Positions 1 to 64,000 of a stretch of DNA of 64,000 nucleotides are shown one piece after another. Source of the stretch: an uncultured bacterium (GTDB taxonomy: Bacteria > Planctomycetota > UBA1135 > GCA-002686595); the NCBI GenBank assembly GCA_943787795.1, contig CALSNU010000003.1, forward strand, positions 448,001-512,000. Reading direction: 5' to 3'. The stretch's first letter is position 1; each line of letters begins with the position of its first letter. The notes under the pieces were generated by a model. That model was not told the origin of the DNA. It saw nothing but the letters and a program-made list of their open reading frames with translations, and made no database searches. The position numbers were made by a program, and so were the translations under genes.

Positions 1-584
1 TCTATCCCACCGGGCCCGAGGCGCGCCACCGTGGAGGCCTCACCAATCGCGCAGGGGCCCCCGTCGAGGATGGCCGCCAGCTCGTCGTCTTGGAACGTGG
101 CTGCGACCTCCGCGGCGGTGGTGGCGGGCTCCTCGCCCGCTCGGTTGGCGCTCGTCATGACCACGGGGAAGGGTGCGGCGCCAAGAACCGCACGGGTGGC
201 GTCGTGGGCCGGCGCGCGGACCCCTGTCCACCCATCGCTGGAGATCAACTCGAGCCCGGGCGCCGTTGAGCGCAGGACGAGGGTGAGGGGCCCGGGCCAG
301 TATCGAGCGGTCGTCCGCTCCACCATGGCCGCGAGGGCCACGCTGCCCGAGAGGTCCCCTGGGCCACCGACGTGCCAGGTATAGGGCCGAGTCTCGACGG
401 AGCCCTTGATGGCTGCGAGGCTCGCCAAGGCCCCGGGCCGGTCCGCGCGGGCGGCGAGCCCGTACACCGTCTCGGTCGGCATCGAAATCACGGACTCTGA
501 CTCCAGAGCCCGGACCAGGCGCTGGATCACGTCTGCGGCCGGGCGCTGGCCCGCAGGGACGGGGAGGTGCTGCGACTCGCTCAA
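1..584 (-). CDS. tsaC: L-threonylcarbamoyladenylate synthase (Sua5/YrdC/TsaC), 3' end runs off the window
   Basis: Own translation of the minus strand: SMPTETVYGLAA...YWPGPLTLVL...GVRAPAH...VVMTSANRAGEEP...ILDGGPCAIGEASTV, the YrdC/Sua5 motifs. TTG start at 584 is tentative. Confidence 0.9.
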   Translation of the reverse strand, partial: MSESQHLPVPAGQRPAADVIQRLVRALESESVISMPTETVYGLAARADRPGALASLAAIKGSVETRPYTWHVGGPGDLSGSVALAAMVERTTARYWPGPLTLVLRSTAPGLELISSDGWTGVRAPAHDATRAVLGAAPFPVVMTSANRAGEEPATTAAEVAATFQDDELAAILDGGPCAIGEASTVARLGPGGI

Positions 585-673
585 AGGAAGGGCACGGGGA
601 CGCCGTGTCCGGTTAGTCTGCCGCCGGGCCGCCGCGCTTCGCGACGTTTTTGGTCGATCCGCCGGCCCCAGAC

Positions 674-1507
674 ATGGAAGAGGAGATCGATTGGGATAGC
701 CGGCCTCCCTCGGGGCCCGAGGGAGAGGTCAGCGGGCGTCGGCGGATGCTCGCGCGCCTGGCGGGTGGGCTCGCCCATGAGATCAAGAACCCCCTGTCGA
801 CCATGGCGATCAACCTGACCCTCCTGGAGGAGGAGTTCCAGCCCGCGCCTGGGGGAGACGGCGGTCAGTCGCCCGCGGAGAAGCGCTCGCTCAAGCGGGT
901 CAAGACCCTCCAGCGCGAGGTGACGCGCCTCGAGGGCATCCTCGAGGACTTCCTGCGCTTCGTGCGTGGTGGCGACATCAACCGGGCGCCCTCGGACCTG
1001 GTGTCCCTGGTCCGCGACGCCCTTGAGTTCGCCGAGCCGGAGCTCGAGGCCGAGGGGGTCCGGCTGCACGCCTTGCTGCCCGGCTCCCTCCCGCTGGTGA
1101 TGCTCGATGAGGGCACCTTCCGGCAGGCCCTACTCAACCTGATCGTGAACGCTCGCCAGGCCATGCCGGGGGGCGGGGAGCTCATCGTGGAGCTGCGCCG
1201 TGAGGGGCCGCGAGCGGAGCTGACGATCACCGACTCGGGGGTCGGGATGTCTCCCGATCAGCTCGAGCGGTGCTTCGACCTCTACTATTCGACCAAGCGC
1301 AACGGCACCGGGCTCGGGCTCGCCACGGTGAAGCGGATCATCGAGATGCACGACGGTGAGATCGGGGTCATGAGCGAGGAGGGGCGCGGGACGCGCTTCG
1401 TGCTCTGGCTTCCGCTCCTGCAGGAGATCAGGCCCACGCGGACCGAACCTCAACCATCAGAACCGGCGGGCCAGGATACGGCCGGCTCAGGAGGCAGCGA
1501 TGACTGA
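674..1507 (+). CDS. NtrB-like sensor histidine kinase (HisKA + HATPase only, no sensor domain)
   Basis: H-box GLAHEIKNPLS, N-box QALLNLIVNA, G1 DSGVGM, F/G2 YYSTKRNGTGLGL. Start at 674 (ATG) or 650. Confidence 0.92.
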   Translation: MEEEIDWDSRPPSGPEGEVSGRRRMLARLAGGLAHEIKNPLSTMAINLTLLEEEFQPAPGGDGGQSPAEKRSLKRVKTLQREVTRLEGILEDFLRFVRGGDINRAPSDLVSLVRDALEFAEPELEAEGVRLHALLPGSLPLVMLDEGTFRQALLNLIVNARQAMPGGGELIVELRREGPRAELTITDSGVGMSPDQLERCFDLYYSTKRNGTGLGLATVKRIIEMHDGEIGVMSEEGRGTRFVLWLPLLQEIRPTRTEPQPSEPAGQDTAGSGGSDD

Positions 1508-2909
1508 CGAGAGCGCGGGCAAGATCCTCATCATTGACGACGACGAGGGGCACGGCGAGGCCCTCGGGGACGGGCTCGAGATCGACGGATACGAGTGCGT
1601 CATCGTTGGCTCGGGAGGCGCGGGTGTAGCGGCGCTGGAGGAGGGTGCCTACGACGCGGTCTTGACGGACCTCGTGATGCACGATCGCTCCGGGCTCGAG
1701 GTCCTCCAGGAGGCGAAGCGCCTGACCCCCGACACGCCGGTGCTCCTGATCACCGGCCACGCGACGGTGGAGACCGCCGTGGACGCCATGCGCGAGGGCG
1801 CTGAGGACTACCTGAGCAAGCCCGTCAAGCTGGCGGAGCTCCGGGCGAAGCTCTCAAGGGCGATCGAGAAGGGGCGGCTGCGCCGCGACAACGAGTCGCT
1901 CCGCTCCGAGAACGTCGAGCTGCGCCGGCAGTTCGACAAGAGCTTCGGCTTCGATGGGCTGCGCGGGCACTCCAAGGAGATGACGCGCGTCTTTGAGATC
2001 CTCGCCCGTGTGGCTCCCACCAACGCGACCGTGCTCGTGCTCGGCGAGAGCGGGACCGGGAAGGAGCTCATCGCCCGGGCGATCCACACCAACAGCGACC
2101 GGCGCGATCAGAACTTCGTGGCGGTCAACTGCGCGGCGCTGACCGATGGGCTCATCGAGTCCGAGCTCTTCGGCCATGTGAAGGGAGCCTTCACGGGGGC
2201 GGTGAGCGACAAGGAGGGGCGAGTCGCCTACGCCGACGGCGGGACCCTCTTCCTGGATGAGATCGGCGACATGCCCCTGGCGACGCAGGCCAAGCTCCTG
2301 CGGGTGCTCGAGGCGAGGGAAGTCGTGCAGGTGGGCGGCAACGACCCCCGATCCGTGGACATCCGCCTGGTGGCGGCCACCAATCGAAACCTGCGGGAGA
2401 TGGTCCAGGACGGCGAGTTCCGCGAGGACCTCTTCCATCGGCTCCAGGTGGTCGAGCTCATGCTCCCGCCGCTCCGCGAGCGCACCGGAGACGTGCCGCT
2501 CCTGATCGACCACTTCATCGAGGAGTTCCGGGATCTGCACGGCCGCCAGGTGGACGGGATCTCACCCGAGGCGCGCGCGCTGCTGGCGCGGTACCGGTGG
2601 CCCGGGAACGTCCGTGAGCTCCGCAATGCGGTGGAGAACATGGTGCTCCTCGCCGGCGGGGTCATGCTCTCGGTCGACGACGTCCCCGAGTCGATACGGG
2701 CGGCCACCGGCGTCAGCGGAGGGGACACCGGCACGGCGGCCGGTGTGGGCGGCTACGACCTGGCCGGCCGGTCCCTGGATGAAGTGGAGCGCGCGTTGAT
2801 CCGGGCGAACCTCGAGCTCATGGACGGCAACCGCAAGAAGGCGGCCGAGGTCATGGGGATCGGCGAGCGGACGCTCTATCGCAAGATCAAGGAGTACGGG
2901 CTCTCCTAG
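1500..2909 (+). CDS. Sigma-54-dependent response regulator (NtrC/AtoC family)
   Basis: REC domain (IIDDD, LTDLVM), Walker A GESGTGKE, GAFTGA, Walker B LFLDEIG, WPGNVREL, C-terminal Fis-type HTH; overlaps the kinase stop. Confidence 0.96.
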   Translation: MTDESAGKILIIDDDEGHGEALGDGLEIDGYECVIVGSGGAGVAALEEGAYDAVLTDLVMHDRSGLEVLQEAKRLTPDTPVLLITGHATVETAVDAMREGAEDYLSKPVKLAELRAKLSRAIEKGRLRRDNESLRSENVELRRQFDKSFGFDGLRGHSKEMTRVFEILARVAPTNATVLVLGESGTGKELIARAIHTNSDRRDQNFVAVNCAALTDGLIESELFGHVKGAFTGAVSDKEGRVAYADGGTLFLDEIGDMPLATQAKLLRVLEAREVVQVGGNDPRSVDIRLVAATNRNLREMVQDGEFREDLFHRLQVVELMLPPLRERTGDVPLLIDHFIEEFRDLHGRQVDGISPEARALLARYRWPGNVRELRNAVENMVLLAGGVMLSVDDVPESIRAATGVSGGDTGTAAGVGGYDLAGRSLDEVERALIRANLELMDGNRKKAAEVMGIGERTLYRKIKEYGLS

Positions 2910-3436
2910 GCTTTCCCGCGCTGATCGAGGTTCACGCCGCGGGAGCGAAAGATCTTCCAGGAGCCTCGCTCCAGGCGCAGGTCGAGCTCCGCCTCGAAGT
3001 TCCAGTAGGGCTCGGCGGGTTGTCCGAGCGCGCCCTTCCTCAGCAGAACCTTGACGCGGACCGTGCAGGTCTCCTCAGCGCGATCGCGGTCGACGCTGCT
3101 GCTATTGACGCTGCCGCTATCAAAGCTGCCGCCGTCCCCGCTGGGGAGGAATTCAATCCAGGTGGCCGCATCAATCTCGGGGACCAGGTCCCCGCCCCCG
3201 TCGCGGAGGGCCGAGCGGAGGTCACGCCGCTCCGTCCCGGTGTCCTCGTCCATGTAGGACCGCGACACGAAGCGCCTGACGCGCTCCTGATCGTCCTCCT
3301 GAATCGCCTCAACCAGGGCGCTCAGCTGCCTCCGAACCTGGACCTCACGGTCACCGAGCCCGGCCAGGATCCGGGAGCCCCCGAAGACCAGGAGGAGCAG
3401 GCCGCAAAGGGACCATGCGAGGGTCGAGAATCTCAT
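2906..3436 (-). CDS. Hypothetical exported/membrane-anchored protein, possibly NTF2-like fold
   Basis: MRFSTLAWSLCGLLLLVFGG hydrophobic N-terminus; ends with ...LRLERGSWKIF, typical of NTF2-like proteins. Confidence 0.55.
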   Translation of the reverse strand: MRFSTLAWSLCGLLLLVFGGSRILAGLGDREVQVRRQLSALVEAIQEDDQERVRRFVSRSYMDEDTGTERRDLRSALRDGGGDLVPEIDAATWIEFLPSGDGGSFDSGSVNSSSVDRDRAEETCTVRVKVLLRKGALGQPAEPYWNFEAELDLRLERGSWKIFRSRGVNLDQRGKA

Positions 3437-3763
3437 GACGATCAGGGGCGTAGCGGGGCGAGGCGGGGGACGGGGCGTTGAGAGCGGAGGCGAATCGGCG
3501 CTCCGAGCAGGGTAGACTTCCGACGCGTCGAGCGATCCCGTCGGGTGTCTCAATTCGGCGGCCGCGCTCCCGGAGGAGCTCCGAAGACGGATGATCCGCA
3601 CGTACCCACAAACCGGTCCCTGGCGCCTGCCCGTCGGTCGCGATGGGGGCCAAGCGCTCGCGCCGCGGGCGACAGGCAAGGGGGAGAGCGCGGGCGCCCG
3701 GCTGGCCTCATCGCGGTGCCGGCATGCCCTCAGGTCCGCGTCGGTATCGGGAGGGGCTGAGCC

Positions 3764-4558
3764 GTGTTGAACAAGGTCCAAAGGCTCTTCGACAAGGTCA
3801 GGCGCCGCTTCGCCCCCGAAGTGCCGACCCGCTCCCTCAGCGAGTGGGAGGCCCGCCACGAGGAGACGGTCCGGACGTCGGTGGAGGCGGTGCTGCCGTA
3901 CCTTCCTGAGGAGGGCATGTTCCTCGATATTGGCGCGAACATCGGGATCTTCACGCGCCTGCTTCGTGAGGCCCGCCCCTCAGCCACGGGAATCCTCTTC
4001 GAGCCGGTGGCGCGCTACGCCGAGATCTGCCGGGAGCGGTTCTCCGGTGACGACGGGATCGAGGTGGTCCACGCGGCGATGGGGGACGAGGACGCGGTCC
4101 GGACGATCTACAAGGCCGCGCATAACTACGGCGCCAACTCGCTGATGACCGAGATCATGTTCGATCGGCGCCCGAACTCGGCGGTACGTCCCGACACCGT
4201 GATCGAGGAGGAAGAGATCCAGCTCGTGCACGGTTCTCGGTGGCTCCTCGGGCGGGGGATCGAGCACGTGGACATGATCAAGACCGACACGGAGGGCTAC
4301 GACTACGCGGTCCTTGACGGCCTGAGGGAGTGGCTCGTGAAGACCGGTTGCCGCCCGGTGCTGCACGTGGAGCTCCTGGCCGAGGACTATCACCCGCTCG
4401 CAGACCGGCAGCGCCAGGCGCTGGACGCCTATGTCCCCCTTGGCTATCAGGCGGTGGACCTCGAGCGGGACCTCTCCGGGACGGTCGGGGACGTGTTGCT
4501 GATTCCGGGTGAGCGGTCGTCGGAGATGGCGCCGCAGGGAAGCGCGCCGCAGTCATGA
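3764..4558 (+). CDS. FkbM family methyltransferase
   Basis: FLDIGANIG, LFEPV, IKTDTEGYDYAVL motifs. Confidence 0.9.
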   Translation: MLNKVQRLFDKVRRRFAPEVPTRSLSEWEARHEETVRTSVEAVLPYLPEEGMFLDIGANIGIFTRLLREARPSATGILFEPVARYAEICRERFSGDDGIEVVHAAMGDEDAVRTIYKAAHNYGANSLMTEIMFDRRPNSAVRPDTVIEEEEIQLVHGSRWLLGRGIEHVDMIKTDTEGYDYAVLDGLREWLVKTGCRPVLHVELLAEDYHPLADRQRQALDAYVPLGYQAVDLERDLSGTVGDVLLIPGERSSEMAPQGSAPQS

Positions 4559-5913
4559 GCCCCGGCGGCCCCTCCTGGGCGCGTCGGGCGCTGGGCAGCC
4601 GGTTCTTCCGGGAGTCCAGCACGTTGCAGGTTGGGGCCCTGCTGGTGGCCGTGAGCAACTTCATCGGGGCGGTGGTGATGACCCACGTCCTCGGTGCGTA
4701 CGAGCTCTCCATCTTCTATCTCGGCGTGAGCTGCTACTCGCTGCTCTGGGCGCTCCTGAACCTCGGTCTCGCCAACGTCGTGACGAAGCGGATCGCGGCC
4801 GCGATCCGGAGCGGCTCCGAGGACATGATCCTCGGCTGGATGGGGGTGTTCCTCCGCCTGTCGGTGCTGCTGGCCCTTGGCGCCTTGGCCGTGGGCTTGC
4901 TCGTATTTCCGGCCGGAGCCCGGTTCGCCTTCGATGGGGATGGGGATCGCATCGCGCGGCTCGCCAGCGCCCTCGTGCTGATCCCGCTCCTCGACGTGCT
5001 CCGAATTGTCTGCTGCGCAGCCCTGCAGGGAGAGCGCCGGATGGCCGCCCTCGCGCGGGTGGATATGGGCCATGAGCTGTGCCGGCTGGTGCTCGTGGTC
5101 TCGGGGGCGCTGGCCTTCGGGGACGCCTGGGGCGCGGTGCTGGGGCTGCTCGCCTCCTCGGTCTGCGGCAGCCTGCTGGCGCTGGACGCCTACGTTCGTG
5201 AGAGAAGGCGAGCGGGCTCCCTCCTCCCGCCGCTCCTGGGCGCCGCGCGCTCCACGGTCGTCCCCGCCCGGGACGCGCTCCGCGAGGGGGTCCAGGTCGG
5301 GCTCGTTCGCAACGTCGACTCGCTCGGGGTGCAGACCCTGCCGACGCTCATCCTCGGGAGCCTCGGCGATCCCGGCTGGGTCGCCTACCTGCGGATCGCG
5401 CAACGCATGGTCTCGGTGGCCCGGGTGGTCATGCAGGGGATCAATCGAACCGCGCTGCCTGCGCTCTCGCAGCTCGCCGGCGTGAGGGACGTCGCCGGGC
5501 TCCGGAGCACCTATTGGCGAGCGAGCCTGCTCTCCGGCGTGACCATCTCGCTCGGTCTGCTGCTTGTTCTCCCGGCGCTGCCGTTCCTGCTCCCCCGGCT
5601 CTTCCCAGCGGACTTCGTCGAGCCCCTGTGGACCATGGTGCTCATCCTGACCCCGGGTCTCTGCATCGTCAGCTTCTCCGTGGCCAATGACGTCTTCTAT
5701 CTGGTCACAGACCAGATGGGCGTGGCGATCAAGCTCTCGCTCCTCGGGCTCGTGGTCAACACGGCTCAGGTTGCGTTCTTCGCCTGGTGGATGCCGACCA
5801 TCGGGGTGGCTATCGGCCTCACCGTGACCTGCCTCTGGAGCCTCGTTCACGTTGCCTACGCCTGGCTCTGGTTCAGGCGCCACCCCGAGCTGCAGCCCAG
5901 CATCGCCCGATGA
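4555..5913 (+). CDS. Wzx-like oligosaccharide flippase (MOP superfamily)
   Basis: 452 aa with about 12 hydrophobic segments; ATGA overlap with the FkbM gene. Confidence 0.8.
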   Translation: MSPGGPSWARRALGSRFFRESSTLQVGALLVAVSNFIGAVVMTHVLGAYELSIFYLGVSCYSLLWALLNLGLANVVTKRIAAAIRSGSEDMILGWMGVFLRLSVLLALGALAVGLLVFPAGARFAFDGDGDRIARLASALVLIPLLDVLRIVCCAALQGERRMAALARVDMGHELCRLVLVVSGALAFGDAWGAVLGLLASSVCGSLLALDAYVRERRRAGSLLPPLLGAARSTVVPARDALREGVQVGLVRNVDSLGVQTLPTLILGSLGDPGWVAYLRIAQRMVSVARVVMQGINRTALPALSQLAGVRDVAGLRSTYWRASLLSGVTISLGLLLVLPALPFLLPRLFPADFVEPLWTMVLILTPGLCIVSFSVANDVFYLVTDQMGVAIKLSLLGLVVNTAQVAFFAWWMPTIGVAIGLTVTCLWSLVHVAYAWLWFRRHPELQPSIAR

Positions 5914-6623
5914 CCGACCCCTTCGGAGCCGCTGAGGCCGTCCTCTTTGATCTGGACGGGACGCTCTATCGCCTCGCGCCCATGCGCCGGCGGATGCTCT
6001 TCGAGCTTCTGCGCTGGGGGATGATTCATCCCGTCGCCTTCCCCCGATTGATGCGATGCCTGCGCGAGTTTCGCTCCGCGCGCGAGGGTTTGCGGGACTT
6101 CGCTGGAGACGCTGAGGCCCTCGCCGATGTCCAGTTCGAGGTCCCCGCGAAGCGCCTGGGGGTCCCGGCGGAGGAGCTCCGTGAAATGGTCGAGGAGTGG
6201 ATGTTTCGCCGGCCCTTACCGTTCCTGGGGGGAGCCGCCTGGCCGGGCCTCCGAGGGGTGCTCCTTGAGCTGAAGGGGGCTGGAATGCGCCTGGGGGTCT
6301 TCTCGGACTACGCTCCGGAGCGGAAGCTGGAGGCGCTTGGAGTCCGTGATCTGTTCGACGTGGCCCTGGCGGCCACCGACCCGGAGGTGAATCGCTTCAA
6401 GCCGGACCCCCGCGGGTTCGTCGTCGGGGCGGCGAGGTTGGGAGTGGCGCCCACCAAGACCGTCTATGTCGGGGATCGGGCCGACGTGGACGGGGTCGGT
6501 GCGGAGGCCGCTGGGATGGCGAGCGTGATCCTCGCGGGCGCCGACGGCGTTGGCCCACGCTCGATCACGATCCGTGAACTGGGCCAAGTGGTGGCTCTCC
6601 TCACGGGGTCCTCCAAGGGGTGA
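5910..6623 (+). CDS. HAD-superfamily hydrolase
   Basis: Motif I LFDLDGTLY, motif III FKPDP, motif IV YVGDRADVDG; ATGA overlap with the flippase. Confidence 0.9.
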   Translation: MTDPFGAAEAVLFDLDGTLYRLAPMRRRMLFELLRWGMIHPVAFPRLMRCLREFRSAREGLRDFAGDAEALADVQFEVPAKRLGVPAEELREMVEEWMFRRPLPFLGGAAWPGLRGVLLELKGAGMRLGVFSDYAPERKLEALGVRDLFDVALAATDPEVNRFKPDPRGFVVGAARLGVAPTKTVYVGDRADVDGVGAEAAGMASVILAGADGVGPRSITIRELGQVVALLTGSSKG

Positions 6624-6902
6624 GTTCGGGAGCAACGGAGGGTTAGTTCCGGGGCAGGTCAGGGGCGGCCCACCATCTGGGGCGCCAGCAAGGCGTAGTG
6701 GCGCCCTGCGGCGGCGGTGGCTGGGTCGCAGCCTGAGGGAGGGCAAAAAGGCCGGGTCGAGGACCCCCGCTGCGGTGAGCCCTGACGGATGGGTTGTTCA
6801 GCGCGGGCGTAACTCGCGCTCGTCCCTGAAGTAGAACTGCTGCCACCGTCGCGGCGAGGCGAGCACTCGCGGAGCGGGGCTGTGGTAGAACGGGTAGATC
6901 GC

Positions 6903-7451
6903 ATGAGTGGCTTCAAGAAACTGGGCTCGAAGGGCAACGTGGTGCACCGCGTGGTGCTTCCTGGCCCGACGAGAAGAGCAGGCGCCCGAGGTACCGGACG
7001 CAGCGGGGCGAGCCTGCGACGTCCAACCGCGGAATCGGAGGGCCGTTCCCCCTCGCTGCCGGCGGCGTGGGGACGCGGCAGGCCGGCCCCGCCGGTCAAT
7101 ACGCCGGTTGATGCGCCGGCCCCGGCGGCCGACTCGGCCGCCGCCCCGCGCTCGCCCTCTGAAGCTCGCCAAGGGCAGCGGGAAACCGAACTCCTTCAGC
7201 GGCGGATCGACAAGCTCTCGAAGTTGTTGACCGAACAAGAGGAGGAGATCCGGAGTCTCTCAGGTGCCCGTGGCCCCCGGCGGAGTCCCGAGTTCGATGA
7301 AGGGGCGGATGAAGAAGCGACGCCGGTCTACGACCTCGTGAAGCCGGGCGCGCCTGAGAGCCCGCGAGGCGAGAAGCGGCGCGCCTTCATGTCGAAGTTG
7401 TTCCAGGCCAACCTGGATCTTCGAGAAAGCGTCAACAAGTCGAGAGCCTGA
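6903..7451 (+). CDS. Hypothetical protein: disordered Pro/Ala/Arg linker plus conserved helical C-terminal 'FQANLDL' domain
   Basis: C-terminus aligns with the C-terminus of 14923..15957; lies directly upstream of the MamK-like actin. Confidence 0.75.
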   Translation: MSGFKKLGSKGNVVHRVVLPGPTRRAGARGTGRSGASLRRPTAESEGRSPSLPAAWGRGRPAPPVNTPVDAPAPAADSAAAPRSPSEARQGQRETELLQRRIDKLSKLLTEQEEEIRSLSGARGPRRSPEFDEGADEEATPVYDLVKPGAPESPRGEKRRAFMSKLFQANLDLRESVNKSRA

Positions 7452-7590
7452 GCCGATCAGGGCTGGGCAGGCGGCCCCCGCCGACGTTCTCGCTGCGGCC
7501 CTTTTCCGCGAGGCCTTCACACGCCATGCTAAGGCATCGCGCAGGCAGGCCGGTTCTTCGCGCGACGGTAGGGGGCACCACCCAAACAAC

Positions 7591-8659
7591 ATGACGAACA
7601 TTCAGACGGACGCTGCGGACGGGCCGGGCCAGGACCAGGGTGTCCTCTACGTGGGCATCGATCTCGGGACATCCCGCACCTCCGTGACCGCGAGCAACGG
7701 GGTGCGCGAGACCATCGAGTCCTTCGTGGGCTACCCCAAGGACCCGGTGGCCATGAAGCTCCTTAAGAAGGACGTCCTCTTCGGCTCGGAGGCGCGGGGA
7801 GAAGCGCCTCTCGCTCAACCTCCATCGCCCGCTCGAGCACGGCGTCCTCAAGTTCAACGCCGACGGCAGCGAGAACCAGGAGTCGCGGCGGGCGGCCATG
7901 GACCTCGTGAAGGAGATCGTGCGCCTCGCCAAGCCCCGGAAGGACGAGCTGGTGTACGCCGTGATCGGCGTGCCCGCGCAGGCGCAGATCAACAACAAGG
8001 ACGCCATCCTCCAGGCGGCGCGGGAGTCCGTTGACTCCGTGATGCTCTGCTCTGAGCCGTTCTCCGTGGCCTATGGCCTGGACATGCTGGAGGACGTCCT
8101 CGTGATCGACATCGGCGCGGGGACCGTGGACCTCTGCCGGATGCACGGCACCATGCCGGAGGAGTCCGACCAGATCACGATGAACACCGCGGGCGACTTT
8201 GTGGACGAGGAGCTAGGTAAGGAGATCGGGGCCGCCTATCCCCAGGCTCAGTTCACGAAGCAGATGGTCAAGGCCATCAAGGAGCGCCACAGCACGGTCG
8301 ACGCCAACACGGAGAAGATCACCACCGAGCTCCCCGTGGAGGGCAAGCCCACCGCGTTCGATATCACAGAGCAGGTCCGCACCGCGTGCCAGCGCATCGT
8401 GCCGCCCATCGTCGAGGGGCTTGGCAAGCTCATCAGCACGTTCGACCCGGAGTTCCAGGAGCGCCTCAAGAAGCGCGTCCTGCTGGCGGGCGGCGGTAGC
8501 CAGATCCGAGGCCTGGATCGCGCGATCACCGAGGAGATGCAGCGCACCCTCGGCGGCGGCAACGTGATTCGGATCGAAGAGCCCATGTACGGCGGCGCCA
8601 ACGGAGCGCTGAAGATCGCGCACGACATGCCCGAGGAGTACTGGGAGCAGCTGAAGTGA
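7591..8659 (+). CDS. mamK: MamK-like bacterial actin, interrupted by a +1 frameshift in GGGG at 7796-7799
   Basis: VGIDLGTSRT, VGYPKD, AVIGVPA, SEPFSVAYGLD, VIDIGAGTVDLC, LAGGGSQIRGL, GALKIAHDMPEEYWEQL follow MamK closely. Deleting one G gives a continuous 355-aa ORF (EAREKRLSLNLHRPLEHGVL). Confidence 0.85.
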
Positions 8660-9864
8660 GCGACCCCGGAACCCGGGAGCAGCAGGCGGCCGGCGACCCT
8701 CCCGAGGGGCGCCGGCCGTCGCTTCTTCCTCGGTCCATCGCCTCTTGGCTCGTGGCGCTGACGCCTTGGTCCGCGACACTCCTGCTGACGGCCGTCGCGC
8801 GCTCGGCTCCCGAGACCGTCGAGAGCCTCTATTCCCGCGGCCTCTATCCCGGCGTCGCGCAGGCCGTGGCGCAGGCTGCGCACGGCTGGGCAGCGCTCAC
8901 GGGGTCGGAGCTGAGGGGCGGCCCGTTCCTGTCCCTGTCCGAGGCCGGGCTGCTCGCCATGGCCGTGGTCGGGTGCTGGGCCCTGCGGCGTGGGTGGCGC
9001 CAGGGGGGCGCCGGCGCGGTGGCCCGACAGGTGCTCGCGGCGAGCGGCGGCGGCGCCCTTGTGTTCCTGTTGCTGTGGGGACTCAACTACTCGCGCCTCC
9101 CCCTCGCGGTGTCGCTCGAGCTCGAGGCCTCGGGGGTCACGGCCGCGGAGCTGGATCGGGTCGCTGCGGATCTTGAGGCGCAGCTCGCGGTGGACCTTGA
9201 GGGCCTCGACCGCGTCGAGCGCGCGACCGAACCCGCGGCGGCCCTGCGCGCGGCGCGTGACGCGTGGCGCCAGGCCAGCGAGCGGGAGCCATCCCTCGGC
9301 GTCGGCACCGGCGTCCTCGCCGGCGTACTCGCCGGCGTGCTCGTACGGCCCGCGCTGTCAGGCGCCATCGTGAGCGGCGGCATCAGCGGGATCTTCAGTC
9401 CATTCACCCAGGAGGCGCATGTGGCCGGGCATCTCCCAGAGCCTGACTTGCTCTTCACGGCGTGCCACGAGCTTGCCCACGCCCAAGGATGGGCGCGGGA
9501 GGATGAGGCCAACTACCTCGCCTGGCGGGTCGGCAGCCGCGCGGCGGATCACAGCTTGCGGGCGGCGGCGCGGCTGCTGGCGCTGGCGCATGTGCTGGGC
9601 GCCCTGGGGCGCGCGGACCGGGCCGTGCTGGTGGACCGCCTCGAGGGGCTCGACCCGAGGATCCAGGAGGCCCTGGAGGAGCGTGCGCGATTCTGGGACC
9701 GGGAGCGCTCGCCCGCGGCGAGCCGGGCGGCGTCGGCGGTCAACGATGCCTACCTGCGCAGCCAGGGCCAGGACGGCGTGGCGTCCTACGGGCGAATGGT
9801 GGACCTGCTGGTGGCAGAGTGGCGCGCGGCGGGTGGGACGCTTCCTGTGGGAGATCCGCGCTGA
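8656..9864 (+). CDS. DUF3810-family membrane protein with HExxH zincin-like motif
   Basis: LLWGLNYSR, GISGIFSPFTQEA, FTACHELAH, WAREDEANY; GTGA overlap with the actin stop. Confidence 0.82.
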   Translation: MSDPGTREQQAAGDPPEGRRPSLLPRSIASWLVALTPWSATLLLTAVARSAPETVESLYSRGLYPGVAQAVAQAAHGWAALTGSELRGGPFLSLSEAGLLAMAVVGCWALRRGWRQGGAGAVARQVLAASGGGALVFLLLWGLNYSRLPLAVSLELEASGVTAAELDRVAADLEAQLAVDLEGLDRVERATEPAAALRAARDAWRQASEREPSLGVGTGVLAGVLAGVLVRPALSGAIVSGGISGIFSPFTQEAHVAGHLPEPDLLFTACHELAHAQGWAREDEANYLAWRVGSRAADHSLRAAARLLALAHVLGALGRADRAVLVDRLEGLDPRIQEALEERARFWDRERSPAASRAASAVNDAYLRSQGQDGVASYGRMVDLLVAEWRAAGGTLPVGDPR

Positions 9865-9894
9865 GGTCGCGGTTGGAGCGTATATCCTGGCTCC

Positions 9895-12800
9895 ATGCCG
9901 AGCCCTCTCCTCGCCGTCCTTCTTGCCGCGTCCGCCACGGCCGCTCCCGCGCTCTCCAAGCCGACCGCCTGCGCTCCGAATCAGGAGGTTTCCGACGAGG
10001 CGCGCCAGGTCCTGTCGCGCATGCAGATCCCCGAGGGGTTCCGGGTCGAGATCTTCGCCAGCGAGCCGATGCTCGCCAATCCGGTGGCGTTCTGCTTCGA
10101 CGTCTTCGGTCGCGTCTACGTGGCGGAGACCTTTCGTCACCACAAGGGCGTCACGGACATTCGGAGCCACATGGGCTGGCTCGAGGACGACCTCGCCATC
10201 AAGACGGTGGAGGACCGGGTCGCGATGTTTCGCAAGCACGAGGGGGAGGACGGGCTGCGGGATGGGTACTCGGTGGAGACCGAGCGGATCACCCGGCTGG
10301 TGGACACGGATGGAGATGGGGTGGCCGACGAGGCCACGGCCTTCGCCGCGGACTTTGCAGACCCTGCCGCAGGGATTGGAGCGGGGCTCCTCGCGCGGCG
10401 GCGGCTGGACGGTGGGACGGAGCTCTGGTTCACCTGCATCCCTGATCTCTGGCGCCTGTTCGACGAGGACGGCGACGGCGTCGCCGAGCGCATGGACCAG
10501 CACAGCACGGGGTACGGCTTGCGTGTCGCGCTCCTCGGCCATGACCTGCACGGACTGGTGATCGGCCCGGACGGCCGGCTGTACTTTTCCATCGGAGACC
10601 GCGGGTTCAATGTGACGACGGACGAGGGCGAGCGGCTCGTCAGGTTCGGGACCGGCGCGGTCTTCCGCTGCGAGCTGGATGGCTCCGGGCTGGAGCTCTT
10701 CTGTGACGGGCTACGGAACCCCCAGGAGCTGGTCTTCGACACGAGCGGGAATCTCTTCACCCTCGACAACAACTCGGACGGCGGCGACAAGGCGCGCTGG
10801 ACCTACCTGCTCAGGGACAGCGACACCGGCTGGCGCCAGGCCTACCAATGGGTGCAGCGGCCGACCGCGCGGGGCCCCTGGAACCAGGAGCGCCTCTGGT
10901 ATCCCTACTTCGAGGGGCAGGCGCTCTACATCCTCCCGCCCATCGCGAACTTCACCAGCGGCCCGTCGGGCATCACGACGTACCCCGGAACCGGCTGGGG
11001 GGAACCGTTGGCACGACACGTTCTTTGTGTGCGACTTCCGCGGGAACCCGGGCTACAGCGGTATCTACTCGTTCCGAAATGCCGCCGAGGGCGCGGGTTT
11101 CCAGTCCGAGGAGGTGGAGAAGTTTGTCTGGGACGTGCTCCCGACCGATGTGGACTTCGGCGTCGACGGCAACCTGTACTTCTCCGACTGGGTGAGCGGC
11201 TGGAACCAGACGGGCAAGGGCCGCATGTTCCGGGTCGTCCCCGAGGTCCGCGACGAGGCCGAGTCCGGCCTCGTCTCGGAGGTCGCCGCCCTCCTGCAAG
11301 GCGGGCTCGATGGGCTCGACGACGCCGCGCTCCTCGCGCTGTTCGAACACCGGGATCGGCGAGTCCGCCAGGAGGCGCAGCTCTTGATGGCGAGCCGCAT
11401 CCTCTCCGCGGGTGACGACGCCGTGGCCGAGGGCAGCCTCACCCGCCTCCTCGAGGTGGTGACAGACCAGGAGGCCCAGGCCCTTCAGCGGGTCCATGCC
11501 CTCTGGTGTGCGGGGCACGTCGGCCGGCTCATGGGGGCGGGCAGCGTCTCAGCCATGCTGCGCTCCGCGTCGCTGGACCAGGCGCTGCTCGCAGCCCTGG
11601 GCGACCCTGACGCCGAGGTGGTGGCGCAGGCCCTGCGCGTGGCCGCAGAGCGCGAAGCGGTGGACTTCCCCAGGGAGGCCCTGGAGCTGTTGAGGGGCCA
11701 CCCTGAGCCCCGGGTCCGGCTGCTGGCCGCCGAGGCCCTGGGGCGGCCGGGGCTGCCCGAGGACCTGGAGGCTGCCGCCTTCGACGAGCTGGTGGACCTC
11801 CTGGAGTCCGAGGGGCCGGGCGACCCCTGGCTACGCACGGCAGCCATCTGTGCCCTGGATCGCATGGGGCCCTCGGCGCCGGTGTCGGCGCTCGCCGATC
11901 ACCCCGCCGACTTCGTCCGTCAGTGCGCCGTCGTGGTGCTCCGGCGGCGCGGCGATCGTCGGATCGCCAGGTTCCTCGCCGATCCCGCGCCCGCCGTACG
12001 GGCGGAGGCCGCCCGTGGAATCCACGACGCGCGGGTGTCGGCGGCCATGGGGGCGTTGTCCGCTGCGCTCCCCAGCCTCGCGGAAGGTGGCGATACCACC
12101 ACGATCCGGCGTTCTCTCCATGCGTGCCGTGAGGTGGCGACCTACGCCAGCGCCTCGCGCCTGCTCGAGTTCGCTTTGGATGAGCGCGCCGATCGGACCC
12201 TTCGGGCCGAGGCTCTCCGGGTGCTGGCGTCGTGGACCCGTCCGCTCACGCGTGACGGGGTGGTCATGGACCACCGCCCGATCCCCGCAGCCGCGGTGGG
12301 CGACCTCCGCCTGGCGGCGACGGACGTGGACGGCGGCGAGGCGCTGGGCAAGCTGACCCGCAGCCCCTCGCTGGCGGACGCCGCGGTGGGGACGGCCCTG
12401 CTCGAGTTGATCGAGAGCCTGGACGACCCAGCGCTCGACGCTGCGGTCCACCTGGCGGCCGTGGCCGGCCAGGCCGACGCGAATGCTGAGGTCCGCCGAC
12501 GTGCGTACCGGATGCTCTTGCGTCGGGCCCCGGAGGCCTCGGTCACTGCGGACCTCACGGCCCGTTCGGCGGTGCAGGCGGGTAGCCCACTCCGCGCGGC
12601 GGCGCTGCTCGAGGTGCACGGCGCCGCCGCGATCTCGATCGTGGCCGAGGAGGCGCGTGACGGGACCGCCGAGCGCAGGGCAGATGCCCTCCGGGTCCTC
12701 GCGGGCTTCCGGGACGACGCCGCCAGCGCGGCGTTCCTCGATGAGGGCGCGCGGCTCAAGGGCGATGACAGCACGCTGCTCGTGGAGTGGTTGCGGTACG

Positions 12801-13333
12801 CCGGTGGAGCCGAGGACGACGCCGTCAAGAGCGCGGCGGCGGCGATGGAGGCGGAGTGGGAGGCGTCCGAGGACCCCCTCGCCCGCTGGCGCATGTGCCT
12901 GGAGGGCGGTGACGCCGAGCGAGGCCGGCGGATCTTCTCGTCCAAGGCCGAGACGAGCTGCATGAAGTGCCATGTGGTGGGCGACGAGGGGGGCTCCGAG
13001 GCCGGTCCGGCCATGGACGACGTGGGCAAGCGGCTCAGCGCCGAGCAGCTCCTCCGTTCGATCGTCGAGCCCAACGCCGAGATCGCTGCGGGCTATGAGA
13101 GCTGGCTGATCATGACCGACGACGGTGAGACGTTCTCCGGGAGGATCCTCGAGGAGGACGCCGAGGTCCTGCTCCTCGAGACGGCCCAGAAGGAGCAGCT
13201 GGAGTTCGAGATCGTCGAGATCAAGGCTCGCCGCCGGGATGTGTCAGCCATGCCCTCGAACGTGGCCTCTCACCTCTCAAGGTCCGAGATGCGCGACCTG
13301 ATCGCGTTCCTCTCCTCTCTCCGCGGCCAGTGA
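9895..13333 (+). CDS. PVC-type heme-binding CxxCH protein (beta-propeller dehydrogenase + HEAT repeats + cytochrome c), +1 frameshift near G6 at 10997-11002
   Basis: Signal peptide; PEGFRVEIFASEP, GPDGRLYFSIGDRG, GLRNPQEL; HEAT-like helices; CMKCH and VSAMP at the C-terminus. The two ORFs join by removing one base (GWGNRWHDTFFVCDFRG). Confidence 0.88.
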
Positions 13334-13396
13334 GCCCACTGCGCCCCGCCGCGGCGGCGGGCGCGGGCCCGCAGGCTCACCACTCAGTCGAAAGCG

Positions 13397-14455
13397 ATGG
13401 ACACCATCATCATCCGGGCAGACGCGAGCACCGCCCAGGGCACGGGCCACGTCATGCGTTGCCTGGCTCTCACGCTCGCCCTCGAGGAGCACGGTGTGGC
13501 GGTCATCTTGGCGGTCGCAGAGTGCCCCGAGGCCCTAGTGAAGAGGGTTGAGGCGAGCGGCGCCCAGGTGGAGCGCCTCGCGGTCGAGGTGGGGTCCCGC
13601 GAGGACGCGGCGGCCACGCAGGCCCTCGCCCGCCAGTCGGGTGCGGGATGGGTGGTGCTCGACGGCTACAGGTTCGACCTCGCGTTCCAGCGGGCGCTGC
13701 ACGGCGGCGGCTTCAAGCTCGGGTTGGTGGACGACTTCGCCCACCTTGAGGGGTACGAGGTCGACCTGGTCCTCAATCAGAACAGCCACGCGCGAGCGGA
13801 GGACTACCCTGGGGTTCCGGCGCTCCTCCTGGGCCCGAGCCACGCGCTGCTGCGCGCTGAGTTTGTTCAGGCTCTTCACGCTCTTCATGGGCGCGCGGCC
13901 AGATCCCATGAAGGGCCCGTCCAGAGGCTGCTCGTGACCATGGGGGGCTCCGATCCTGGGAACGCGACCACGTGTATTCTGGAGGCGCTGGGAGCCCTTG
14001 GGGACGGGCAGCTTGAGACTCAGGTCCTCGTCGGCGCGGCGAACCCCCATCGAGCTGCCGTGGACGCGATGGCCTCGGGGATCCCGGGGTGCCGAGTGCT
14101 CGATCCGGTGAAGGACATGGTGCCCCTGCTGGAGTGGGCGGATCTCGCGGTTTGTGCAGGGGGCAGTACCCTGTGGGAGATGGCGGCCTTCGGCGTGCCC
14201 GTCGCCTGTGTCATCCTCGCCGAGAACCAGCAGCCGATCGTCGCCGATCTCGAGCAGCGAGGGGTGGTTGTCGACCTCGGCTGGGACCGGGAGCTGGACG
14301 CCGAGCGCTGCGCGAAAGAGCTGGGGTCCCTGCTGGCGGACGGCGCACGCCGGCAGCGAATGAGCGAGCTCGGGCGCAGGCTGGTGGACGGCGCGGGGGC
14401 AGCGCGGGTCGTGGCGGCCCTCGTGGAGGTCACCGGTCAACCTGCCCGGCGCTGA
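13397..14455 (+). CDS. pseG: PseG/SpsG-family UDP-sugar hydrolase / glycosyltransferase
   Basis: IRADASTAQGTGHVMRCLAL, LLGPSHALLRAEF, LVTMGGSDP, AGGSTLWE. Confidence 0.85.
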   Translation: MDTIIIRADASTAQGTGHVMRCLALTLALEEHGVAVILAVAECPEALVKRVEASGAQVERLAVEVGSREDAAATQALARQSGAGWVVLDGYRFDLAFQRALHGGGFKLGLVDDFAHLEGYEVDLVLNQNSHARAEDYPGVPALLLGPSHALLRAEFVQALHALHGRAARSHEGPVQRLLVTMGGSDPGNATTCILEALGALGDGQLETQVLVGAANPHRAAVDAMASGIPGCRVLDPVKDMVPLLEWADLAVCAGGSTLWEMAAFGVPVACVILAENQQPIVADLEQRGVVVDLGWDRELDAERCAKELGSLLADGARRQRMSELGRRLVDGAGAARVVAALVEVTGQPARR

Positions 14456-14569
14456 CGCTGTACTGCGGCTCGTCCTCTGTTCTACCGCACCGTGGGCGAC
14501 CTCTGAGCGCCCCTTCCGCGAGAGTGGATCCCTGACGTGCGCCCTTCAGCGGCGGGAGCGTGTCGTGCC

Positions 14570-14672
14570 CTGGGGGCTGGGTGCCTGGGGCCTCGGGGGC
14601 CTGGGGGCCCGGGTGCCTGGGGGACTGGGTGCCTGGGGGACTGGGTGCCTGACGGACTGGGTTGCTGGGCCC
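14570..14672. repeat. Intergenic G-rich tandem repeat, 8-nt period (consensus CTGGGKGC), about 13 degenerate copies
   Basis: ctgggggc tgggtgc ctggggcc tcgggggc ctgggggc ccgggtgc ctggggga ctgggtgc ctggggga ctgggtgc ctgacgga ctgggttg ctgggccc. Confidence 0.85.
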
Positions 14673-14922
14673 CCAGGAGACCGGGCTTGCTGGGCCCGCG
14701 GAAGACGGGGAGACGGGGCTTGGGGGCTGCGGTGAGGCGTGCCGGTGGGCTGAGGGGCTCGGAGGTCGTCTTGCGGGGCGCCAGGCGCCGTTCGGGGTAG
14801 AGCGATGTTGCCCGGGTCTCTCGCTTGGGGACTGGGCCGAGGAGGGATCCAAGGGGTGCTCAAGGGCTCGTGGCGGTGCGGTCGACGTTTCCCTTGTCGC
14901 CCTACGCGGGCGCACTATCCCC

Positions 14923-15957
14923 ATGGCCAACCCCGGAACGCTGAGCTTCAATCCGAGCGGCACGCCGCTGTTCACGGACGACGAGGTTCGTTCGCTGATG
15001 CAGATCGAATTTGATCGAGCGCAGCGCTATCGCTATCCGGTGGCCTGCCTGCTGATCGAGATCGACCGGCTCCGGGATATCCAGACCATGCACGGCTTCG
15101 ATGCGCGGCTGACGATCCTCCAGGCGCTGGTCGAGCTGCTGCAGGGCGAGACCCGAGCGGGGGACCTGCTGGGCACCGTGGTCGATGATCGCCTGATGGT
15201 GCTCATCCCGCACACCATGCCCGCCGCCGCACGAGCGATCAGTGAGCGGGTGCTGAGCGGCGCGCGCCAGATGGAGTTCGTCATCGGCGGCAAGTCGATC
15301 CGCGTGACCGCGTCCATTGGCGTAGCGCACAACCAGGACGATGCGGCGAACTCGGTCGCCACCCTGGAGCGCGTGGCCGAGGAGGGCCTCGCCGTCGCCG
15401 TCGGGAATGGCGGGGGTCAGGTCGCCCAGACCGAGCTCTACGAGCTGTACGAGAAGGAGCCGGCGCCAGAGGCCCCCGCCGTAGGTGACGTGGAGGAGCT
15501 GCTCGCCAGGGCCGAGAGCATGGGGTACCGGCAGCGCCTTGAAGGGCTCGTGGCCGGCGGTGCCCCGCTGGAGTCGGCGGCCCAGGAGGTCGCCAACGAG
15601 GTCGTCCAGCGCGCTGTTCAGCAGGAGCGCGAGCGCTGGAGCCGGGATCTCGAGATGGCGAATGCGCGGATCGAGGCCATGTCGACGACGCTCAAGCAGG
15701 GGGGCGATCGTGCAGGTGTGGACCGGGACCTCCAGCAGCTCAATCGGCGCATCGAGAAGCTCACGCGCTCCCTCGAGACCACCGAGGCCGAGATCGCGCG
15801 ACTGCGCGCGGCGGGCTCCACGGACGAGGGGGTGGCCTCGGTCTATCGCGAGGTCCAGGGGCTCGACAGCGACGAGAACCGCGCGGACCTCAAGCGCGAC
15901 CTGATGGGTGCGATCTTCCAGGCCAACCTGGACCTGCAGTCGCGTCGCAGCGCCTGA
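14923..15957 (+). CDS. Degenerate GGDEF-domain protein with coiled coil and C-terminal 'FQANLDL' domain
   Basis: EFDRAQRYRYPVACLLIEID...HGF...RAGDLLGTVVDDRLMVLIP...VTASIGVA follows the GGDEF fold, with GGDEF replaced by VDDRL. Confidence 0.85.
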   Translation: MANPGTLSFNPSGTPLFTDDEVRSLMQIEFDRAQRYRYPVACLLIEIDRLRDIQTMHGFDARLTILQALVELLQGETRAGDLLGTVVDDRLMVLIPHTMPAAARAISERVLSGARQMEFVIGGKSIRVTASIGVAHNQDDAANSVATLERVAEEGLAVAVGNGGGQVAQTELYELYEKEPAPEAPAVGDVEELLARAESMGYRQRLEGLVAGGAPLESAAQEVANEVVQRAVQQERERWSRDLEMANARIEAMSTTLKQGGDRAGVDRDLQQLNRRIEKLTRSLETTEAEIARLRAAGSTDEGVASVYREVQGLDSDENRADLKRDLMGAIFQANLDLQSRRSA

Positions 15958-15970
15958 GGCTAGTGCAAGC

Positions 15971-16011
15971 AGAGCGCCCGCGCCGCCCTCTTGGGGCGAC
16001 GCGGGCGCTCT
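15971..16011. terminator. Strong hairpin between convergent genes, likely bidirectional terminator
   Basis: AGAGCGCCCGCG-c-CGCCC / loop / GGGCG-a-CGCGGGCGCTCT inverted repeat followed by CGTTTA. Confidence 0.65.
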
Positions 16012-16047
16012 CGTTTATGGCCGGATTCGAGCCCGGTCAGGTGCGGA

Positions 16048-17634
16048 TCACGGGCAGAAGAGCACGGACATCGCGTTGCTGAAGTTGAACGTCGGCGCCC
16101 CGGCGACGTTGTCGCGGAAGAAGCACTGGAAGTTCAGCGTCATGCCCGGGAGGATCGCCCCGGGGCCCGACGACTGGTTCGGGTCCGTGAAGTCCACGGC
16201 CCGCGCCACGCTGCCGAGGATGCCCGCCTGGACCGCGGGGTAGAGTCGCACCGCGGGCATCTGGGCGGTGCCCATCACGCAGAGGTTGCCGAGCCCGCTC
16301 GGAGCCTGCGTCTGAACCGGCCCGTAGAAGAAGAGCCCGACGGTGAAGGACGGGAGGCCGGAGGCGGCGATGACGAAGTTGTTGTCCGTGATGCTCGCGG
16401 AGCCGGTGGCGGCGATCTGTGCCGGCGCGCCGGAGCTGCCCGCGTTGGAGGAGCAGTAGGTCGTGAAGCCGCAGGCGGGCGGCTCTTCGGTGATCTTCCA
16501 GATGCGGCCGCCGCTCTGGGTGACGATGTAGACCTCGCCGTCGTGGTCCTCACCGAAGGAGCTGATCGAGCTGATCGAGCCGGAGGTCGGGCGCAGCTCG
16601 ACGGTGCGGTCCGTGAAGTTCTGAACCGAGCTCCCGTCGTACTCGATGCTCCAGATCCTGTTCGAGCAGTAGTCCGCGTAGAAGTACGTGCCCTGGAGGC
16701 TCGGGATCGCGCTGCCGCGGTAGATCATCCCGCCGGTCACGCTGCAGCCCTGGCCGTGGTTGTATTCGAAGATCGGATCGAGGAGCGCGGAGTTGGTGCA
16801 GCTGCAGCCGGACAGGCCCGTGCAGCGGGTCCCTTCCTTGCAGCGCCAGCCGAGGTTTTGGCCAGCCTGGCCAGCCGGGATGAAGTCGATCTCCTCCCGT
16901 TGGTTCTGGCCGACGTCGGCGATCCACATGTCACCGGTGGCGCGGTCGAAGGTGAAGCGCCAGGGGTTACGCAGGCCGAGGTGGTAGATCTCGTTGCGGA
17001 CCGAGCTGTTGCCGAGGAAGGGGTTGTCCGCGGGGATGAACGGCGACGCGATGTCCACGTCATAGCGAAGCATCTTGCCCAGCAGCTGCTGACCGTTCTG
17101 GGCGCGGCCATTCGGGTCGTTGCCGGAGCCGCCGTCGCCCAGACCGAAGTAGAGCTTCCCGTCGGGGCCGAACTTGATGCAGCCGCCGTTGTGGTTGGAG
17201 AAGTCCTGGTTGACCTGCGAGATGAACTGAACGCGGGTCGGGTCGGCGACGTTCGGGTCGGAGGACACCGCATACTCGGCGACCCGTGAGTTGCCGGAGT
17301 TGTTGGTGTAGCTGACGAAGAAGCGCCCGTTCGTCATGTAGTCCGGGTGGAACGCGAGGCCGAGGAGGCCGCGCTCGCCGCCGGAGGCGACCTCGGGGTT
17401 GATGTTGAGGAACGGGGTGGTGATCAGCGTCCCGTTCTCGATGACGCGCACGCGGCCTGCCTGCTCGATGACGAAGATCCTTGAAGGGTCCCCGGGAGCG
17501 AACGTGAGGTCGGTCGGGTTCTGGAGGCCCGAGACGAAGAGCTCGGTGGTCAGCGGGGCCTGCGCGGAGGCGGGCGCTGTGATCAGCAGGCCGAGGCCGG
17601 CGAGTGCAGAGGCGAGGAGTGTGCGAAGCATCAT
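16048..17634 (-). CDS. Secreted PQQ-dependent sugar (glucose/sorbosone) dehydrogenase-like beta-propeller with extra C-terminal Cys-containing domain
   Basis: GERGLLGLAFHPDY, NHNGGCIKFGPDGKLYFGLGDGG, GLRNPWRFTFD, SSFGEDHDGEVY; signal peptide. Confidence 0.9.
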   Translation of the reverse strand: MMLRTLLASALAGLGLLITAPASAQAPLTTELFVSGLQNPTDLTFAPGDPSRIFVIEQAGRVRVIENGTLITTPFLNINPEVASGGERGLLGLAFHPDYMTNGRFFVSYTNNSGNSRVAEYAVSSDPNVADPTRVQFISQVNQDFSNHNGGCIKFGPDGKLYFGLGDGGSGNDPNGRAQNGQQLLGKMLRYDVDIASPFIPADNPFLGNSSVRNEIYHLGLRNPWRFTFDRATGDMWIADVGQNQREEIDFIPAGQAGQNLGWRCKEGTRCTGLSGCSCTNSALLDPIFEYNHGQGCSVTGGMIYRGSAIPSLQGTYFYADYCSNRIWSIEYDGSSVQNFTDRTVELRPTSGSISSISSFGEDHDGEVYIVTQSGGRIWKITEEPPACGFTTYCSSNAGSSGAPAQIAATGSASITDNNFVIAASGLPSFTVGLFFYGPVQTQAPSGLGNLCVMGTAQMPAVRLYPAVQAGILGSVARAVDFTDPNQSSGPGAILPGMTLNFQCFFRDNVAGAPTFNFSNAMSVLFCP

Positions 17635-17905
17635 GGGCGTCCGTGGGACGTGGAGCGGAAAGCGAGGGCCGGGAGGGCTCTCGGACTCATGGGGCCAGGA
17701 GAAGGGGCCTTGGGCCCGGTCTAAGACCTGAGCTTCAAGGGAGGGAATGCGGGTGTCAAGCGCGACGATGTGCCGTCCTCAGGGAACTCCCACGATTGGT
17801 GGAGGCGATCGTACCCCTGGAGGTTCCCACTCTTGAGTCTATCCCGGTCTGCCCTGGCGGCTACATTCCCTGAACCTCGCGCTCCGGCGAGCCCATATCT
17901 GCGAC

Positions 17906-19390
17906 ATGACGCTCCGTATGCCCCGCTGGCTGCCTCCTCTCGCCCTGCTTGGCCTCGCGGCCTCCTGCGGGGAGGGAGGTGCGTCCAGGCCCCGGAACGT
18001 GCTCCTGATCACCATGGATACGACCCGGGCGGACCACCTGGGCGCGTACGGTCAGGTCCGATTCGAGACACCTGCCCTGGACGCGTTGGCTTCCGAGGGG
18101 GTGGTCTTCGAGCAGTGCAGCTCCGCAGCCGCGACGACGCTGAGCTCCCACGCGTCCCTCATGACGGGCGCCTATCCGCTGCGACATGGTGTCGTTCGCA
18201 ACGGGTTCAGCGTGCATCCCTCCAACAGGACGCTGGCGGAGGCCCTCAGTGACGCCGGGTTCCGGTGCGCCGCGTTCGTCGCGTCCTCTGCGCTGGTCTC
18301 GGCCACCGGGATGAACCAGGGCTTCGGCGTCTACGACGAGCGCCTCGACCTCCCCGCCTCACCGGGCGGAAACGACCAGGCGCAGCGCCGCGCGGGCTCC
18401 GTCACCGACGCGGTGCTCGCGCACGTGGACGAGCAAGAGGCTGCCGGAGCAGAAGGAGGCCTCTTCCTCTTTGCCCACTACTTCGACCCCCACGCTCCCT
18501 ACGGGGCCCCGGGTTCGGGGGACGTGGGCGGCTTCGGGGACATCGAGTCCGCCGTTGGCGCGCAGCAGCAGCGCGTGCTCGGAGAGGGACCCGGCCAGCA
18601 GGCGGTGATCGGCGGCGGGCTGCCCGCAGCCCTCGCCGGGCCGACGGGCGCCGTCCCGAGCCCTGCGGACGAGCGCCTGGCTGCCCTCTATGGCGCGGAG
18701 GTCGAGTACATGGACGGGGAGATCGGGCGGCTATTGGCCGGGCTGGCGTCCCGGGGCGTGCTCGAGGAGACCCTGGTGGTGATCACCGCGGATCACGGCG
18801 AGACGTTCTGGGAGCAGGGCAACTTCTGGAATCACGGGCTCTGGGTCGGAGAGACGGACGTGCACGTGCCGCTCATCGTCCGCGGCCCCGGCGCGGCCCG
18901 CGGCGCCCGGGTCTCCACGCCGGTCTCAGGGGTCGACGTGGCGCCGACGATCCTGGATGCGGTCGGGCTGGCGCCGGGGCCGGGCGATGACCCGGGCCGC
19001 GGCCGGAGCCTCCTCCCTGCCCTGAGCGGCGCGGAGATGCCTCGGCGAGCCGTGTTCTCCGAGGCGACTCAGCCCGGACCCCGCCTCGAGGGGGCCGAGG
19101 GTCTCCCCTGGGCCGGGGCCGCCAAGCCCCAGGCGGTCCGCCTCGGTCCGTGGAAACTGGTCAAGGCGCCTTACCTCGGCGTGCGTCAGCTCTTCGACCT
19201 CGCCAGTGATCCGGGAGAGCGCCGGGACCTCCTCGCGGACCCTGTGTTGACGCCCACGTCGCGGGACGCGCTCGAGGACCTGGAGCGTGCCCACGCGGTC
19301 TGGGTCGGCGCCGCCGCGCCGCGGCCCTCTGCCTACGACCCGGACCAGGCTGAGGCGCTCCGCAGCCTCGGGTACGGCGGCGATCGGTGA
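17906..19390 (+). CDS. Sulfatase-like hydrolase/transferase (alkaline phosphatase superfamily), probable lipoprotein
   Basis: NVLLITMDTTRADHL, TLSSHASLMTG, FAHYFDPHAPY, ITADHGE, LRSLGY; lipobox-like LAASC. Confidence 0.88.
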   Translation: MTLRMPRWLPPLALLGLAASCGEGGASRPRNVLLITMDTTRADHLGAYGQVRFETPALDALASEGVVFEQCSSAAATTLSSHASLMTGAYPLRHGVVRNGFSVHPSNRTLAEALSDAGFRCAAFVASSALVSATGMNQGFGVYDERLDLPASPGGNDQAQRRAGSVTDAVLAHVDEQEAAGAEGGLFLFAHYFDPHAPYGAPGSGDVGGFGDIESAVGAQQQRVLGEGPGQQAVIGGGLPAALAGPTGAVPSPADERLAALYGAEVEYMDGEIGRLLAGLASRGVLEETLVVITADHGETFWEQGNFWNHGLWVGETDVHVPLIVRGPGAARGARVSTPVSGVDVAPTILDAVGLAPGPGDDPGRGRSLLPALSGAEMPRRAVFSEATQPGPRLEGAEGLPWAGAAKPQAVRLGPWKLVKAPYLGVRQLFDLASDPGERRDLLADPVLTPTSRDALEDLERAHAVWVGAAAPRPSAYDPDQAEALRSLGYGGDR

Positions 19391-19422
19391 ACCTCCGTCG
19401 CGGCGCCTGCTCGCGCGGCTCT

Positions 19423-19578
19423 CAGCGCAGTGACCTTCAGTCCGCGTGACGGGCACCCGGGCGACTCACGATGCCAGACCGAGTGGCCCGCGGGAAGGCG
19501 CCAAACGGTCAGGCGACGACCCTGCCGGCCAGCTCCAGGGCTTGTCACCGAGTTCAAGAGGGCCTGCTTCACTCGCTG
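19423..19578. ncRNA. Candidate rod-shaped structured RNA (6S-like?)
   Basis: Ends complementary (CAGCGcAGTGA / TCACTCGCTG), inner stem GCCaGACCG / CGGTCaGGC, and a GTTCAAG segment reminiscent of ssrS. Judged by eye only. Confidence 0.2.
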
Positions 19579-19723
19579 CGTTGGTCCGAAGCGCAGCGCT
19601 CAATGGGGGAGCCACGCCCACCCGGGCTCCGCCGTCCAGGCCATCGCAATCGGCGAGCATCCCGGGGGCCTCCGCCATCGGCGGTCATTCCCCCCCCCGC
19701 GGTCGTCAGCCGCGCGGGATGGG

Positions 19724-20713
19724 TCACTCGAAGCTGCCGTGGTGGCGATAGAAGAAGCGGTGGAGGACCTTGCCGTCACGGACGAGCTCGCCGTCCACGA
19801 AGTAGAGGGGGAGCCGCTGATCGCCAGCCTCGGTGCGCTCCGCGTTCATGGCGAGCCGGATGCGGTCACCCGCCTCCACGGAGAAGGGACGGACCGGGAA
19901 GAACGACTGACGCCAGTGGGTGGGCGGGACCATGGGGGAGCAGGACAGCTCCACGTCCGGGGTCAGGTCCACCTCGAACCAGCCGCCGAAGCCGTGCACG
20001 GTGCCGGCGCGCTCGACCAGGAGGGTCGCGGCGGTGGTGAAGAAGAAGTCATCTGCGCAGGCATGGTCGAGGTCGATGTCCAGCACGTCGGCGGGGGTGC
20101 CGAGGAGCGACGCCGGCTTGAGATCGCAGGCCGCGGTGATGAGGCTCTGCACCTCAGCCTCGATCAGGCGGGAGTAGTCGAGGCCGTAGACCGGGCGCTC
20201 CCACAGGCCGAGCCCGAGGTCCTGGTGCACGTGGCTGTCGTCCACGGGCGCGACGCAGAGCCGGAGGGTCCGCGGCAGCATGTGGCCGCCAGGCTTCATG
20301 TAGCGGTCGCGGGCGTCGATCACCGACTCGAACATCAGCTCAGCCAGGCCAAAGAAGCCCATCCACTCGGAGATGATGAGGTCGTAGTCCCCCTCGAGGT
20401 CCAGGTCCTCCATCCGTCCGCGGTGGAAGGTGATGCGGTCCCCGAGGCCGTTGTCGGCGGCCACGTCTCGGGCCACGTCGATGATGGCCGACGAGTCCAC
20501 CGCGTCCACGTGGGCGGCCCCAGCGCGGGCCGCGAACATCGACAGGATGCCAGTGCCGGTCCCCACGTCGAGCACGCGCTTGCCCTTCGCCACGGACTCG
20601 ATCGCCCGGCGATAGCTGTCCGTGCGGGCGTGATCCTGGATCATGAGCCGGTGGACGCCGGGGTCCGCGTAGCTCGCGAAGTAATCGTGGTCGCTCGAAT
20701 AGCCTTCAGACAT
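19724..20713 (-). CDS. Type I protein arginine N-methyltransferase-like protein (PRMT1-like)
   Basis: DYFASY, HRLMIQDHART, VLDVGTGTGILS, DLIISEWMGFFGLAELM (double-E loop), MKPGG, WERPVYGLD (dimerisation arm), PTHWRQ (THW loop). Confidence 0.88.
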   Translation of the reverse strand: MSEGYSSDHDYFASYADPGVHRLMIQDHARTDSYRRAIESVAKGKRVLDVGTGTGILSMFAARAGAAHVDAVDSSAIIDVARDVAADNGLGDRITFHRGRMEDLDLEGDYDLIISEWMGFFGLAELMFESVIDARDRYMKPGGHMLPRTLRLCVAPVDDSHVHQDLGLGLWERPVYGLDYSRLIEAEVQSLITAACDLKPASLLGTPADVLDIDLDHACADDFFFTTAATLLVERAGTVHGFGGWFEVDLTPDVELSCSPMVPPTHWRQSFFPVRPFSVEAGDRIRLAMNAERTEAGDQRLPLYFVDGELVRDGKVLHRFFYRHHGSFE

Positions 20714-20877
20714 GGGCGGGAGGGTGCCAGAGGGTCGGGTCACGGGGTTCAGAATTCGGCGGTTGGCAAGAAAAGAGCATTGGGGGCAAGGAGCGCCGCT
20801 CGATGGCTGAGGGCAGGGAGCGCGGGTTGAGCAGGTGATGGTTGAGATCGGACCTCGCGGGTTCCTATCGTCGTGCC

Positions 20878-22692
20878 ATGGCGAGCGAGACGACCCAGGC
20901 CGGTCCGGCCGCGCGCGCTGCCGCGGCAGGCGCGCTCGACCCCGGCGCCCTCTTCACGCTGGAGGAGGCGGCGGGTCGGGTGCGCGTTCCCATCGAGGAT
21001 CTCGAGGCCCGCTGCGACCGCGGCGAGCTGCTCTTCGAGACGCGCCGACGGGGCCGCCAGGAGGTGCGCTGCGTCCGAGGTCTTGATCTTGCGGAGGCCT
21101 TCCCCGGCGCCCCCGACCCAGCCCGTTCGTTGGGCAAGGGCCGCTCATCCGGCGGCGCCAGCGTGCCCGATCGACCCAGCCTGGGCGGGGGCGCGGCGGA
21201 CGGGTCGAATCCGCGCGAGCCCTCAGCGGCTTCCCCATCGGCCTCCCCGGTGACTTCCCCGGGGTCCCCTAAAGAGCCCTCTTCAGGTTCTTCTCTAGGG
21301 TCCTCTTCAGCGGGGACTGAGGCGAAGGACAGGGGCGGGGTGGCTGCGGATCCTGGGCGGGTTCAGTCCACTGCCGCTCAGGCCGCTGCGACTCAGGCCG
21401 CTGCGACTCAGGCCGCTGCGACTCAGGCCGCTGCGACTCAGGCCACTGCGACTCAGGCCACTGCGACTCAGGCCACTGCGACTCAGGCCGCTGCGACTCA
21501 GGCCGCTGCGACTCAGGCCACTGCGACTCAGGCCACTGCGACGTTCCCGGCGAGCGGACCTCGAGGCAGCGGACCTCGAGACAGCGGACCTCGAGACAGC
21601 GGAAACAGCGTCGCGGAGGCGGTTCGAGGCTCGGGGGCGAGCCGAGACGCGCTGATCGGGCTGTGCCAGGATCTGGAGACACGCCTGGACCTTGCCGAGC
21701 GAGAGCGTCAGGCGAGCACCGCCTCGTTGCTCATGGCCCAGCGGCACGTCCTCGACCTCGAGCTGCGAGGTCGCTCAGGGTCCTGGGTTCGAGCGGGTGG
21801 CGCCGCGCTGGGGCTCATGTCGGTCTCGGCGCTTGTCGTCATGGCGATGCTCCCCGGCTGGTTGGACGACCGAGCGGCCGGGCGCGAGGCGCTTCAGGGC
21901 GCCCAGCTCACGGCCGAGATCGGTCGGCTGGAAGCCTCCATGGGGTCGCTGGCCGCGGCCTCGGACGAGGAGCGAGCGGCGCTCTCTGCGCAGCTCGAGG
22001 CCCGTACTGCGCAGCTTGCGACCCGTACGGAATCGCTGGTCGCGGAGCGGCGTCTCGCGCTGCAAGCCATGGCGGACGCGGCGGCGGAGCGTGAGCGTGC
22101 GGAGGAGGTCCGGCTCGCGAACATCGAGCAGCTGAACCAGCTCGAGGAGCGGCTCGTGGCCTCCGACCGGCAGGCGGTCCGCCGCAGCGCTGAGCTCGGG
22201 GTCATCGTGGAGTCGAGCGCGCGTGATCGTGCGCGGTTCGACGAGCGCCTCGCCGCAGCGGAACGGTCTGCGGGGGCTGCGCGAGACGCCCTGAGCGAGG
22301 CCAGAGCTCGCTCCGCTGAGGAGCGGCGCCGCTACGAGGATCAGCTCGCCGCCGCGGAGGCGGAGCGTGCCGCCCAGCACGCCGCGCGCGCGGCAGAAGC
22401 CCAGGCGCTCCGGGCCGAGATCCGTGGATTGATGGCCGAGCTTGAGCTGGGTCAGACCCGAGCCGTCGCGGCGTTGGAGGCCGCGGAGGCAAGGCTCCTG
22501 ATCCAGATGGAGGACCGCACCACCTCTGATGGCGGGGTCTTCACGGAGGTCAGCGCCCCTGGCGCGGTCGCAGCGTCCGCCGCGGGGATGCCCCTCCCTG
22601 AGGGTTCAGTTCCCGTCGAGGTATGGGACCTCCCGGAGGCGCCGGCCGGGTCCTGGTGGACCCGGGCCCTTCGCTCGATGGTCGGCCGCTGA
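20878..22692 (+). CDS. Membrane-anchored protein: N-terminal MerR/excisionase-like HTH, repeat linker, TM helix, long coiled coil
   Basis: FTLEEAAGRVRVPIEDLEARCDRGEL; TM GGAALGLMSVSALVVMAML; A/E/R-rich heptads; C-terminal SWWTRALRSMVGR. Confidence 0.7.
   Translation: MASETTQAGPAARAAAAGALDPGALFTLEEAAGRVRVPIEDLEARCDRGELLFETRRRGRQEVRCVRGLDLAEAFPGAPDPARSLGKGRSSGGASVPDRPSLGGGAADGSNPREPSAASPSASPVTSPGSPKEPSSGSSLGSSSAGTEAKDRGGVAADPGRVQSTAAQAAATQAAATQAAATQAAATQATATQATATQATATQAAATQAAATQATATQATATFPASGPRGSGPRDSGPRDSGNSVAEAVRGSGASRDALIGLCQDLETRLDLAERERQASTASLLMAQRHVLDLELRGRSGSWVRAGGAALGLMSVSALVVMAMLPGWLDDRAAGREALQGAQLTAEIGRLEASMGSLAAASDEERAALSAQLEARTAQLATRTESLVAERRLALQAMADAAAERERAEEVRLANIEQLNQLEERLVASDRQAVRRSAELGVIVESSARDRARFDERLAAAERSAGAARDALSEARARSAEERRRYEDQLAAAEAERAAQHAARAAEAQALRAEIRGLMAELELGQTRAVAALEAAEARLLIQMEDRTTSDGGVFTEVSAPGAVAASAAGMPLPEGSVPVEVWDLPEAPAGSWWTRALRSMVGR
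21361..21603 (+). repeat. In-frame 15-nt tandem repeats: about 12x ACTCAGGCCRCTGCG (TQAAA/TQATA), then 3x SGPR(G/D)
   Basis: Ten exact units at 21391-21540 plus two degenerate units upstream; three AGCGGACCTCGAGRC units follow. Confidence 0.95.
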
Positions 22693-22744
22693 GGGGTGAT
22701 CCGCTCACGGGGTCACCCACAGGTGGCCCGGTGCCGCACGGCGC

Positions 22745-22801
22745 GCCTGTAGTTTCCCTCGAGGCCTGTGGTTCCCGGTAGGGCCTGTGGTCTTCCGGGT
22801 A
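22745..22801. repeat. Degenerate 19-nt intergenic tandem repeat (GCCTGTRGT...), 3 copies
   Basis: gcctgtagtttccctcgag / gcctgtggttcccggtagg / gcctgtggtcttccgggta. Confidence 0.55.
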
Positions 22802-22895
22802 GTCGGTGGTCTCCCGTGGGGCCGGTGGGCTCTGGTAGGACTGAGGCTCGGGCCGCTGGGGTCGACGGATGGCCTCAGCGGGTGCTCCAATGCCG

Positions 22896-23936
22896 TCAGG
22901 GGAGGAAGGTCACAGAGACGGCGTCGGTGGTGTTCGAGGTCGCAGCGCCCCCGCTCGCGTCCCGGAACCAGTACTGGAAGTTCCATGACTCACCAGCGTT
23001 GATCGACGCCGCGGACGGCAGCCCGGAGAAGGGGATGGGGAAGTTCACCTGGCCGGTGAAGCCCGAGCTCTGGATGAAGTTCGAGAGGCGGAAGATCCCA
23101 CCGCTGAGGCAGAGGTTGCCCTGCCCGCCTCCGAGCCCGGTGGAGAACCCCTGGGTCTCGGAGAAGATGAAGTACCCGAGCGACAGGGTCGGGAGGTTCG
23201 ATGCGTCGAGGGTGAGGGAGTTGGCGAATAGGCTCTGGGAGCCGGAGGCCTGGATGATCCCGGCGGCTCCACTGGAGTTGGCGACCGACGAGCAGTAGCT
23301 CGTCGGCGCAGGCGCGGTGTAGTCCGCGACGAGGCTGCCCTGGACGTCAAAGTCCGCGGTGACGCCGGAGCCAGGGTCGGAGAGCTGGAAGTTCAGCTGC
23401 AGGGGGGCGTTCAGGCTGAGCGTGGACCCGTTGGCCGAGATCGTTCCATTCAGGGGCTGAGGCGTGCTCATGGTCCCGGTCAAGTCGCCCACCGAAGGCG
23501 ACCCGCCAAGGGGCGTGATGGTCGACGTCCCGCTGACGGTGGTTGAGAAGAGATTCACCACGAAGCTCCCGCCGTTCACGCTCCCCGCGTTGGACTGCAG
23601 CTCAAGGCGGAGGTTGCTGATGACGATGGTCGCGAGCGCTGGCAAGAACGGGACGGGGTTCGGGATCTCGGCCACGAGGTCCGGCGTGACGAGCACGCTC
23701 TCTCCGGGAACGAATTGGATGGTCTGGATCGGGAGGCCGCCGGTGGTGGCGATGATGTTGCAGGCGCCGACCAGGGTGAAGTTCGGCGGGTTACCGACGA
23801 TGGGTCCCAGGGACGTGGAGCCAGAGAAGGTGAACTGCGAGGCTGCTTGGTCGACCGTGAACGTGGCCGGGCTCTGGGCTGTAGCCGTCGAGGCGAGCAG
23901 CGTGGAGAGCGCGCTGATGAGGAGGAGGTGTCGCAT
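22896..23936 (-). CDS. Secreted beta-rich hypothetical protein with the same C-terminal Cys-containing domain as 16048..17634
   Basis: Signal peptide MRHLLLISALSTLLASTATA; C-terminal SYCSSVANSSG...GQGNLCL...WNFQYWFRD...NTTDAVSVTFLP. Confidence 0.8.
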   Translation of the reverse strand: MRHLLLISALSTLLASTATAQSPATFTVDQAASQFTFSGSTSLGPIVGNPPNFTLVGACNIIATTGGLPIQTIQFVPGESVLVTPDLVAEIPNPVPFLPALATIVISNLRLELQSNAGSVNGGSFVVNLFSTTVSGTSTITPLGGSPSVGDLTGTMSTPQPLNGTISANGSTLSLNAPLQLNFQLSDPGSGVTADFDVQGSLVADYTAPAPTSYCSSVANSSGAAGIIQASGSQSLFANSLTLDASNLPTLSLGYFIFSETQGFSTGLGGGQGNLCLSGGIFRLSNFIQSSGFTGQVNFPIPFSGLPSAASINAGESWNFQYWFRDASGGAATSNTTDAVSVTFLP

Positions 23937-24064
23937 GGATCCGCTTCGAGAGTGCAGGGGGAGATCCTTCAATCCTGCCTCGCTGCTGGGGTTCGTGCCA
24001 TCTCCAGCGGATCCGGCATGCCCTAAGCTGGCGGTGGGAAGCCCCACCGTGTACACAACGATCC

Positions 24065-25720
24065 ATGGCTCAGGAAGAGACAGGCGACCTTGAGGGCGCG
24101 GCAAGCCGCCCCCAGCGCCGCTCCACGTCCCCGGAGGCGGCGTGGGATCCCGAGCAGTGGTGGTCCTTCGGCGAGGCCGCAGATCGGGCAGGCGTGACCC
24201 ATCGGACACTGCAGGGGTGGGCGGAGCGAGGGGAGGTGATGGTCCGGACGGCGTGGCGAGAGGGCACCGAGTTCCGGCTCGTGCGGGCGGGTGACGTCGC
24301 GCGCCTCGCGCCGGAGGCGGCTGGCCTTGTGGGGGAGTCTGCGCCGCTGGAGCAACGGGCCCTCTTCACCGGGCCGAGGCGGTCCGCCCTCGGGGCGGGC
24401 GCGCCGCCATCGCCGCTCAGCCCTGCGGGCGCGCAGCCGGCTCGCTACGACGACGATCGCGATGCCTTCAGGCGCACGGCCGAGCTCGAGATCGTGCGCC
24501 TCAGGGAGGAGCTGAGCTCGCTCCGCCGCCGAGGAGACGCTGGCTCAAGCCGCGCCGCGGCTTCACCGGCGCCCATGGACCTCTGGTCGATCGAGGAGCC
24601 CCGTCGCGCTGGCCTTCAAGGCGGGAGGCCCTGGGGTCCCCGGCGACTGGCCGTCTTCCTGGCCGGGCTGACGCTGGGGCTGAGCGTTGGCGTGGCCTGG
24701 GAGCGTGGTTCGCTCGCGGACCGCGAGCCTCTCGACGCCGCCCAGGGAGAGCCGGCCGGGACACCTGTCTCTCTCGCCGGGCTCACCGGACGGGACGGGC
24801 TCGCGGGACCGGACGGGCTCGCGGGACCGGACGGGCTCGCGGGACCGGACGGGCTCACGGGACCGGACGGGCTGGCGGGCTCCGGTGGTTCGGCTGGCGC
24901 CGCTGAGGCAGCTGGGCCGGCAGGTCCATCCAGCGCATCTGCGCTTGGAGACCCGACGCCTGGAGACCCGACGCTTGGAGACCCGACGCCTGGAGACCCG
25001 ACGCCTGGAGACTCGGTGGCTGGCACGGCCGAACCGGCGGTCGCCGGGCCGATCCGTGCTGCAAGCGTGGCCGCGATCACGGCCCCCAAGCTCGAGAAGG
25101 TCGCCCCTGGGCCAGAGGTCGCCCTTCCCCTCGGGCTGGGCGCGTGGCTCGAAGGGGGGCGCGGCGTGTCCTTCAGCTCACTGGACGGAGCTTCAACGTG
25201 TGCCTTCGGCAGCGGAGACCTCGCGACGCCCGCTTCGCGCTTCGTCCTCGGTAGCTGCTGGGGTGAACTCGCCCCGGGGGGAGCGACGGTCCTCGCGACC
25301 GACCGGGTGGAGGGGGTGGCGTGCTGCAAGCACCACGCGGCGGTCCAGCGCTTGAAGGGCGTCGCTTCGACGCCGCGGGCGCTCGAGGTCGCCATGAAGG
25401 AGGCCGAGCAGGCCGTCAGGGACGGGCTCCTGCCGCCCATGCTCGAGCTCCGGGCCGATCGTTCGGGGCTGCTCCTCGCGCGCGCGCTCACTGGAGGGTG
25501 GCGCGCCTCCGGCTTCGACGGTCCCGTGGCGGAACGCACCCACGTCTGGCGCCTTGCGGACGGACCCGAGGGGACGCCGGATGGCGTTGGGGCGCGGCTT
25601 GAACTCCACAGCTGGGTCGAGCGTGGCCTTGACGGCGCGTATGTACCGTTCCGCCTCGTGCTCGAGCTGGGCGGCAGCACGTCGGGGGATCGGGCCCTTG
25701 AGTTTCAGTGGCTCGAGTGA
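24065..25720 (+). CDS. Second membrane-anchored HTH protein with repeat-rich extracytoplasmic linker
   Basis: WSFGEAADRAGVTHRTLQGWAERGEV; TM LAVFLAGLTLGLSVGVAW; GPDGLA and GDPTP repeats; Cys-containing C-terminal domain. Confidence 0.68.
   Translation: MAQEETGDLEGAASRPQRRSTSPEAAWDPEQWWSFGEAADRAGVTHRTLQGWAERGEVMVRTAWREGTEFRLVRAGDVARLAPEAAGLVGESAPLEQRALFTGPRRSALGAGAPPSPLSPAGAQPARYDDDRDAFRRTAELEIVRLREELSSLRRRGDAGSSRAAASPAPMDLWSIEEPRRAGLQGGRPWGPRRLAVFLAGLTLGLSVGVAWERGSLADREPLDAAQGEPAGTPVSLAGLTGRDGLAGPDGLAGPDGLAGPDGLTGPDGLAGSGGSAGAAEAAGPAGPSSASALGDPTPGDPTLGDPTPGDPTPGDSVAGTAEPAVAGPIRAASVAAITAPKLEKVAPGPEVALPLGLGAWLEGGRGVSFSSLDGASTCAFGSGDLATPASRFVLGSCWGELAPGGATVLATDRVEGVACCKHHAAVQRLKGVASTPRALEVAMKEAEQAVRDGLLPPMLELRADRSGLLLARALTGGWRASGFDGPVAERTHVWRLADGPEGTPDGVGARLELHSWVERGLDGAYVPFRLVLELGGSTSGDRALEFQWLE
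24787..25013 (+). repeat. In-frame tandem repeats: 18-nt (GPDGLA) x5 and 15-nt (GDPTP/GDPTL) x4
   Basis: ccggacgggctcgcggga units from about 24787; ggagacccgacgcyt units from about 24947. Confidence 0.9.
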
Positions 25721-25721
25721 G

Positions 25722-26336
25722 GTGACGCCGCGAGCGTGGACTGACCGTCGCCGGTCTCTTGCGGGCTGGCTGATGGTCTCCCTCGGGGTCTTCCTTGCCT
25801 GGGGCGGAGAGCGGCGGAGCGCGGTGGATGGCGCGGGCCTGACGGCCGGGCCGGGCCTCGTCGTCGGGGTCGAGACCGACGCCGACCAGGAGCAGCGCTC
25901 GGCGCCGCTCTCGCTCCCGATCGACCGGCCTGACCGCGCGGGCCGGGCCGCGCGGTCCCTGGCCGCGGCGCTGTGCACCCTCGGTCTGCTGTTGGCGCTC
26001 CAGGCTCGACGCACCGGGCCCCACGGGCAGGCTGTGGTGCCGCGAGGGACACCGGGAGGGGAGCCGCTTGGCGACTCGCAGGTCGCCCAGCCCGGTGGGG
26101 TTGCCGATGGGGTGGCCGGTGGCGTTGCCGGTGGCGTTGCGGGAGGCGTGGCCGGGGGCATGAGAGCTGGCCTGGCTGGCGGAGTACGCCGCGGAGCTCG
26201 GTGGCTCTGGGCGGCGCCGGGGGCGATCGGAATCTTCTGGCTGATCCGCCCGGTGGCCGCTCCGGGCGACGGCCTGGCGCTCTCCGGCCTGCTGCTCCTG
26301 CTGAGCCTGTGCCTGCTCGCGGCCTGGCGCGACTGA
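25722..26336 (+). CDS. Hypothetical membrane protein with GGVA repeat
   Basis: GTG directly after the upstream stop; about 4 hydrophobic segments; (GGVA)n. Confidence 0.5.
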   Translation: MTPRAWTDRRRSLAGWLMVSLGVFLAWGGERRSAVDGAGLTAGPGLVVGVETDADQEQRSAPLSLPIDRPDRAGRAARSLAAALCTLGLLLALQARRTGPHGQAVVPRGTPGGEPLGDSQVAQPGGVADGVAGGVAGGVAGGVAGGMRAGLAGGVRRGARWLWAAPGAIGIFWLIRPVAAPGDGLALSGLLLLLSLCLLAAWRD

Positions 26337-26344
26337 CAGAGCCC

Positions 26345-26381
26345 CGGCAGTGGCTCCGGCAGTGGCTTCGGCAGTGGCTCC
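26345..26381. repeat. 12-nt intergenic tandem repeat CGGCAGTGGCTY x3
   Basis: cggcagtggctc cggcagtggctt cggcagtggctc between convergent genes. Confidence 0.8.
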
Positions 26382-26424
26382 AGGATGGCCCCGGACCCCC
26401 GTCCGGCGAGCGATCCGAACCCGG

Positions 26425-27300
26425 CTAGTCGGGACTGCGCTGTCCGGACCCGCGGGTGCCCAGGATCAGGGCGGCTGCGAGGAGAGCGAACGAGGTCGCC
26501 AGGGGCCAGGGCTCGGCCGGCTCGGAGAACGGCGGAGCCAGGGCCACCGTGACGGCCAGCGGCACCTTGAGGTTGTTCATCACCGCGAGCGACCCGACGC
26601 CCACCTGGGTGGCCCCTCGGTTCCAGAGGAAGAAGGCCAGGCCAGAAGGGATGAGGCCCAGGTAGGTGATGACCCCGACCTCGCGCGCGGTGAGCTGGAG
26701 ATCGGAGGCCGAGACCGTGCCGATCGCGATGGGGGCGGCGAACAGGAAGCCGCCGAGGAACATCCAGCCGAACCTGCCGGGAGTCGCCGTGGAGGGGGAC
26801 TCGAGCTTTCTATACAGGACAAGGCCTGCGGCCCATGCGAGGTTGGCGCCCTGCACGAGGCCGACGCCCTTCCAGTAGCTGGCGCCGCCGAGATCGTCCC
26901 CCAGGAATTCCCTGCGCAGCACGAAGGCGGCCGCCACGGCTAGCGCCGCTGCTCCCCAGACTCTCGCTGGAGGGTGACGGGTCACGTACCCCTCGAAGAA
27001 CACCACGTAGAGAGGGGTCGTGATCGTCAGGAGCGCGACCTCGTGGCCCTCGAGAAACCCGTAGGCCTTGTGGACCAGGAAGTACATCAGGCCGTACTGG
27101 AGCGCGCCGATGGCCACGAGTTGCGCCGCCCGGAGCTTCCCAGGCTTGCGCACGGCCCGCCTGGAGAAGGTCAGCGGCGCGAAGGCGATGAACGCGAGGC
27201 CCAGGCGCGCGGCAGTCAGCAGATTCGGGTCGATGTCGTTCGCGCCGATGAGCGCGAACGACAGGGACCAGAGCAGCGATGCGAAGAAGAGGAGGGCCAA
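26425..27300 (-). CDS. EamA/DMT-family transporter
   Basis: 291 aa, about 10 TM segments in two EamA repeats (LLWSLSF..., GLIPSGLAFFLWNRG). Confidence 0.88.
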   Translation of the reverse strand: MALLFFASLLWSLSFALIGANDIDPNLLTAARLGLAFIAFAPLTFSRRAVRKPGKLRAAQLVAIGALQYGLMYFLVHKAYGFLEGHEVALLTITTPLYVVFFEGYVTRHPPARVWGAAALAVAAAFVLRREFLGDDLGGASYWKGVGLVQGANLAWAAGLVLYRKLESPSTATPGRFGWMFLGGFLFAAPIAIGTVSASDLQLTAREVGVITYLGLIPSGLAFFLWNRGATQVGVGSLAVMNNLKVPLAVTVALAPPFSEPAEPWPLATSFALLAAALILGTRGSGQRSPD

Positions 27301-27356
27301 GGCCAGGGGGCTCGTGACCGGTGCCGGCCCGCAGGCTCGCGGGCGGGCGGCCGCGG

Positions 27357-28670
27357 TCAGTCGATCTTGTAGACCCCAGGCGTCGGGATCGGGTACAGCC
27401 CGTCGCTCCCCGGGAGGGAGCGCGGGACCGTATCCCAGGTGAGCTCCTCGACGTCGGGTCGCAGGAGCCGCGTGGAGTTCAGCGCCTCGTCCCAGGTGAT
27501 GGCCTGGCCCGTGTAGGTGGCCATGCGACCGAGGATCGCCGTCATGGTCGCCTCGGCGCCGCGGATGGCTTCGTTGTGCTCACGTCCGGTGCGGATGGCC
27601 TCGAAGAGCACGTCGTGCTCGCGCTGGTAGGCGTCGCTGTCCTTGCCCTCGAAGCGCCACTTGTCGCCGCCGTAGGTCTCGATGCGCCCGGCGCCCACGT
27701 TGCAGGTGCCGCCTGAGCCGTGAACGTGCTCGCTGACGCTGTTCCAGACCTGCTTCTGGTGACGGCATTGGCTGTGCATGCGCGTGCCGTCCTCATAGAT
27801 GTACTCCACGGCGTGGTGGTCGAAGATCTCGCCGTGCTTGGCGCCCTTGCGCACCTGGCGGCCGCCCATGCCGACGGCCTTCACGGGTGTCTGTCCCATG
27901 ACCCAATTGCCGACGTCGAGGTTATGGATGTGCTGCTCGACGATGTGGTCGCCGCAGAGCCAGTTGAAGTAGTACCAGTTGCGCATCTGGTACTGCATCT
28001 CGTTCCACTGGGCCTTGCGGGGCTTCACCCAGACGCCGCCGCTGTTCCAGTAGACGCGCAGGGCCACCGGCTTGCCGATGGCGCCGTCCTCGATGGCGCG
28101 GATCGTGTCCTGGTACTTGAAGCTGTGGTGCCGCTGGAGCCCCACGCCGACGCAGAGCTTCTTCTCCTTGGCGACGGCCGCCGCCTCCATGACCATCCGG
28201 ATCCCCGGGCCGTCCACGGCGACAGGCTTCTCCATGAAGATGTGCTTGCCCTTGGAGACCGCGTAGTCGAAGTGCTCCGGGCGGAACCCGGGAGGGGTGG
28301 TCAGGATGACCACGTCCACGTCCTCGTCGATGGCCTTCTTGAAGGCGTCGAACCCGACGAACTTACGCTCGTTCGGCACATCGACCGCGTCGGGGTGGGC
28401 AGCGGAAATGTTGGAGAGGGACTCCTCGAGCCGATCAGGGAAGGCGTCCGCCATGGCCACGAGCCGGTTGTTCCCCGTGTTGAGCGCCTGGCGGCAAGCG
28501 CCGGTGCCGCGGCCTCCGCAACCGATGAGGGCGACCCTCAGCTCGGCGTCTCCGGCGGCGGATTCCTGCGCCGAGGCGAGGGACGGAGCCGCCGAAAGGG
28601 AGGCGGCCGCGAGGGTGCCAGCGCCCTGAAGGAAGGTGCGACGGTCGAGGGGGGTGATCGGTTCACTCAT
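27357..28670 (-). CDS. Tat-exported Gfo/Idh/MocA oxidoreductase
   Basis: DRRTFL twin-arginine signal; LIGCGGRGTGA; MEKPVAVD; GDHIVEQHIHNLD. Confidence 0.92.
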   Translation of the reverse strand: MSEPITPLDRRTFLQGAGTLAAASLSAAPSLASAQESAAGDAELRVALIGCGGRGTGACRQALNTGNNRLVAMADAFPDRLEESLSNISAAHPDAVDVPNERKFVGFDAFKKAIDEDVDVVILTTPPGFRPEHFDYAVSKGKHIFMEKPVAVDGPGIRMVMEAAAVAKEKKLCVGVGLQRHHSFKYQDTIRAIEDGAIGKPVALRVYWNSGGVWVKPRKAQWNEMQYQMRNWYYFNWLCGDHIVEQHIHNLDVGNWVMGQTPVKAVGMGGRQVRKGAKHGEIFDHHAVEYIYEDGTRMHSQCRHQKQVWNSVSEHVHGSGGTCNVGAGRIETYGGDKWRFEGKDSDAYQREHDVLFEAIRTGREHNEAIRGAEATMTAILGRMATYTGQAITWDEALNSTRLLRPDVEELTWDTVPRSLPGSDGLYPIPTPGVYKID

Positions 28671-28722
28671 GGGATCGAGGCGGGAAGTGGGTGGCGGGGT
28701 GCAGCGACGGCGCGACCGTCTC

Positions 28723-29895
28723 TCAGCGTTCAGCGCGTCGCTGGCGGTCGTAGATCTTGGTGATGGAGTTGAGATCAGAGTCGTGGAACTTGGCCCACTC
28801 CTCGGGGGGCGGCGGGTTGAGGGGACGGACCACGCGGAAGCCTAGCCAGGGCGCGTCGGTGTGATACCAGATGCTCTTGGGGAGCTGGGGGTCCTGGACC
28901 TTCCAGTCATCGTTGGACCCACGCCGGGATGCGCTCCTCAGGCGCTCAGGGTCATCGTCCCAGTGGCCTCCCCTGGCGACCCTGGGGTACAGCGCCTTCG
29001 GCCAACGGATCGGGTCGACGACCGGACCCTCCTTGGCCTGGAGGGCGAGGTCGGCGTAGCCGTCCTTCGAAAAGGCGTCGAGGCACCACTCGGCCACGTT
29101 GCCGTGCATGTCGTAGAGGCCCCAGGGGTTGGGCTTGCGCGTGCCGAGCTTCATGTACTGGCCGTCGCAGTTGTCGAACCACCAGCCGTGGTCGTCCAGC
29201 TCGCCTTCGGGGAAGGAGAAGGCGCCGGTGGTGCCGGCGCGGCAGGCGTACTCCCACTCCGCCTCGGTGGGGAGGCGGTAGAAGCGACCGGTCTTCATGG
29301 TCAGCCACTTGGTGTACTGCTTGGCCGCGAACTGGGTCATCGAGATCGCCGGGTAGCCGTCCACGCCCATGTCAAAGTCCATAGGGACGTAGGGCGGCGT
29401 GGGGCGGCTGACCGCGTCGGACCAGGGGTCCTGCTCGGCGCGGCTGCTCCCCTCGGTCGCGGTGCGGGCGCGCATGTCCAGGGAGTCCATGTACTGGCTG
29501 TACTCCTTCCAGGCGACCTCGTTTGTGCCCATCCAGAAGGGGGAGACGCGCACCTTCACCTGGGGTCCCTCAAAGTCGCTCCTCCCCTCCTCAGCGGCGG
29601 GGCTGCCCATGAGGAACTCGCCGCCGGGGATCGGCGTGAGCTTGAAGGTGACGGCGGTGCCCGTGATGGCCTCCGAGTAGGCCTTCATGCCGGCCTCGTC
29701 CGCGGCGTCGGCGCCTTCGACCTTGGTGGCCGGCGGCGGGCCAGGGGGGGGAGCCGGGTAGACCTCCTGGTCTCCATCTTGGGCGTCGGCCGGGACGCAG
29801 AGGAGCGCGCCGATGACGGCGGCGCCGAGAGGCGCGGCGAGGCTGGTGGGTCGAACTCGGGAGAGCGCGCGTCGAATCGTCATGTGGGGCGTCAT
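28723..29895 (-). CDS. Exported FGE-sulfatase-fold (SUMF1/EgtB/PvdO-like) protein lacking FGE catalytic cysteines
   Basis: IPGGEFLMGSP, YRLPTEAEWEYACRAG, PNPWGLYDMHGNVAEW, RVARGGHW, GFRVVR. Confidence 0.9.
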   Translation of the reverse strand: MTPHMTIRRALSRVRPTSLAAPLGAAVIGALLCVPADAQDGDQEVYPAPPPGPPPATKVEGADAADEAGMKAYSEAITGTAVTFKLTPIPGGEFLMGSPAAEEGRSDFEGPQVKVRVSPFWMGTNEVAWKEYSQYMDSLDMRARTATEGSSRAEQDPWSDAVSRPTPPYVPMDFDMGVDGYPAISMTQFAAKQYTKWLTMKTGRFYRLPTEAEWEYACRAGTTGAFSFPEGELDDHGWWFDNCDGQYMKLGTRKPNPWGLYDMHGNVAEWCLDAFSKDGYADLALQAKEGPVVDPIRWPKALYPRVARGGHWDDDPERLRSASRRGSNDDWKVQDPQLPKSIWYHTDAPWLGFRVVRPLNPPPPEEWAKFHDSDLNSITKIYDRQRRAER

Positions 29896-29927
29896 GGGGT
29901 GGTGGGGACCGCCGTAGTCTGGGGGAG

Positions 29928-31121
29928 ATGGTCCATCGACGCCACGGGTCTTCTTCGAGCGCTGCCAGTTGGCTGGGTTGGATCGCCGCGTTCGTGGCGG
30001 TTCTGGCGGGGTGCATCGGCCCCCACGGTCGATCCGAGGCCACGGCCCCGCGGTCCAGCGGCGCGGAGGCCGCCCCTGCCCTCAGGGTCTATGACCACCT
30101 CGCCATGGGGACGCTCTTCCGGCTGACGCTCTGCGCCTCGGATCCCGACCTCGCCGACCGCGCAGCGGCGGCGGCCTTCCGCCGGGTGGACGGGGTCGAG
30201 CGCGTGGCCACCGACTACAAGGCCACCAGCGAGGCGCGCCGCCTCCCGGCGGCGAGCAGCGGCCAATGGGTAGAGGTCTCCGCTGACCTCGGACGGGTGC
30301 TCGGGGCCTCCAAACTCCTGGTTGAGGCCTCGCAGGGGGCCTTCGACCCCACGGTTGGCGCCCTCACGCGGCACTGGCGTCGGGCGCTTCGCCGGCATCG
30401 CTGGCCCGCCCCATCGGTCTGGGAGGGCGCCTCGCGGTTGGTGGGCTGGGACGAGCAGGTGAGCTACGAGGACGACGGCGTGCGGCGGCGCTGCCGGGTC
30501 CGGGACCCCGAGCTGCGGCTCGACTTCGGGGGAGTGGCCAAGGGAGTCGCCGTGGACGAGGCGCTGGCGGTCGTCGAGGCGCTCGGGATTCACAGGGCTC
30601 TCATGGACGGAGGCGGCGACCTGCGGGCCCTCGATCCGCCCCCCGGCGCCGACGGATGGCGCGTCGAAGTGTTGCCCTTTGGTCAAAACTCGACCACCCG
30701 GCTTCGATTCCTCCTGGCGCGTGCCGCGATCGCAACCTCGGGCGACACCTACCAATCAGGGGCGCTCGAGGGATCACCCCTTGAGGGGCTGGCCGGGGCT
30801 GGCGTGGAGGGGGCTGCGATGCACTACGGGCACGTGATCGACCCTCTCTCCCGGCTCCCGCTGATCTCCCCGCGCGCCTCGGTGATGACCGCCGCGACGG
30901 CGGCAGAGGCGGACGCGCTGGCCACCGCACGGCTCGTGATCGGTCCCATGGAGACCGGTCGCGTCGCCTTGGAGCGGGGTCTGTTCTTCGGAGGTGAGGA
31001 TCAGGAGCCTTGCGTCGGGCGGCACTTCCCGCACGATGGGGCGGTGCCGCTCCCAACGGTCACGCCCAACGCGGCCCCGAGCCGGTCCAACGAGTCCCTC
31101 CTACGACACCGCGACGAATGA
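29928..31121 (+). CDS. apbE: FAD:protein FMN transferase (ApbE), lipoprotein
   Basis: Lipobox LAGC; AMGT; GAFDPTVGAL; LDFGGVAKG; DGGGDL; IATSGD; HVIDP; ADALATA. Confidence 0.92.
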   Translation: MVHRRHGSSSSAASWLGWIAAFVAVLAGCIGPHGRSEATAPRSSGAEAAPALRVYDHLAMGTLFRLTLCASDPDLADRAAAAAFRRVDGVERVATDYKATSEARRLPAASSGQWVEVSADLGRVLGASKLLVEASQGAFDPTVGALTRHWRRALRRHRWPAPSVWEGASRLVGWDEQVSYEDDGVRRRCRVRDPELRLDFGGVAKGVAVDEALAVVEALGIHRALMDGGGDLRALDPPPGADGWRVEVLPFGQNSTTRLRFLLARAAIATSGDTYQSGALEGSPLEGLAGAGVEGAAMHYGHVIDPLSRLPLISPRASVMTAATAAEADALATARLVIGPMETGRVALERGLFFGGEDQEPCVGRHFPHDGAVPLPTVTPNAAPSRSNESLLRHRDE

Positions 31122-32434
31122 GCCACTCTCCCAACGACTCCTCCTTTGACGAACAAAAGGTCGGCGCGAGCCGCCGCCAGGTCCTCCGGGCCGCCGGCGC
31201 GGCCACCGCGCTCGGCGCGACCTCGGCCATCGCAGGCGCCACGGCGCGGCAGGACGACGACCCGCCGACGCTCCGGCTCGGATTGGTGGGTTGTGGAGGT
31301 CGCGGCGGGGGCGCGGTGCGCGATGCTCTCCGTGCCGATCCGAACACAAAGCTCGTGGCCATGGGCGATGCATTCGACGACCGGATCTCCTCCAAGCTCG
31401 CCGAGCTCAACGCAGAGGAGGAGTTCAAGGGACGCATCGACGTGCCGAGCGACCGCGCGTTCGCCGGCTTCGATTGCCACGAGAAGGTCACCGATAACTG
31501 TGACGTGGTGCTGATGGCCTCGACGCCGCACTTTCGCCCCGCGCAGGTGGAGTACGCCGTCAAGGCGGGCAAGCACATGTTCGTCGAGAAGCCCGTGGCC
31601 ACCGACGCGCCCGGGCTGCGCCGCATGTGGGCCGCGTGCGACGAGGCCAAGGAGAAGAACCTCGCCGTGGTCAGCGGGCTCTGCTATCGCTACCAGAACG
31701 CCAAGCGCGCCACGATCGAGAAGATCCGCGAGGGCGCGATCGGCGACATCAAGGCCATCGAGTGCTCCTATGACACCGGCGCCCTCTGGCACCGCGGCGA
31801 GAAGCCGGAGTGGAGCGGCATGGAGACCCAGTTGCGAAACTGGCTCTACTACACCTGGGCTTCGGGGGACCACATCGCTGAGCAGGCGATCCACAACCTC
31901 GACAAGATGATCTGGACCATGGACGACAAGCCGCCCCTGTCGGTCAAGGCCAACGGCGGCCGCATCGTCCGGACCGACCCCAAGTACGGGAACATCTACG
32001 ACCACTTCAGCGCGGTCTATGACTTCGGCGACGGGGTGAAGGGCTTCTTCTCCTGCCGCCAGATCGCCGGCGCCTTCCGCGACGTGTCGGATCACGCCTA
32101 TGGCACCAAGGGCATCGCGCACCTGCAGTCCCACCGGATCGAGGGCGAGACCAACTGGCGCTACCGAAACCCCGGGGTGCCGGACAACATGTACCAGAAC
32201 GAACACAACGAGCTGTTCGCCTCCATCCGCGCGGGCAAGCCCATCCACAACGGCGACTACATGTGCCGCGCGACGCTGCTCGCGCTCATGGGCCGTATGT
32301 CGGCCTACACGGGCCAGGAGATCTCCTGGAACCAGGCGCTGGAGTCCAAGGAGGACCTCGCGCCCAAGAGCTACGACTTCATCGACAACCCCGTGAAGCC
32401 GGTGGCCCAGCCGGGCATCACGCCGTTCGTCTGA
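31118..32434 (+). CDS. Tat-exported Gfo/Idh/MocA oxidoreductase (paralog of 27357..28670)
   Basis: SRRQVL; LVGCGGRGGGA; VEKPVATD; GDHIAEQAIHNLD; ATGA overlap with apbE. Confidence 0.92.
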   Translation: MSHSPNDSSFDEQKVGASRRQVLRAAGAATALGATSAIAGATARQDDDPPTLRLGLVGCGGRGGGAVRDALRADPNTKLVAMGDAFDDRISSKLAELNAEEEFKGRIDVPSDRAFAGFDCHEKVTDNCDVVLMASTPHFRPAQVEYAVKAGKHMFVEKPVATDAPGLRRMWAACDEAKEKNLAVVSGLCYRYQNAKRATIEKIREGAIGDIKAIECSYDTGALWHRGEKPEWSGMETQLRNWLYYTWASGDHIAEQAIHNLDKMIWTMDDKPPLSVKANGGRIVRTDPKYGNIYDHFSAVYDFGDGVKGFFSCRQIAGAFRDVSDHAYGTKGIAHLQSHRIEGETNWRYRNPGVPDNMYQNEHNELFASIRAGKPIHNGDYMCRATLLALMGRMSAYTGQEISWNQALESKEDLAPKSYDFIDNPVKPVAQPGITPFV

Positions 32435-32472
32435 GCCACGCTTCAGGACCTCTTCTGGAGGTTCCTGCCCAT

Positions 32473-32507
32473 CGGAGCCCGCGGGATCGTCGATCCTGCG
32501 GGCTCCG
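32473..32507. terminator. Hairpin downstream of the Gfo gene
   Basis: CGGAGCCCGCGGGATCG / CGATCCTGCGGGCTCCG near-perfect inverted repeat; no clear U-tract on the + strand. Confidence 0.5.
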
Positions 32508-32524
32508 GTCCGTAAAACTAGGGC

Positions 32525-33595
32525 ATGACCGACCCCGCACCCGCCGGCCCCCGCCCGGCTCCGATGGAGCCGCCCTCCACCGAGCGCCGGATCCAGACCG
32601 TTTGCCTCCTGATCCTGGCCTCCATCGCGGTCGGGGCCACGCTGCAGGCGCTGCGGGACGTGATGATCCCCTTCGCCCTGGCCCTCTTCCTCGCCCTGGC
32701 GCTCTCGCCGGTCGTGGACCAGCTAGCCGCCCGCACCCGCCTCTCCAGGGCGGTGTCGGTGGGCCTGACCATGCTCCTCGGGGCGCTGCTCCTGGTCATC
32801 GTCGGCGGCGTGGTGGCCTCGTCGCTCAAGGAGTTCGAGGCCATCGGAAAGACGGCCTCCGAGGGTCAGGCCGAGGGCGGGCTCGACGCGCTGCTCAAGA
32901 CCGTGGGCCTCGATGCCTACGCCGACAAGATCGAGGAGACCCTCCGCGGGCTCCTGCCCCAGCTCGTCAGCGTCCTGGGGTCGCTGCTCTCCCAGGGCGT
33001 GACCGTCCTCATCTTCATGATGTTCCTCCTGCTGGAGCAGGGCCGCCCGGGCCGCTCCAAGGGGGCGGGGGCCGGCGCGGCGGCGGGCTCGATGCAGAGC
33101 ACGGTGCGCGACGGCGTCCAGCAGTACATCTCCGTGAAGATGGTCACCTCCGCGGTGACCGGCATCGCCGTGGGCTCGATCCTGATGGCGCTCAAGGTGC
33201 CAGCGGCGGTGCTCTTCGGGGTCCTGACGTTCATGCTCAACTTCATCCCGACCATCGGCTCGGTGGTGGCCGTGGCCTTGCCAGTGCCCGTGCTGCTGGC
33301 CGGGGGCGCGGACTTCTTGACCCTGGGCCTCGCCGTGGCGCTGCCCGGCGCCGTGCAGTTCGTGGTGGGGCAGATCTGGGAGAACAAGCTGCTCGGGGAT
33401 CGGTTCGATCTGCGGGCCTCGGTGGTGCTGCTGGGCCTGGTCTTCTGGGGGCACATCTGGGGCATCGTCGGGATGATCCTCGCGACGCCGATCACCGCCG
33501 TGCTGAAGACGCTCATGCGTGGCTCCGAGCTCACCCAGCCGGTGGCCTCGCTCATGGGGCAGCCTGCTCCCAAGGCGCCGGACGCTCCGGACTGA
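32525..33595 (+). CDS. AI-2E family transporter
   Basis: IPFALALFLALALSPVV, LNFIPTIGS, FWGHIWGIVGMILATP. Confidence 0.9.
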   Translation: MTDPAPAGPRPAPMEPPSTERRIQTVCLLILASIAVGATLQALRDVMIPFALALFLALALSPVVDQLAARTRLSRAVSVGLTMLLGALLLVIVGGVVASSLKEFEAIGKTASEGQAEGGLDALLKTVGLDAYADKIEETLRGLLPQLVSVLGSLLSQGVTVLIFMMFLLLEQGRPGRSKGAGAGAAAGSMQSTVRDGVQQYISVKMVTSAVTGIAVGSILMALKVPAAVLFGVLTFMLNFIPTIGSVVAVALPVPVLLAGGADFLTLGLAVALPGAVQFVVGQIWENKLLGDRFDLRASVVLLGLVFWGHIWGIVGMILATPITAVLKTLMRGSELTQPVASLMGQPAPKAPDAPD

Positions 33596-34041
33596 TGGCC
33601 GGGGCCGGATCGATGATCGAGGTCGCCGCCGCCGTGATCGTGCGCGGGGGGCGGGTCCTGGTGGCCCGCCGGGCCAGGCCGGCGTCGTTGGCTGGAATGT
33701 GGGAGTTCCCCGGCGGCAAGCTCGAGCGCGGCGAGACCGGGCAGGAGGCGCTCGCACGGGAGATCGTCGAGGAGCTGGACCTGAGGGTTGAGGTCGGCGG
33801 TGTCCTTGGGAGCTCTCTTCGAGTTCCTCCGGGCGAAGCCGCGGCGGACCTGCGGCTGACCGCGTACGCTGCGCGCCCCGCGGACCAAGACCAGGAGCCC
33901 CGGCTCGTGGATGGGACCCACGACGAGCTCCGATGGGTCACCGCGGGGGAGCTCCCGTCCCTCGAACTCGCCCCCCTGGACGTGCCCCTCGTGGAGGGCG
34001 CCGTCGCCTTCCTCGACGCCCCAGATGATCACCTTCGCTGA
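33595..34041 (+). CDS. NUDIX hydrolase, MutT/NudG-like
   Basis: Nudix box WEFPGGKLERGETGQEALAREIVEEL. Confidence 0.9.
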   Translation: MAGAGSMIEVAAAVIVRGGRVLVARRARPASLAGMWEFPGGKLERGETGQEALAREIVEELDLRVEVGGVLGSSLRVPPGEAAADLRLTAYAARPADQDQEPRLVDGTHDELRWVTAGELPSLELAPLDVPLVEGAVAFLDAPDDHLR

Positions 34042-35239
34042 ATCCCAGGCGCTCCTCGAGCGCCTCGACGTCGCCGATCGCGCCCACCGCACCGAGCGCT
34101 GTGACCTGCGCGCCGCCCGCGGCCGCGTCCTCGCCAGCGACGTCAGGATCGACCGGGACCAGCCGGGCTTTGATCGCGCCACCATGGATGGCTACGCCGT
34201 GGTCCCCGACGGCGACCGAGCGGACTTCGACGTGGTGGGCACGGTCACCGCGGGCACCTCCCATGAGGGCCCCCTGGGCCCGGGGCAGGCGGTGAGGATC
34301 ATGACCGGAGCGCCTGCTCCTGGGGGCACGACGGTCGTCCCCGTGGAGCGCACCTCCCCTCTCGAGGACGGGGCCCGCGTCCAGCTTGACGCGGCACCGG
34401 CGCCGGCAAAGAACATCGCCTGGCGAGGGGAGGACGCGCGCGAGGGCGACACCCTCGTGGCGTGCGGTACGCGCCTCGGCCCGGCCCACCTCTCGGTGGC
34501 CGCGATGGCTGGCGCGACGGAGGTCGAGGTCTTCTCGCGCCCTAGCGTCTCGGTCGTGACCACCGGCGACGAGGTCGGGGCGTCTGGCAAGGCGGGGATC
34601 CGGGACAGCAACGGCCCCCTGCTCGACGCGCTCATGAGCGCCCTGGAGGTCGAGGTGACCCGCCGCCACGCCAGGGACCAGGAGGGCGAGCTGCGGGCCG
34701 CTCTCGAGGGCGCCGCCGCCGGCGCCGACGTCGTGGTCACCACGGGCGGCGTCAGCATGGGGGAGCGCGATCTGGTCCCGGCGACCCTCGCCGAGCTCGG
34801 CTACGAGACGGTCTTCCACAAGGTCCAGGTGCAGCCGGGTAAGCCCGTCCTCGTGGCGCGCCGACCGGACGGCGCGCTCTTCGTGGGCCTGCCCGGGAAC
34901 CCGGTCAGCGTGCTCGCCACGGCGCACCTGTTCCTGATGCCCGCGCTCGGCCTCTTCCTTGGCGGCTGGCGCCCGGCCAGCTTCGACGTGCCCATGGCCG
35001 GTGCCTACGAGCACAAGGGTCGACGCCACCTGTTCCTGCCCGCCTCCTTCGAGGGCGGCGGGGTCGTCCCCGCGCGCTGGAACGGTAGCGGCGACCTTAT
35101 CGCGGCTGCCGCAGCGGACGGGCTCGTGGAGCTCCCCGTGGGCGCCACCTTCGCGGCGGGAGACCCCGCCCGCTTCATCCCCTACGTCGGCCACGCGCTC
35201 GCTGAGCGCGCCGCGATGCCGCCGCGTAGCGCGCGCTGA
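34025..35239 (+). CDS. moeA: Molybdopterin molybdotransferase
   Basis: PGFDRATMDGYA, RIMTGAP, TTGDE, TGGVSMGERD, QPGKP, GLPGNPVS. Confidence 0.93.
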   Translation: MITFAESQALLERLDVADRAHRTERCDLRAARGRVLASDVRIDRDQPGFDRATMDGYAVVPDGDRADFDVVGTVTAGTSHEGPLGPGQAVRIMTGAPAPGGTTVVPVERTSPLEDGARVQLDAAPAPAKNIAWRGEDAREGDTLVACGTRLGPAHLSVAAMAGATEVEVFSRPSVSVVTTGDEVGASGKAGIRDSNGPLLDALMSALEVEVTRRHARDQEGELRAALEGAAAGADVVVTTGGVSMGERDLVPATLAELGYETVFHKVQVQPGKPVLVARRPDGALFVGLPGNPVSVLATAHLFLMPALGLFLGGWRPASFDVPMAGAYEHKGRRHLFLPASFEGGGVVPARWNGSGDLIAAAAADGLVELPVGATFAAGDPARFIPYVGHALAERAAMPPRSAR

Positions 35240-35313
35240 TCCGGACGCTGCACTGAGCGCAGCGCCTCCCCAACCCCTCAATGAACGTGTCCGGCAATCG
35301 CCGGTGAGTGACC

Positions 35314-35850
35314 ATGACGAACAAGGCGAAGATCGGTGTCGTGACCGTCTCGGACCGCGCCAGCCGGGGAGAGTACGAGGACCTCGGGGGGCCCGCGATT
35401 CACGCGACCTTCGAGGAGTACCTGACCTCCGAGTGGGAGGCCGTTCCGCGGGTGATCCCGGATGATCAAGGCCTGATCGAGCGGACCCTGGTGGAGCTGA
35501 TCGACGAGGAGGGGTGCGACCTCGTGGTGACCACGGGCGGCACGGGGCCCGCGCCCCGGGACGTGACCCCGGAGGCCACGGAGGCGGTCATGCACAAGCC
35601 CATGCCCGGCTTCGGGGAGCTCATGCGGCAGGTGAGCCTGCAGTACGTGCCCACCGCGATCCTCTCCCGCCAGACCGCGGGGATCCGCGGCAAGGCGCTC
35701 ATCGTGAACCTGCCGGGCAAGCCCAGCGCGATCCGCCAGTGCCTCGACGCGGTGTTCCCGGCGATCCCCTACTGCCTCGACCTCACGGGGGCGGCGCGCC
35801 TCGAGGCCGACGAGGCCGTGATCAAGGTCTTCAGGCCGAAGAAGAAGTGA
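35314..35850 (+). CDS. mog: Molybdopterin adenylyltransferase
   Basis: TVSDRASRGEYEDLGGP, TTGGTGPAPRDVTPEAT, AILSRQTAG, NLPGKP. Confidence 0.95.
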   Translation: MTNKAKIGVVTVSDRASRGEYEDLGGPAIHATFEEYLTSEWEAVPRVIPDDQGLIERTLVELIDEEGCDLVVTTGGTGPAPRDVTPEATEAVMHKPMPGFGELMRQVSLQYVPTAILSRQTAGIRGKALIVNLPGKPSAIRQCLDAVFPAIPYCLDLTGAARLEADEAVIKVFRPKKK

Positions 35851-35902
35851 GGGTGCGCCGGGCGGCGGCAGGTGCGCCCGGGCCGGCCCGCGCCCAGGCG
35901 GC

Positions 35903-36370
35903 TCAGGGTCGACGCGTCGGGAGGCGCAGGATGTAGCCAGCGCCGATCAGCGCCAGCGCCGCGACCGCGATGGACGGAGCGAGGCGCTCGCGGAGCGGCA
36001 CCAGCAGGGCGAACGTCACAAAGCCCGCCATCATGGAGAGCGCGGTGAGCTTGACCCGCAGGCTCACGCCCCGCCCGGCGCGGAAGTCCTCGATCAGCGG
36101 GCCGAAGGTGGGATTGCGGAGCAGCCAGGCGTAGAGCCGGGGAGAGCTCCGCGCGAAGCACGCGGCGGCCAGGAGGAGCAGCGGGGTGGTAGGCAGGCCG
36201 GGGACGATGACCCCCACGGCGCCGACGGCCACGAAGGCGAGGCCCAGCAGCGCCCACAGCGCCCGAGAGAGGCCAGAGCGTGAGCCCGCGAGGCGCTCTG
36301 CGGCCGCCACGCGCTCCGCCTCGCTGGGGGGCGTGCCGTGGGGATGCCGATCGGGCTCGGTGGGGGCCAT
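35903..36370 (-). CDS. YbaN/DUF454 family membrane protein
   Basis: GVIVPGLPTTPLLLLAAACFARSSPRLYAWLL. Start position uncertain. Confidence 0.85.
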   Translation of the reverse strand: MAPTEPDRHPHGTPPSEAERVAAAERLAGSRSGLSRALWALLGLAFVAVGAVGVIVPGLPTTPLLLLAAACFARSSPRLYAWLLRNPTFGPLIEDFRAGRGVSLRVKLTALSMMAGFVTFALLVPLRERLAPSIAVAALALIGAGYILRLPTRRP

Positions 36371-36389
36371 CTCGTGGGGCACGGCGCCG

Positions 36390-37379
36390 TCAGCGACCGC
36401 CTGAAGAGCTGCCGGAAGAGCTGCCGGAAGGGCTGACGGGGGAGGCTGCGCCGCGGGGTGTTCCACTCGGGGGGGCGTCCCCTCGGCCGGCTGGCGACTC
36501 CGACGAACGAGCGCGTCCTTCGAGCCTGAGTTGGATGACCTTGCGCTGCTCGGGTGTGAAGGACTGGGGGTCGATCTCGACGGCCACGCCCCAGGCCTCG
36601 AAGGCCTCATCGATCCGGTCGGCGTCCTGCAGCGCGATGCCGTAGTTATTCCACGTGCCCGCGCTCAGGTCTCCATCCTCGATCAGCCGCTCGTAGCCCT
36701 CGATCGCAGCGTTGAGCCGGCCCTCCTGCAGGTCGCGATCGGCGGTGATCCTCAGGTACCGCGCCGGCGCGGAATACTGGGGCACGACGGCCATCGCGGC
36801 CACGACGGCGCCGAGGACCAGCGGCGCCACCCAGCGACGCCGCAGGCCGCAGGCAAAGCCCATGAGCCCACCGCCGAAGTGGGCCGCGTTGGCCACGGCG
36901 AGGACGCCGAGCTCGGTGAGCGCGATGCAGAGGATGAACCACCCGAGGAAGAACCGGATCAGGCGGGCGTCGATCACGCCAAAGAAGCGCGGGTCGTACT
37001 TGCCCCTGGCGAAGGCGTAGAAGGCGAAGCCGTACACGATGCCCGAGAGGCCCACGGCGCTGTGCATCATGGCGGCCTCGAGGCCGCTGGCGGCGATGGC
37101 GCAGATGACCGTGAGGACGGCCGTGACGGGGGAGCCCATTCGGGATTCGATCACGCGCCCGAGCATCCAGACCCAGTAGACGTTGAACAGCAGGTGGAAC
37201 GGTCCGCCGTGGGGCAGGATGCACGTCACGAGTCGCCAGGGCTCGGAGAGGGCGAGGCTGGGGAGCAGCATCAGGTGCTCCACGCTTCGCCCGCTGGCGT
37301 CGGCCAGGAAGGCGGCGATGGCTCCGACGATCATCACCGCGGTGACGGGGAAGCGCTGGGCGTCTTGGATCAAGCTCAT
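36390..37379 (-). CDS. Rhomboid intramembrane serine protease with C-terminal TPR
   Basis: PWRLVT, HLLFN, GLSG (catalytic Ser), NAAHFGG; TPR-like TWNNYGIAL. Confidence 0.9.
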   Translation of the reverse strand: MSLIQDAQRFPVTAVMIVGAIAAFLADASGRSVEHLMLLPSLALSEPWRLVTCILPHGGPFHLLFNVYWVWMLGRVIESRMGSPVTAVLTVICAIAASGLEAAMMHSAVGLSGIVYGFAFYAFARGKYDPRFFGVIDARLIRFFLGWFILCIALTELGVLAVANAAHFGGGLMGFACGLRRRWVAPLVLGAVVAAMAVVPQYSAPARYLRITADRDLQEGRLNAAIEGYERLIEDGDLSAGTWNNYGIALQDADRIDEAFEAWGVAVEIDPQSFTPEQRKVIQLRLEGRARSSESPAGRGDAPPSGTPRGAASPVSPSGSSSGSSSGGR

Positions 37380-38497
37380 TGGGAAACTCCGCCGCGGCCG
37401 CTGCGGCGCCGACGCCGCGTCGAGATGGCGGCGAGCACAACGATGAACACGATGACCGCCGGGGTCCAGACCAGGCGGGGCTTCTCGGGAGGATCAGGGG
37501 GACCTTCGCGCTCCCCGGGCATCTGATCGGGAGCGGGGGTGCTGGCATCGGAGCCAGGGCGGATGGACACGGGCAGGGGGCCTGCGCTCAGCGTCCGGTA
37601 GCCCGGCGGATGGGCTTCAGGGTCGAAGGTGACCAGCGTGACGGCCGGCGTCGCGGTGGGGGCGGTGGAGGTGGCCTCGAGGTCGTACCGAAAGACGCGC
37701 CCGAACTGCCGCTCGGCCCTGGTGCGCTCGCTGCGTGTCCCGACCAGGCGCAGCCCGTCGACCGCGGCGAGGCGCGGCTCAGCCCGACCCTCGTTGAGGC
37801 TGCCGCCGAGAACGGCCACCTCGAACTGCAGAGTCTCGCCCACTCGAGCCCGATTGGGCTCGATGCTCACCTCCATGGTGAGGGGGCCGACGGCCCCCTC
37901 GAAGTCGATGGGCTGATCCTCCTCGGGGAGGGGGCGCACCGCGAGGGAGACCGAGGGGCCGCGGACGGAGCGCTCGACCCGCTCCACTGGCACCGAGCCG
38001 CGCACGAGGTCCTCCCTGAATGCGGAGCTGACCGCGTAGCGCCCCGTGGCCTCGGGCAGCCGGATCGGGCCCGGGCGACGGGCGCGGGCGAAGCGAGTCA
38101 GGCGGAGCCGCGTCACCCTCGGATCCGGATCCTCATCCTCGGCCCGGACGATCTCGCCGTCGAGGACGAGGGAGCAGCCCCCACCCTCCTCTCGGGGCAG
38201 CAGCTCCAGCGGCTCCATGGACTCCAGCGGCTGGAGGGCTTCGAGCTGGAGGGGAAGCCCGAGGGGTTGAGGGAAGAGCTGGACGAAGCCGCCCTCGTCG
38301 GTCGCCGTCGCCGTGACCTCGAGGGTTAGCTCGAATGTCTGCCCCGGGTAAATGTCCCCGGCGGGCACGACCCACCGCAGCTCGATCTCCTGGGCCTGGA
38401 GAGGGCCGCCGGTCGCGAGAGCGATGGCCGCTGCGAGGGCCAAGAGGCCGTGCCGCAGCCGAGGCGCGGGGATAAGGGGTTGGAGTGGATGGACCAT
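37376..38497 (-). CDS. BatD-like exported protein with C-terminal TM anchor
   Basis: Signal peptide, two Ig-like segments, LAVRPLPEEDQPIDFEGAVG, FDP...YRT. Confidence 0.7.
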   Translation of the reverse strand: MVHPLQPLIPAPRLRHGLLALAAAIALATGGPLQAQEIELRWVVPAGDIYPGQTFELTLEVTATATDEGGFVQLFPQPLGLPLQLEALQPLESMEPLELLPREEGGGCSLVLDGEIVRAEDEDPDPRVTRLRLTRFARARRPGPIRLPEATGRYAVSSAFREDLVRGSVPVERVERSVRGPSVSLAVRPLPEEDQPIDFEGAVGPLTMEVSIEPNRARVGETLQFEVAVLGGSLNEGRAEPRLAAVDGLRLVGTRSERTRAERQFGRVFRYDLEATSTAPTATPAVTLVTFDPEAHPPGYRTLSAGPLPVSIRPGSDASTPAPDQMPGEREGPPDPPEKPRLVWTPAVIVFIVVLAAISTRRRRRSGRGGVSQ

Positions 38498-38577
38498 CGG
38501 GGCGGGCTTGCCTGAAGGAGCGATGAGACCCTAGCCCATCGTGTGACTAGGATTGGAGCCCTGACATCGGATCTCCG

Positions 38578-40989
38578 GTGCCCAAGACCATGATCTCCAT
38601 CCTCGCCCTCGCCGCGTCCGTCGTCCCACTCTTCGCCCCGCAGGACCCGACCCGGGGTGCTGATCCCACCCAGGGGGCGCCCGCCTCACAGGAGGATGCT
38701 CGCCAGAGGTCCGACGGCCCCGCGGCAGGCAGGCAGCAGCCCGGGTCGCAGGCGCAGGAGGGCGCGATCCCCGGCCCGTCTCCGCTCCAGCGGGGCGGCC
38801 CCGCCCCCGGCAGCCGAGAGGCCATGTGGCCTGCGCCCACCGCCGAGGACTGGGCCAAGCCGGTGCAGATCACCTGGCAGCGCACCTGGGAGGACGCCAT
38901 GGCGACCTCCAAGGAGACCGGCAAGCCGATCATGGTCGCGGTCAACATGGACGGCGAGATCGCGAGCGAGCACTACGCGGGCATCCGCTACCGCGACCCG
39001 GAGGTGGGCAAGCTCTTCGAGCCCTATGTCAACGTGATCGCGTCGGTGTACCGCCACAACCCGCGGGACTATGACGAGAACGGGAACCGCATCCCCTGCC
39101 CTCGCTTTGGCTGCGTGACCTGCGGTGAGCACATCGCCATGGAGCCCATCGTGTACGAACGGTATCTCGACGAGACGCGCGTGGCGCCGCGCCACATCGG
39201 CGTGGAGCTCGACGGCACCGAGTACTACGACGTGTTCTACGCCCTCGACGTGACCTCGGTCATCGAGTCCTGGCGAGAGGGCATCGAGGACCGCGAGGAC
39301 ACCTCGCTCCCGCCTAACAATGACAAGTCCGAGGAGCAGCTCCTCTCGAGCCGCTCGGTGCGCGATCGCATGCTCGTGGAGCAGCGCTTCCGGACCGCGA
39401 AGCGCCAGGAGCGGCTCAAGGTCCTGGACCTCACCTCGAAGCTCGGCCTCGGCGCGCCCCTCGAGGTGCTGCGCCTCGCGCTCTTCGGTCTCGACGTGGA
39501 GGTCGCCTCCCGCGCGCGGAGCGTGCTGGCGGAGCAGCGGTCCGAGGCGGCCATCGACCTGATCGCAGAGGCGCTCGCGGTGCCGATGCCGGACGCCGAG
39601 CGCCAGATGCTCATCGGCGCCCTCGAGGCCATGGGGGGGCAGTTCCCCCGGGCCCGCTCCCTGAGCGTGACCCTGCGCGGGCTCGACGAGTCCGCGGGGA
39701 GCGAGGAGTTTCAGGCCCTCGCCCGGACCCTGGCGACCCGGCGGCGGGATGAGGTCGCCGTGGAGCGCTACGAGCTGGAGACGCGCATGGAGCGCGCCGC
39801 GGCCCGGACCGTCGCGACCCCCGAGGAGCGCGGGCTCGCGGAGCTGGAGCGCGCCGAGGCGACCCTGCGGCTCGCCGTGGATCCGGGCGCGGGAGTCGGG
39901 GTGGCCGCCGGCAGGGGGGCGAGCCAGCGCCTCCAGCAGATGCGCTGCAAGGACGCCCTTGAGGCAGCCGCGGCGGCACGAGAGCTCGGCGTCGCGAGCT
40001 GGCGCGTCGACGCGGTCACGGGGCTGGCGGCGAATCAGCTCGGGGACGCCGAGCTGAGCGCTCCTGCGATCCTGAGGGCCCTCCAGACCATGCTCAGCTC
40101 TCCCGACGCCGCCGCCAGCGACACGGCTGCGGGCTGGATCGGGATGGGGACGCTGTCCCTCGCCGCGGACCTCCGCATGGGAGAGATCTTCGCCGCAGCG
40201 CGAGCGGACGAGGCCTGGCCCAAGGAGTGGATGAGCGAGGTCAACGCCGCCTTCGACTTACTGGCGCAGCACCCGCTCGGCACGGAGCAGCAGGTCGCCA
40301 AGCACCACGACTTCCTCGTCCGCATGGGCGCGCGCGGGCGAGCCTTCGAGGTGCTCACGCGTGGTGTGGCTACCCACGAGGGGAGCTGGGACCTTCACGC
40401 GCGCCTGCGGGACCGGCTGCTCATGAAGAGCGGCGTCAAGGGCATGGAGCAGACCTACGCCGCCATGACCGGCCGCCCCGGCGCGAGCGCATCCGTGGCC
40501 TGGTATGCGGGCTATGCGGGCATGGTGGCCGGCGAGTTCCGCCGCAGGCGCTCGCAGAACGAGGCCGCGCTCGCGTCCTATGACAAGGCGATCGCTCACT
40601 TCGCCCAGGCCATCGAGCGCGACCCGAGCGTCGAGTCCACCGCCGCTCATTACTGCGCCATGTCCCTTGCGGGCAAGGCCGCGGTGAAGCTTGAGCAGGA
40701 CAAGCTGGCCGAGGCCACCGACCTCCTGATCGCCTCATTCCAGCGCTGGCCCCGAGCGGCGAACGCCCTGGATGGAATGAACGCCTCGGCGGTGACCACC
40801 TCCAACTTCGTCTCGGCGAGGCTCGCCTGGGCCGGCATGGACGAGGACGCTGCCCGCCTCGCCGAGGCCCGGGAGGGCCTCCCCACGGAGCTCCTGGCCC
40901 CGCCGGCGTTCGAGACGCCGCCTGACACGCCTGCCGCGCGGAACCGTGATCGCCGCGGCCGGCAGCGACGCGGGCGGCAGGGCCGCTGA
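38578..40989 (+). CDS. Large exported hypothetical protein: thioredoxin-like N-terminal domain with CPRFGCVTCGEH motif, HEAT/TPR-like helical C-terminus
   Basis: ITWQRTWEDAMATSKETGKPIMVAVN resembles thioredoxin-like N-termini; helical repeats downstream. Confidence 0.7.
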   Translation: MPKTMISILALAASVVPLFAPQDPTRGADPTQGAPASQEDARQRSDGPAAGRQQPGSQAQEGAIPGPSPLQRGGPAPGSREAMWPAPTAEDWAKPVQITWQRTWEDAMATSKETGKPIMVAVNMDGEIASEHYAGIRYRDPEVGKLFEPYVNVIASVYRHNPRDYDENGNRIPCPRFGCVTCGEHIAMEPIVYERYLDETRVAPRHIGVELDGTEYYDVFYALDVTSVIESWREGIEDREDTSLPPNNDKSEEQLLSSRSVRDRMLVEQRFRTAKRQERLKVLDLTSKLGLGAPLEVLRLALFGLDVEVASRARSVLAEQRSEAAIDLIAEALAVPMPDAERQMLIGALEAMGGQFPRARSLSVTLRGLDESAGSEEFQALARTLATRRRDEVAVERYELETRMERAAARTVATPEERGLAELERAEATLRLAVDPGAGVGVAAGRGASQRLQQMRCKDALEAAAAARELGVASWRVDAVTGLAANQLGDAELSAPAILRALQTMLSSPDAAASDTAAGWIGMGTLSLAADLRMGEIFAAARADEAWPKEWMSEVNAAFDLLAQHPLGTEQQVAKHHDFLVRMGARGRAFEVLTRGVATHEGSWDLHARLRDRLLMKSGVKGMEQTYAAMTGRPGASASVAWYAGYAGMVAGEFRRRRSQNEAALASYDKAIAHFAQAIERDPSVESTAAHYCAMSLAGKAAVKLEQDKLAEATDLLIASFQRWPRAANALDGMNASAVTTSNFVSARLAWAGMDEDAARLAEAREGLPTELLAPPAFETPPDTPAARNRDRRGRQRRGRQGR

Positions 40990-41229
40990 CCTCGGCGCCC
41001 TCGCCGCTGCGTTGACGCGGCCGCGGGGGCTCGGGCGCGACCAGGGTTGAGACAGTCCGGCGGCCCCTCAGGGATGCGCTCGGCCGGAGGGTGAGCCGCA
41101 ATCGTCAAGGAAGTGTCTCACCTCTGGGGAGTCGCCCGGCGGCGGAGGACGGCTGGCACAGGCGGGCTATAGTCAGGACCTCGCCCCGGCGGTTCCCCGG
41201 GGCAGGCAGCTACCTGCCAGGCGCACCCC

Positions 41230-44200
41230 ATGATCCGACTCTCCTTGGCCGCGGCTCCCATCGCCGCGGCTCTCATCGCCGCGACGTCGGCGTTCTCCCC
41301 GCTCTTCGCGCAGGACGAGCCCCTCCGGGGCCCGCGCAAGATTGATCCCCGCTGGCACGCGCTCACCCACGCGCGCCTGATTCCCTCGCCAGGAGCGCTG
41401 GTGGAGGACGCCACCATCGTCGTGCGGGACGGGGTCATCGTCTCTGTCGAGGCCGGGGGCGACGCGCCGGCCGGCGCCAGGGTCTGGGACTGCTCCGGCA
41501 TGACGGTTCACGCGGGCTTCGTGGAGATGTACGCGGGCGTCGATGCGCCGCTCCCCGACGCCACAGGGCTCGGGGGATACTGGCAGTCCGAGAAGGTCGT
41601 GCCCCAGCGCTCTGCGCTGGACGGCGAGCGGCTCAGCGAGTCGGACCTCGAGTCCCTGCGGGGCGCCGGGTTCACGGCGGCGGCGATCGCGCCGTCGGAC
41701 GGGGTCCTCGGCGGATCCTCGGCCGTGGTGGCCCTCGGTGCGGGAGAAGGGGACGTCGCCGCGGCGACCCCCGAGGTGATCGAAGACGGCGTCTACCAGA
41801 CGCTCGCGTTTCGGCGGGCGAGCTGGGGCAGCGAGGGGAGCCTCGCCTACCCGAACTCGGAGATGGGGGCCATCGCGCTCATCCGCCAGGCCCTGATGGA
41901 CGCGGATCATCACGCGGCCTGTCTGGCGGTGGACGCCACCGAGGTGACGGGCCACGAGCCCCCGCAGCCCAACGAGGCGCTGGACGCGCTCCAGCGCGGC
42001 GGCGCACCGTTCCTCTTCAATGCCTCCAGCGAGCTGCAGCTCCTGCGCGCGGCGCGCCTGGCGGACGAATTCAACCGCCCGGTCATGGTGCTCGGCTCGG
42101 GCACCGAGTTCCGGCGAATCGACGCCGTGCTCGCCGCCGGTCTGCCCCTGGTGCTGCCGGTCAACTACCCGGAGGCGCCGGACGTCTCGACCTCCATGGC
42201 GGCCGACGCCCATAGCCTGCGCGACCTGGCGACCTGGGAGCAGGCCCCCAGCAACGCGCGGCGCCTGGTGGACGGTGGCGCGGTGGTGGCGTTCACCTCC
42301 GCGCGCCTCGACGACCGGGGCGACTTCATGGCGGGCGTCCGTGAGGCCATCGAGCGGGGCCTGGCGCCGGAAGAGGCGCTGCGCGCCTTGACCACCACGC
42401 CGGCGCGCTTGCTCGGGGTCGATGATCGCCTGGGCAAGGTGGAGCCCGGTCGCCTGGCTCACCTCGTGGTGCGCACCGAGGACCCCTTCGCCGAGGACTC
42501 CGAGATCCGGGACGTGTGGGTCGCAGGCCGCCGCTTCGAGATCGAGGCCGCCCCGGCGGACTCCCACGAGGGCGACTACGCCTTCCGCCTCGAGACTGCT
42601 GACGGTCCCGTTGAGGGCACCTTGCGCCTGAAGAGCTCCTCCAGCGCCGAGGTCCTCGTGGGGGAGGACAGCATCGAGCTGAATGACCTGAAGGTCGGGC
42701 CGCAGCACATGCACTTCCACCTGGAGGCCGAGGCCCTCGCTCCCGAGGGCGTCTTCTCTGGCACAGGGCTCTTCGAGGGTGAGGCCATCCATGGCTCCCT
42801 GGTGGGGCCCGACGGCGCGATGATGCGCTGGTCGGCCACGCGCACGGGCGACGTACCCGATGAGGATGAGGAGCAAGGCGACGCGGCCGCTTCCGCCTCT
42901 GAAGGCGAAGGCGACGCGGAGGGAGCGGAGAACGAGTCCGAGGATGCGAGCGAGTCGCCCGCCCCGTCCATGGGAGCTGAGTCCACCGAGGATCAGCCCC
43001 TGCCGCTGCCCTTCGGGGCCCACGGCCTCACGTCCTACCCTGAGTCCGAGACGGTGCTGATTCGCAACGCGACGGTGTGGACCGCCGCCGAGGCGGGCAT
43101 CGTTGAGGGGGCGGTGATCCTCGTCGAGGACGGCAAGATCCGTTACGTGGGCCCCGAGGCCCTGGCGCCCGTCCCCGACGGCGCGCGGGTCATCGACGCC
43201 GAGGGCGGCCACGTCACTCCTGGCCTGATCGACTGCCACAGCCACACCGGGATCAGCGGCGGGGTCAACGAGACGGGCCGCCGGGTCACCAGCGAGGTGC
43301 GCATCGGCGACGTCATCAACCCCGACGACATCAACTTCTACCGGCAGCTCGCCGGCGGCCTCACCGCCGCCAACCTGCTGCACGGCTCGGCCAACGCCAT
43401 CGGCGGCCAGAACGCGGTGATCAAGCTGCGCTGGGGCGCCGCCCACCCCGAGGATATGAAGGCCGAGGCTGCCATGCCCGGCATCAAGTTCGCCCTGGGC
43501 GAGAACCCCAAGCGCGTGGCCGCCGGAACGGACCGCTCCGACGAGTACCCCCAGACCCGCATGGGCGTCGCGGCGCTCATCGAGGATCGCCTGGTGGCGG
43601 GCCGCGAGTACCGTGAGAGCCTGGAGCGCTACGCGGCCCTCTCCGAGTGGGAGCGCGCGCGCACCATGCCCCCGCGCCGGGACCTGGAGCTCGAGGCCCT
43701 CGGTGAGATCGTCGCCGGGGAGCGCTGGATCCACTGCCACAGCTACCGCCAGGACGAGATCCTCATGCTAGCCCGTCTGGCCCAGGCCTTCGGGTTCAAG
43801 ATCGGCACCTTCCAGCACGTGCTGGAGGGCTACAAGGTCGCCGAGGAGATCGCCGAGGCCGCCGTGGGGGCCTCGACCTTCTCGGACTGGTGGGCGTACA
43901 AGTTCGAGGTGGTGGACGCCATCCCGCACAACGCGACCCTCATGAGCGACGTGGGCGTGAACGTGTCCATCAACTCCGACAGCAGCGAGCACGCCCGGCG
44001 CCTCAACACCGAGGCCGCCAAGGCGGTGAAGTACGGCCGCATGGAGCGCGCCGAGGCCATCAAGCTGGTGACCCTCAACCCGGCCATCCAGCTGGGGATC
44101 GGGGAGCAGACCGGCTCCATCGAGGTGGGCAAGGATGCGGACCTCGCCATCTGGTCCGGCGACCCCCTCAGCTACCAGTCGCGCTGCGTCTCGACTTTCG

Positions 44201-44502
44201 TGGACGGCCGCGAGCTCTTCTCGCTGGCGTCCGACGCCGCCGCGCGCGCTGACGCCGAGGCGGAGCGTCAGCGGATCATCCAGAAGCTCCTGAAGGGGGG
44301 CAGCAAGCCCAAGAAGTCCCGGGGCAGCTGGGGCGGCCGGGACGGAGGTGAGCGCCTCGCGGACCGCGACCTCGCTCGCTTCCGCGACGAGCTCGAGGAC
44401 CTGTGGCGCTCCGGCGCCGACCCCACTCTCTCGCGGCCAGGGGTGTGCGGCTGCTTCGATGTCCTCTACGAGATGGCCGCCACGCGCGCCGGGAGCCGCT
44501 GA
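41230..44502 (+). CDS. Secreted amidohydrolase with two amidohydrolase domains
   Basis: First domain HAGFVEMY (degenerate); second PGLIDCHSH, HCHSYR, FQHVLEG, INSDS, GKDADL. Confidence 0.9.
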   Translation: MIRLSLAAAPIAAALIAATSAFSPLFAQDEPLRGPRKIDPRWHALTHARLIPSPGALVEDATIVVRDGVIVSVEAGGDAPAGARVWDCSGMTVHAGFVEMYAGVDAPLPDATGLGGYWQSEKVVPQRSALDGERLSESDLESLRGAGFTAAAIAPSDGVLGGSSAVVALGAGEGDVAAATPEVIEDGVYQTLAFRRASWGSEGSLAYPNSEMGAIALIRQALMDADHHAACLAVDATEVTGHEPPQPNEALDALQRGGAPFLFNASSELQLLRAARLADEFNRPVMVLGSGTEFRRIDAVLAAGLPLVLPVNYPEAPDVSTSMAADAHSLRDLATWEQAPSNARRLVDGGAVVAFTSARLDDRGDFMAGVREAIERGLAPEEALRALTTTPARLLGVDDRLGKVEPGRLAHLVVRTEDPFAEDSEIRDVWVAGRRFEIEAAPADSHEGDYAFRLETADGPVEGTLRLKSSSSAEVLVGEDSIELNDLKVGPQHMHFHLEAEALAPEGVFSGTGLFEGEAIHGSLVGPDGAMMRWSATRTGDVPDEDEEQGDAAASASEGEGDAEGAENESEDASESPAPSMGAESTEDQPLPLPFGAHGLTSYPESETVLIRNATVWTAAEAGIVEGAVILVEDGKIRYVGPEALAPVPDGARVIDAEGGHVTPGLIDCHSHTGISGGVNETGRRVTSEVRIGDVINPDDINFYRQLAGGLTAANLLHGSANAIGGQNAVIKLRWGAAHPEDMKAEAAMPGIKFALGENPKRVAAGTDRSDEYPQTRMGVAALIEDRLVAGREYRESLERYAALSEWERARTMPPRRDLELEALGEIVAGERWIHCHSYRQDEILMLARLAQAFGFKIGTFQHVLEGYKVAEEIAEAAVGASTFSDWWAYKFEVVDAIPHNATLMSDVGVNVSINSDSSEHARRLNTEAAKAVKYGRMERAEAIKLVTLNPAIQLGIGEQTGSIEVGKDADLAIWSGDPLSYQSRCVSTFVDGRELFSLASDAAARADAEAERQRIIQKLLKGGSKPKKSRGSWGGRDGGERLADRDLARFRDELEDLWRSGADPTLSRPGVCGCFDVLYEMAATRAGSR

Positions 44503-44503
44503 T

Positions 44504-45826
44504 ATGAGCACCTCCATTCAACTTCAGCTCGCGGCGCTCGTCGCCCTCGCAGCCCCCGCCCTCTCCCAGGACCTGACCCCCAGCGCGGCCGCCCAGGAGG
44601 GCCCGGTGCTCCTGCGCGGCGCCACCATCCACACGGTGTCCGGCGACGTGATCGAGGGCGGCGACCTGCTCTTCGAGGACGGCGTCATCCAGGCCGTCTC
44701 CGCCGAGCGCCTCGACGCGGGTGAGGCCCGAGTCTTCGAGCTGGAGGGGCGCCACGTGTTCCCCGGCTTCGTCCTGGCGACGAGCACCCTGGGGCTCGTG
44801 GAGGTGGACTCGGTGGACATGACCATCGACACCTCCGAGGGCGGCTCCCTCAACCCTGAGGTCTATGCTGCGGTGGCCGTGAACCCTGACTCCTGGCACC
44901 TGCCCGTCACCCGCCGCAACGGCGTGCTGGTGGCCGGCGTGTTCCCCCAGGGGGGCTTGGTCCCCGGCCGCGTCTCCACCATCCAGCTGGACGGCTGGAG
45001 CTGGGAGGACCTGGCCCTGGACCGCCACGCCGGGCTCGCCATCAACTGGCCCTCCGAGCGCTCCTCGCGCTTCCGTCGCTGGAGCGGCGGGGGCGGTGAC
45101 TCCGGTGACCGCGCCAAGCGTCAGATCGCCGAGCTGGACGCCCTGTTCGACGCCGCGGCTGCCTACGTGGCCGCCAAGGACGCCGACCCCACCGTCCCCA
45201 CGGATCTGCGCTTCGAGGCCATGCGCCCGATCCTCTCGGGCGAGGACCCCGTGTTCCTCTCCATCACCACCCGCAAGCAGGCCGAGGCGGCCCTGCCCTG
45301 GTGCGCAGCGCGCGGCCTGCGCGTCGCCATCGCCGGGGGCCGCGACGCCCTCCAGTACGCGGACCTCCTGGTGCGCCACGACGTGCCCGTGGCGATCACC
45401 AGCACCCACCGCCTCCCGCACCGCCGGGACCTCTCCTACGCCACCACCTACGAGCTGCCCGCGAAGCTCGAGGCCGCCGGCGTCCGCTGGTGCCTGACCA
45501 TGGGGGCTCGGGACAGCTCCAACGCGCGCAACCTCTGCTACGAGGCCGCCGCCGCGGTGCCCCACGGGCTGACCCCCGCCCAGGCACTGCGCTCGGTGAC
45601 CCTCTCCTCCGCGGAGTTCCTGGGCATCGACGACCACGTGGGCTCCCTGGACAAGGGCAAGCACGCCACGCTCTTCGTGGCGGACGGCGACCCCTTCGAG
45701 CTGGGCACGAAGATCGAGCACGCCTTCGTCCAGGGCCGCAAGATTTCCCTCACTGACAAGCAGACGGCCCTCGACGCCAAGTACCGCGAGAAGTACCGCC
45801 AGCGCGGGACGCTCAAGCGGGACTGA
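44504..45826 (+). CDS. Secreted amidohydrolase-family protein (degenerate metal site)
   Basis: LEGRHVFPGFVLATSTLGLVE, GSLDKGKHATLFVADGDP. Confidence 0.88.
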   Translation: MSTSIQLQLAALVALAAPALSQDLTPSAAAQEGPVLLRGATIHTVSGDVIEGGDLLFEDGVIQAVSAERLDAGEARVFELEGRHVFPGFVLATSTLGLVEVDSVDMTIDTSEGGSLNPEVYAAVAVNPDSWHLPVTRRNGVLVAGVFPQGGLVPGRVSTIQLDGWSWEDLALDRHAGLAINWPSERSSRFRRWSGGGGDSGDRAKRQIAELDALFDAAAAYVAAKDADPTVPTDLRFEAMRPILSGEDPVFLSITTRKQAEAALPWCAARGLRVAIAGGRDALQYADLLVRHDVPVAITSTHRLPHRRDLSYATTYELPAKLEAAGVRWCLTMGARDSSNARNLCYEAAAAVPHGLTPAQALRSVTLSSAEFLGIDDHVGSLDKGKHATLFVADGDPFELGTKIEHAFVQGRKISLTDKQTALDAKYREKYRQRGTLKRD

Positions 45827-46036
45827 GAGGGCGCCGGCACCAGGGTCAGGATCGCCTCGCTCCTCGGAGGAGGAGGCGCCTCCACAGTCATCTGCTCAGG
45901 CACGACCGCTTCTTGGTTCGCGAGGGCCGGACCCGGTCTCGCCGGAGCGGTTGTGTCGACCTGGCGGGGGTCACCGCGGCCTTGGATGGGGATCTCACCC
46001 TGGGGCCGCGGGTCGGTCCCGGCGGCCCACTGCGGC

Positions 46037-46372
46037 TCAGCGCTTCCCGGCGCCATAGCCCCGCAGGAGTCGCCGGCCGGCGTGGAGGACCAGGCCGAGC
46101 ACCACAGCGCCCCCGGCCACGGCCCACACCATCGGCTCGGCGGCGGCGTCGGCGACGACCTCGAGCACGACCATGCCCCAGCCCCAGGCGAAGTAGAGGG
46201 AGCCGGAGAACGTGCGGGTGCGCCAGAGCTGCACGGAGGCGTAGAAGCCCACCAGCGCCACGGCGAAGGTCATGACGTACAGGCCTGGCCCGTACGCCCC
46301 CTGGCCCAAGAGGATCGCCGCGAGGGTGATCCCGGCGACCAGGAAGAGGCTGCATTGCCGAGGCGTGAACAT
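46037..46372 (-). CDS. Small hypothetical membrane protein
   Basis: 111 aa with about 4 hydrophobic segments. Confidence 0.55.
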   Translation of the reverse strand: MFTPRQCSLFLVAGITLAAILLGQGAYGPGLYVMTFAVALVGFYASVQLWRTRTFSGSLYFAWGWGMVVLEVVADAAAEPMVWAVAGGAVVLGLVLHAGRRLLRGYGAGKR

Positions 46373-46559
46373 GGGAATCCCTACGAGCCGCGCACCGGGG
46401 TATTCAGGGGAGGGCACGGGTAGCCGGGGCGGCAGCTGGGGTGCCCTTGGGGCACATCCCCGGTCCTCCATGACCCCTGGGAGCGAGGAGCCGCGCGGAG
46501 TGCGTGCCCGCCGGGTCAGGAGTGGCCGGGTCGCCCGCGGGCGACCCGGCGGCGTCATC

Positions 46560-48872
46560 TCAAAGCGCGATGGTCAGGTCATCGCCCTCGCCCTTCTCGT
46601 CGATGCCATTCGGACCGATGGACCAGAGGGTGCCCTCCTGGCCGGTGACGGAGTACCTGTAGGCTCGACCCCAGGCGTCGAGGGGAATCGCAGTGCCCTT
46701 GAGGTAGCGGGAGCCGAACTCATCCGGCTCCACGAGGGGTTCGAGGGTGGCGGGCAGTCGACCTGCGTTGTTGAGCTGGAACGACTCTAGCGCCGAGCTC
46801 AGGGCCTCTAGATCGGCCTGAGTCTGGCTCTGCGCGGAGGCCTGGTCCTCCTCGGTGTCGTCAAGGAACATCGGCTGTTCGCCGACCTCCGCGTTTACTG
46901 TTTGCTCGTCGTCCCATCCGTCTCCCGCCGCGTCGAAGCCCGTAGCGGCTCCAAAGACGCTCGCGCCGCCGATGACAGCGATGCCCATGAGCATGGAGAC
47001 CTCGGGGCCGATGGAGGACTCGGTGACGTCCATCCGGCCGCCCTCGAGGGCCAACGAGTAGCGCTCGCTCGGGCTGAAGTGACGGGTCAGCACGGTCATG
47101 TCAGGAAGCGCCTCCAGCTGGAACGGCAGCTCGCCGCCCCCTGCGAGGCCACCGAGCATCGGGGCGAGGGCCTTCAGCTGGGTGTAGAGGTTGCCCATGA
47201 AGAGCGGCCAATCGGCGAAGTTCACCATCGACGCGCCGTCGGCGACTCCGGTCTGGACGAGGCCCGCATGGAGCGTCGCCTCCTCGCCGGCCTTGATGAG
47301 CTTGGCGACCCGGCGCACCTCACGCTTGGCGTGGGTGGGGAGCGTGGAGAACAGGACGCGATCGTCCATCACCGTGATGGTGGGGCGGACGAAGGTCGAG
47401 GGGTCAATTGGAAGCCCGGCCATGAGACCGCCGCCCTGCATACCGCCGCCGCCGCCGTCGGCGTCTGCCAGGGACCAGCTGTAGAGCGTGGCGCCCCGGT
47501 AGTCTGTCCGCTGCCCCTCGATCTCGCCGAGCTCCTTGATCATGCCTACCAGGCCGTCCATGCCGCGGGTGAAGGCCTCGCGGTCCTCCAGTTCGGCGAC
47601 CGCCATCAGGTTCGGCGCCGAGAGCAGCGAGCGGAGCTTCGGCAGGCTGTAGGAGATCGAGTCGCCGAGCGGCGCGATCACGTCGCGGTCCACGCGGAAG
47701 CCGAACTGCTGCTCCAGCTGGGACATCATGGCCTCCACGGACTCAGGGTCGGGGGCGGCTTCTGTCACCATGCCGAGGAGCATGGCGGGGTCGAAGCTGG
47801 CGACGGCGGTGACGAGGGCGTCGGGGTGGGCGAGGTCCAGACTCGAGGCCTCGATGGGGGAGCCGCCGATCATGTCGAGGCCGGGGCTGGGAGACTCGCC
47901 GGGGACCCACCCGCGGGTCGAGAACCGGCCGCCCTCGAGGATGCTCACGTCCCAGTGGCCGCCTCGAATCATGGCGGAGGCCGGGGCGCCCATCATGAGC
48001 TCGAGCATCGAGCCCATGGGGCCGAGGAGCAGCGTCTCCATCAGCCCCCCGCCGCCGTCCATGGACTCCATCAAGGCGTTGATCCCCGCGTACGGGGAGA
48101 CGTAGGCCTCGATCATCCTCACGCCAGCGCTCTCTCCGAGCTTGGCCCGACCGGCGGTGATCTGGTCGCTGACCACCCCGAGCGCCACGCCGCTCATGCG
48201 CTGGAGCTCGGCGTCGATGTCCTCGAGGCCGGCGACCAGCACGGCGCGCGTGCCCCCTTGCACGATGTACTGGGGGAGCGAGCCGTCCATGCCCACCATG
48301 CCGTTGATCGTGGCGCTGGCGGCCCCGAAGGAGCCCCCGTCGCCTTGTAGCGTGAGGGTGCGCGTGGAGAGCTTGGGCTTCATGCTCTCCGGGAGGCCCG
48401 CGGAGTTCGCCGCTGTGTAGTCCATGAGGACCTTGACCCAGGCGGCGCACGAGGCCTCATCCACGAAGTCCACCACCCAGCGGATGGCCAGCTGGGGCTC
48501 CTCCGTGGGGAAGCCGAGGGTGAAGATCGCGGACATGAGGTCCGCGTCACCCAGGAAGTCCAGGGAGATGGAGATGGACCGAACTCCCTGGTGCAGGTCG
48601 AGGATCGGCGGGAGGTCGTTCCCCATGCCGCGCAGCTGCTGGACCAGGAGCTCCACCGGGTCCACGGGGCCGCTCCCCATGACCTCGCCGATGGCCTTCT
48701 GGAGGTCAGCGTCCGCCATCATCTTCGCCATGGCGGTCGTGCCGTAGCGCCCCATGGTTCCCTGGAGATCCGGCACGCTGAGGACGAACTCCGCGGAGTC
48801 GGGGTGGAGCCCGGGGGCCTCCTGCGGCGTCAGGGGCGAGAGGGTCGTGGCGAGTGCGAGGGTGAAGAGCAT
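46560..48872 (-). CDS. Large exported DUF3352-like protein fused to a C-terminal GspG (T2SS pseudopilin G)-like domain
   Basis: C-terminus TQADLEALSSALESFQLNNAGRLPATLEPLV...IPLDAWGRAYRY...LWSIGPNGIDEKGEGDDL is GspG-like. The DUF3352 call is by general resemblance only. Confidence 0.72.
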   Translation of the reverse strand: MLFTLALATTLSPLTPQEAPGLHPDSAEFVLSVPDLQGTMGRYGTTAMAKMMADADLQKAIGEVMGSGPVDPVELLVQQLRGMGNDLPPILDLHQGVRSISISLDFLGDADLMSAIFTLGFPTEEPQLAIRWVVDFVDEASCAAWVKVLMDYTAANSAGLPESMKPKLSTRTLTLQGDGGSFGAASATINGMVGMDGSLPQYIVQGGTRAVLVAGLEDIDAELQRMSGVALGVVSDQITAGRAKLGESAGVRMIEAYVSPYAGINALMESMDGGGGLMETLLLGPMGSMLELMMGAPASAMIRGGHWDVSILEGGRFSTRGWVPGESPSPGLDMIGGSPIEASSLDLAHPDALVTAVASFDPAMLLGMVTEAAPDPESVEAMMSQLEQQFGFRVDRDVIAPLGDSISYSLPKLRSLLSAPNLMAVAELEDREAFTRGMDGLVGMIKELGEIEGQRTDYRGATLYSWSLADADGGGGGMQGGGLMAGLPIDPSTFVRPTITVMDDRVLFSTLPTHAKREVRRVAKLIKAGEEATLHAGLVQTGVADGASMVNFADWPLFMGNLYTQLKALAPMLGGLAGGGELPFQLEALPDMTVLTRHFSPSERYSLALEGGRMDVTESSIGPEVSMLMGIAVIGGASVFGAATGFDAAGDGWDDEQTVNAEVGEQPMFLDDTEEDQASAQSQTQADLEALSSALESFQLNNAGRLPATLEPLVEPDEFGSRYLKGTAIPLDAWGRAYRYSVTGQEGTLWSIGPNGIDEKGEGDDLTIAL

Positions 48873-49094
48873 GGGATCTACGGGGCGAGAAAGGAGGGGG
48901 CTGCGGCGCCGGGTAGCACCTAGGAAATCTAGTGGTCTGGGCCGGCTCCGACGAGGGAGGCCTTGTTCCTTTCGCGGACGGGCGGGGATATTTGCCTTGG
49001 CCGCCAGGAAGTTCAGCTTCGGGAGCCGCCTCCAGAGGCCGACGGTGAGATCCAAGGTGGATCTCAGGCGAAGCTCGGCCGCAACAGGTTGGCA

Positions 49095-49675
49095 ATGGCG
49101 ACCATCCCTTCGTCTCCGATGGTGCGCTATCTCAGGCTCAAGACTGCCGACGGGACGCTCCTGGCCCACGTCGCGGCCTTGGCGGCGCTGGCGGCGGGAG
49201 GGACCGCGGGCCAGCGGCTGGGGCCTGGCAGGTTCAGCCCGGCCTCGTGCCGTCCCTCGGCTGCGTCCTCGGGCTCATGGGGGTCATCGCGGCCCGGAGC
49301 TAGGCAACCGCGACGCTCTTCCCGGTCGGCTCGGGAATCTGGGCGCTCTTCAGCGTCGCGTGGCTCCTCCACTTCACGTACTGGGGACTCGAGGGGATCG
49401 GCCCCTGGCTCGTGGCGACCGCCACCGGGCTCTGCGTGGCCGTCAGCGTCTGGCAGCGTGGCTTCTCCAAAGCCCATGGAGTCCGCTACTGGACGACCTC
49501 CTTGCTGGGCGGGCAGGCGTGGATCTACTGGCAGGGCGGCCTCGCAGACGGTCGGTGGAAGCTCTCCACCGCGCTCGCCTGGCCAGCGCTCCTCTGCCTG
49601 TGCTTCATCGTGCTGTTGGTGACCGAATGGGGCACCTCCGGTCCACAGGGCTCGGACTCCCGCGACCCAGACTGA
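49095..49675 (+). pseudogene. Membrane protein gene broken by a frameshift near 49208-49210 and an in-frame TAG at 49301
   Basis: One frame gives GTLLAHVAALAALAAGGTAG, another continues AAGAWQVQPGLVPSLGCVLGLMGVIAARS*ATATLFPVGSGIWALFSVAWLLHF...; hydrophobic throughout. Confidence 0.5.
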
Positions 49676-49780
49676 GGACACCTTGCGGGGTTTCCTTCGT
49701 CCATAGGGGGGGGCCGGCGCTCCTGCTCTTGCCTTCCGGCCGTGGTCTGGGTGATGACGAGTCCCCCGCGCGGTCTCCGG

Positions 49781-51976
49781 TCAGTCATTGTGGTGGTCCC
49801 ACGCGACGAGGAATTCACCGCCCATCAGCAGGGGCGACGCGTCCGTCGGGCGAAGTTCGAAGGCCACGCAGCCCTCCGGTCGCCCCTCGATCCAGTAGAC
49901 GCGCTGAAAGCCCATCTTCAGTGCGAGGTCCATGGCGCGCTCTCGGCTCAAGGAGGGGCGGTTCGAATCCACGTCGTAGAGCTGAAACCCGTAGTTGATC
50001 CAATCCACGCCGGGCACCGGTCTCGGCTGGCCCTGCAGCATGGCCATCTCCGTCAGCACCGGCCCGCTGAACGGTGCGGCGCGTGGCTGCTTCGGCGTGC
50101 TCGACCAGTAGGCCTCCAGGCCGGGAGGCACGTACACCACAGATCGTCGCCGCTCGGCGCGTGGGGTTACCTCGTAGAGGTGCCGGAGGCACGCCGTGAC
50201 CGCGGCGCGGGAGCGCTGGTGCCCTGTCTCCGTCCCCGTGGATACCGGTACGCTCCGTCGGTCCGCCGCTACGTCCTTGCCCATGCGGACTAGGTCCCTC
50301 CCAGTGTTGAAGACGAGGATCACCGTGAGGGCCTGGATGACGCGCCTTTGGCGGCGCTCGCGCCGCGCCCCGTCGCCGCCGCGGGAGTTGTCCTTTGTGG
50401 CTGGTGTGCGGCGGCTCAAGCCCGGACCGAGGCGCAGGCAGACAGAGACCACAATGATCACCGACAGCCACTGCTGTACGGTGTGAAAGTAGAGGCCGGA
50501 GCCTCCGGCGATCACCACGCTCATGCTGATCGCGAAGCCAATGATGGCGACGATGAAGAGCACCTCGAGGTCGAGCAGGCGCCCCTTCCTCAGGCGAGCC
50601 CTGAGGCGAGCAGGGCTTGTCACACCGAGCTCGCAGCACCGCAGCCAGCAAGCCAGCCCGGCCCAGGCAAGGCTCACGGGGAAAAAGATGGGCCAGAAGG
50701 GAACCTCCACGTAGGCCCGGAGGAAGTGCAGGGGCTCCAGGCTCGCGGCCTCCTCAGGCGCCCATCTCAGCGAGTTGATATAGAGGGCCATCGCCAGCGT
50801 CAGACCCAGTGAGGCGAGGGGCACTGGTCGGATCAGCCATCCCGGCCGGCGTGCGACCAGCCACGCGATGGTGGGCCCTGCTAGGACCAATAGAGAGATC
50901 TTTGAGATGCCCCACAGGCCGATGGCGATCGGGAGGAGAAGGGCCTGGAACCAGCCCCTGCGGGCGCCCCACTGCAGCCACGGGAGGATGGCGCCCATGC
51001 AAAGGAAGGCGAGCGTAAGCCCAACGCCCATGGACTCCGAGATGAGGAAGCTAGGCTTGAGCCCAGCCAGGTGCCCGATGGGTGATGGGAGGAAGCCACC
51101 GATGGCGACCATGACCACCAGCCAGGCGGTCCACCAGCGTTGCCGGTCGCGTCCGTGCCCAATCCCCCGGCGCCTCCTTGCCCGAGCGGACGCGGCCGCA
51201 GCGAGGATGAGCGCGTGCGCAAAGAGGGTGGTGAAGACGATCGGATAGGCGGTGCAGTAGCTGGTGACCACTGAGGTCCCTTGGCCCTCGGCCAGCGCCG
51301 CCATGGCGGCATGACTGCCCCAGTGGTAGCCGAGCCACGGGAGGCCGTCGAGGCCCGTGCTGGGAACCTCGTAGGAACGGAGCATGCCGGCGATCGACAT
51401 GTGGAAGACGGAGTCCACGTGCGTATTCCCTATGGCCTCCAGTCCGACGTCCGTCGTGGGCGTTAGATATCCACGGCCGAGTGTGATCGAGGTCAACAGG
51501 ACGCCCATCGCGAGCCCTGCGAGGGCCAGGGTCCGAACTCGGGGGGCGCCCTCCCCCTCGCGCCGAGCCAGGACAAGGGCGAGGCTGGATACGCCAAGAA
51601 GGGCGCACACGAGGCCCGCCCCCGGCCCCAGCCAAAAGCCTCCGGCGAGACCCACTAAGAGCACGGCAGCGGTTCTGGGTCCTGGGTCCAAGGGACCATC
51701 CCGGCCAACGAGTAGGGGTAGGTTGAAGACCATCCATGCGAAGCCGACCGAGAGAGCGGCCTCGCGGACCCACAGGTCCTCCAGTCCAAGGCGGCACAGG
51801 ATGATCACCGCGCCGATCGTGGCTGCGGCGGCGGAGGCGGTCAGGGCGCTCCAAACTGCGGGCCCGCCGGGAGCCTCCGCCAGATCGCCCGGCTCAAAGC
51901 CGGGGCGATCTCCGGTCGAGGGCTTGGAGTGGTCGGAGCTGGTTTGGTCTGAGCTCATCTTCCCAGCGAATGTCAT
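49781..51976 (-). CDS. Large polytopic membrane protein, possibly GT-C-like glycan-modifying
   Basis: More than 13 hydrophobic segments; loop HVDSVFH...GLDGLPWLGYHWGSH; soluble C-terminal domain. Confidence 0.65.
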   Translation of the reverse strand: MTFAGKMSSDQTSSDHSKPSTGDRPGFEPGDLAEAPGGPAVWSALTASAAAATIGAVIILCRLGLEDLWVREAALSVGFAWMVFNLPLLVGRDGPLDPGPRTAAVLLVGLAGGFWLGPGAGLVCALLGVSSLALVLARREGEGAPRVRTLALAGLAMGVLLTSITLGRGYLTPTTDVGLEAIGNTHVDSVFHMSIAGMLRSYEVPSTGLDGLPWLGYHWGSHAAMAALAEGQGTSVVTSYCTAYPIVFTTLFAHALILAAAASARARRRRGIGHGRDRQRWWTAWLVVMVAIGGFLPSPIGHLAGLKPSFLISESMGVGLTLAFLCMGAILPWLQWGARRGWFQALLLPIAIGLWGISKISLLVLAGPTIAWLVARRPGWLIRPVPLASLGLTLAMALYINSLRWAPEEAASLEPLHFLRAYVEVPFWPIFFPVSLAWAGLACWLRCCELGVTSPARLRARLRKGRLLDLEVLFIVAIIGFAISMSVVIAGGSGLYFHTVQQWLSVIIVVSVCLRLGPGLSRRTPATKDNSRGGDGARRERRQRRVIQALTVILVFNTGRDLVRMGKDVAADRRSVPVSTGTETGHQRSRAAVTACLRHLYEVTPRAERRRSVVYVPPGLEAYWSSTPKQPRAAPFSGPVLTEMAMLQGQPRPVPGVDWINYGFQLYDVDSNRPSLSRERAMDLALKMGFQRVYWIEGRPEGCVAFELRPTDASPLLMGGEFLVAWDHHND

Positions 51977-52564
51977 GGGCTATCAAAGGAGGCGTGGTCC
52001 TCCGGGTGTCACGTGGGAGCCGGCCGCATCGTATGGGATATGCTGGGCGCCCCTCGGCGCGAGCGTACGGCGCGCGTCGCCTGGCGTTCCAACGCAGGGG
52101 AGCGAAAGACGGGAGATGTGGCGTCGCCGCCCACGTCGATCATGCCGTCTCGGTTCGGGGGTCGAGGGGAGGGCTGCACGCCGCTGGAGTGGTGGGACGA
52201 TGGGAGCCTCACCGAGCCTCGTCACGGGGCGTGGGCGGCCGAAGTGGCCCTCGGGAGCGGCTCACTTGCTGCCGCCCTTCCGACGCCGACGCCTCGCGTG
52301 AGGGAAATCTGCCGCCCTGGCCTGCCGCTGAGGGCCCCAGCCTCCGTACCCTCTAGCCCTCGACCGCCGCATTCGTGGCCCCCCCCGGGGTCGCTGCGGG
52401 TGCGGAGCCCCGGCCTGCTGGACGGCTTGTGACGTCCGGCGATAGGCCACGGACTGCCTGCCTGGTGTGGGCGCCTGGTGCCCGCCGGTCCCCACTTGAA
52501 CAAGATTGCGCGGCGTCTCCCTAGCCGCCACCGGGCCTCCCTGGCCCAAGCCAAGACGATGACC

Positions 52565-55333
52565 ATGAGCGTGTACACCGACTACCTCGAGCAGATCGAG
52601 GCCCGCAAGGGCCAGGGCCTCCACCCCAAGCCCATCGAGGACGCCGAGCTGGTCGAGGCGCTCATCGCCCAGATCGAGGACGCCGGGAACGAGCACCGCG
52701 AGGCCTCGCTCCAGTTCTTCATCTACAACACGCTTCCCGGGACGACCAGCGCGGCGGGGGCCAAGGCTCGCTTCCTGAAGCGGATCGTCCTCGGTGACGC
52801 GGTGGTCGAGGAGATCACTCCCACGTTTGCCCTCGAGCTGCTCTCGCACATGAAGGGTGGCCCGTCGGTGGAGGTGCTGCTCGACCTCGCCCTCGGGGAC
52901 GACGCCGGGATCGCGCGCCAGGCGGCCGACGTCCTCAAGACCCAGGTCTTCCTCTACGAGGCGGACACCGATCGCCTGAAGGCCGCCCACGGGGCCGGCC
53001 ACGCGCTCGCGACCGAGATCCTGGAGAGCTACGTCCAGGCCGAGTTCTTCACCTCGCTCCCCGAAGTGGACGAGACGATCCAGGTCGTCACCTTCGTCAC
53101 CGCGGTGGGCGACGTGTCCACGGACCTCCTCTCGCCGGGGAGCGACGCCCACTCCCGGTCGGACCGCGAGCTCCACGGCCAGTGCCTCTTCGAGCACGAC
53201 AAGGAGAAGCAGGACGCACTCCGGGCGCTGCAGGCCCAGCACCCCGACAAGCGGATCATGCTCGTGGCGGAGAAGGGCACCATGGGCGTGGGCTCCTCCC
53301 GCATGTCCGGGGTGAACAACGTCGCCCTCTGGACCGGCGTTCAGGCGAGCCCCTACGTCCCGTTCATCAACATCGCGCCCGTGGTCGGCGGCACCAACGG
53401 GATCTCGCCGATCTTCCTCACCACCGTGGGGGTCACCGGCGGCATCGGGCTCGACCTGAACAACTGGGTCAAGCGGCTGGGGCCGGACGGCGAGCCGGTC
53501 CTCGACGCGGACGGCGAGCCCGTGCTGGAGGAGGTCTTCTCGATCGACACGGGCACCGTCCTGACGATCAACACGCGCACCAAGAGGCTCTACGACGAGA
53601 GCGGCGCAAAGGAGCTCTGCGACATCTCCCCGGCCTTCACCCCCCAGAAGCTGGAGTTCATCCGGGCCAAGGGGTCCTACGCCGTGGTCTTCGGCAAGAA
53701 GCTCCAGACCACCGCGGCGGAGATCCTCGGGGTGGAGAAGCCGGCGGTGTACGCCGCCGCCAAGGAGGTCTCCCACGCGGGGCAGGGCCTGACCGCTGTG
53801 GAGAAGATCTTCAACCGCAACGCCGTGGGGACGACGCCGGGCGCCGTGCTGCACGCCGGGTCGGACGTGCGGGTCAAGGTCAACATCGTCGGCTCCCAGG
53901 ACACGACGGGCCTGATGACCTCCCAGGAGCTCGAGATGATGGCGGCCACCGTCATCTCCCCGACCGTGGACGGGGCCTACCAATCCGGCTGCCACACGGC
54001 GTCGGTCTGGGACAAGAAGGCGCAGCGCAACATCCCGAAGCTCATGAGCTTCATGAACGACTTCGGGCTGATCACCGCGCGGGACCCCGAGGAGAAGTAC
54101 CCGGCGATGACCGACGTCATCCACAAGGTCTTGAACGACCTCGCCGTGGACGACCGCGCCGTGATCATCGGCGGCGACTCCCACACCCGCATGTCGAAGG
54201 GTGTGGCCTTCGGCGCCGACTCCGGCACCGTGGGCCTGGCCCTCGCGACGGGTGAGGCGACCATGCCCATCCCCGAGTCCGTCAAGGTGACCTTCAAGGG
54301 CACCCTCAAGGATCACATGGACTTCCGGGACGTGGTGCACGCGACCCAGGCGCAGATGCTCCAGGAGTTCGGGGACAACGTGTTCCAGGGCCGCATCATC
54401 GAGGTCCACCTGGGCACCCTGCTCTCCGATCAGGCGTTCACCTTCACGGACTGGACGGCGGAGATGAAGGCCAAGGCTTCGATCTGCATCTCGGAGCCGG
54501 AGACCCTCATCGAGTCCCTCGAGATCGCCCGGGATCGGATCCAGATCATGATCGACAAGGGCATGGACAACGAGGGCGCCGTGCTGGCGGGCCTCGTGGC
54601 CCGCGCCGAGGCGCGCATCGCCGGGCTCCGCTCCGGCGAAGACCCGGCCCTGCTGCCGGATGACGACGCCCGCTACGCCGCGGAGTTCACCGTCGACCTC
54701 GACATCATCGACGAGCCGATGATCGCGGATCCGGACGTGAACAACGATGACGTGTCGAAGCGCTACACCCACGACACCATCCGCCCGGTCTCTCACTACG
54801 GCGGCACCAAGGAGGTCGACCTGGGCTTCGTGGGCTCCTGCATGATCCACAAGGGCGACATGCAGATCATCGCGCAGATGCTGAAGAACATCGAGACGAA
54901 GGAGGGCTCGGTGACCTTCAAGGCGCCCCTCGTGGTGGCCCCGCCGACCTACAACATCGTCGACGAGCTCAAGGCCGAAGGCGACTGGTCCATCCTCCAG
55001 AAGTACTCGGGCTTCGAGTTCGACGACCTGCTGCCCAAGAGCACGGCCCGCACCCAGTACGAGCCGATGATGTACCTGGAGCGGCCCGGCTGCAATCTGT
55101 GCATGGGCAACCAGGAGAAGGCGGCGAAGGGTGACACCGTGATGGCCACCTCGACGCGCCTCTTCAAGGGCCGCGTGGTCGCGGATAGCGACGAGAAGAA
55201 GGGCGAGTCGCTCCTCGCCTCGACCCCGGTGGTCGTCCTCTCCACGATCCTCGGGCGCACCCCGAGCATGGACGAGTACCTCGCCGCGGTGGACGGGATC
55301 AAGCTCACCAGCTTCGCGCCCCCGGTGGACTGA
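52565..55333 (+). CDS. acnB: Aconitate hydratase 2 / 2-methylisocitrate dehydratase
   Basis: STDLLSP, GVGSSRMSG, GSQDTTG, QSGCHT, GGDSHTR, FVGSCM, PGCNLCMGNQ, STRLF. Confidence 0.96.
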   Translation: MSVYTDYLEQIEARKGQGLHPKPIEDAELVEALIAQIEDAGNEHREASLQFFIYNTLPGTTSAAGAKARFLKRIVLGDAVVEEITPTFALELLSHMKGGPSVEVLLDLALGDDAGIARQAADVLKTQVFLYEADTDRLKAAHGAGHALATEILESYVQAEFFTSLPEVDETIQVVTFVTAVGDVSTDLLSPGSDAHSRSDRELHGQCLFEHDKEKQDALRALQAQHPDKRIMLVAEKGTMGVGSSRMSGVNNVALWTGVQASPYVPFINIAPVVGGTNGISPIFLTTVGVTGGIGLDLNNWVKRLGPDGEPVLDADGEPVLEEVFSIDTGTVLTINTRTKRLYDESGAKELCDISPAFTPQKLEFIRAKGSYAVVFGKKLQTTAAEILGVEKPAVYAAAKEVSHAGQGLTAVEKIFNRNAVGTTPGAVLHAGSDVRVKVNIVGSQDTTGLMTSQELEMMAATVISPTVDGAYQSGCHTASVWDKKAQRNIPKLMSFMNDFGLITARDPEEKYPAMTDVIHKVLNDLAVDDRAVIIGGDSHTRMSKGVAFGADSGTVGLALATGEATMPIPESVKVTFKGTLKDHMDFRDVVHATQAQMLQEFGDNVFQGRIIEVHLGTLLSDQAFTFTDWTAEMKAKASICISEPETLIESLEIARDRIQIMIDKGMDNEGAVLAGLVARAEARIAGLRSGEDPALLPDDDARYAAEFTVDLDIIDEPMIADPDVNNDDVSKRYTHDTIRPVSHYGGTKEVDLGFVGSCMIHKGDMQIIAQMLKNIETKEGSVTFKAPLVVAPPTYNIVDELKAEGDWSILQKYSGFEFDDLLPKSTARTQYEPMMYLERPGCNLCMGNQEKAAKGDTVMATSTRLFKGRVVADSDEKKGESLLASTPVVVLSTILGRTPSMDEYLAAVDGIKLTSFAPPVD

Positions 55334-55346
55334 ATCGGCGGCCCGT

Positions 55347-56624
55347 TCAGCCGAGGAGGTAGGCCTTGAGGGCCGCGGAGTTCGCGGGGATCGTCACGGC
55401 CTGCTTGGGTCGGTCGATGATCGCCGTGAGCCGCTCGGGCATCTCTGGTGAACGGCCGATAGCGGGGGCCACCACCTCGCCGAACTTGCACGGAGCGGCC
55501 GTGTGCAGGAAGACCCCGCGGGCTGCGGGGTCGTCGCGGAGGACGGCGTCGAGCGCAGCGTGGCCGATGGCGCCGTGGGGGTCCACGACGTAGCCGGAGG
55601 TCTCGTACACCTGCTGCATCCGCGCGCGGGTGGCGGGGTCGTCGAGGTAGAAGCCGCGGACCGTGGCGCGGAGGGCCTCGAGGTCGTCGCCGACGAGCCG
55701 GAGCAGGCGGATGAAGTTGCTCGGGGCGCCGACGTCCATGGCGTTGGAGATGGTGGGGATGCTCGGGCGCGGGCGGTAGTCGCCGGTCTCCAGGTACTCG
55801 GGGACCACGCGATTCACGTTGGTGGCGGCGACGAACCCCCGGCACGGCATGCCCATGCGGTGCGCCAGGAGTCCGGCGGCGAGGTTTCCGTAGTTGCCGG
55901 AGGGCACGCTGAAGATGACCTCCCCCCCCAGTCGTTGGACCGCGCTGGCGAAGGTGGTGGCCTGTGGGATCCACCGGGCGATGTTGATCGAGTTGGCGCT
56001 GGTGAGGGGCCGCGCAGCCTGGAGCTCGGCGTCGAGAAAGGCGGACTTGACCATGGTCTGGCAGTCGTCGAAGGCGCCCTCGACCTCCAGCGCCTGCACG
56101 TTGCCGCCCACGGTGGTGAGCTGCTGCTCCTGCACGCGGCTAATACGCCCCTTGGGGTACAGCAGCACCACGTCGATGCCCTCCACGCCGTGGAATCCCT
56201 GGGCGACGGCGCTGCCCGTGTCGCCGCTGGTGGCGACCAGCACCGTCACCTTTCGGTCGCTGAAGTGGCTGATCGCGCGGGCCAGGAAGCGGGCGCCCAC
56301 GTCCTTGAACGCCAGGGTCGGCCCGTGGAAGAGCTCGAGCGCGTAGCGGCGCTCGTCGGTCTCGACCAGGGGGAAGGGGAAGTCGATGGCCTCGGCGCAG
56401 ATGCGCTCGAGGTCAGCGCGGCCCATCGAGCCCTCGGCGAAGGGCCAGAGGATCTCCGTCGCGAGCTGATGGTGCTCCATGTCCGGGGTCGCCGCCCAGG
56501 TCTCGAGGGGGACCGTCGGGATCTCGTTCGGGAAGTAGAGCCCCCCTCCCGGAGGAAGGCCGCGCAGGATCGCTTTGTGGAAGGGTGCCGTCTCGCCGTG
56601 GTCTCGTGTGCTGTGGAAGTCCAT
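55347..56624 (-). CDS. thrC: Threonine synthase
   Basis: LELFHGPTLAFKD, ATSGDTG, SANSINIAR, VPSGNYGN, SNAMDVG. Confidence 0.96.
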   Translation of the reverse strand: MDFHSTRDHGETAPFHKAILRGLPPGGGLYFPNEIPTVPLETWAATPDMEHHQLATEILWPFAEGSMGRADLERICAEAIDFPFPLVETDERRYALELFHGPTLAFKDVGARFLARAISHFSDRKVTVLVATSGDTGSAVAQGFHGVEGIDVVLLYPKGRISRVQEQQLTTVGGNVQALEVEGAFDDCQTMVKSAFLDAELQAARPLTSANSINIARWIPQATTFASAVQRLGGEVIFSVPSGNYGNLAAGLLAHRMGMPCRGFVAATNVNRVVPEYLETGDYRPRPSIPTISNAMDVGAPSNFIRLLRLVGDDLEALRATVRGFYLDDPATRARMQQVYETSGYVVDPHGAIGHAALDAVLRDDPAARGVFLHTAAPCKFGEVVAPAIGRSPEMPERLTAIIDRPKQAVTIPANSAALKAYLLG

Positions 56625-56629
56625 GGGGA

Positions 56630-57562
56630 TCAGGCGTCGTTGCTGAGGACGTGAGCCCCCCGAGTGGAGATGGAGCTGAGATGAACCTGGTGGCCTGCGC
56701 CGGCCTCGTGGAGAGCCGCCGAGATCGCCCGACCCACGTCGTCGGCGGTGCGTCGGTCCAGGCTGACCCAGTAGCTCGATGGACCGCTCCCGCTGATGCC
56801 GCCTGCCCGGGCGCCGGCGTCCAGGGCCGCGTGCCCGATGGTCTTGAAGTAAGGCTGGAGCGGGATGCGGTGCGGCTCCGCGAGGACGTCCTCAAGGGCG
56901 AGCGCTGCATCCAGAGCATCGCCAGAGTGACAGCAGTGCACGAAGCGGCCCAGCCGCGCCATCTGCTGCAGGGCGTCCGTCAGCGGGACGGCGCCGGGGA
57001 GCACTGCGCGGGCCTCCGCGGTCTCGATGACGGCCTCGGGATGCACCACGGTGAGGTGCCAGTCCGGCGGGGGCAGGCGGTCGACGCGCCCGTCTGGACC
57101 CACGAGGCACAGCCCTCCGAGCAGGGCCGGCGCCACGTTGTCCGCGTGCCGGGCTCCGCTGGCGACCTGCTCACCATCCAGAGCCATGGGTAGCAGGTCC
57201 TCCGGGCTCAGGTTGGCACCTGCGAGCGCGGCCACGCCGAAGGCGGCGCTCGCGGCCGAAGCGGCGCTCGACCCGATGCCGCTGCCCGGCAAGACGGCCT
57301 TGTGGACGGTCAACTCCACACCCCACTCCACGTCGAGCGCCCTGAGGACGCTGCGTGCAGCCACCCCGCTCACGTTCCGCTCCACCTCCAGGGGGAGGTC
57401 GGCGCCGTGGATGGCGGCGAGGGTGACGCCCGGCTCCCGTGTGCGCCTGAGCTCCAGCCGCTCCATCGGCCGCTCGAGCGCCAGGCCGAGGCAGTCAAAC
57501 CCCACCGTGAGGTTGGCCACCGTCGCGGGGGCGGCCACAGTGATCTGCTTGAGAGGGGCCAT
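56630..57562 (-). CDS. thrB: Homoserine kinase
   Basis: APATVANLTVGFDCLG, PGSGIGSSAAS, HADNVAP, ISGSGPS. Confidence 0.94.
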   Translation of the reverse strand: MAPLKQITVAAPATVANLTVGFDCLGLALERPMERLELRRTREPGVTLAAIHGADLPLEVERNVSGVAARSVLRALDVEWGVELTVHKAVLPGSGIGSSAASAASAAFGVAALAGANLSPEDLLPMALDGEQVASGARHADNVAPALLGGLCLVGPDGRVDRLPPPDWHLTVVHPEAVIETAEARAVLPGAVPLTDALQQMARLGRFVHCCHSGDALDAALALEDVLAEPHRIPLQPYFKTIGHAALDAGARAGGISGSGPSSYWVSLDRRTADDVGRAISAALHEAGAGHQVHLSSISTRGAHVLSNDA

Positions 57563-57637
57563 TTGGGGGAGGCTCGAGGGACGGGCGGGCAGGTTGGGAG
57601 GCCGGTGCACAGGTGTGCTGCGCCGGCCGAGCCCGGT

Positions 57638-58051
57638 TCAGGCGCTCGCGTAGACGTTGAACCAGCGCTGGCAGTAGGTGCACTTCACGTCCCCGCTCGG
57701 AGAGACGTCGGCGCCTTCGCCTAGGGCGGCGCCGCAGTTGGTGCAGGCCAGCTGGGACGGACTCCGCGGTGTTCCTGCTGTCGGCGTTGCTGCGGCAGGA
57801 CGCGCCGCTGTGGACGACGCGGCTCCAAGGGCCGAGCTCAGGGTGGAGGGGGCAGCGGCCGCTGCCTTTGGCTGGAGTCCAAGGGCCCCGGCAACACCGA
57901 CGAGGACGAAGACCGAGGCGATGAGGCTCCCGAAGACCTTGAAGAGCAGCGGAGGCGCCCCGAACCCCTCCGCGGACCAAAGGGCCACGATCATCACGAG
58001 GCCAATGGCCCCGAAGATAGCGGGAATGAGGCGACTGATGATCGTCGTCAT
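57638..58051 (-). CDS. Two-TM membrane protein with C-terminal zinc ribbon
   Basis: Two hydrophobic helices; CTNCGA...VKCTYC. Confidence 0.75.
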   Translation of the reverse strand: MTTIISRLIPAIFGAIGLVMIVALWSAEGFGAPPLLFKVFGSLIASVFVLVGVAGALGLQPKAAAAAPSTLSSALGAASSTAARPAAATPTAGTPRSPSQLACTNCGAALGEGADVSPSGDVKCTYCQRWFNVYASA

Positions 58052-58236
58052 GTGCGGATGATACGCGGGGACGGACGTGATGTCGGTCAGATCGCTCCAG
58101 GGTCGTCGAGCAACGGCCTGCGACCAAGATCGCTCGCGTGCGGTGCTCGGTGCATTCACCCGCTCTCGACGCCTCCTGCGCGCGCGCCTTGAGCTCCCGG
58201 AGCACACCTCTCCGTGACCGAGGCGGTCCAGGCGAG

Positions 58237-58300
58237 CCAGTGTTCGTGCGAGCCAGTGTTCCTGCGGCCCAGTGTTCCTGCGGCCCAGTGTTCCCGCGGC
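58237..58300. repeat. 16-nt intergenic tandem repeat CCAGTGTTCCTGCGGC x4
   Basis: ccagtgttcgtgcgag ccagtgttcctgcggc ccagtgttcctgcggc ccagtgttcccgcggc, no spacers. Confidence 0.9.
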
Positions 58301-58594
58301 CCACAGCTCCCCGGGCAAGTGCTCCACCGCCTCGTGTTCAGGGGCGTCATGCTCAGGCGCCCCGGCCGCCGTCCGCGTGGCATCTGGCCACAGAGGCCGA
58401 GTCGGCTCTACCATTAGCCGCCGTGCCTATGGTGAGTTGATGGGGACCAGGCGGCCCCGCGGAGCGGAACGGCGATCACCTGGGAGACCCCGTTCGAGGC
58501 GCGGGGATCGGGGTGTAGGAGGGGCGGTGGCGTGTTCTGGGACGGCGTGGCGCCTCAAAGAGGGAAGCCTTCAAGCGGCGCTCCGGGGTGGACG

Positions 58595-58804
58595 ATGACC
58601 TCGCCCATGGACGGAATCTCCAGCCAGCAATCCAGCGCACTCTCCAGGTCGAGCGCTTCCATTGGGAGCAAGATCAATGTGGCTGTTCTGGGCAAGGTCC
58701 AGGATCAGCAGAAGGCCGAGGGCGAGGCGGCGGTGCGCCTGATCGAATCCGCCCGCCTGGCGAAGGAGCCCGGCAAGGGCGGCCGGCTCGACGTGAGAGG
58801 CTAG
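58595..58804 (+). CDS. YjfB-family small protein
   Basis: INVAVLGKVQDQQKAEGEAAVRLIES...GKGGRLDVRG matches the YjfB pattern. Confidence 0.7.
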   Translation: MTSPMDGISSQQSSALSRSSASIGSKINVAVLGKVQDQQKAEGEAAVRLIESARLAKEPGKGGRLDVRG

Positions 58805-58826
58805 GGCCGCCCGCGTCGGGCGCACT

Positions 58827-59162
58827 TCAAGGGGCGGCAACGCTCGTTGAGAGCTGGAGGGTGATCACGCCCGCGATGATGAGGCCGAGCCCTGCGAGCG
58901 CCGCGGCGTCGAGCTCCTGACCGTGGAGCCACCAGGCGATCAGGGTCACGAGGAGGACGCCGACCCCGGACCAGACGGCGAAGGCGATCCCCACCGGGAT
59001 GTCCCGGAGGCAGAGTGAGAGCATGTAGAAGGCGACGCCGTAGCCGACCGCGACGATGGCGCTCGGGATGGGGCGGGTGAACCCCTCGCTGGACCTGAGC
59101 GCCGAGGTCGCGGTGACCTCGGCGGCGATGGCGACGGCGAGGTAGAGCTAGCCAGGTGACAT
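58827..59162 (-). pseudogene. SMR (EmrE/QacE-type) efflux transporter with in-frame TAG at codon 5
   Basis: [33 protein letters not shown]...[14 protein letters not shown]; the TAG (59148-59150) sits where many SMRs have Trp (xWLYL). Confidence 0.85.
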
Positions 59163-59398
59163 GGGTGCGCCCCGGGTGATCGGTCCTTGGGGATGTGGCG
59201 ACGCCGGTGGGTTTTGGTGGCTCACGGGGTGCGCCGTGGCCTGAGGCGGCGGGGCTCTCCCGCTGCCTGCGGGCGAGAGTTCACCGCCAGATGAGCCGAC
59301 GGATCGTCGCACCCGCGGCGCCCCATGGTCGGGGCGCGACAAGCAGGACGTGGAAGAGCTGCGACCACCCATCTTTCGCCGCCCGCTAGTCTGTGCCC

Positions 59399-60361
59399 AT
59401 GCGAATCGTCAGCTTGCTTCCGTCGTCCACGGAGATTGTCCACGTCCTCGGGCTCGACGCCGACCTCGTCGGGATCAGTCACGAGTGTGACTACCCGGCC
59501 TCGGTGACAGACAGGCCAGTCCTGACCTCCTCGAAGATCGATATCGGCCAGCTCTCAGGGGACATCGACCGCGACGTTCGCCGCGTCCTGACCGATGCCC
59601 TCGCGGTCTATGACGTGGACGCCGAGGGGCTCGAGCGGGCCAGGCCGGACGTCGTGCTGACCCAGGACCTGTGCGATGTCTGCGCGGTGTCGATCCGCGA
59701 CGTCGAGGCGGCGCTCCAGTCCATCGCGAGCGAGGGCGTCCAGCTTGTGAGCCTCCGGCCGACGCGGCTCGATGATCTTGACGGGGCCCATGGGGTCATG
59801 GGGGACATCGAGCGGGTGGCCGAGGCGCTCGGTGAGGCCGCCGAAGGGAAGCGAGTCGCGGATGGGCTGCGGGACCGGCTCAGCAGCCTGCGCCAGCGTG
59901 CCGCGGAGGCCGTGGGGGCGGCGAGCCGACCGCGCGTCCTCACCATCGAGTGGATCGATCCCGTGATGGTCGGCGGCACCTGGATGCCCGAGCTCGTTGA
60001 GATCGCGGGGGGGGCGGCTCTGGTCACCGAACCAGGCCAGCACGCGCCGACCCTGGACCGTGGCGCCCTCTCGGCCCTCGATCCCGAGGTCGTCCTCATC
60101 AAGCCCTGCGGCTTCGACCTGGAGCGCACGCGGCAGGAGCTCGGGACCCTCCACGAGCTCATCGAGTCCATGCCCTGGCGCGACAGCGCGAAGTCGAGGA
60201 CCTTCGTGGCGGACGGCAACGCCTTCTTCAATCGCCCGGGGCCGCGCCTCGTCGAGTCCGCGGAGATTCTCGCGGCCATGACTCACCCCTCGGCCTTTCC
60301 TGACCTGGTCGAACGTCATGGCGAGCACTACTTCCCGCTCCGCGCCGTGCCGTCCAGCTGA
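59399..60361 (+). CDS. BtuF-like cobalamin/iron-binding protein, no signal peptide
   Basis: MRIVSLLPSSTEIV, VGISHECDYP, QDLCDVCAV, PCGF, FNRPGPRL. Confidence 0.88.
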   Translation: MRIVSLLPSSTEIVHVLGLDADLVGISHECDYPASVTDRPVLTSSKIDIGQLSGDIDRDVRRVLTDALAVYDVDAEGLERARPDVVLTQDLCDVCAVSIRDVEAALQSIASEGVQLVSLRPTRLDDLDGAHGVMGDIERVAEALGEAAEGKRVADGLRDRLSSLRQRAAEAVGAASRPRVLTIEWIDPVMVGGTWMPELVEIAGGAALVTEPGQHAPTLDRGALSALDPEVVLIKPCGFDLERTRQELGTLHELIESMPWRDSAKSRTFVADGNAFFNRPGPRLVESAEILAAMTHPSAFPDLVERHGEHYFPLRAVPSS

Positions 60362-60390
60362 CAGGGTGCTCTTGCGGGGGGCGCCTCATG

Positions 60391-60468
60391 GGGGTGCCCT
60401 GACGGGGTGCCCTGAAGGCGTGCCCTGAAGGCATGCTCTGGCGGCATGCTCTGGCGGCATGCTCTGGC
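60391..60468. repeat. 13-nt intergenic tandem repeat with progressive drift, 6 copies
   Basis: ggggtgccctgac ggggtgccctgaa ggcgtgccctgaa ggcatgctctggc ggcatgctctggc ggcatgctctggc. Confidence 0.88.
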
Positions 60469-60723
60469 TGAGGCTACCTGGGGCCCGGGCTCCGTCGGAG
60501 GCAATCTCCTCGGTCGAAGTGTGGCCGCGACGGCGGGGAGGTCATCCAGCGATGCGCCCGCGCGGGTTGCAGAAAGCACGTGCTCTGTCAGGATCAGGGG
60601 CAGTCGCCGGCCAGCGCTCGGTGGAGACAAAGCCTGCTGCGCCACGGGCCAGAGCGCCTCGGGGGGGGATTCCCAAGGGTGCGCTGCACGACCGTTGGTC
60701 GTCGTCCCCCTGGGGGGAGCGGG

Positions 60724-63642
60724 TCACCGGGGCCCGTCGAAGCTCATCTCGTGCTCCTGGCCGGCCTGCACCTCGACGGATTGCGACTCAGTGCGTGCCG
60801 AGCCTTCTGTGGGTGCCCCTACAAGACTGAACCGGTGCCTCCCCGGGGCCAGGCCACTGAAGACCGCGCGGCCATCCACCACCTGCTTCAGCTGCGGTGT
60901 ACCTCCTCCCGGCGCGCGAGCCATGACCATGACACCCGCCGTGTCGCCACCCACTCGTACCGTGACGGTCCCGGCCTCGACGAAGCGTAGGTCGACGCCT
61001 TGGGTGATGGTCCCGGTCTCGACCACCATGGGCTCGGTCTCCACGGACCCATGGTCGTCGCTCTGCGCCTTCACCACCAGCTCAACGTCCCCGGCGACGC
61101 CGCGCAGGGAGTAGCGTCCCTCCTCATCCGTGCGGACGGGATCGGTGAGGTCCGCGCCGCTACTGATGACCTGGGCTCCTCCTATCGACGAGCCAACCAT
61201 CACGAACCCGATCGAGCGCTGCCCCCCTGCATCAGGCCGGCGAGCGGACACTCCGGCATCGACCACCGGCTTGCCGCTGGCGTCCACGACCCGTCCCTCG
61301 ATGAGGGTCACCGGCAGGTCCGCCTCGAAGCGGGTGTCGATGGCCTCCACCTCGACGTCGAAGCGATCGTCCATGACCCGCGTGGGGTGGCTGATGCGGA
61401 GCTCGTACGCCCCTTCGGTCACCGCGTCGAAGCGGAATTCGCCCCGGCCGTCCGTCTCGGTGTTCGGTCCCGCGGGGCCGAGCCCCAGCAGCGGGCCCCC
61501 CGGTCCGGAGCCCTCGGGCTTCGCCAGCACGACCCTCGCCCCGGCCAGGGGCTGACCGTTCTCGGTCACCACGCCCGTGACCACCACGCGGTTCGGCGCC
61601 AAGAGGGTCAGCTCGGTGACCGCGCCCTCGACGACCTTGGCCTCGGTCCAGCCCTGATCATCGCCGCCGCTGAGGCCGAGCCCGTCAAGGTCGAAGGAGA
61701 TCATCCCACCCTCGGCGGGCTCTTCGCCCACCCTGAAGCGCGCCGGCCCCGCCGAGAACGCGCCGAGGGTGACGGAGCCATCGGGACCCGTCCTCGCGGG
61801 CTCCCGCTTCTTGCTCCTGCGCCCGCCGCCCTGGCGGTACTCCACGACGGTGCCCGGGAGGGTGCGCCCGGTGGAGTCCACCACCGTCACAGCCACCCAG
61901 CCGGGGGCGGGGAGCCGGACGAGGTGCTCGGTGACCGTCCCCGAGGACGACACGCTCACAGGCCCCGTGCGTGTCTGCGGGTGATCGGGGTGGGAGACGA
62001 TCACGTCCACGGCCGCTCCCTCCTCCAAGGCGAGGACGCAGACACCCTCGTCGTCGGTCTCACCGCTCACAGAGGGTCCGGAGAGATCCACTGGCATGGG
62101 CAGATCCCCCGGGCCCTCGGAGCTCATGTTCATGCTCACGCGCCGCCTGATGGTCCGACTCCCGTTGGCGGCCGCAGGAACGTGCTCCGCCGACCGTACC
62201 TTGGCGCCTGGTAGCGGGTCACCCTCGGCGGTGAGCACCGTCACCCGCAGGGAGGCGCGGGAGAGGAGGCGCACCACACCGAGGGCGACCTGCTCATCCG
62301 GCTGGACCCGGACCTCACTCTTCCAGGGCGCCTTGCCCCGTGCCTTCACCTCGACCTTGAGGACCTGGCCGCCCGCCTGCGGGAAGAGGCGCTCCACGCG
62401 AGCGACCCCCCCGGCCAGCTCCTCATCCTCCTGGATGACCTGCGACGCCCAGTTGAAGCCCGCCAGCACCTCCGCGGACAGGAGCGGCTCCCCCTCCTCG
62501 TCCACCAGCCGCATCTCGACCGTGGCGCCCTCGCTGTAGGGGACTTTGACCCCGCGATCACCGGCACGGACCGTGACGCTGTTCGAGCGTTGGGACTGCC
62601 CGGGGAGGATCCCGCCGCCGAAGCCCTCGAGCTTGACCTTGTAGTCGGCTCCAGGATCGAGGCCGGTGAGGCGGAAGCGGCCGTCCGGCTCGACCCCGGC
62701 CTCTCGGTCCCCGGGGCCGCTACCGCTCCCCAGAGCCCAGAAGTCCTGGCCCGACCGGGTCGCCGAGACGCGCCAGGAGGCCGCCTCGTGCACCCCGGGG
62801 AGACCGGTGACCCACCCCTCGGCGACCCCGCCTTGATCGAGCGTGACCAGGATCCCCTCGACCTTGCCGCCGGCTCGGCTCAGCTCTCCGGTGAACTTCG
62901 CGGCGACGAACGCCTCGTGGCTCACCCTGTACTCGTACGGCCCCACGGCCTGGTCCGTGATCATGAAGCGGCCTTCCAGGTCAGACTTGACGCCCTCGGA
63001 CCAGCCGCCGGAGCCGAGGAGGAGATCCTCGATGCTGGAGTCCCTCGAGGACCGGATTCGCGCCCCGGCGACTCCCCTCCCTTCGCGGTTCACCACCCGC
63101 CCCATGAGCACGCCTCCCTGCACGAGGGTTAGCTCGCCGAGATCGAGCGTGGCGCCGGTCTCGAGGCGGAGCTCCCGCTCCAGCGTTACGTAGCCCGGGC
63201 AGGCCACCTCGAGCCGCGCCTTCCCGCCAGTCCCCTCCACCATGAAGCGGCCCTCGTCGTCGCAGATCCCGCTGGGTTCATCCGGGCGATCCCGGCCCCC
63301 GTAGAGCCTCACCTCGGCACCGGCGAGCACGCGGGCGGCAGCGCCCAGCACGCGCCCTTCGGCGGCGGCTGCGGCCTCCGCGCGGCTCTTGTCGGTCGCT
63401 GCCCCGATCGACGGAGCCGAGGAGGCCTCCGCCTCTGTCGCCTCCCGTCCAAGTTCCTCATCTCTGAGTGTCAGGGACGCGAGCTCAGGCGCCACAGCGT
63501 CTTCGCCGGCCGCATCCTGAGGGGGCGCCGCATCCACGGTTGACGCAGCGCCGTCGAGCGAGGCTGCAGGATCGCGGAGCAGGAGCGTGCCCGCCCCGAG
63601 GAGTCCGAGCGCGAGGGCCAGCAGGCAGAAGAGGAGGCGCAT
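60724..63642 (-). CDS. Membrane-anchored protein with multiple carboxypeptidase-regulatory-like (transthyretin-fold) domains
   Basis: Repeated G.V.D..G.P..GA.V....TD..G.F units; N-terminal hydrophobic anchor. Confidence 0.85.
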   Translation of the reverse strand: MRLLFCLLALALGLLGAGTLLLRDPAASLDGAASTVDAAPPQDAAGEDAVAPELASLTLRDEELGREATEAEASSAPSIGAATDKSRAEAAAAAEGRVLGAAARVLAGAEVRLYGGRDRPDEPSGICDDEGRFMVEGTGGKARLEVACPGYVTLERELRLETGATLDLGELTLVQGGVLMGRVVNREGRGVAGARIRSSRDSSIEDLLLGSGGWSEGVKSDLEGRFMITDQAVGPYEYRVSHEAFVAAKFTGELSRAGGKVEGILVTLDQGGVAEGWVTGLPGVHEAASWRVSATRSGQDFWALGSGSGPGDREAGVEPDGRFRLTGLDPGADYKVKLEGFGGGILPGQSQRSNSVTVRAGDRGVKVPYSEGATVEMRLVDEEGEPLLSAEVLAGFNWASQVIQEDEELAGGVARVERLFPQAGGQVLKVEVKARGKAPWKSEVRVQPDEQVALGVVRLLSRASLRVTVLTAEGDPLPGAKVRSAEHVPAAANGSRTIRRRVSMNMSSEGPGDLPMPVDLSGPSVSGETDDEGVCVLALEEGAAVDVIVSHPDHPQTRTGPVSVSSSGTVTEHLVRLPAPGWVAVTVVDSTGRTLPGTVVEYRQGGGRRSKKREPARTGPDGSVTLGAFSAGPARFRVGEEPAEGGMISFDLDGLGLSGGDDQGWTEAKVVEGAVTELTLLAPNRVVVTGVVTENGQPLAGARVVLAKPEGSGPGGPLLGLGPAGPNTETDGRGEFRFDAVTEGAYELRISHPTRVMDDRFDVEVEAIDTRFEADLPVTLIEGRVVDASGKPVVDAGVSARRPDAGGQRSIGFVMVGSSIGGAQVISSGADLTDPVRTDEEGRYSLRGVAGDVELVVKAQSDDHGSVETEPMVVETGTITQGVDLRFVEAGTVTVRVGGDTAGVMVMARAPGGGTPQLKQVVDGRAVFSGLAPGRHRFSLVGAPTEGSARTESQSVEVQAGQEHEMSFDGPR

Positions 63643-63817
63643 GGTGCGGGGAGGTACAGGACGGCGGGGAGGTACAGGACGGCGGGGGTGGGCGTGGACG
63701 AGCGTGGTACGGCAGAGCCGTCGGCGGGTTGGGCCTGAAGCTGCAGATCGTCCCGCGCTCCGCCCGTTGTGGGCCCCGGCCCTGAAGGGCGAAGCGGTTC
63801 AGGTCGCGTCCGCAGCT

Positions 63818-64000
63818 CTAGGCGTGGCAGAGCTGGTCGACGAGCTTGTTCAGGTCAGCCTTGTTCGTCTGGCAGAGCCGCACCATGTCGGAGAACGTGA
63901 CGTCGCGGGGGCCTCGCTCGGCCAGAAGGTCGAGCAGGCGGAGCCAGAGGGCCGAGGTCATCTCGGCGTCGGCGAGCGCACGGTGGAAGGTCCCGTCGCT
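63818..64000 (-). CDS. DEDDh 3'-5' exonuclease (DnaQ-like), C-terminal fragment
   Basis: Own translation SDGTFHRALADAEMTSALW...; HRALADA is the ExoIII motif. The 5' part lies beyond the window. Confidence 0.8.
   Translation of the reverse strand, partial: SDGTFHRALADAEMTSALWLRLLDLLAERGPRDVTFSDMVRLCQTNKADLNKLVDQLCHA

Follow-up and report, generated by a model that had tools for sequence, protein, structure and literature searches.

Two otherwise unrelated proteins encoded in the window, a 64,000 nt stretch of a planctomycete contig, end in the same module, which is probably the part that binds saltatorellin in a family of actin regulators not described so far. These would act on filament ends or monomers, and one of them is probably responsive to c-di-GMP. 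The two proteins, A and B, are encoded on either side of a gene for a saltatorellin, a MamK-like actin (Table 1).

Table 1. Coordinates of the features in the window
Feature	Position	Strand	Remarks
Protein A, short paralog, 182 aa from ATG	6903..7451	+	N-terminal motif, linker, module
Module in A (aa 93-174)	7179..7424	+	Coiled-coil helix, linker, terminal amphipathic helix
Terminal helix of A	7362..7433	+	Mapped by alignment from homolog prediction
17-mer, copy 1	7401..7417	+	Codons of FQANLD core
Saltatorellin (MamK-family actin), frameshifted in assembly	7591..8659	+	NF040964 on both pieces
G run with one extra base	7796..7799	+	Splits actin gene
Intervening genes: DUF3810 protein, split cytochrome-c-type protein, glycosyltransferase	8656..14455	+	
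Protein B, 344 aa	14923..15957	+	Degenerate GGDEF domain, helical/coiled-coil region, module
GGDEF-fold domain of B (aa 19-169)	14977..15429	+	I-site kept, VDDRL replaces catalytic signature
Module in B (aa 268-339)	15724..15939	+	
Terminal helix of B	15877..15948	+	Predicted actin-contact positions
17-mer, copy 2	15916..15932	+	

The shared module and its copies

The common tail had been described in an earlier note on this DNA, and both the open reading frames and the segments it quoted are present as reported; the modules of A and B align with 28 of 82 positions identical (34%; E 7e-9). An HMM built from the two tails, the search which that note had proposed, recovers one further copy elsewhere in this genome (contig C1, 810155-811687, with E 5.5e-15, the next best match having E 0.13). 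A 20-column HMM of the terminal helix finds only these three copies (22.8-35 bits, next 9.1) and no further helix-only proteins. The genome encodes one saltatorellin and three module paralogs. The 17-mer reported as identical in the two genes is indeed so, and has no other occurrence in the 4.7-Mb assembly. However, it encodes the FQANLD core, and the likeness of the two tails at the DNA level is confined to a single 20-bp stretch (19/20), hence it provides no separate evidence; its interpretation as a DNA element or a recent duplication was rejected, as it reflects codon conservation only.

The widespread form of the module protein has a helical domain and a long coiled coil, and is predicted to be all-helical. 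Across the family, a central motif, D-x-G-x-x-S-x-Y-R-x-V-Q-G-L, is conserved to the same degree as the terminal helix. In the model of the B module, helices at residues 263-296 and 321-343 are separated by a low-confidence loop (298-318) containing this motif. A lacks the long coiled coil and has lost the central motif; the 'DEG' it was noted to share with B is present, yet the match is partly incidental because the motif is eroded in A. Of 20 A-type proteins, 9 have lost the central motif, whereas every one of the 20 keeps the terminal helix. The description of the rest of A as a disordered linker suits residues 23-90, which are of low complexity (76% are P, A, R, G or S), but not the N terminus (residues 1-22), where A-type orthologs have in common a short conserved motif centred on NVVH. 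A FastTree phylogeny of 93 module sequences, based on about 80 columns with hits shorter than 65 aa dropped, has support too weak for the ordering of events.

Judged by sequence, the module is an undescribed family outside those known in Pfam, NCBIfam and the PDB, in keeping with the earlier failure to recognise a name for it. Matches in Pfam and NCBIfam were only weak coiled-coil ones, none of those in Pfam being over cut-off. The best match amongst PDB sequences was tropomyosin (E 0.0098), to the coiled-coil part only; this and matches to coronin were treated as coiled-coil bias. Foldseek with the module gave nothing at E<=0.001, and the best ESM Atlas matches, at 0.85 and 0.86, fall below the 0.9 lead level. 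Neither ParR, arcadin-2 nor WH2 appears among the PDB matches to E 10 or in Foldseek (E<=0.001), and no WH2 model is listed in any Pfam scan. A has no Pfam matches at E<=1, and PopZ is absent from the 25 of 84 families listed for the module alignment. PopZ and MamJ, with which the tail had been compared, are analogies only, since neither model was matched in the Pfam and NCBIfam scans.

Association with saltatorellin

The extra G that splits the actin gene is absent from the contigs of three of the four runs, whilst a possible source run keeps it. The pieces match NF040964 with E 1.9e-16 and 2.1e-100, scoring 60 and 336-359 bits against a curated cut-off of 400, which intact orthologs exceed in 35 of 41 relatives. 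The ends of the window's actin match those of the peptide encoded by the cloning primers in the available text of bioRxiv 10.1101/817700. The order actin, DUF3810 protein, heme protein and B recurs in 11 of 36 loci; the heme protein we take to be of cytochrome-c type from its CxxCH motif. No magnetosome context was found, the neighbours of the actin being unrelated genes: in this 85%-complete genome, the best MamA match reaches 46.8 bits (cut-off 200) and MamI has no match, although no control matched MamI either. Contigs from RNA run X15 cover A and the actin in part, which is no proof of transcription. A promoter scan gave no sites, and four terminators were found against 2.1 expected.

Co-occurrence with the actin had been suggested as a check on the module, and the two are not independently distributed. 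Saltatorellin-type actin is present in 111 of 301 Planctomycetota genomes and the module in 73, all of which are amongst the 111; none of the 190 actin-negative genomes has it, 38 of the 111 actin-positive genomes have no module match, and four genomes of the same order lack both (G027, G029, G039 and G308; 89-91% completeness). Across the phylum, 74 of 91 module matches lie no more than 1 kb upstream of the actin, as do 69 of 81 in the 80 named loci, though these co-occurrence and synteny counts overstate independence because the genomes are kin. The 41 relatives contain 37 actin genes over cut-off, 35 of which have the module within 1 kb upstream; of the other two, one proved on re-inspection to have it there as well (L041) and one has it 2.4 kb away. 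Several diverged upstream proteins retain only the terminal helix. In family f60 an unrelated gene precedes the actin, and the N-terminal homolog elsewhere has a different C terminus.

Amongst 46 GGDEF-type loci, 37 have the GGDEF-type protein encoded immediately before the actin. Hence the suggestion that the module is a tag recruiting different cargos needs qualifying, as this fusion is a regular neighbour of the actin rather than a cargo met now and then. The domain in B has the GGDEF fold (PF00990, 49.9 bits, cut-off 23.8; Foldseek match to DosC, E 2.4e-11, rmsd 1.8). With VDDRL at residues 87-91 where the GG[DE]EF signature is expected, B does not qualify as an active diguanylate cyclase, and the signature is found in none of 75 GGDEF-type homologs. 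Aligned to PleD, B keeps R78-x-x-D81 and R109, corresponding to R359, D362 and R390, which we take to be the primary I-site. RxxD is present in 57 of the 75 homologs and absent from 18, and all three positions are kept in 54; such a motif can persist without signalling use. There is about an even chance that the domain binds c-di-GMP at this site, and from its sequence B likely carries a c-di-GMP sensor. The genome also encodes three intact GG[DE]EF domains and one EAL domain. GGDEF-type paralogs with no recognisable I-site occur at L107, L110, L050 and L056. Distant homologs carry a PilZ-like domain, which has no PDB match, and N-terminal transmembrane segments are predicted in some homologs (L096 and L097).

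Predicted actin complex and alternative readings

An interaction between module and actin, which the earlier note had proposed modelling, is predicted for a natural homologous pair from one locus (L043) rather than for the window's own A, B or actin: ipSAE was 0.78, against 0.00 for the best of three controls. Of 157 solved pairs, 116 score at or above the mark applied, as do 2 of 215 mismatched ones, a rough calibration using our own alignments. At least 74% of contacts recur between runs, and the partner pLDDT is only 61-63. The PDB already contains helix-in-groove complexes (5LY3 and 4A62), and the result may therefore reflect structures that the predictor had memorised. Contact positions on the module are among its best conserved (N73 in 39/39, K62 in 38/39, F70 in 36/39), and both A and B retain them. 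On the actin, conservation of the interface residues barely exceeds that of the protein overall (0.81 vs 0.75). By alignment, the corresponding residues are R159, F162, M163, L166, F167, N170 and L173 in A, and K324, L327, M328, I331, F332, N335 and L338 in B. No confident contact involves the central motif, which the monomer model leaves disordered.

The terminal helix is predicted to dock at actin residues that motif offsets place, tentatively, in the groove between subdomains IA and IIA, the one used by ParR, arcadin-2 and WH2. The last 20 or so residues would form the amphipathic helix that binds this groove, and the coiled-coil helix would probably oligomerise the protein. As the next subunit fills the groove in related filaments, the module would be expected to work on the barbed end or on free monomers rather than as a scaffold along the side; to that extent the earlier idea of an actin scaffold changes, whilst docking itself is supported by the genome context and the predicted complex. 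A nucleator, capper or end-tracker resembling ParR is somewhat better than an even bet, an arcadin-2-like sequesterer is possible though doubtful, and some other role is unlikely. A two-fold coiled-coil dimer would suit the non-staggered end of a MamK-type filament. The N-terminal parts of the proteins would supply the input, with A a short copy retaining the actin-contact helix, and the three paralogs may compete for the same site on one saltatorellin.

It is unlikely that the module is instead a MamJ-like adaptor, tethering a cargo such as the GGDEF domain, or a membrane, alongside the filament whilst leaving its ends uncontrolled. Such an adaptor would fit the gene position, the same as that of mamJ and mg-1g50 immediately before mamK in the excerpts of PMC10653835, the mostly low-complexity sequence of A, and the predicted transmembrane segments of some homologs; against it, the predicted site maps to a groove that in ParM and crenactin overlaps the surface used for polymerisation, and no MamJ model matched in the Pfam or NCBIfam scans of a library whose MamJ content is unchecked. 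Improbable too is a self-assembly tag, akin to PopZ or intermediate filaments, by which the paralogs form a coiled-coil network beside the actin without binding it. The all-helical prediction with long coiled coils accords with this, as does a central motif that is disordered in the monomer and takes no part in the complex, a pattern that folding upon self-association would produce; in other bacteria, coiled-coil Mad proteins and MamK build a network of this kind, according to the accessible part of PMC12748827. However, the actin complex passed, eroded copies retain the terminal helix and not the central motif, and self-assembly is compatible with actin binding, such that both can be true. 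Most improbable is a single working paralog, with the A or B tails duplication relics and the GGDEF domain a structural pseudo-enzyme having no c-di-GMP input: the erosion of A, the paralogs lacking an I-site and the frameshifted actin point that way, but neither the three copies nor any of the 20 A-type proteins have lost the contact residues, the GGDEF-type proteins adjoin the actin, and the frameshift is absent from most runs.

Comparison with known systems

The proposed regulation of filament ends or monomers through a groove-binding helix has parallels. ParR of plasmid R1, like the module proteins, is the product of a gene neighbouring that of its actin, ParM, and its C-terminal peptide binds the groove; this peptide can bind only the barbed end of the filament. 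In contrast to ParR, the module proteins are chromosomal, have no detected DNA-binding family or sequence match to it, and comprise several paralogs per genome with differing N termini. Arcadin-2 is likewise encoded in the gene cluster of its actin, crenactin, and its C-terminal peptide occupies the IA/IIA groove (PDB 5LY3; PMC5173319), competing with the next subunit (PMC5173319). It differs in being archaeal, a shown depolymeriser and without sequence match to the module, the helix of which is preceded by a coiled coil and sensor-like domains. MamJ, LimJ and Mg-1g50 are also accessory genes directly upstream of mamK in the excerpts of PMC10653835, but no model of theirs was matched here, and no magnetosome genes lie near the actin. 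Eukaryotic WH2 proteins share the use of a short helix, in what is mapped as the same groove, with different inputs, a likeness that is likely convergent. A tandem helix pair upstream of the actin in L073 and L091 recalls the tandem-WH2 nucleators. PelD and PopA are degenerate-GGDEF receptors of c-di-GMP, and B resembles them in having a GGDEF fold with a lost active site and a kept I-site; unlike theirs, its output would be an actin-binding tail, a fusion absent among the entries listed.

Bacterial actins have few known accessory factors, as stated in the accessible portion of PMC13170167. Saltatorellin, the proposed motor of shape change in Saltatorellus, has no known regulator, and bioRxiv 10.1101/817700, in the main text of which 'upstream', 'operon' and 'hypothetical' do not occur, names no partner for it in the accessible passages. 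The protein from S. ferox Poly30 forms filaments in E. coli and Magnetospirillum (same preprint); the family offers named, residue-level regulator candidates in a cultured organism. As one module copy has a likely c-di-GMP sensor, these bacteria may regulate actin via a small family of control proteins; if so, a second-messenger domain and an actin-binding helix in one protein would couple actin dynamics directly to bacterial signalling. More speculatively, early-branching planctomycetes might possess their own actin-regulator toolkit, convergent with eukaryotic WH2 proteins, in which one groove helix is joined to a coiled-coil scaffold, to a c-di-GMP-sensing GGDEF or PilZ-like domain, to a membrane anchor or to a tandem copy of itself; three to four paralogs would tune one actin, with c-di-GMP switching assembly and so driving the reported shape change and amoeba-like movement of Saltatorellus. 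The S. ferox ortholog of B (WP_145197977.1, 55% identical) is annotated as 'diguanylate cyclase', as are many family entries in the databases that lack the catalytic signature.

A family of C-terminal modules

Database tools established that the module ending proteins A and B of the window (a coiled-coil helix, a loop with a central motif and a terminal amphipathic helix) defines a family with several architectures and a tie to the MamK-family actin saltatorellin. The two reading frames and their related tails lie where the earlier note had placed them (Table), with residues 93-174 of A aligning to residues 268-339 of B at 34% identity (E 7e-9). A third copy, 55% identical to the tail of B, forms the C-terminus of an ORF on contig C1 of the same genome. 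The 17-mer highlighted in both genes is indeed identical and occurs twice in the assembly, but adds nothing to the protein match, since it spells the FQANLD core; outside a single 20 bp stretch, the DNA of the A and B tails shows no likeness.

A 29-row module profile retrieved 933 clusters (50% identity; E ≤ 0.001). In all but one of the 150 listed, the module sits right at the C-terminus or close to it; the exception, P0147, is long-tailed. The earlier note recognised no named family for it, and nothing in Pfam, NCBIfam, the PDB or the Atlas accounts for it. Purpose-built profiles divided the 150 listed clusters into 59 of the GGDEF type, 42 with a helical N-terminal domain and coiled coil (the widespread form) and 49 unassigned, mostly short. 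A Pfam scan detected GGDEF in 38 of the 116 longer members examined, and it predominates among the fused domains of the 120 homologs listed out of 284 longer ones. Rarer architectures have predicted membrane segments (two at the N-terminus in loci L096 and L097), a PilZ-like domain or a tandem terminal helix. Two of the four PilZ-like proteins match PF07238 (best E 9.4e-5) and three sit directly upstream of actin; no RxxxR motif is evident in the PilZ-like domains of the four.

The titles of 80 named loci, from 143 found, are of Planctomycetota or unclassified bacteria, bar one. This 3,341 bp contig (L136), titled Ca. Paceibacteria, carries both the module and an adjacent actin, and is probably mis-binned.

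Features of the window, its genome (G000) and homologous loci
Feature	Coordinates	Remarks
Protein A	window 6903-7451	182 aa
Actin (saltatorellin)	window 7591-8659	frameshifted
Protein B	window 14923-15957	344 aa
Third paralog	L001:8156-9688 = G000:C1:810155-811687	widespread coiled-coil type; long low-complexity N-terminus; far from actin gene
Degenerate GGDEF protein	G000:C3:196426-197037	free-standing, without module
Hydrophobic N-termini	L096:3180-4511, L097:3726-4820, L098:15537-16529	carry module; actin gene not adjacent
PilZ-like N-terminal domain	L082:2632-3939, L084:1628-3862, L086:1608-3887, L103:136-2475	distant homologs
Tandem terminal helix	L073:3176-3871, L091:2035-3819	C-termini are two tandem copies; upstream of actin copy
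Family f60 proteins	L207-L210	~400 aa; common N-terminal helical domain, different conserved C-terminus; actin not adjacent
Interrupted pair	L040:9743-11689 (genome G014)	block of other genes separates A-type gene from actin
Other upstream proteins	L088:3276-3815, L090:3111-3911	
Cytochrome-c-type gene	window 9895-13333	overlapping frames 9895-11415 and 10679-13333
Repeat-containing ORF	window 20842-22692	

Association of the module with actin genes

The module is present in 38 of 41 relatives, and the actin too is missing from the other three. It lies within 1 kb upstream of 35 of the 37 actin genes over the cut-off in these relatives, and at L041 also, on re-inspection.

A sample of 301 Planctomycetota genomes yielded MamK-like actins (E ≤ 1e-40) in 111, commonly with two or three copies, a distribution reaching far beyond the Saltatorellus isolates. 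Co-occurrence and synteny of the module with mamK-like genes, which the earlier note proposed to test, were seen across this sample: all 73 module-bearing genomes fall within the actin-positive set, and 74 of 91 module matches lie on the same strand, at most 1 kb upstream of actin. No P value is given, because the genomes are kin rather than independent. Conversely, 38 actin-positive genomes had no module match, and of 144 actin loci only 74 were accompanied by one; re-reading 20 of the loci without a match revealed five weak HMM matches and five more terminal helices recognisable by pattern. In family f60, the gene upstream of actin is unrelated.

Of 46 loci with the GGDEF form, 37 have it as the direct neighbour of actin, and so do 23 of 26 with the coiled-coil form. 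In this genus the short A form occupies that place, and B follows 7-8 kb further downstream, within a block conserved in 11 of 36 loci. Genomes of the host's family have one to four module matches, as against one in the order's other families. Upstream of the lower-scoring MamK/BeeR-like actins at L088 and L090 is a different protein with a common short end motif (around IP-x-x-DIQ), perhaps representing another regulator family.

Saltatorellin and the predicted helix-actin complex

Both pieces of the window's actin gene match NF040964, the MamK model, and tblastn found no second copy in the genome; an intact homolog matches the structures of MamK (E 3e-77) and BeeR (E 6e-35). We call the window's actin saltatorellin because the primers that cloned saltatorellin from Saltatorellus ferox encode peptides matching its ends (10.1101/817700), and because databases record an ortholog of B in S. 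ferox. A single extra G at 7796-7799 causes the frameshift; it is absent from the contigs of three of four runs (three studies) and retained, at a depth of 3.5, in the possible source run. Most of the population probably carries an intact gene. Neither the window neighbours nor magnetosome-gene searches of the genome indicated a magnetosome context. The passages of 10.1101/817700 consulted name no saltatorellin partner, although its supplements could list neighbouring genes. A large cytochrome-c-type gene in the window also seems split, possibly through another single-base slip, with the order of both halves conserved in relatives.

B was modelled, at a mean pLDDT of 83.6, as a GGDEF fold followed by helices, the module appearing as a long helix, a low-confidence loop holding the central motif and a last helix; the model of the widespread form consists entirely of helices and gave no fold match. 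A complex was predicted for the natural module/actin pair of L043, a homolog of the window's own proteins, from two 39-row alignments. It reached an ipSAE of 0.78, against 0.00 for the best control, with at least 74% of contacts agreeing between runs and a partner pLDDT of at least 61; 116 of 157 solved pairs and 2 of 215 mismatched pairs reached the benchmark mark. This pass may come from likeness, because such helix-groove complexes have already been solved. Confident contacts are confined to residues 57-80 of the module, which touch actin residues 118-126, 136-138, 146-152, 171-173 and 327-339; in the window's proteins these positions are conserved in module and actin alike. Of 20 A-type proteins, nine, including A itself, have lost the central motif, but every one keeps the terminal helix, a pattern of retention that lends independent, evolutionary support to binding between helix and actin.

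The contacted site would be the groove between subdomains IA and IIA occupied by ParR and arcadin-2, which overlaps the polymerisation interface (for arcadin-2, PMC5173319). The proposal of a filament-docking tag stands in part: actin binding by the module helix is predicted by the complex, whilst the identity of the groove, oligomerisation and action at filament ends or on monomers are suggestions. The family would resemble ParR and arcadin-2 in its way of working, but is a member of neither family.

The degenerate GGDEF domain

Protein B has VDDRL in place of the PleD signature, and its R78, D81 and R109 align with PleD R359, D362 and R390, which we take to be the I-site residues. Across 75 distinct homologous domains, each with at least 120 aligned residues, the signature is never present, whereas RxxD is retained in 57 and all three I-site residues in 54. 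The comparisons thereby establish a dead active site with a retained I-site, from which we infer that B may bind c-di-GMP; control by this nucleotide, and any role in shape change, are likewise inferred. Intact cyclase domains number three in the genome, alongside a single EAL domain. The genome also encodes, on contig C3, a protein just upstream of a response regulator whose GGDEF-type domain (C3:196477-196950) retains RxxD and is 41% identical to the domain of B; this paralog may be the source of the GGDEF fusion. Elsewhere in the window, an ORF encodes a tandem array of about 12 AAATQ-like units of five residues; a hydrophobic segment comes next, and then a long coiled coil.

Follow-up and report, generated by a model that had tools for sequence, protein, structure and literature searches.

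A MamK-family actin gene and a conserved upstream partner with a predicted actin-binding helix in a planctomycete in which no magnetosome genes were found

The stretch of DNA analysed here (64,000 nucleotides, hereafter the window) comes from a genome of 4.71 Mb in 8 contigs, 85% complete, and contains a MamK-family actin gene lying between a gene for a small protein with the sequence FQANLDL and a gene for a DUF3810 protein (Table 1). As originally predicted, the actin gene starts at the ATG at 7591 and ends at the TGA at 8657–8659. A single frame break inside a G run separates an N-terminal piece (7591–7797) from a C-terminal piece (7799–8656), and the two together encode the complete protein.

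Table 1. Features of the actin locus and its surroundings (window coordinates).
Feature	Position	Strand	Remarks
Partner gene (FQANLDL protein)	6903..7451	+	182 aa from ATG 6903; in-frame GTG at 6882 too
Unnamed C-terminal domain of the partner, ~80 aa	7167..7448	+	Coiled-coil-like helix, linker, terminal amphipathic helix (alignments A2, A4)
13-residue terminal motif	7386..7424	+	Partner residues 162-174; predicted actin-binding helix
MamK-family (saltatorellin-type) actin gene	7591..8659	+	355 aa; split in the assembly by one extra base
G run with one surplus base	7796..7799	+	Assembly error; contigs of X3, X6 and X16 lack the base
DUF3810 HExxH protein	8656..9864	+	Pfam PF12725, 175 bits; HELAH motif
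GC-rich hairpin	8668..8736	+	Just 3' of the actin stop; -48.4 kcal/mol, z -2.87
Paralogous partner	14923..15957	+	Degenerate GGDEF (VDDRL, with RxxD retained), then a helical region and the C-terminal domain shared with the partner (15697-15954)

The base at 7796 is missing from the contigs of three of four sequencing runs, which belong to three studies (X3 and X6 from DNA, X16 from an RNA library). It is carried by X1 alone, a possible source of this assembly, at a depth of 3.5. Moreover, the frame is open at this site in all 10 relatives shown, and piece-by-piece comparison with five relatives gave dN/dS values of 0.02–0.13 for both parts of the gene. The combination of a frameshift confirmed by reads and relaxed selection, named beforehand as an outcome that would count against a working cytoskeletal protein, was thus not what the data gave, and both a pseudogene and a programmed frameshift were ruled out by the runs without the base, the in-frame relatives and the low dN/dS. 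The gene is intact, and the frameshift is an artefact of the assembly. A second one-base error, at 10997, splits a large gene at 9895–13333 whose product carries a C-terminal CxxCH heme motif. As that base is likewise missing from X3, X6 and X16, other frameshifts of this assembly deserve suspicion. The contigs of the RNA library cover parts of the actin and partner genes, but as they extend over further stretches as well (23 of 30 bins), they do not demonstrate transcription.

The MamK-type segments on which the original prediction relied (VGYPKD, SEPFSVAYGLD and MPEEYWEQL) are all present in the repaired protein. Against the NCBIfam MamK model NF040964, the split pieces score 59.8 bits (N-terminal) and 359.1 bits (C-terminal), and the C-terminal piece reaches 174.5 bits with the BeeR model and 58.8 bits with the MreB model. 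A database protein, P0003, corresponds to the uninterrupted 355-residue form, with one other residue differing from the window, and scores 435.3 bits with NF040964, above the MamK cut-off of 400. With the MreB score of 58.8 bits standing against a cut-off of 293, the assignment to the MamK type rather than the MreB type holds. The protein also falls outside BeeR, with 204.9 bits for P0003 against a cut-off of 530, a separate branch in the trees and an N-terminal extension of ~17 residues as compared to 30–50. Its closest solved structure is MamK (5ljw, E 1e-82), and its E155 and D173 align with the catalytic E143 and D161 of MamK. The ATPase residues are 99–100% conserved in an alignment of 80 rows. 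Mutation of these MamK residues abolishes the ATPase activity and filament dynamics of MamK, according to the available text of PMC5059902. The genome holds one copy of the MamK-like gene and a separate MreB gene at C1:963216 (453 bits). By eye, the MreB gene is followed within C1:963126–969782 by ORFs resembling mreC, mreD and PBP2.

Phylogenies were inferred with FastTree from 120 rows, cut down from 335 at 72% identity, plus 8 MreB sequences, and with a quick IQ-TREE run on 50 of these rows from which the long branches L055_5066 and L104 were omitted. In both trees, built from a set without named Nitrospirota, Omnitrophota or planctomycete magnetosome MamK, the magnetotactic MamK proteins formed a branch of their own (support 99) with the window protein outside it. 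This protein was placed among planctomycete sequences and, in both analyses, outside the MreB branch, a position within which had been named as contrary evidence; BeeR-like proteins and MreB lay further out. The base of the IQ-TREE phylogeny did not resolve, and a derivation of MamK from the planctomycete family was dropped as unsupported. Six planctomycete actins (L097–L101 and L103) with ~30% identity to the window protein form another branch. The four of them that were scanned score 350–412 bits on the BeeR model (cut-off 530), and two of the six are preceded by a gene whose product terminates in another short helix motif. The protein at L055:5063-7357, encoded directly downstream of a normal actin copy, starts with a hydrophobic segment, continues with a long linker that is acidic and Thr-rich, and carries behind these a second, highly diverged actin-like domain.

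The report of mamK-like genes in Pla133/Poly30-type planctomycetes that had been mentioned originally does exist. The available text of bioRxiv 10.1101/817700 describes a class of MamK-like second actins, "saltatorellin", in three shape-shifting isolates; the Poly30 protein forms filaments in Escherichia coli and Magnetospirillum gryphiswaldense, and its role in shape change was offered by the authors, in 2019, as a hypothesis. In the parts available, PMC11032199 mentions saltatorellin once and PMC10653835 does not mention Poly30. The published reverse cloning primer for the Poly30 gene fits the end of the window's actin gene in 20 of 22 bases and binds nowhere else in the genome when up to 4 mismatches are allowed, and the forward primer fits the gene start in 15 of 21 bases, a match that is not unique. 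As far as two published primers can tell, the actin matches Poly30 saltatorellin as a likely ortholog. Named relatives point to Planctomycetota as the phylum of the host. The gene is also widespread. Within the order, 53 of 61 genomes have a copy above the cut-off; across the phylum, sampled evenly with 251 genomes, a MamK-like match at E 1e-45 was found in 92 and missed in 159. Among these 92, two genomes (G187 and G248) have only a BeeR-like match and one (G233) a far diverged sequence. A search of plasmids gave only four matches, of MreB level. The novelty of the actin itself was therefore overrated originally, as it is already named and widespread.

The absence of mam genes noted in the window was extended to the whole assembly, 85% complete, where nothing was found beyond generic CDF, HtrA and TPR proteins. 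The tblastn queries were 18 NCBIfam-confirmed Mam proteins, all proteobacterial, from three of five magnetosome loci recovered from metagenomes. With these queries, MamQ, MamP, MamJ, MamH and MamI had no match in the genome and MamL nothing better than E 0.2. The MamB and MamM queries both hit one generic CDF (27–30%), a single gene on another contig; MamE and MamO hit HtrA domains, and MamA hit TPR fragments. Profile searches agreed: MamB, whose model scores genuine MamB proteins at 347–441 bits, exceeded its cut-off in 0 of 61 relatives, MamM reached 124 bits against 350 and MamA at most 47 against 200, and MamQ gave no match. The magnetochrome domain PF18509 was not matched, and as its control was also silent this result carries no weight. 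A magnetosome island elsewhere in the genome, whose discovery would have spoken for magnetosome function, was accordingly not found by either tblastn or profiles in this 85% complete assembly. Across the phylum, the MamK cut-off is passed in 65 of 251 genomes and a MamB match at E 1e-70 occurs in 0 of 251, by a search without a genome-level positive control; MamK-family matches in Planctomycetota are thus no evidence of magnetotaxis. Magnetotactic Planctomycetota do exist, as stated in the available text of PMC7602337. A contig with two actin-like genes in tandem (G089:C271) showed no recognisable magnetosome genes by eye. In any case, a protein of the MamK family in a genome where no mam genes were found, with no island, no MreB placement and no read-confirmed lesion having come to light, bears out the non-magnetosome cytoskeletal actin that had been proposed.

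The FQANLDL protein, listed originally only as a neighbor, is a real gene with orthologs upstream of actin in relatives, and is a conserved and probably functional part of the locus that had been missed. It consists of a short conserved N-terminus, a low-complexity linker and a conserved C-terminal domain; its central conserved segment is eroded in the source genome. No Pfam or NCBIfam family, and among them no DNA-binding family, matched the partner or the 40 relatives scanned out of 150 listed. The domain occurs in 944 clusters at 50% identity; in the 150 listed it sits at the C-terminal end or close to it. A search of the ESM Atlas with the domain returned generic helical matches only, and an AlphaFold model of the lone domain consists of two helices without a fold (pTM 0.33).

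Of the first 30 relative loci, 28 carry the domain directly upstream of actin; upstream DNA is missing at one of the two others, and at the last the domain is 2.4 kb away. In the sample of 251 genomes it was detected in 67, all of them within the 92 with a MamK-like match, and in 0 of the 159 others. Seventy-one of the 85 domain matches are located at most 1.5 kb upstream on the same strand and account for 70 of 121 actin copies, and a refined profile recovered the domain at 9 of the 51 remaining copies. The partner is upstream of actin at 78 of 80 named-contig loci, and where the actin is duplicated (G023, G031 and G034) each copy keeps its own partner. Within the order it is present in 56 of 61 genomes; neither gene occurs in four small genomes that are 89–91% complete (G039, G041, G051 and G057), and in one fragmented genome there is a divergent actin only, without partner. 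As kin share gene order, none of these co-occurrence counts represents independent events. In any case, the actin and the upstream gene constitute a conserved gene pair. The partner is nevertheless dispensable in some lineages: none of the 10 genomes of family f60 with the actin (L072, L076, L077, L079–L082, L084, L086 and L087) gave a domain match, and this family offers a natural control lineage with actin and no detectable partner.

The terminal motif was first spotted by eye, and the rows used for its profile are independent of those scored with it. Asn170 of the partner is kept in 99% of 80 rows. Of 29 further MamK-type loci without a domain-profile match, 12 have an upstream gene that ends in the motif alone, with a motif-profile score beyond the 99th percentile set by 1899 control ORF ends, and 1 of 8 more distant actins reached this level too; the remaining 17 of the 29 loci lack the short motif as well. 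In family f29 (L056, L058, L062, L063 and L064), the upstream gene ends in 2–3 tandem copies of the motif with low-complexity linkers between them, a layout that resembles tandem-WH2 nucleators.

A complex of P0003 with the window's own partner domain was modelled, each with a matched alignment of 80 rows. The complex score, which is the model's own confidence, was 0.72 (0.69–0.73 in three runs) versus 0.00 for the best of three controls, passing a mark that 116 of 157 solved complexes attained, as did 2 of 215 mismatched pairs, a calibration that is rough with custom alignments. The runs share at least 71% of their contacts, and the pLDDT of the partner is at least 64. The contacts with the lowest error involve M163, L166, F167, A169, N170, L171 and L173 of the partner, which are conserved motif residues, and positions 151–153, Y161, 136/140 and 342–354 of the actin. 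In what we take to be the register with eukaryotic actin, Y161, 186–188 and 342–350 line the groove between subdomains IA and IIA, and the last helix of the partner is predicted by the model to dock on this groove. The same groove is described in the available part of PMC5173319 as a hot spot for arcadin-2, ParR, WH2 and thymosin. As helix-in-groove complexes of other actins have been solved, the success of the model may partly reflect likeness to them. Within the predicted site, I133 and D137 align with E149 and E153 of BeeR, which are cross-strand contacts of that protein's filament (PMC11929497, available text), so that a helix bound there could block filament contacts. Interface residues of the actin are hardly better conserved than its other residues (0.76 versus 0.70). 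The corresponding values are 0.53 versus 0.57 in partner-less actins and 0.39 versus 0.44 in magnetotactic ones, with no clear difference, so that conservation lends the model no independent support, and no co-variation signal was detected at the predicted interface.

Three proteins with the partner domain accompany the single actin in the source genome (genes at 6903, 14923 and C1:810155), and members of family f1 have 2–5 copies; two of the three genes in the source genome are not adjacent to actin. The domain of the 14923 paralog was recognised by profile, and its GGDEF domain by Pfam at 49 bits. Judged by its sequence, this paralog is devoid of the diguanylate cyclase active site GG[DE]EF, a sequence kept in 0 of 86 GGDEF-type partner proteins. 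RxxD is retained in 56 of the 86, and this pattern of loss and retention makes sensing of c-di-GMP plausible. In ~11 genomes of family f1 the partner gene is followed, 7–9 kb downstream and without a change of contig or strand, by a second domain gene, so that the two adaptors stayed linked. The third domain protein (C1:810155-811687) is unlinked to actin, and by eye its N-terminal part is like that of a partner type encoded in other families between a kinase-like ATPase and actin. In a motif search, a tyrosine-kinase-like ATPase was located at most 3.5 kb upstream of actin in 26 of 172 loci. The source genome encodes a stand-alone soluble tyrosine-kinase-like P-loop ATPase at C4:208772-209596, which is unlinked to actin and shares up to 49% identity with the ATPases encoded two genes upstream of actin at such loci.

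Downstream of actin, the DUF3810 HExxH protein proposed as a translationally coupled neighbor is real, but its coupling is not established, as the 4-base overlap with the actin gene is present in only 5 of 10 aligned sequences, namely the window and its four closest relatives. A DUF3810 gene follows actin in 19 of 174 loci (some of them duplicates), all with at least 79% actin identity, and was rejected as part of the module, being probably a lineage-specific neighbor in close relatives only. Comparison of gene order in relatives, suggested along with the original prediction, therefore left a conserved upstream partner and a DUF3810 gene confined to close relatives. The hairpin that follows the actin stop was equalled by 1 of 200 shuffles and was not called a terminator by a consensus scan; scans of promoters and terminators gave nothing above chance. 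Further downstream, the ORF list contains two proteins (20842-22692 and 24065-25720) that begin with a similar short helix-turn-helix-like segment, are rich in repeats in their middle parts and end in helical or membrane-associated regions.

Taken together, we consider it reasonably probable that this saltatorellin-branch actin works without magnetosomes, under the control of upstream adaptors, and likely remodels cell shape or inner membranes. The actin would be a functional ATP-dependent filament protein of a chromosomally encoded cytoskeleton independent of magnetosomes, and its control would lie with a dedicated family of adaptors whose genes are located directly upstream. In the complex model, the terminal amphipathic helix of the adaptor is predicted to bind the face of subdomain IA and the hydrophobic IA/IIA groove, which would be the site used by ParR, arcadin-2 and WH2 peptides on their actins, and the preceding helix probably oligomerises the adaptor. 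Swappable N-terminal modules (low-complexity, degenerate GGDEF or long helical) may set the place and time of filament anchoring, capping and turnover, with c-di-GMP as a conceivable input. The most likely output would be the remodelling of cell shape and inner membranes in a cell without FtsZ; tubulin/FtsZ searches gave no match in the genome, with 13 of 14 controls positive.

The filament could instead act as a MamK-style track that places or segregates internal cargo, with the adaptors serving as MamJ-like tethers and not as regulators of shape. MamK, the closest characterised relative, positions organelles by treadmilling (PMC5059902, available text), the actin shares 38–46% identity with magnetotactic MamK, and three adaptors with different N-termini on one actin would suit several cargoes. 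However, no conserved transmembrane or cargo gene accompanies the pair, and the domain profile is silent in MamJ and in the rest of five magnetosome loci, so we regard this reading as unlikely, though it is the strongest of the competitors. A division or chromosome-segregation machinery independent of FtsZ, of ParM/ParR type and recruited to the chromosome like FcmBC, would fit a genome without an FtsZ match, the ParMR/FcmBC layout of an actin beside a small helical neighbor (PMC12645912) and the near universality of the actin in the order (53 of 61). It appears improbable given the lack of an actin match at E 1e-45 in 159 of 251 genomes, including four of the same order that are 89–91% complete, and of any DNA-binding family in the partner or 40 relatives.

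That the upstream protein does not bind a real, non-magnetosomal actin, the genes being merely co-regulated, is less probable still. The partner-less family f60, the absent interface co-variation and the two domain genes of the source genome that lie away from actin are what such co-regulation would lead one to expect; yet the domain was never seen without a MamK-like match in the 251-genome sample, its motif persists alone and in tandem repeats upstream of actin, and the modelled complex stood up to its controls. Already largely refuted and hardly credible is the reading as a true magnetosome mamK with an island that the assembly lacks, or as a decaying remnant or pseudogene. In its favor, the NCBIfam cut-off is passed, the genome is 85% complete, magnetotactic Planctomycetota are known (PMC7602337, in the part available), proteobacterial proteins served as Mam queries, and no positive control at genome level backed the genome searches for MamB and magnetochrome. 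Against it, MamB exceeds its cut-off in 0 of 61 relatives with a lone generic CDF on another contig, the magnetotactic MamK branch (99) excludes the protein, the frame break is an assembly artefact, and the gene is under strong selection.

The favored reading, adaptor-controlled remodelling of the cell, can be extended to the phylum as a proposal that we see as possible but doubtful. About one third of Planctomycetota would have a eukaryote-like hub-and-adaptor actin cytoskeleton in which modular proteins with WH2-like helices drive shape change; magnetosome MamK would be a specialised offshoot, and the adaptors would include dead-GGDEF readers of c-di-GMP, tandem-helix nucleators and forms linked to the tyrosine-kinase-like ATPase. 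To our knowledge, saltatorellin is the only candidate for explaining shape change, crawling, budding and fusion in planctomycetes without FtsZ, and it has no known interactor. The 13-residue motif and its predicted site provide a concrete handle on cytoskeleton control in non-magnetic planctomycetes, and if the proposal is true it would define a new bacterial family of groove-binding actin regulators with a possible c-di-GMP link to the cytoskeleton. In the literature searched, subscription papers excepted, we found no description of a saltatorellin partner or of a MamK adaptor with GGDEF or c-di-GMP, and nothing on MamK with a cleft, an amphipathic helix and MamJ. The actin is already known, and the adaptor family and its model-predicted binding mode were not found in that literature.

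Of the systems already described, the saltatorellin present in Saltatorellus ferox Poly30 and its relatives is alike in being, according to the available text, a MamK-like second actin beside MreB in the absence of magnetosome genes. That text names no partner, gene context or range beyond three isolates, although Fig. S6 and Table S4 of the paper may list more; compared with saltatorellin as described there, the actin studied here occurs across numerous families of the phylum, with a conserved domain encoded upstream of it. MamK (5ljw, 5ljv and 5jyg; NF040964) with MamJ is similar in its 38–46% identity, in the catalytic Glu and Asp and in an adaptor gene directly upstream. In contrast, the window's actin lies on a separate branch, no mam genes were found with it, and its adaptor is unrelated to MamJ by HMM. 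BeeR of Verrucomicrobiota (8r2n) is likewise a MamK-related actin of non-magnetotactic PVC bacteria, with its function described as unknown in the available text of PMC11929497, but the actin of the window scores 205 bits against 530, the BeeR-like proteins have their own branch, and the N-terminal extension here is ~17 residues.

The closest parallels for the predicted complex are arcadin-2 with crenactin, ParR with ParM, WH2 and thymosin beta-4 (PMC5173319, available text), and FcmC with FcmB (PMC12645912); in the locus studied here, the C-terminal helix of a neighboring gene's product is likewise predicted at the groove of its actin. Unlike these groove binders, to which no sequence relationship was found by Pfam, the partner is placed at the groove by a model. 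It differs from them also in the N-terminal modules of its family, which include a degenerate GGDEF domain, and in the 2–3 tandem motifs of family f29.
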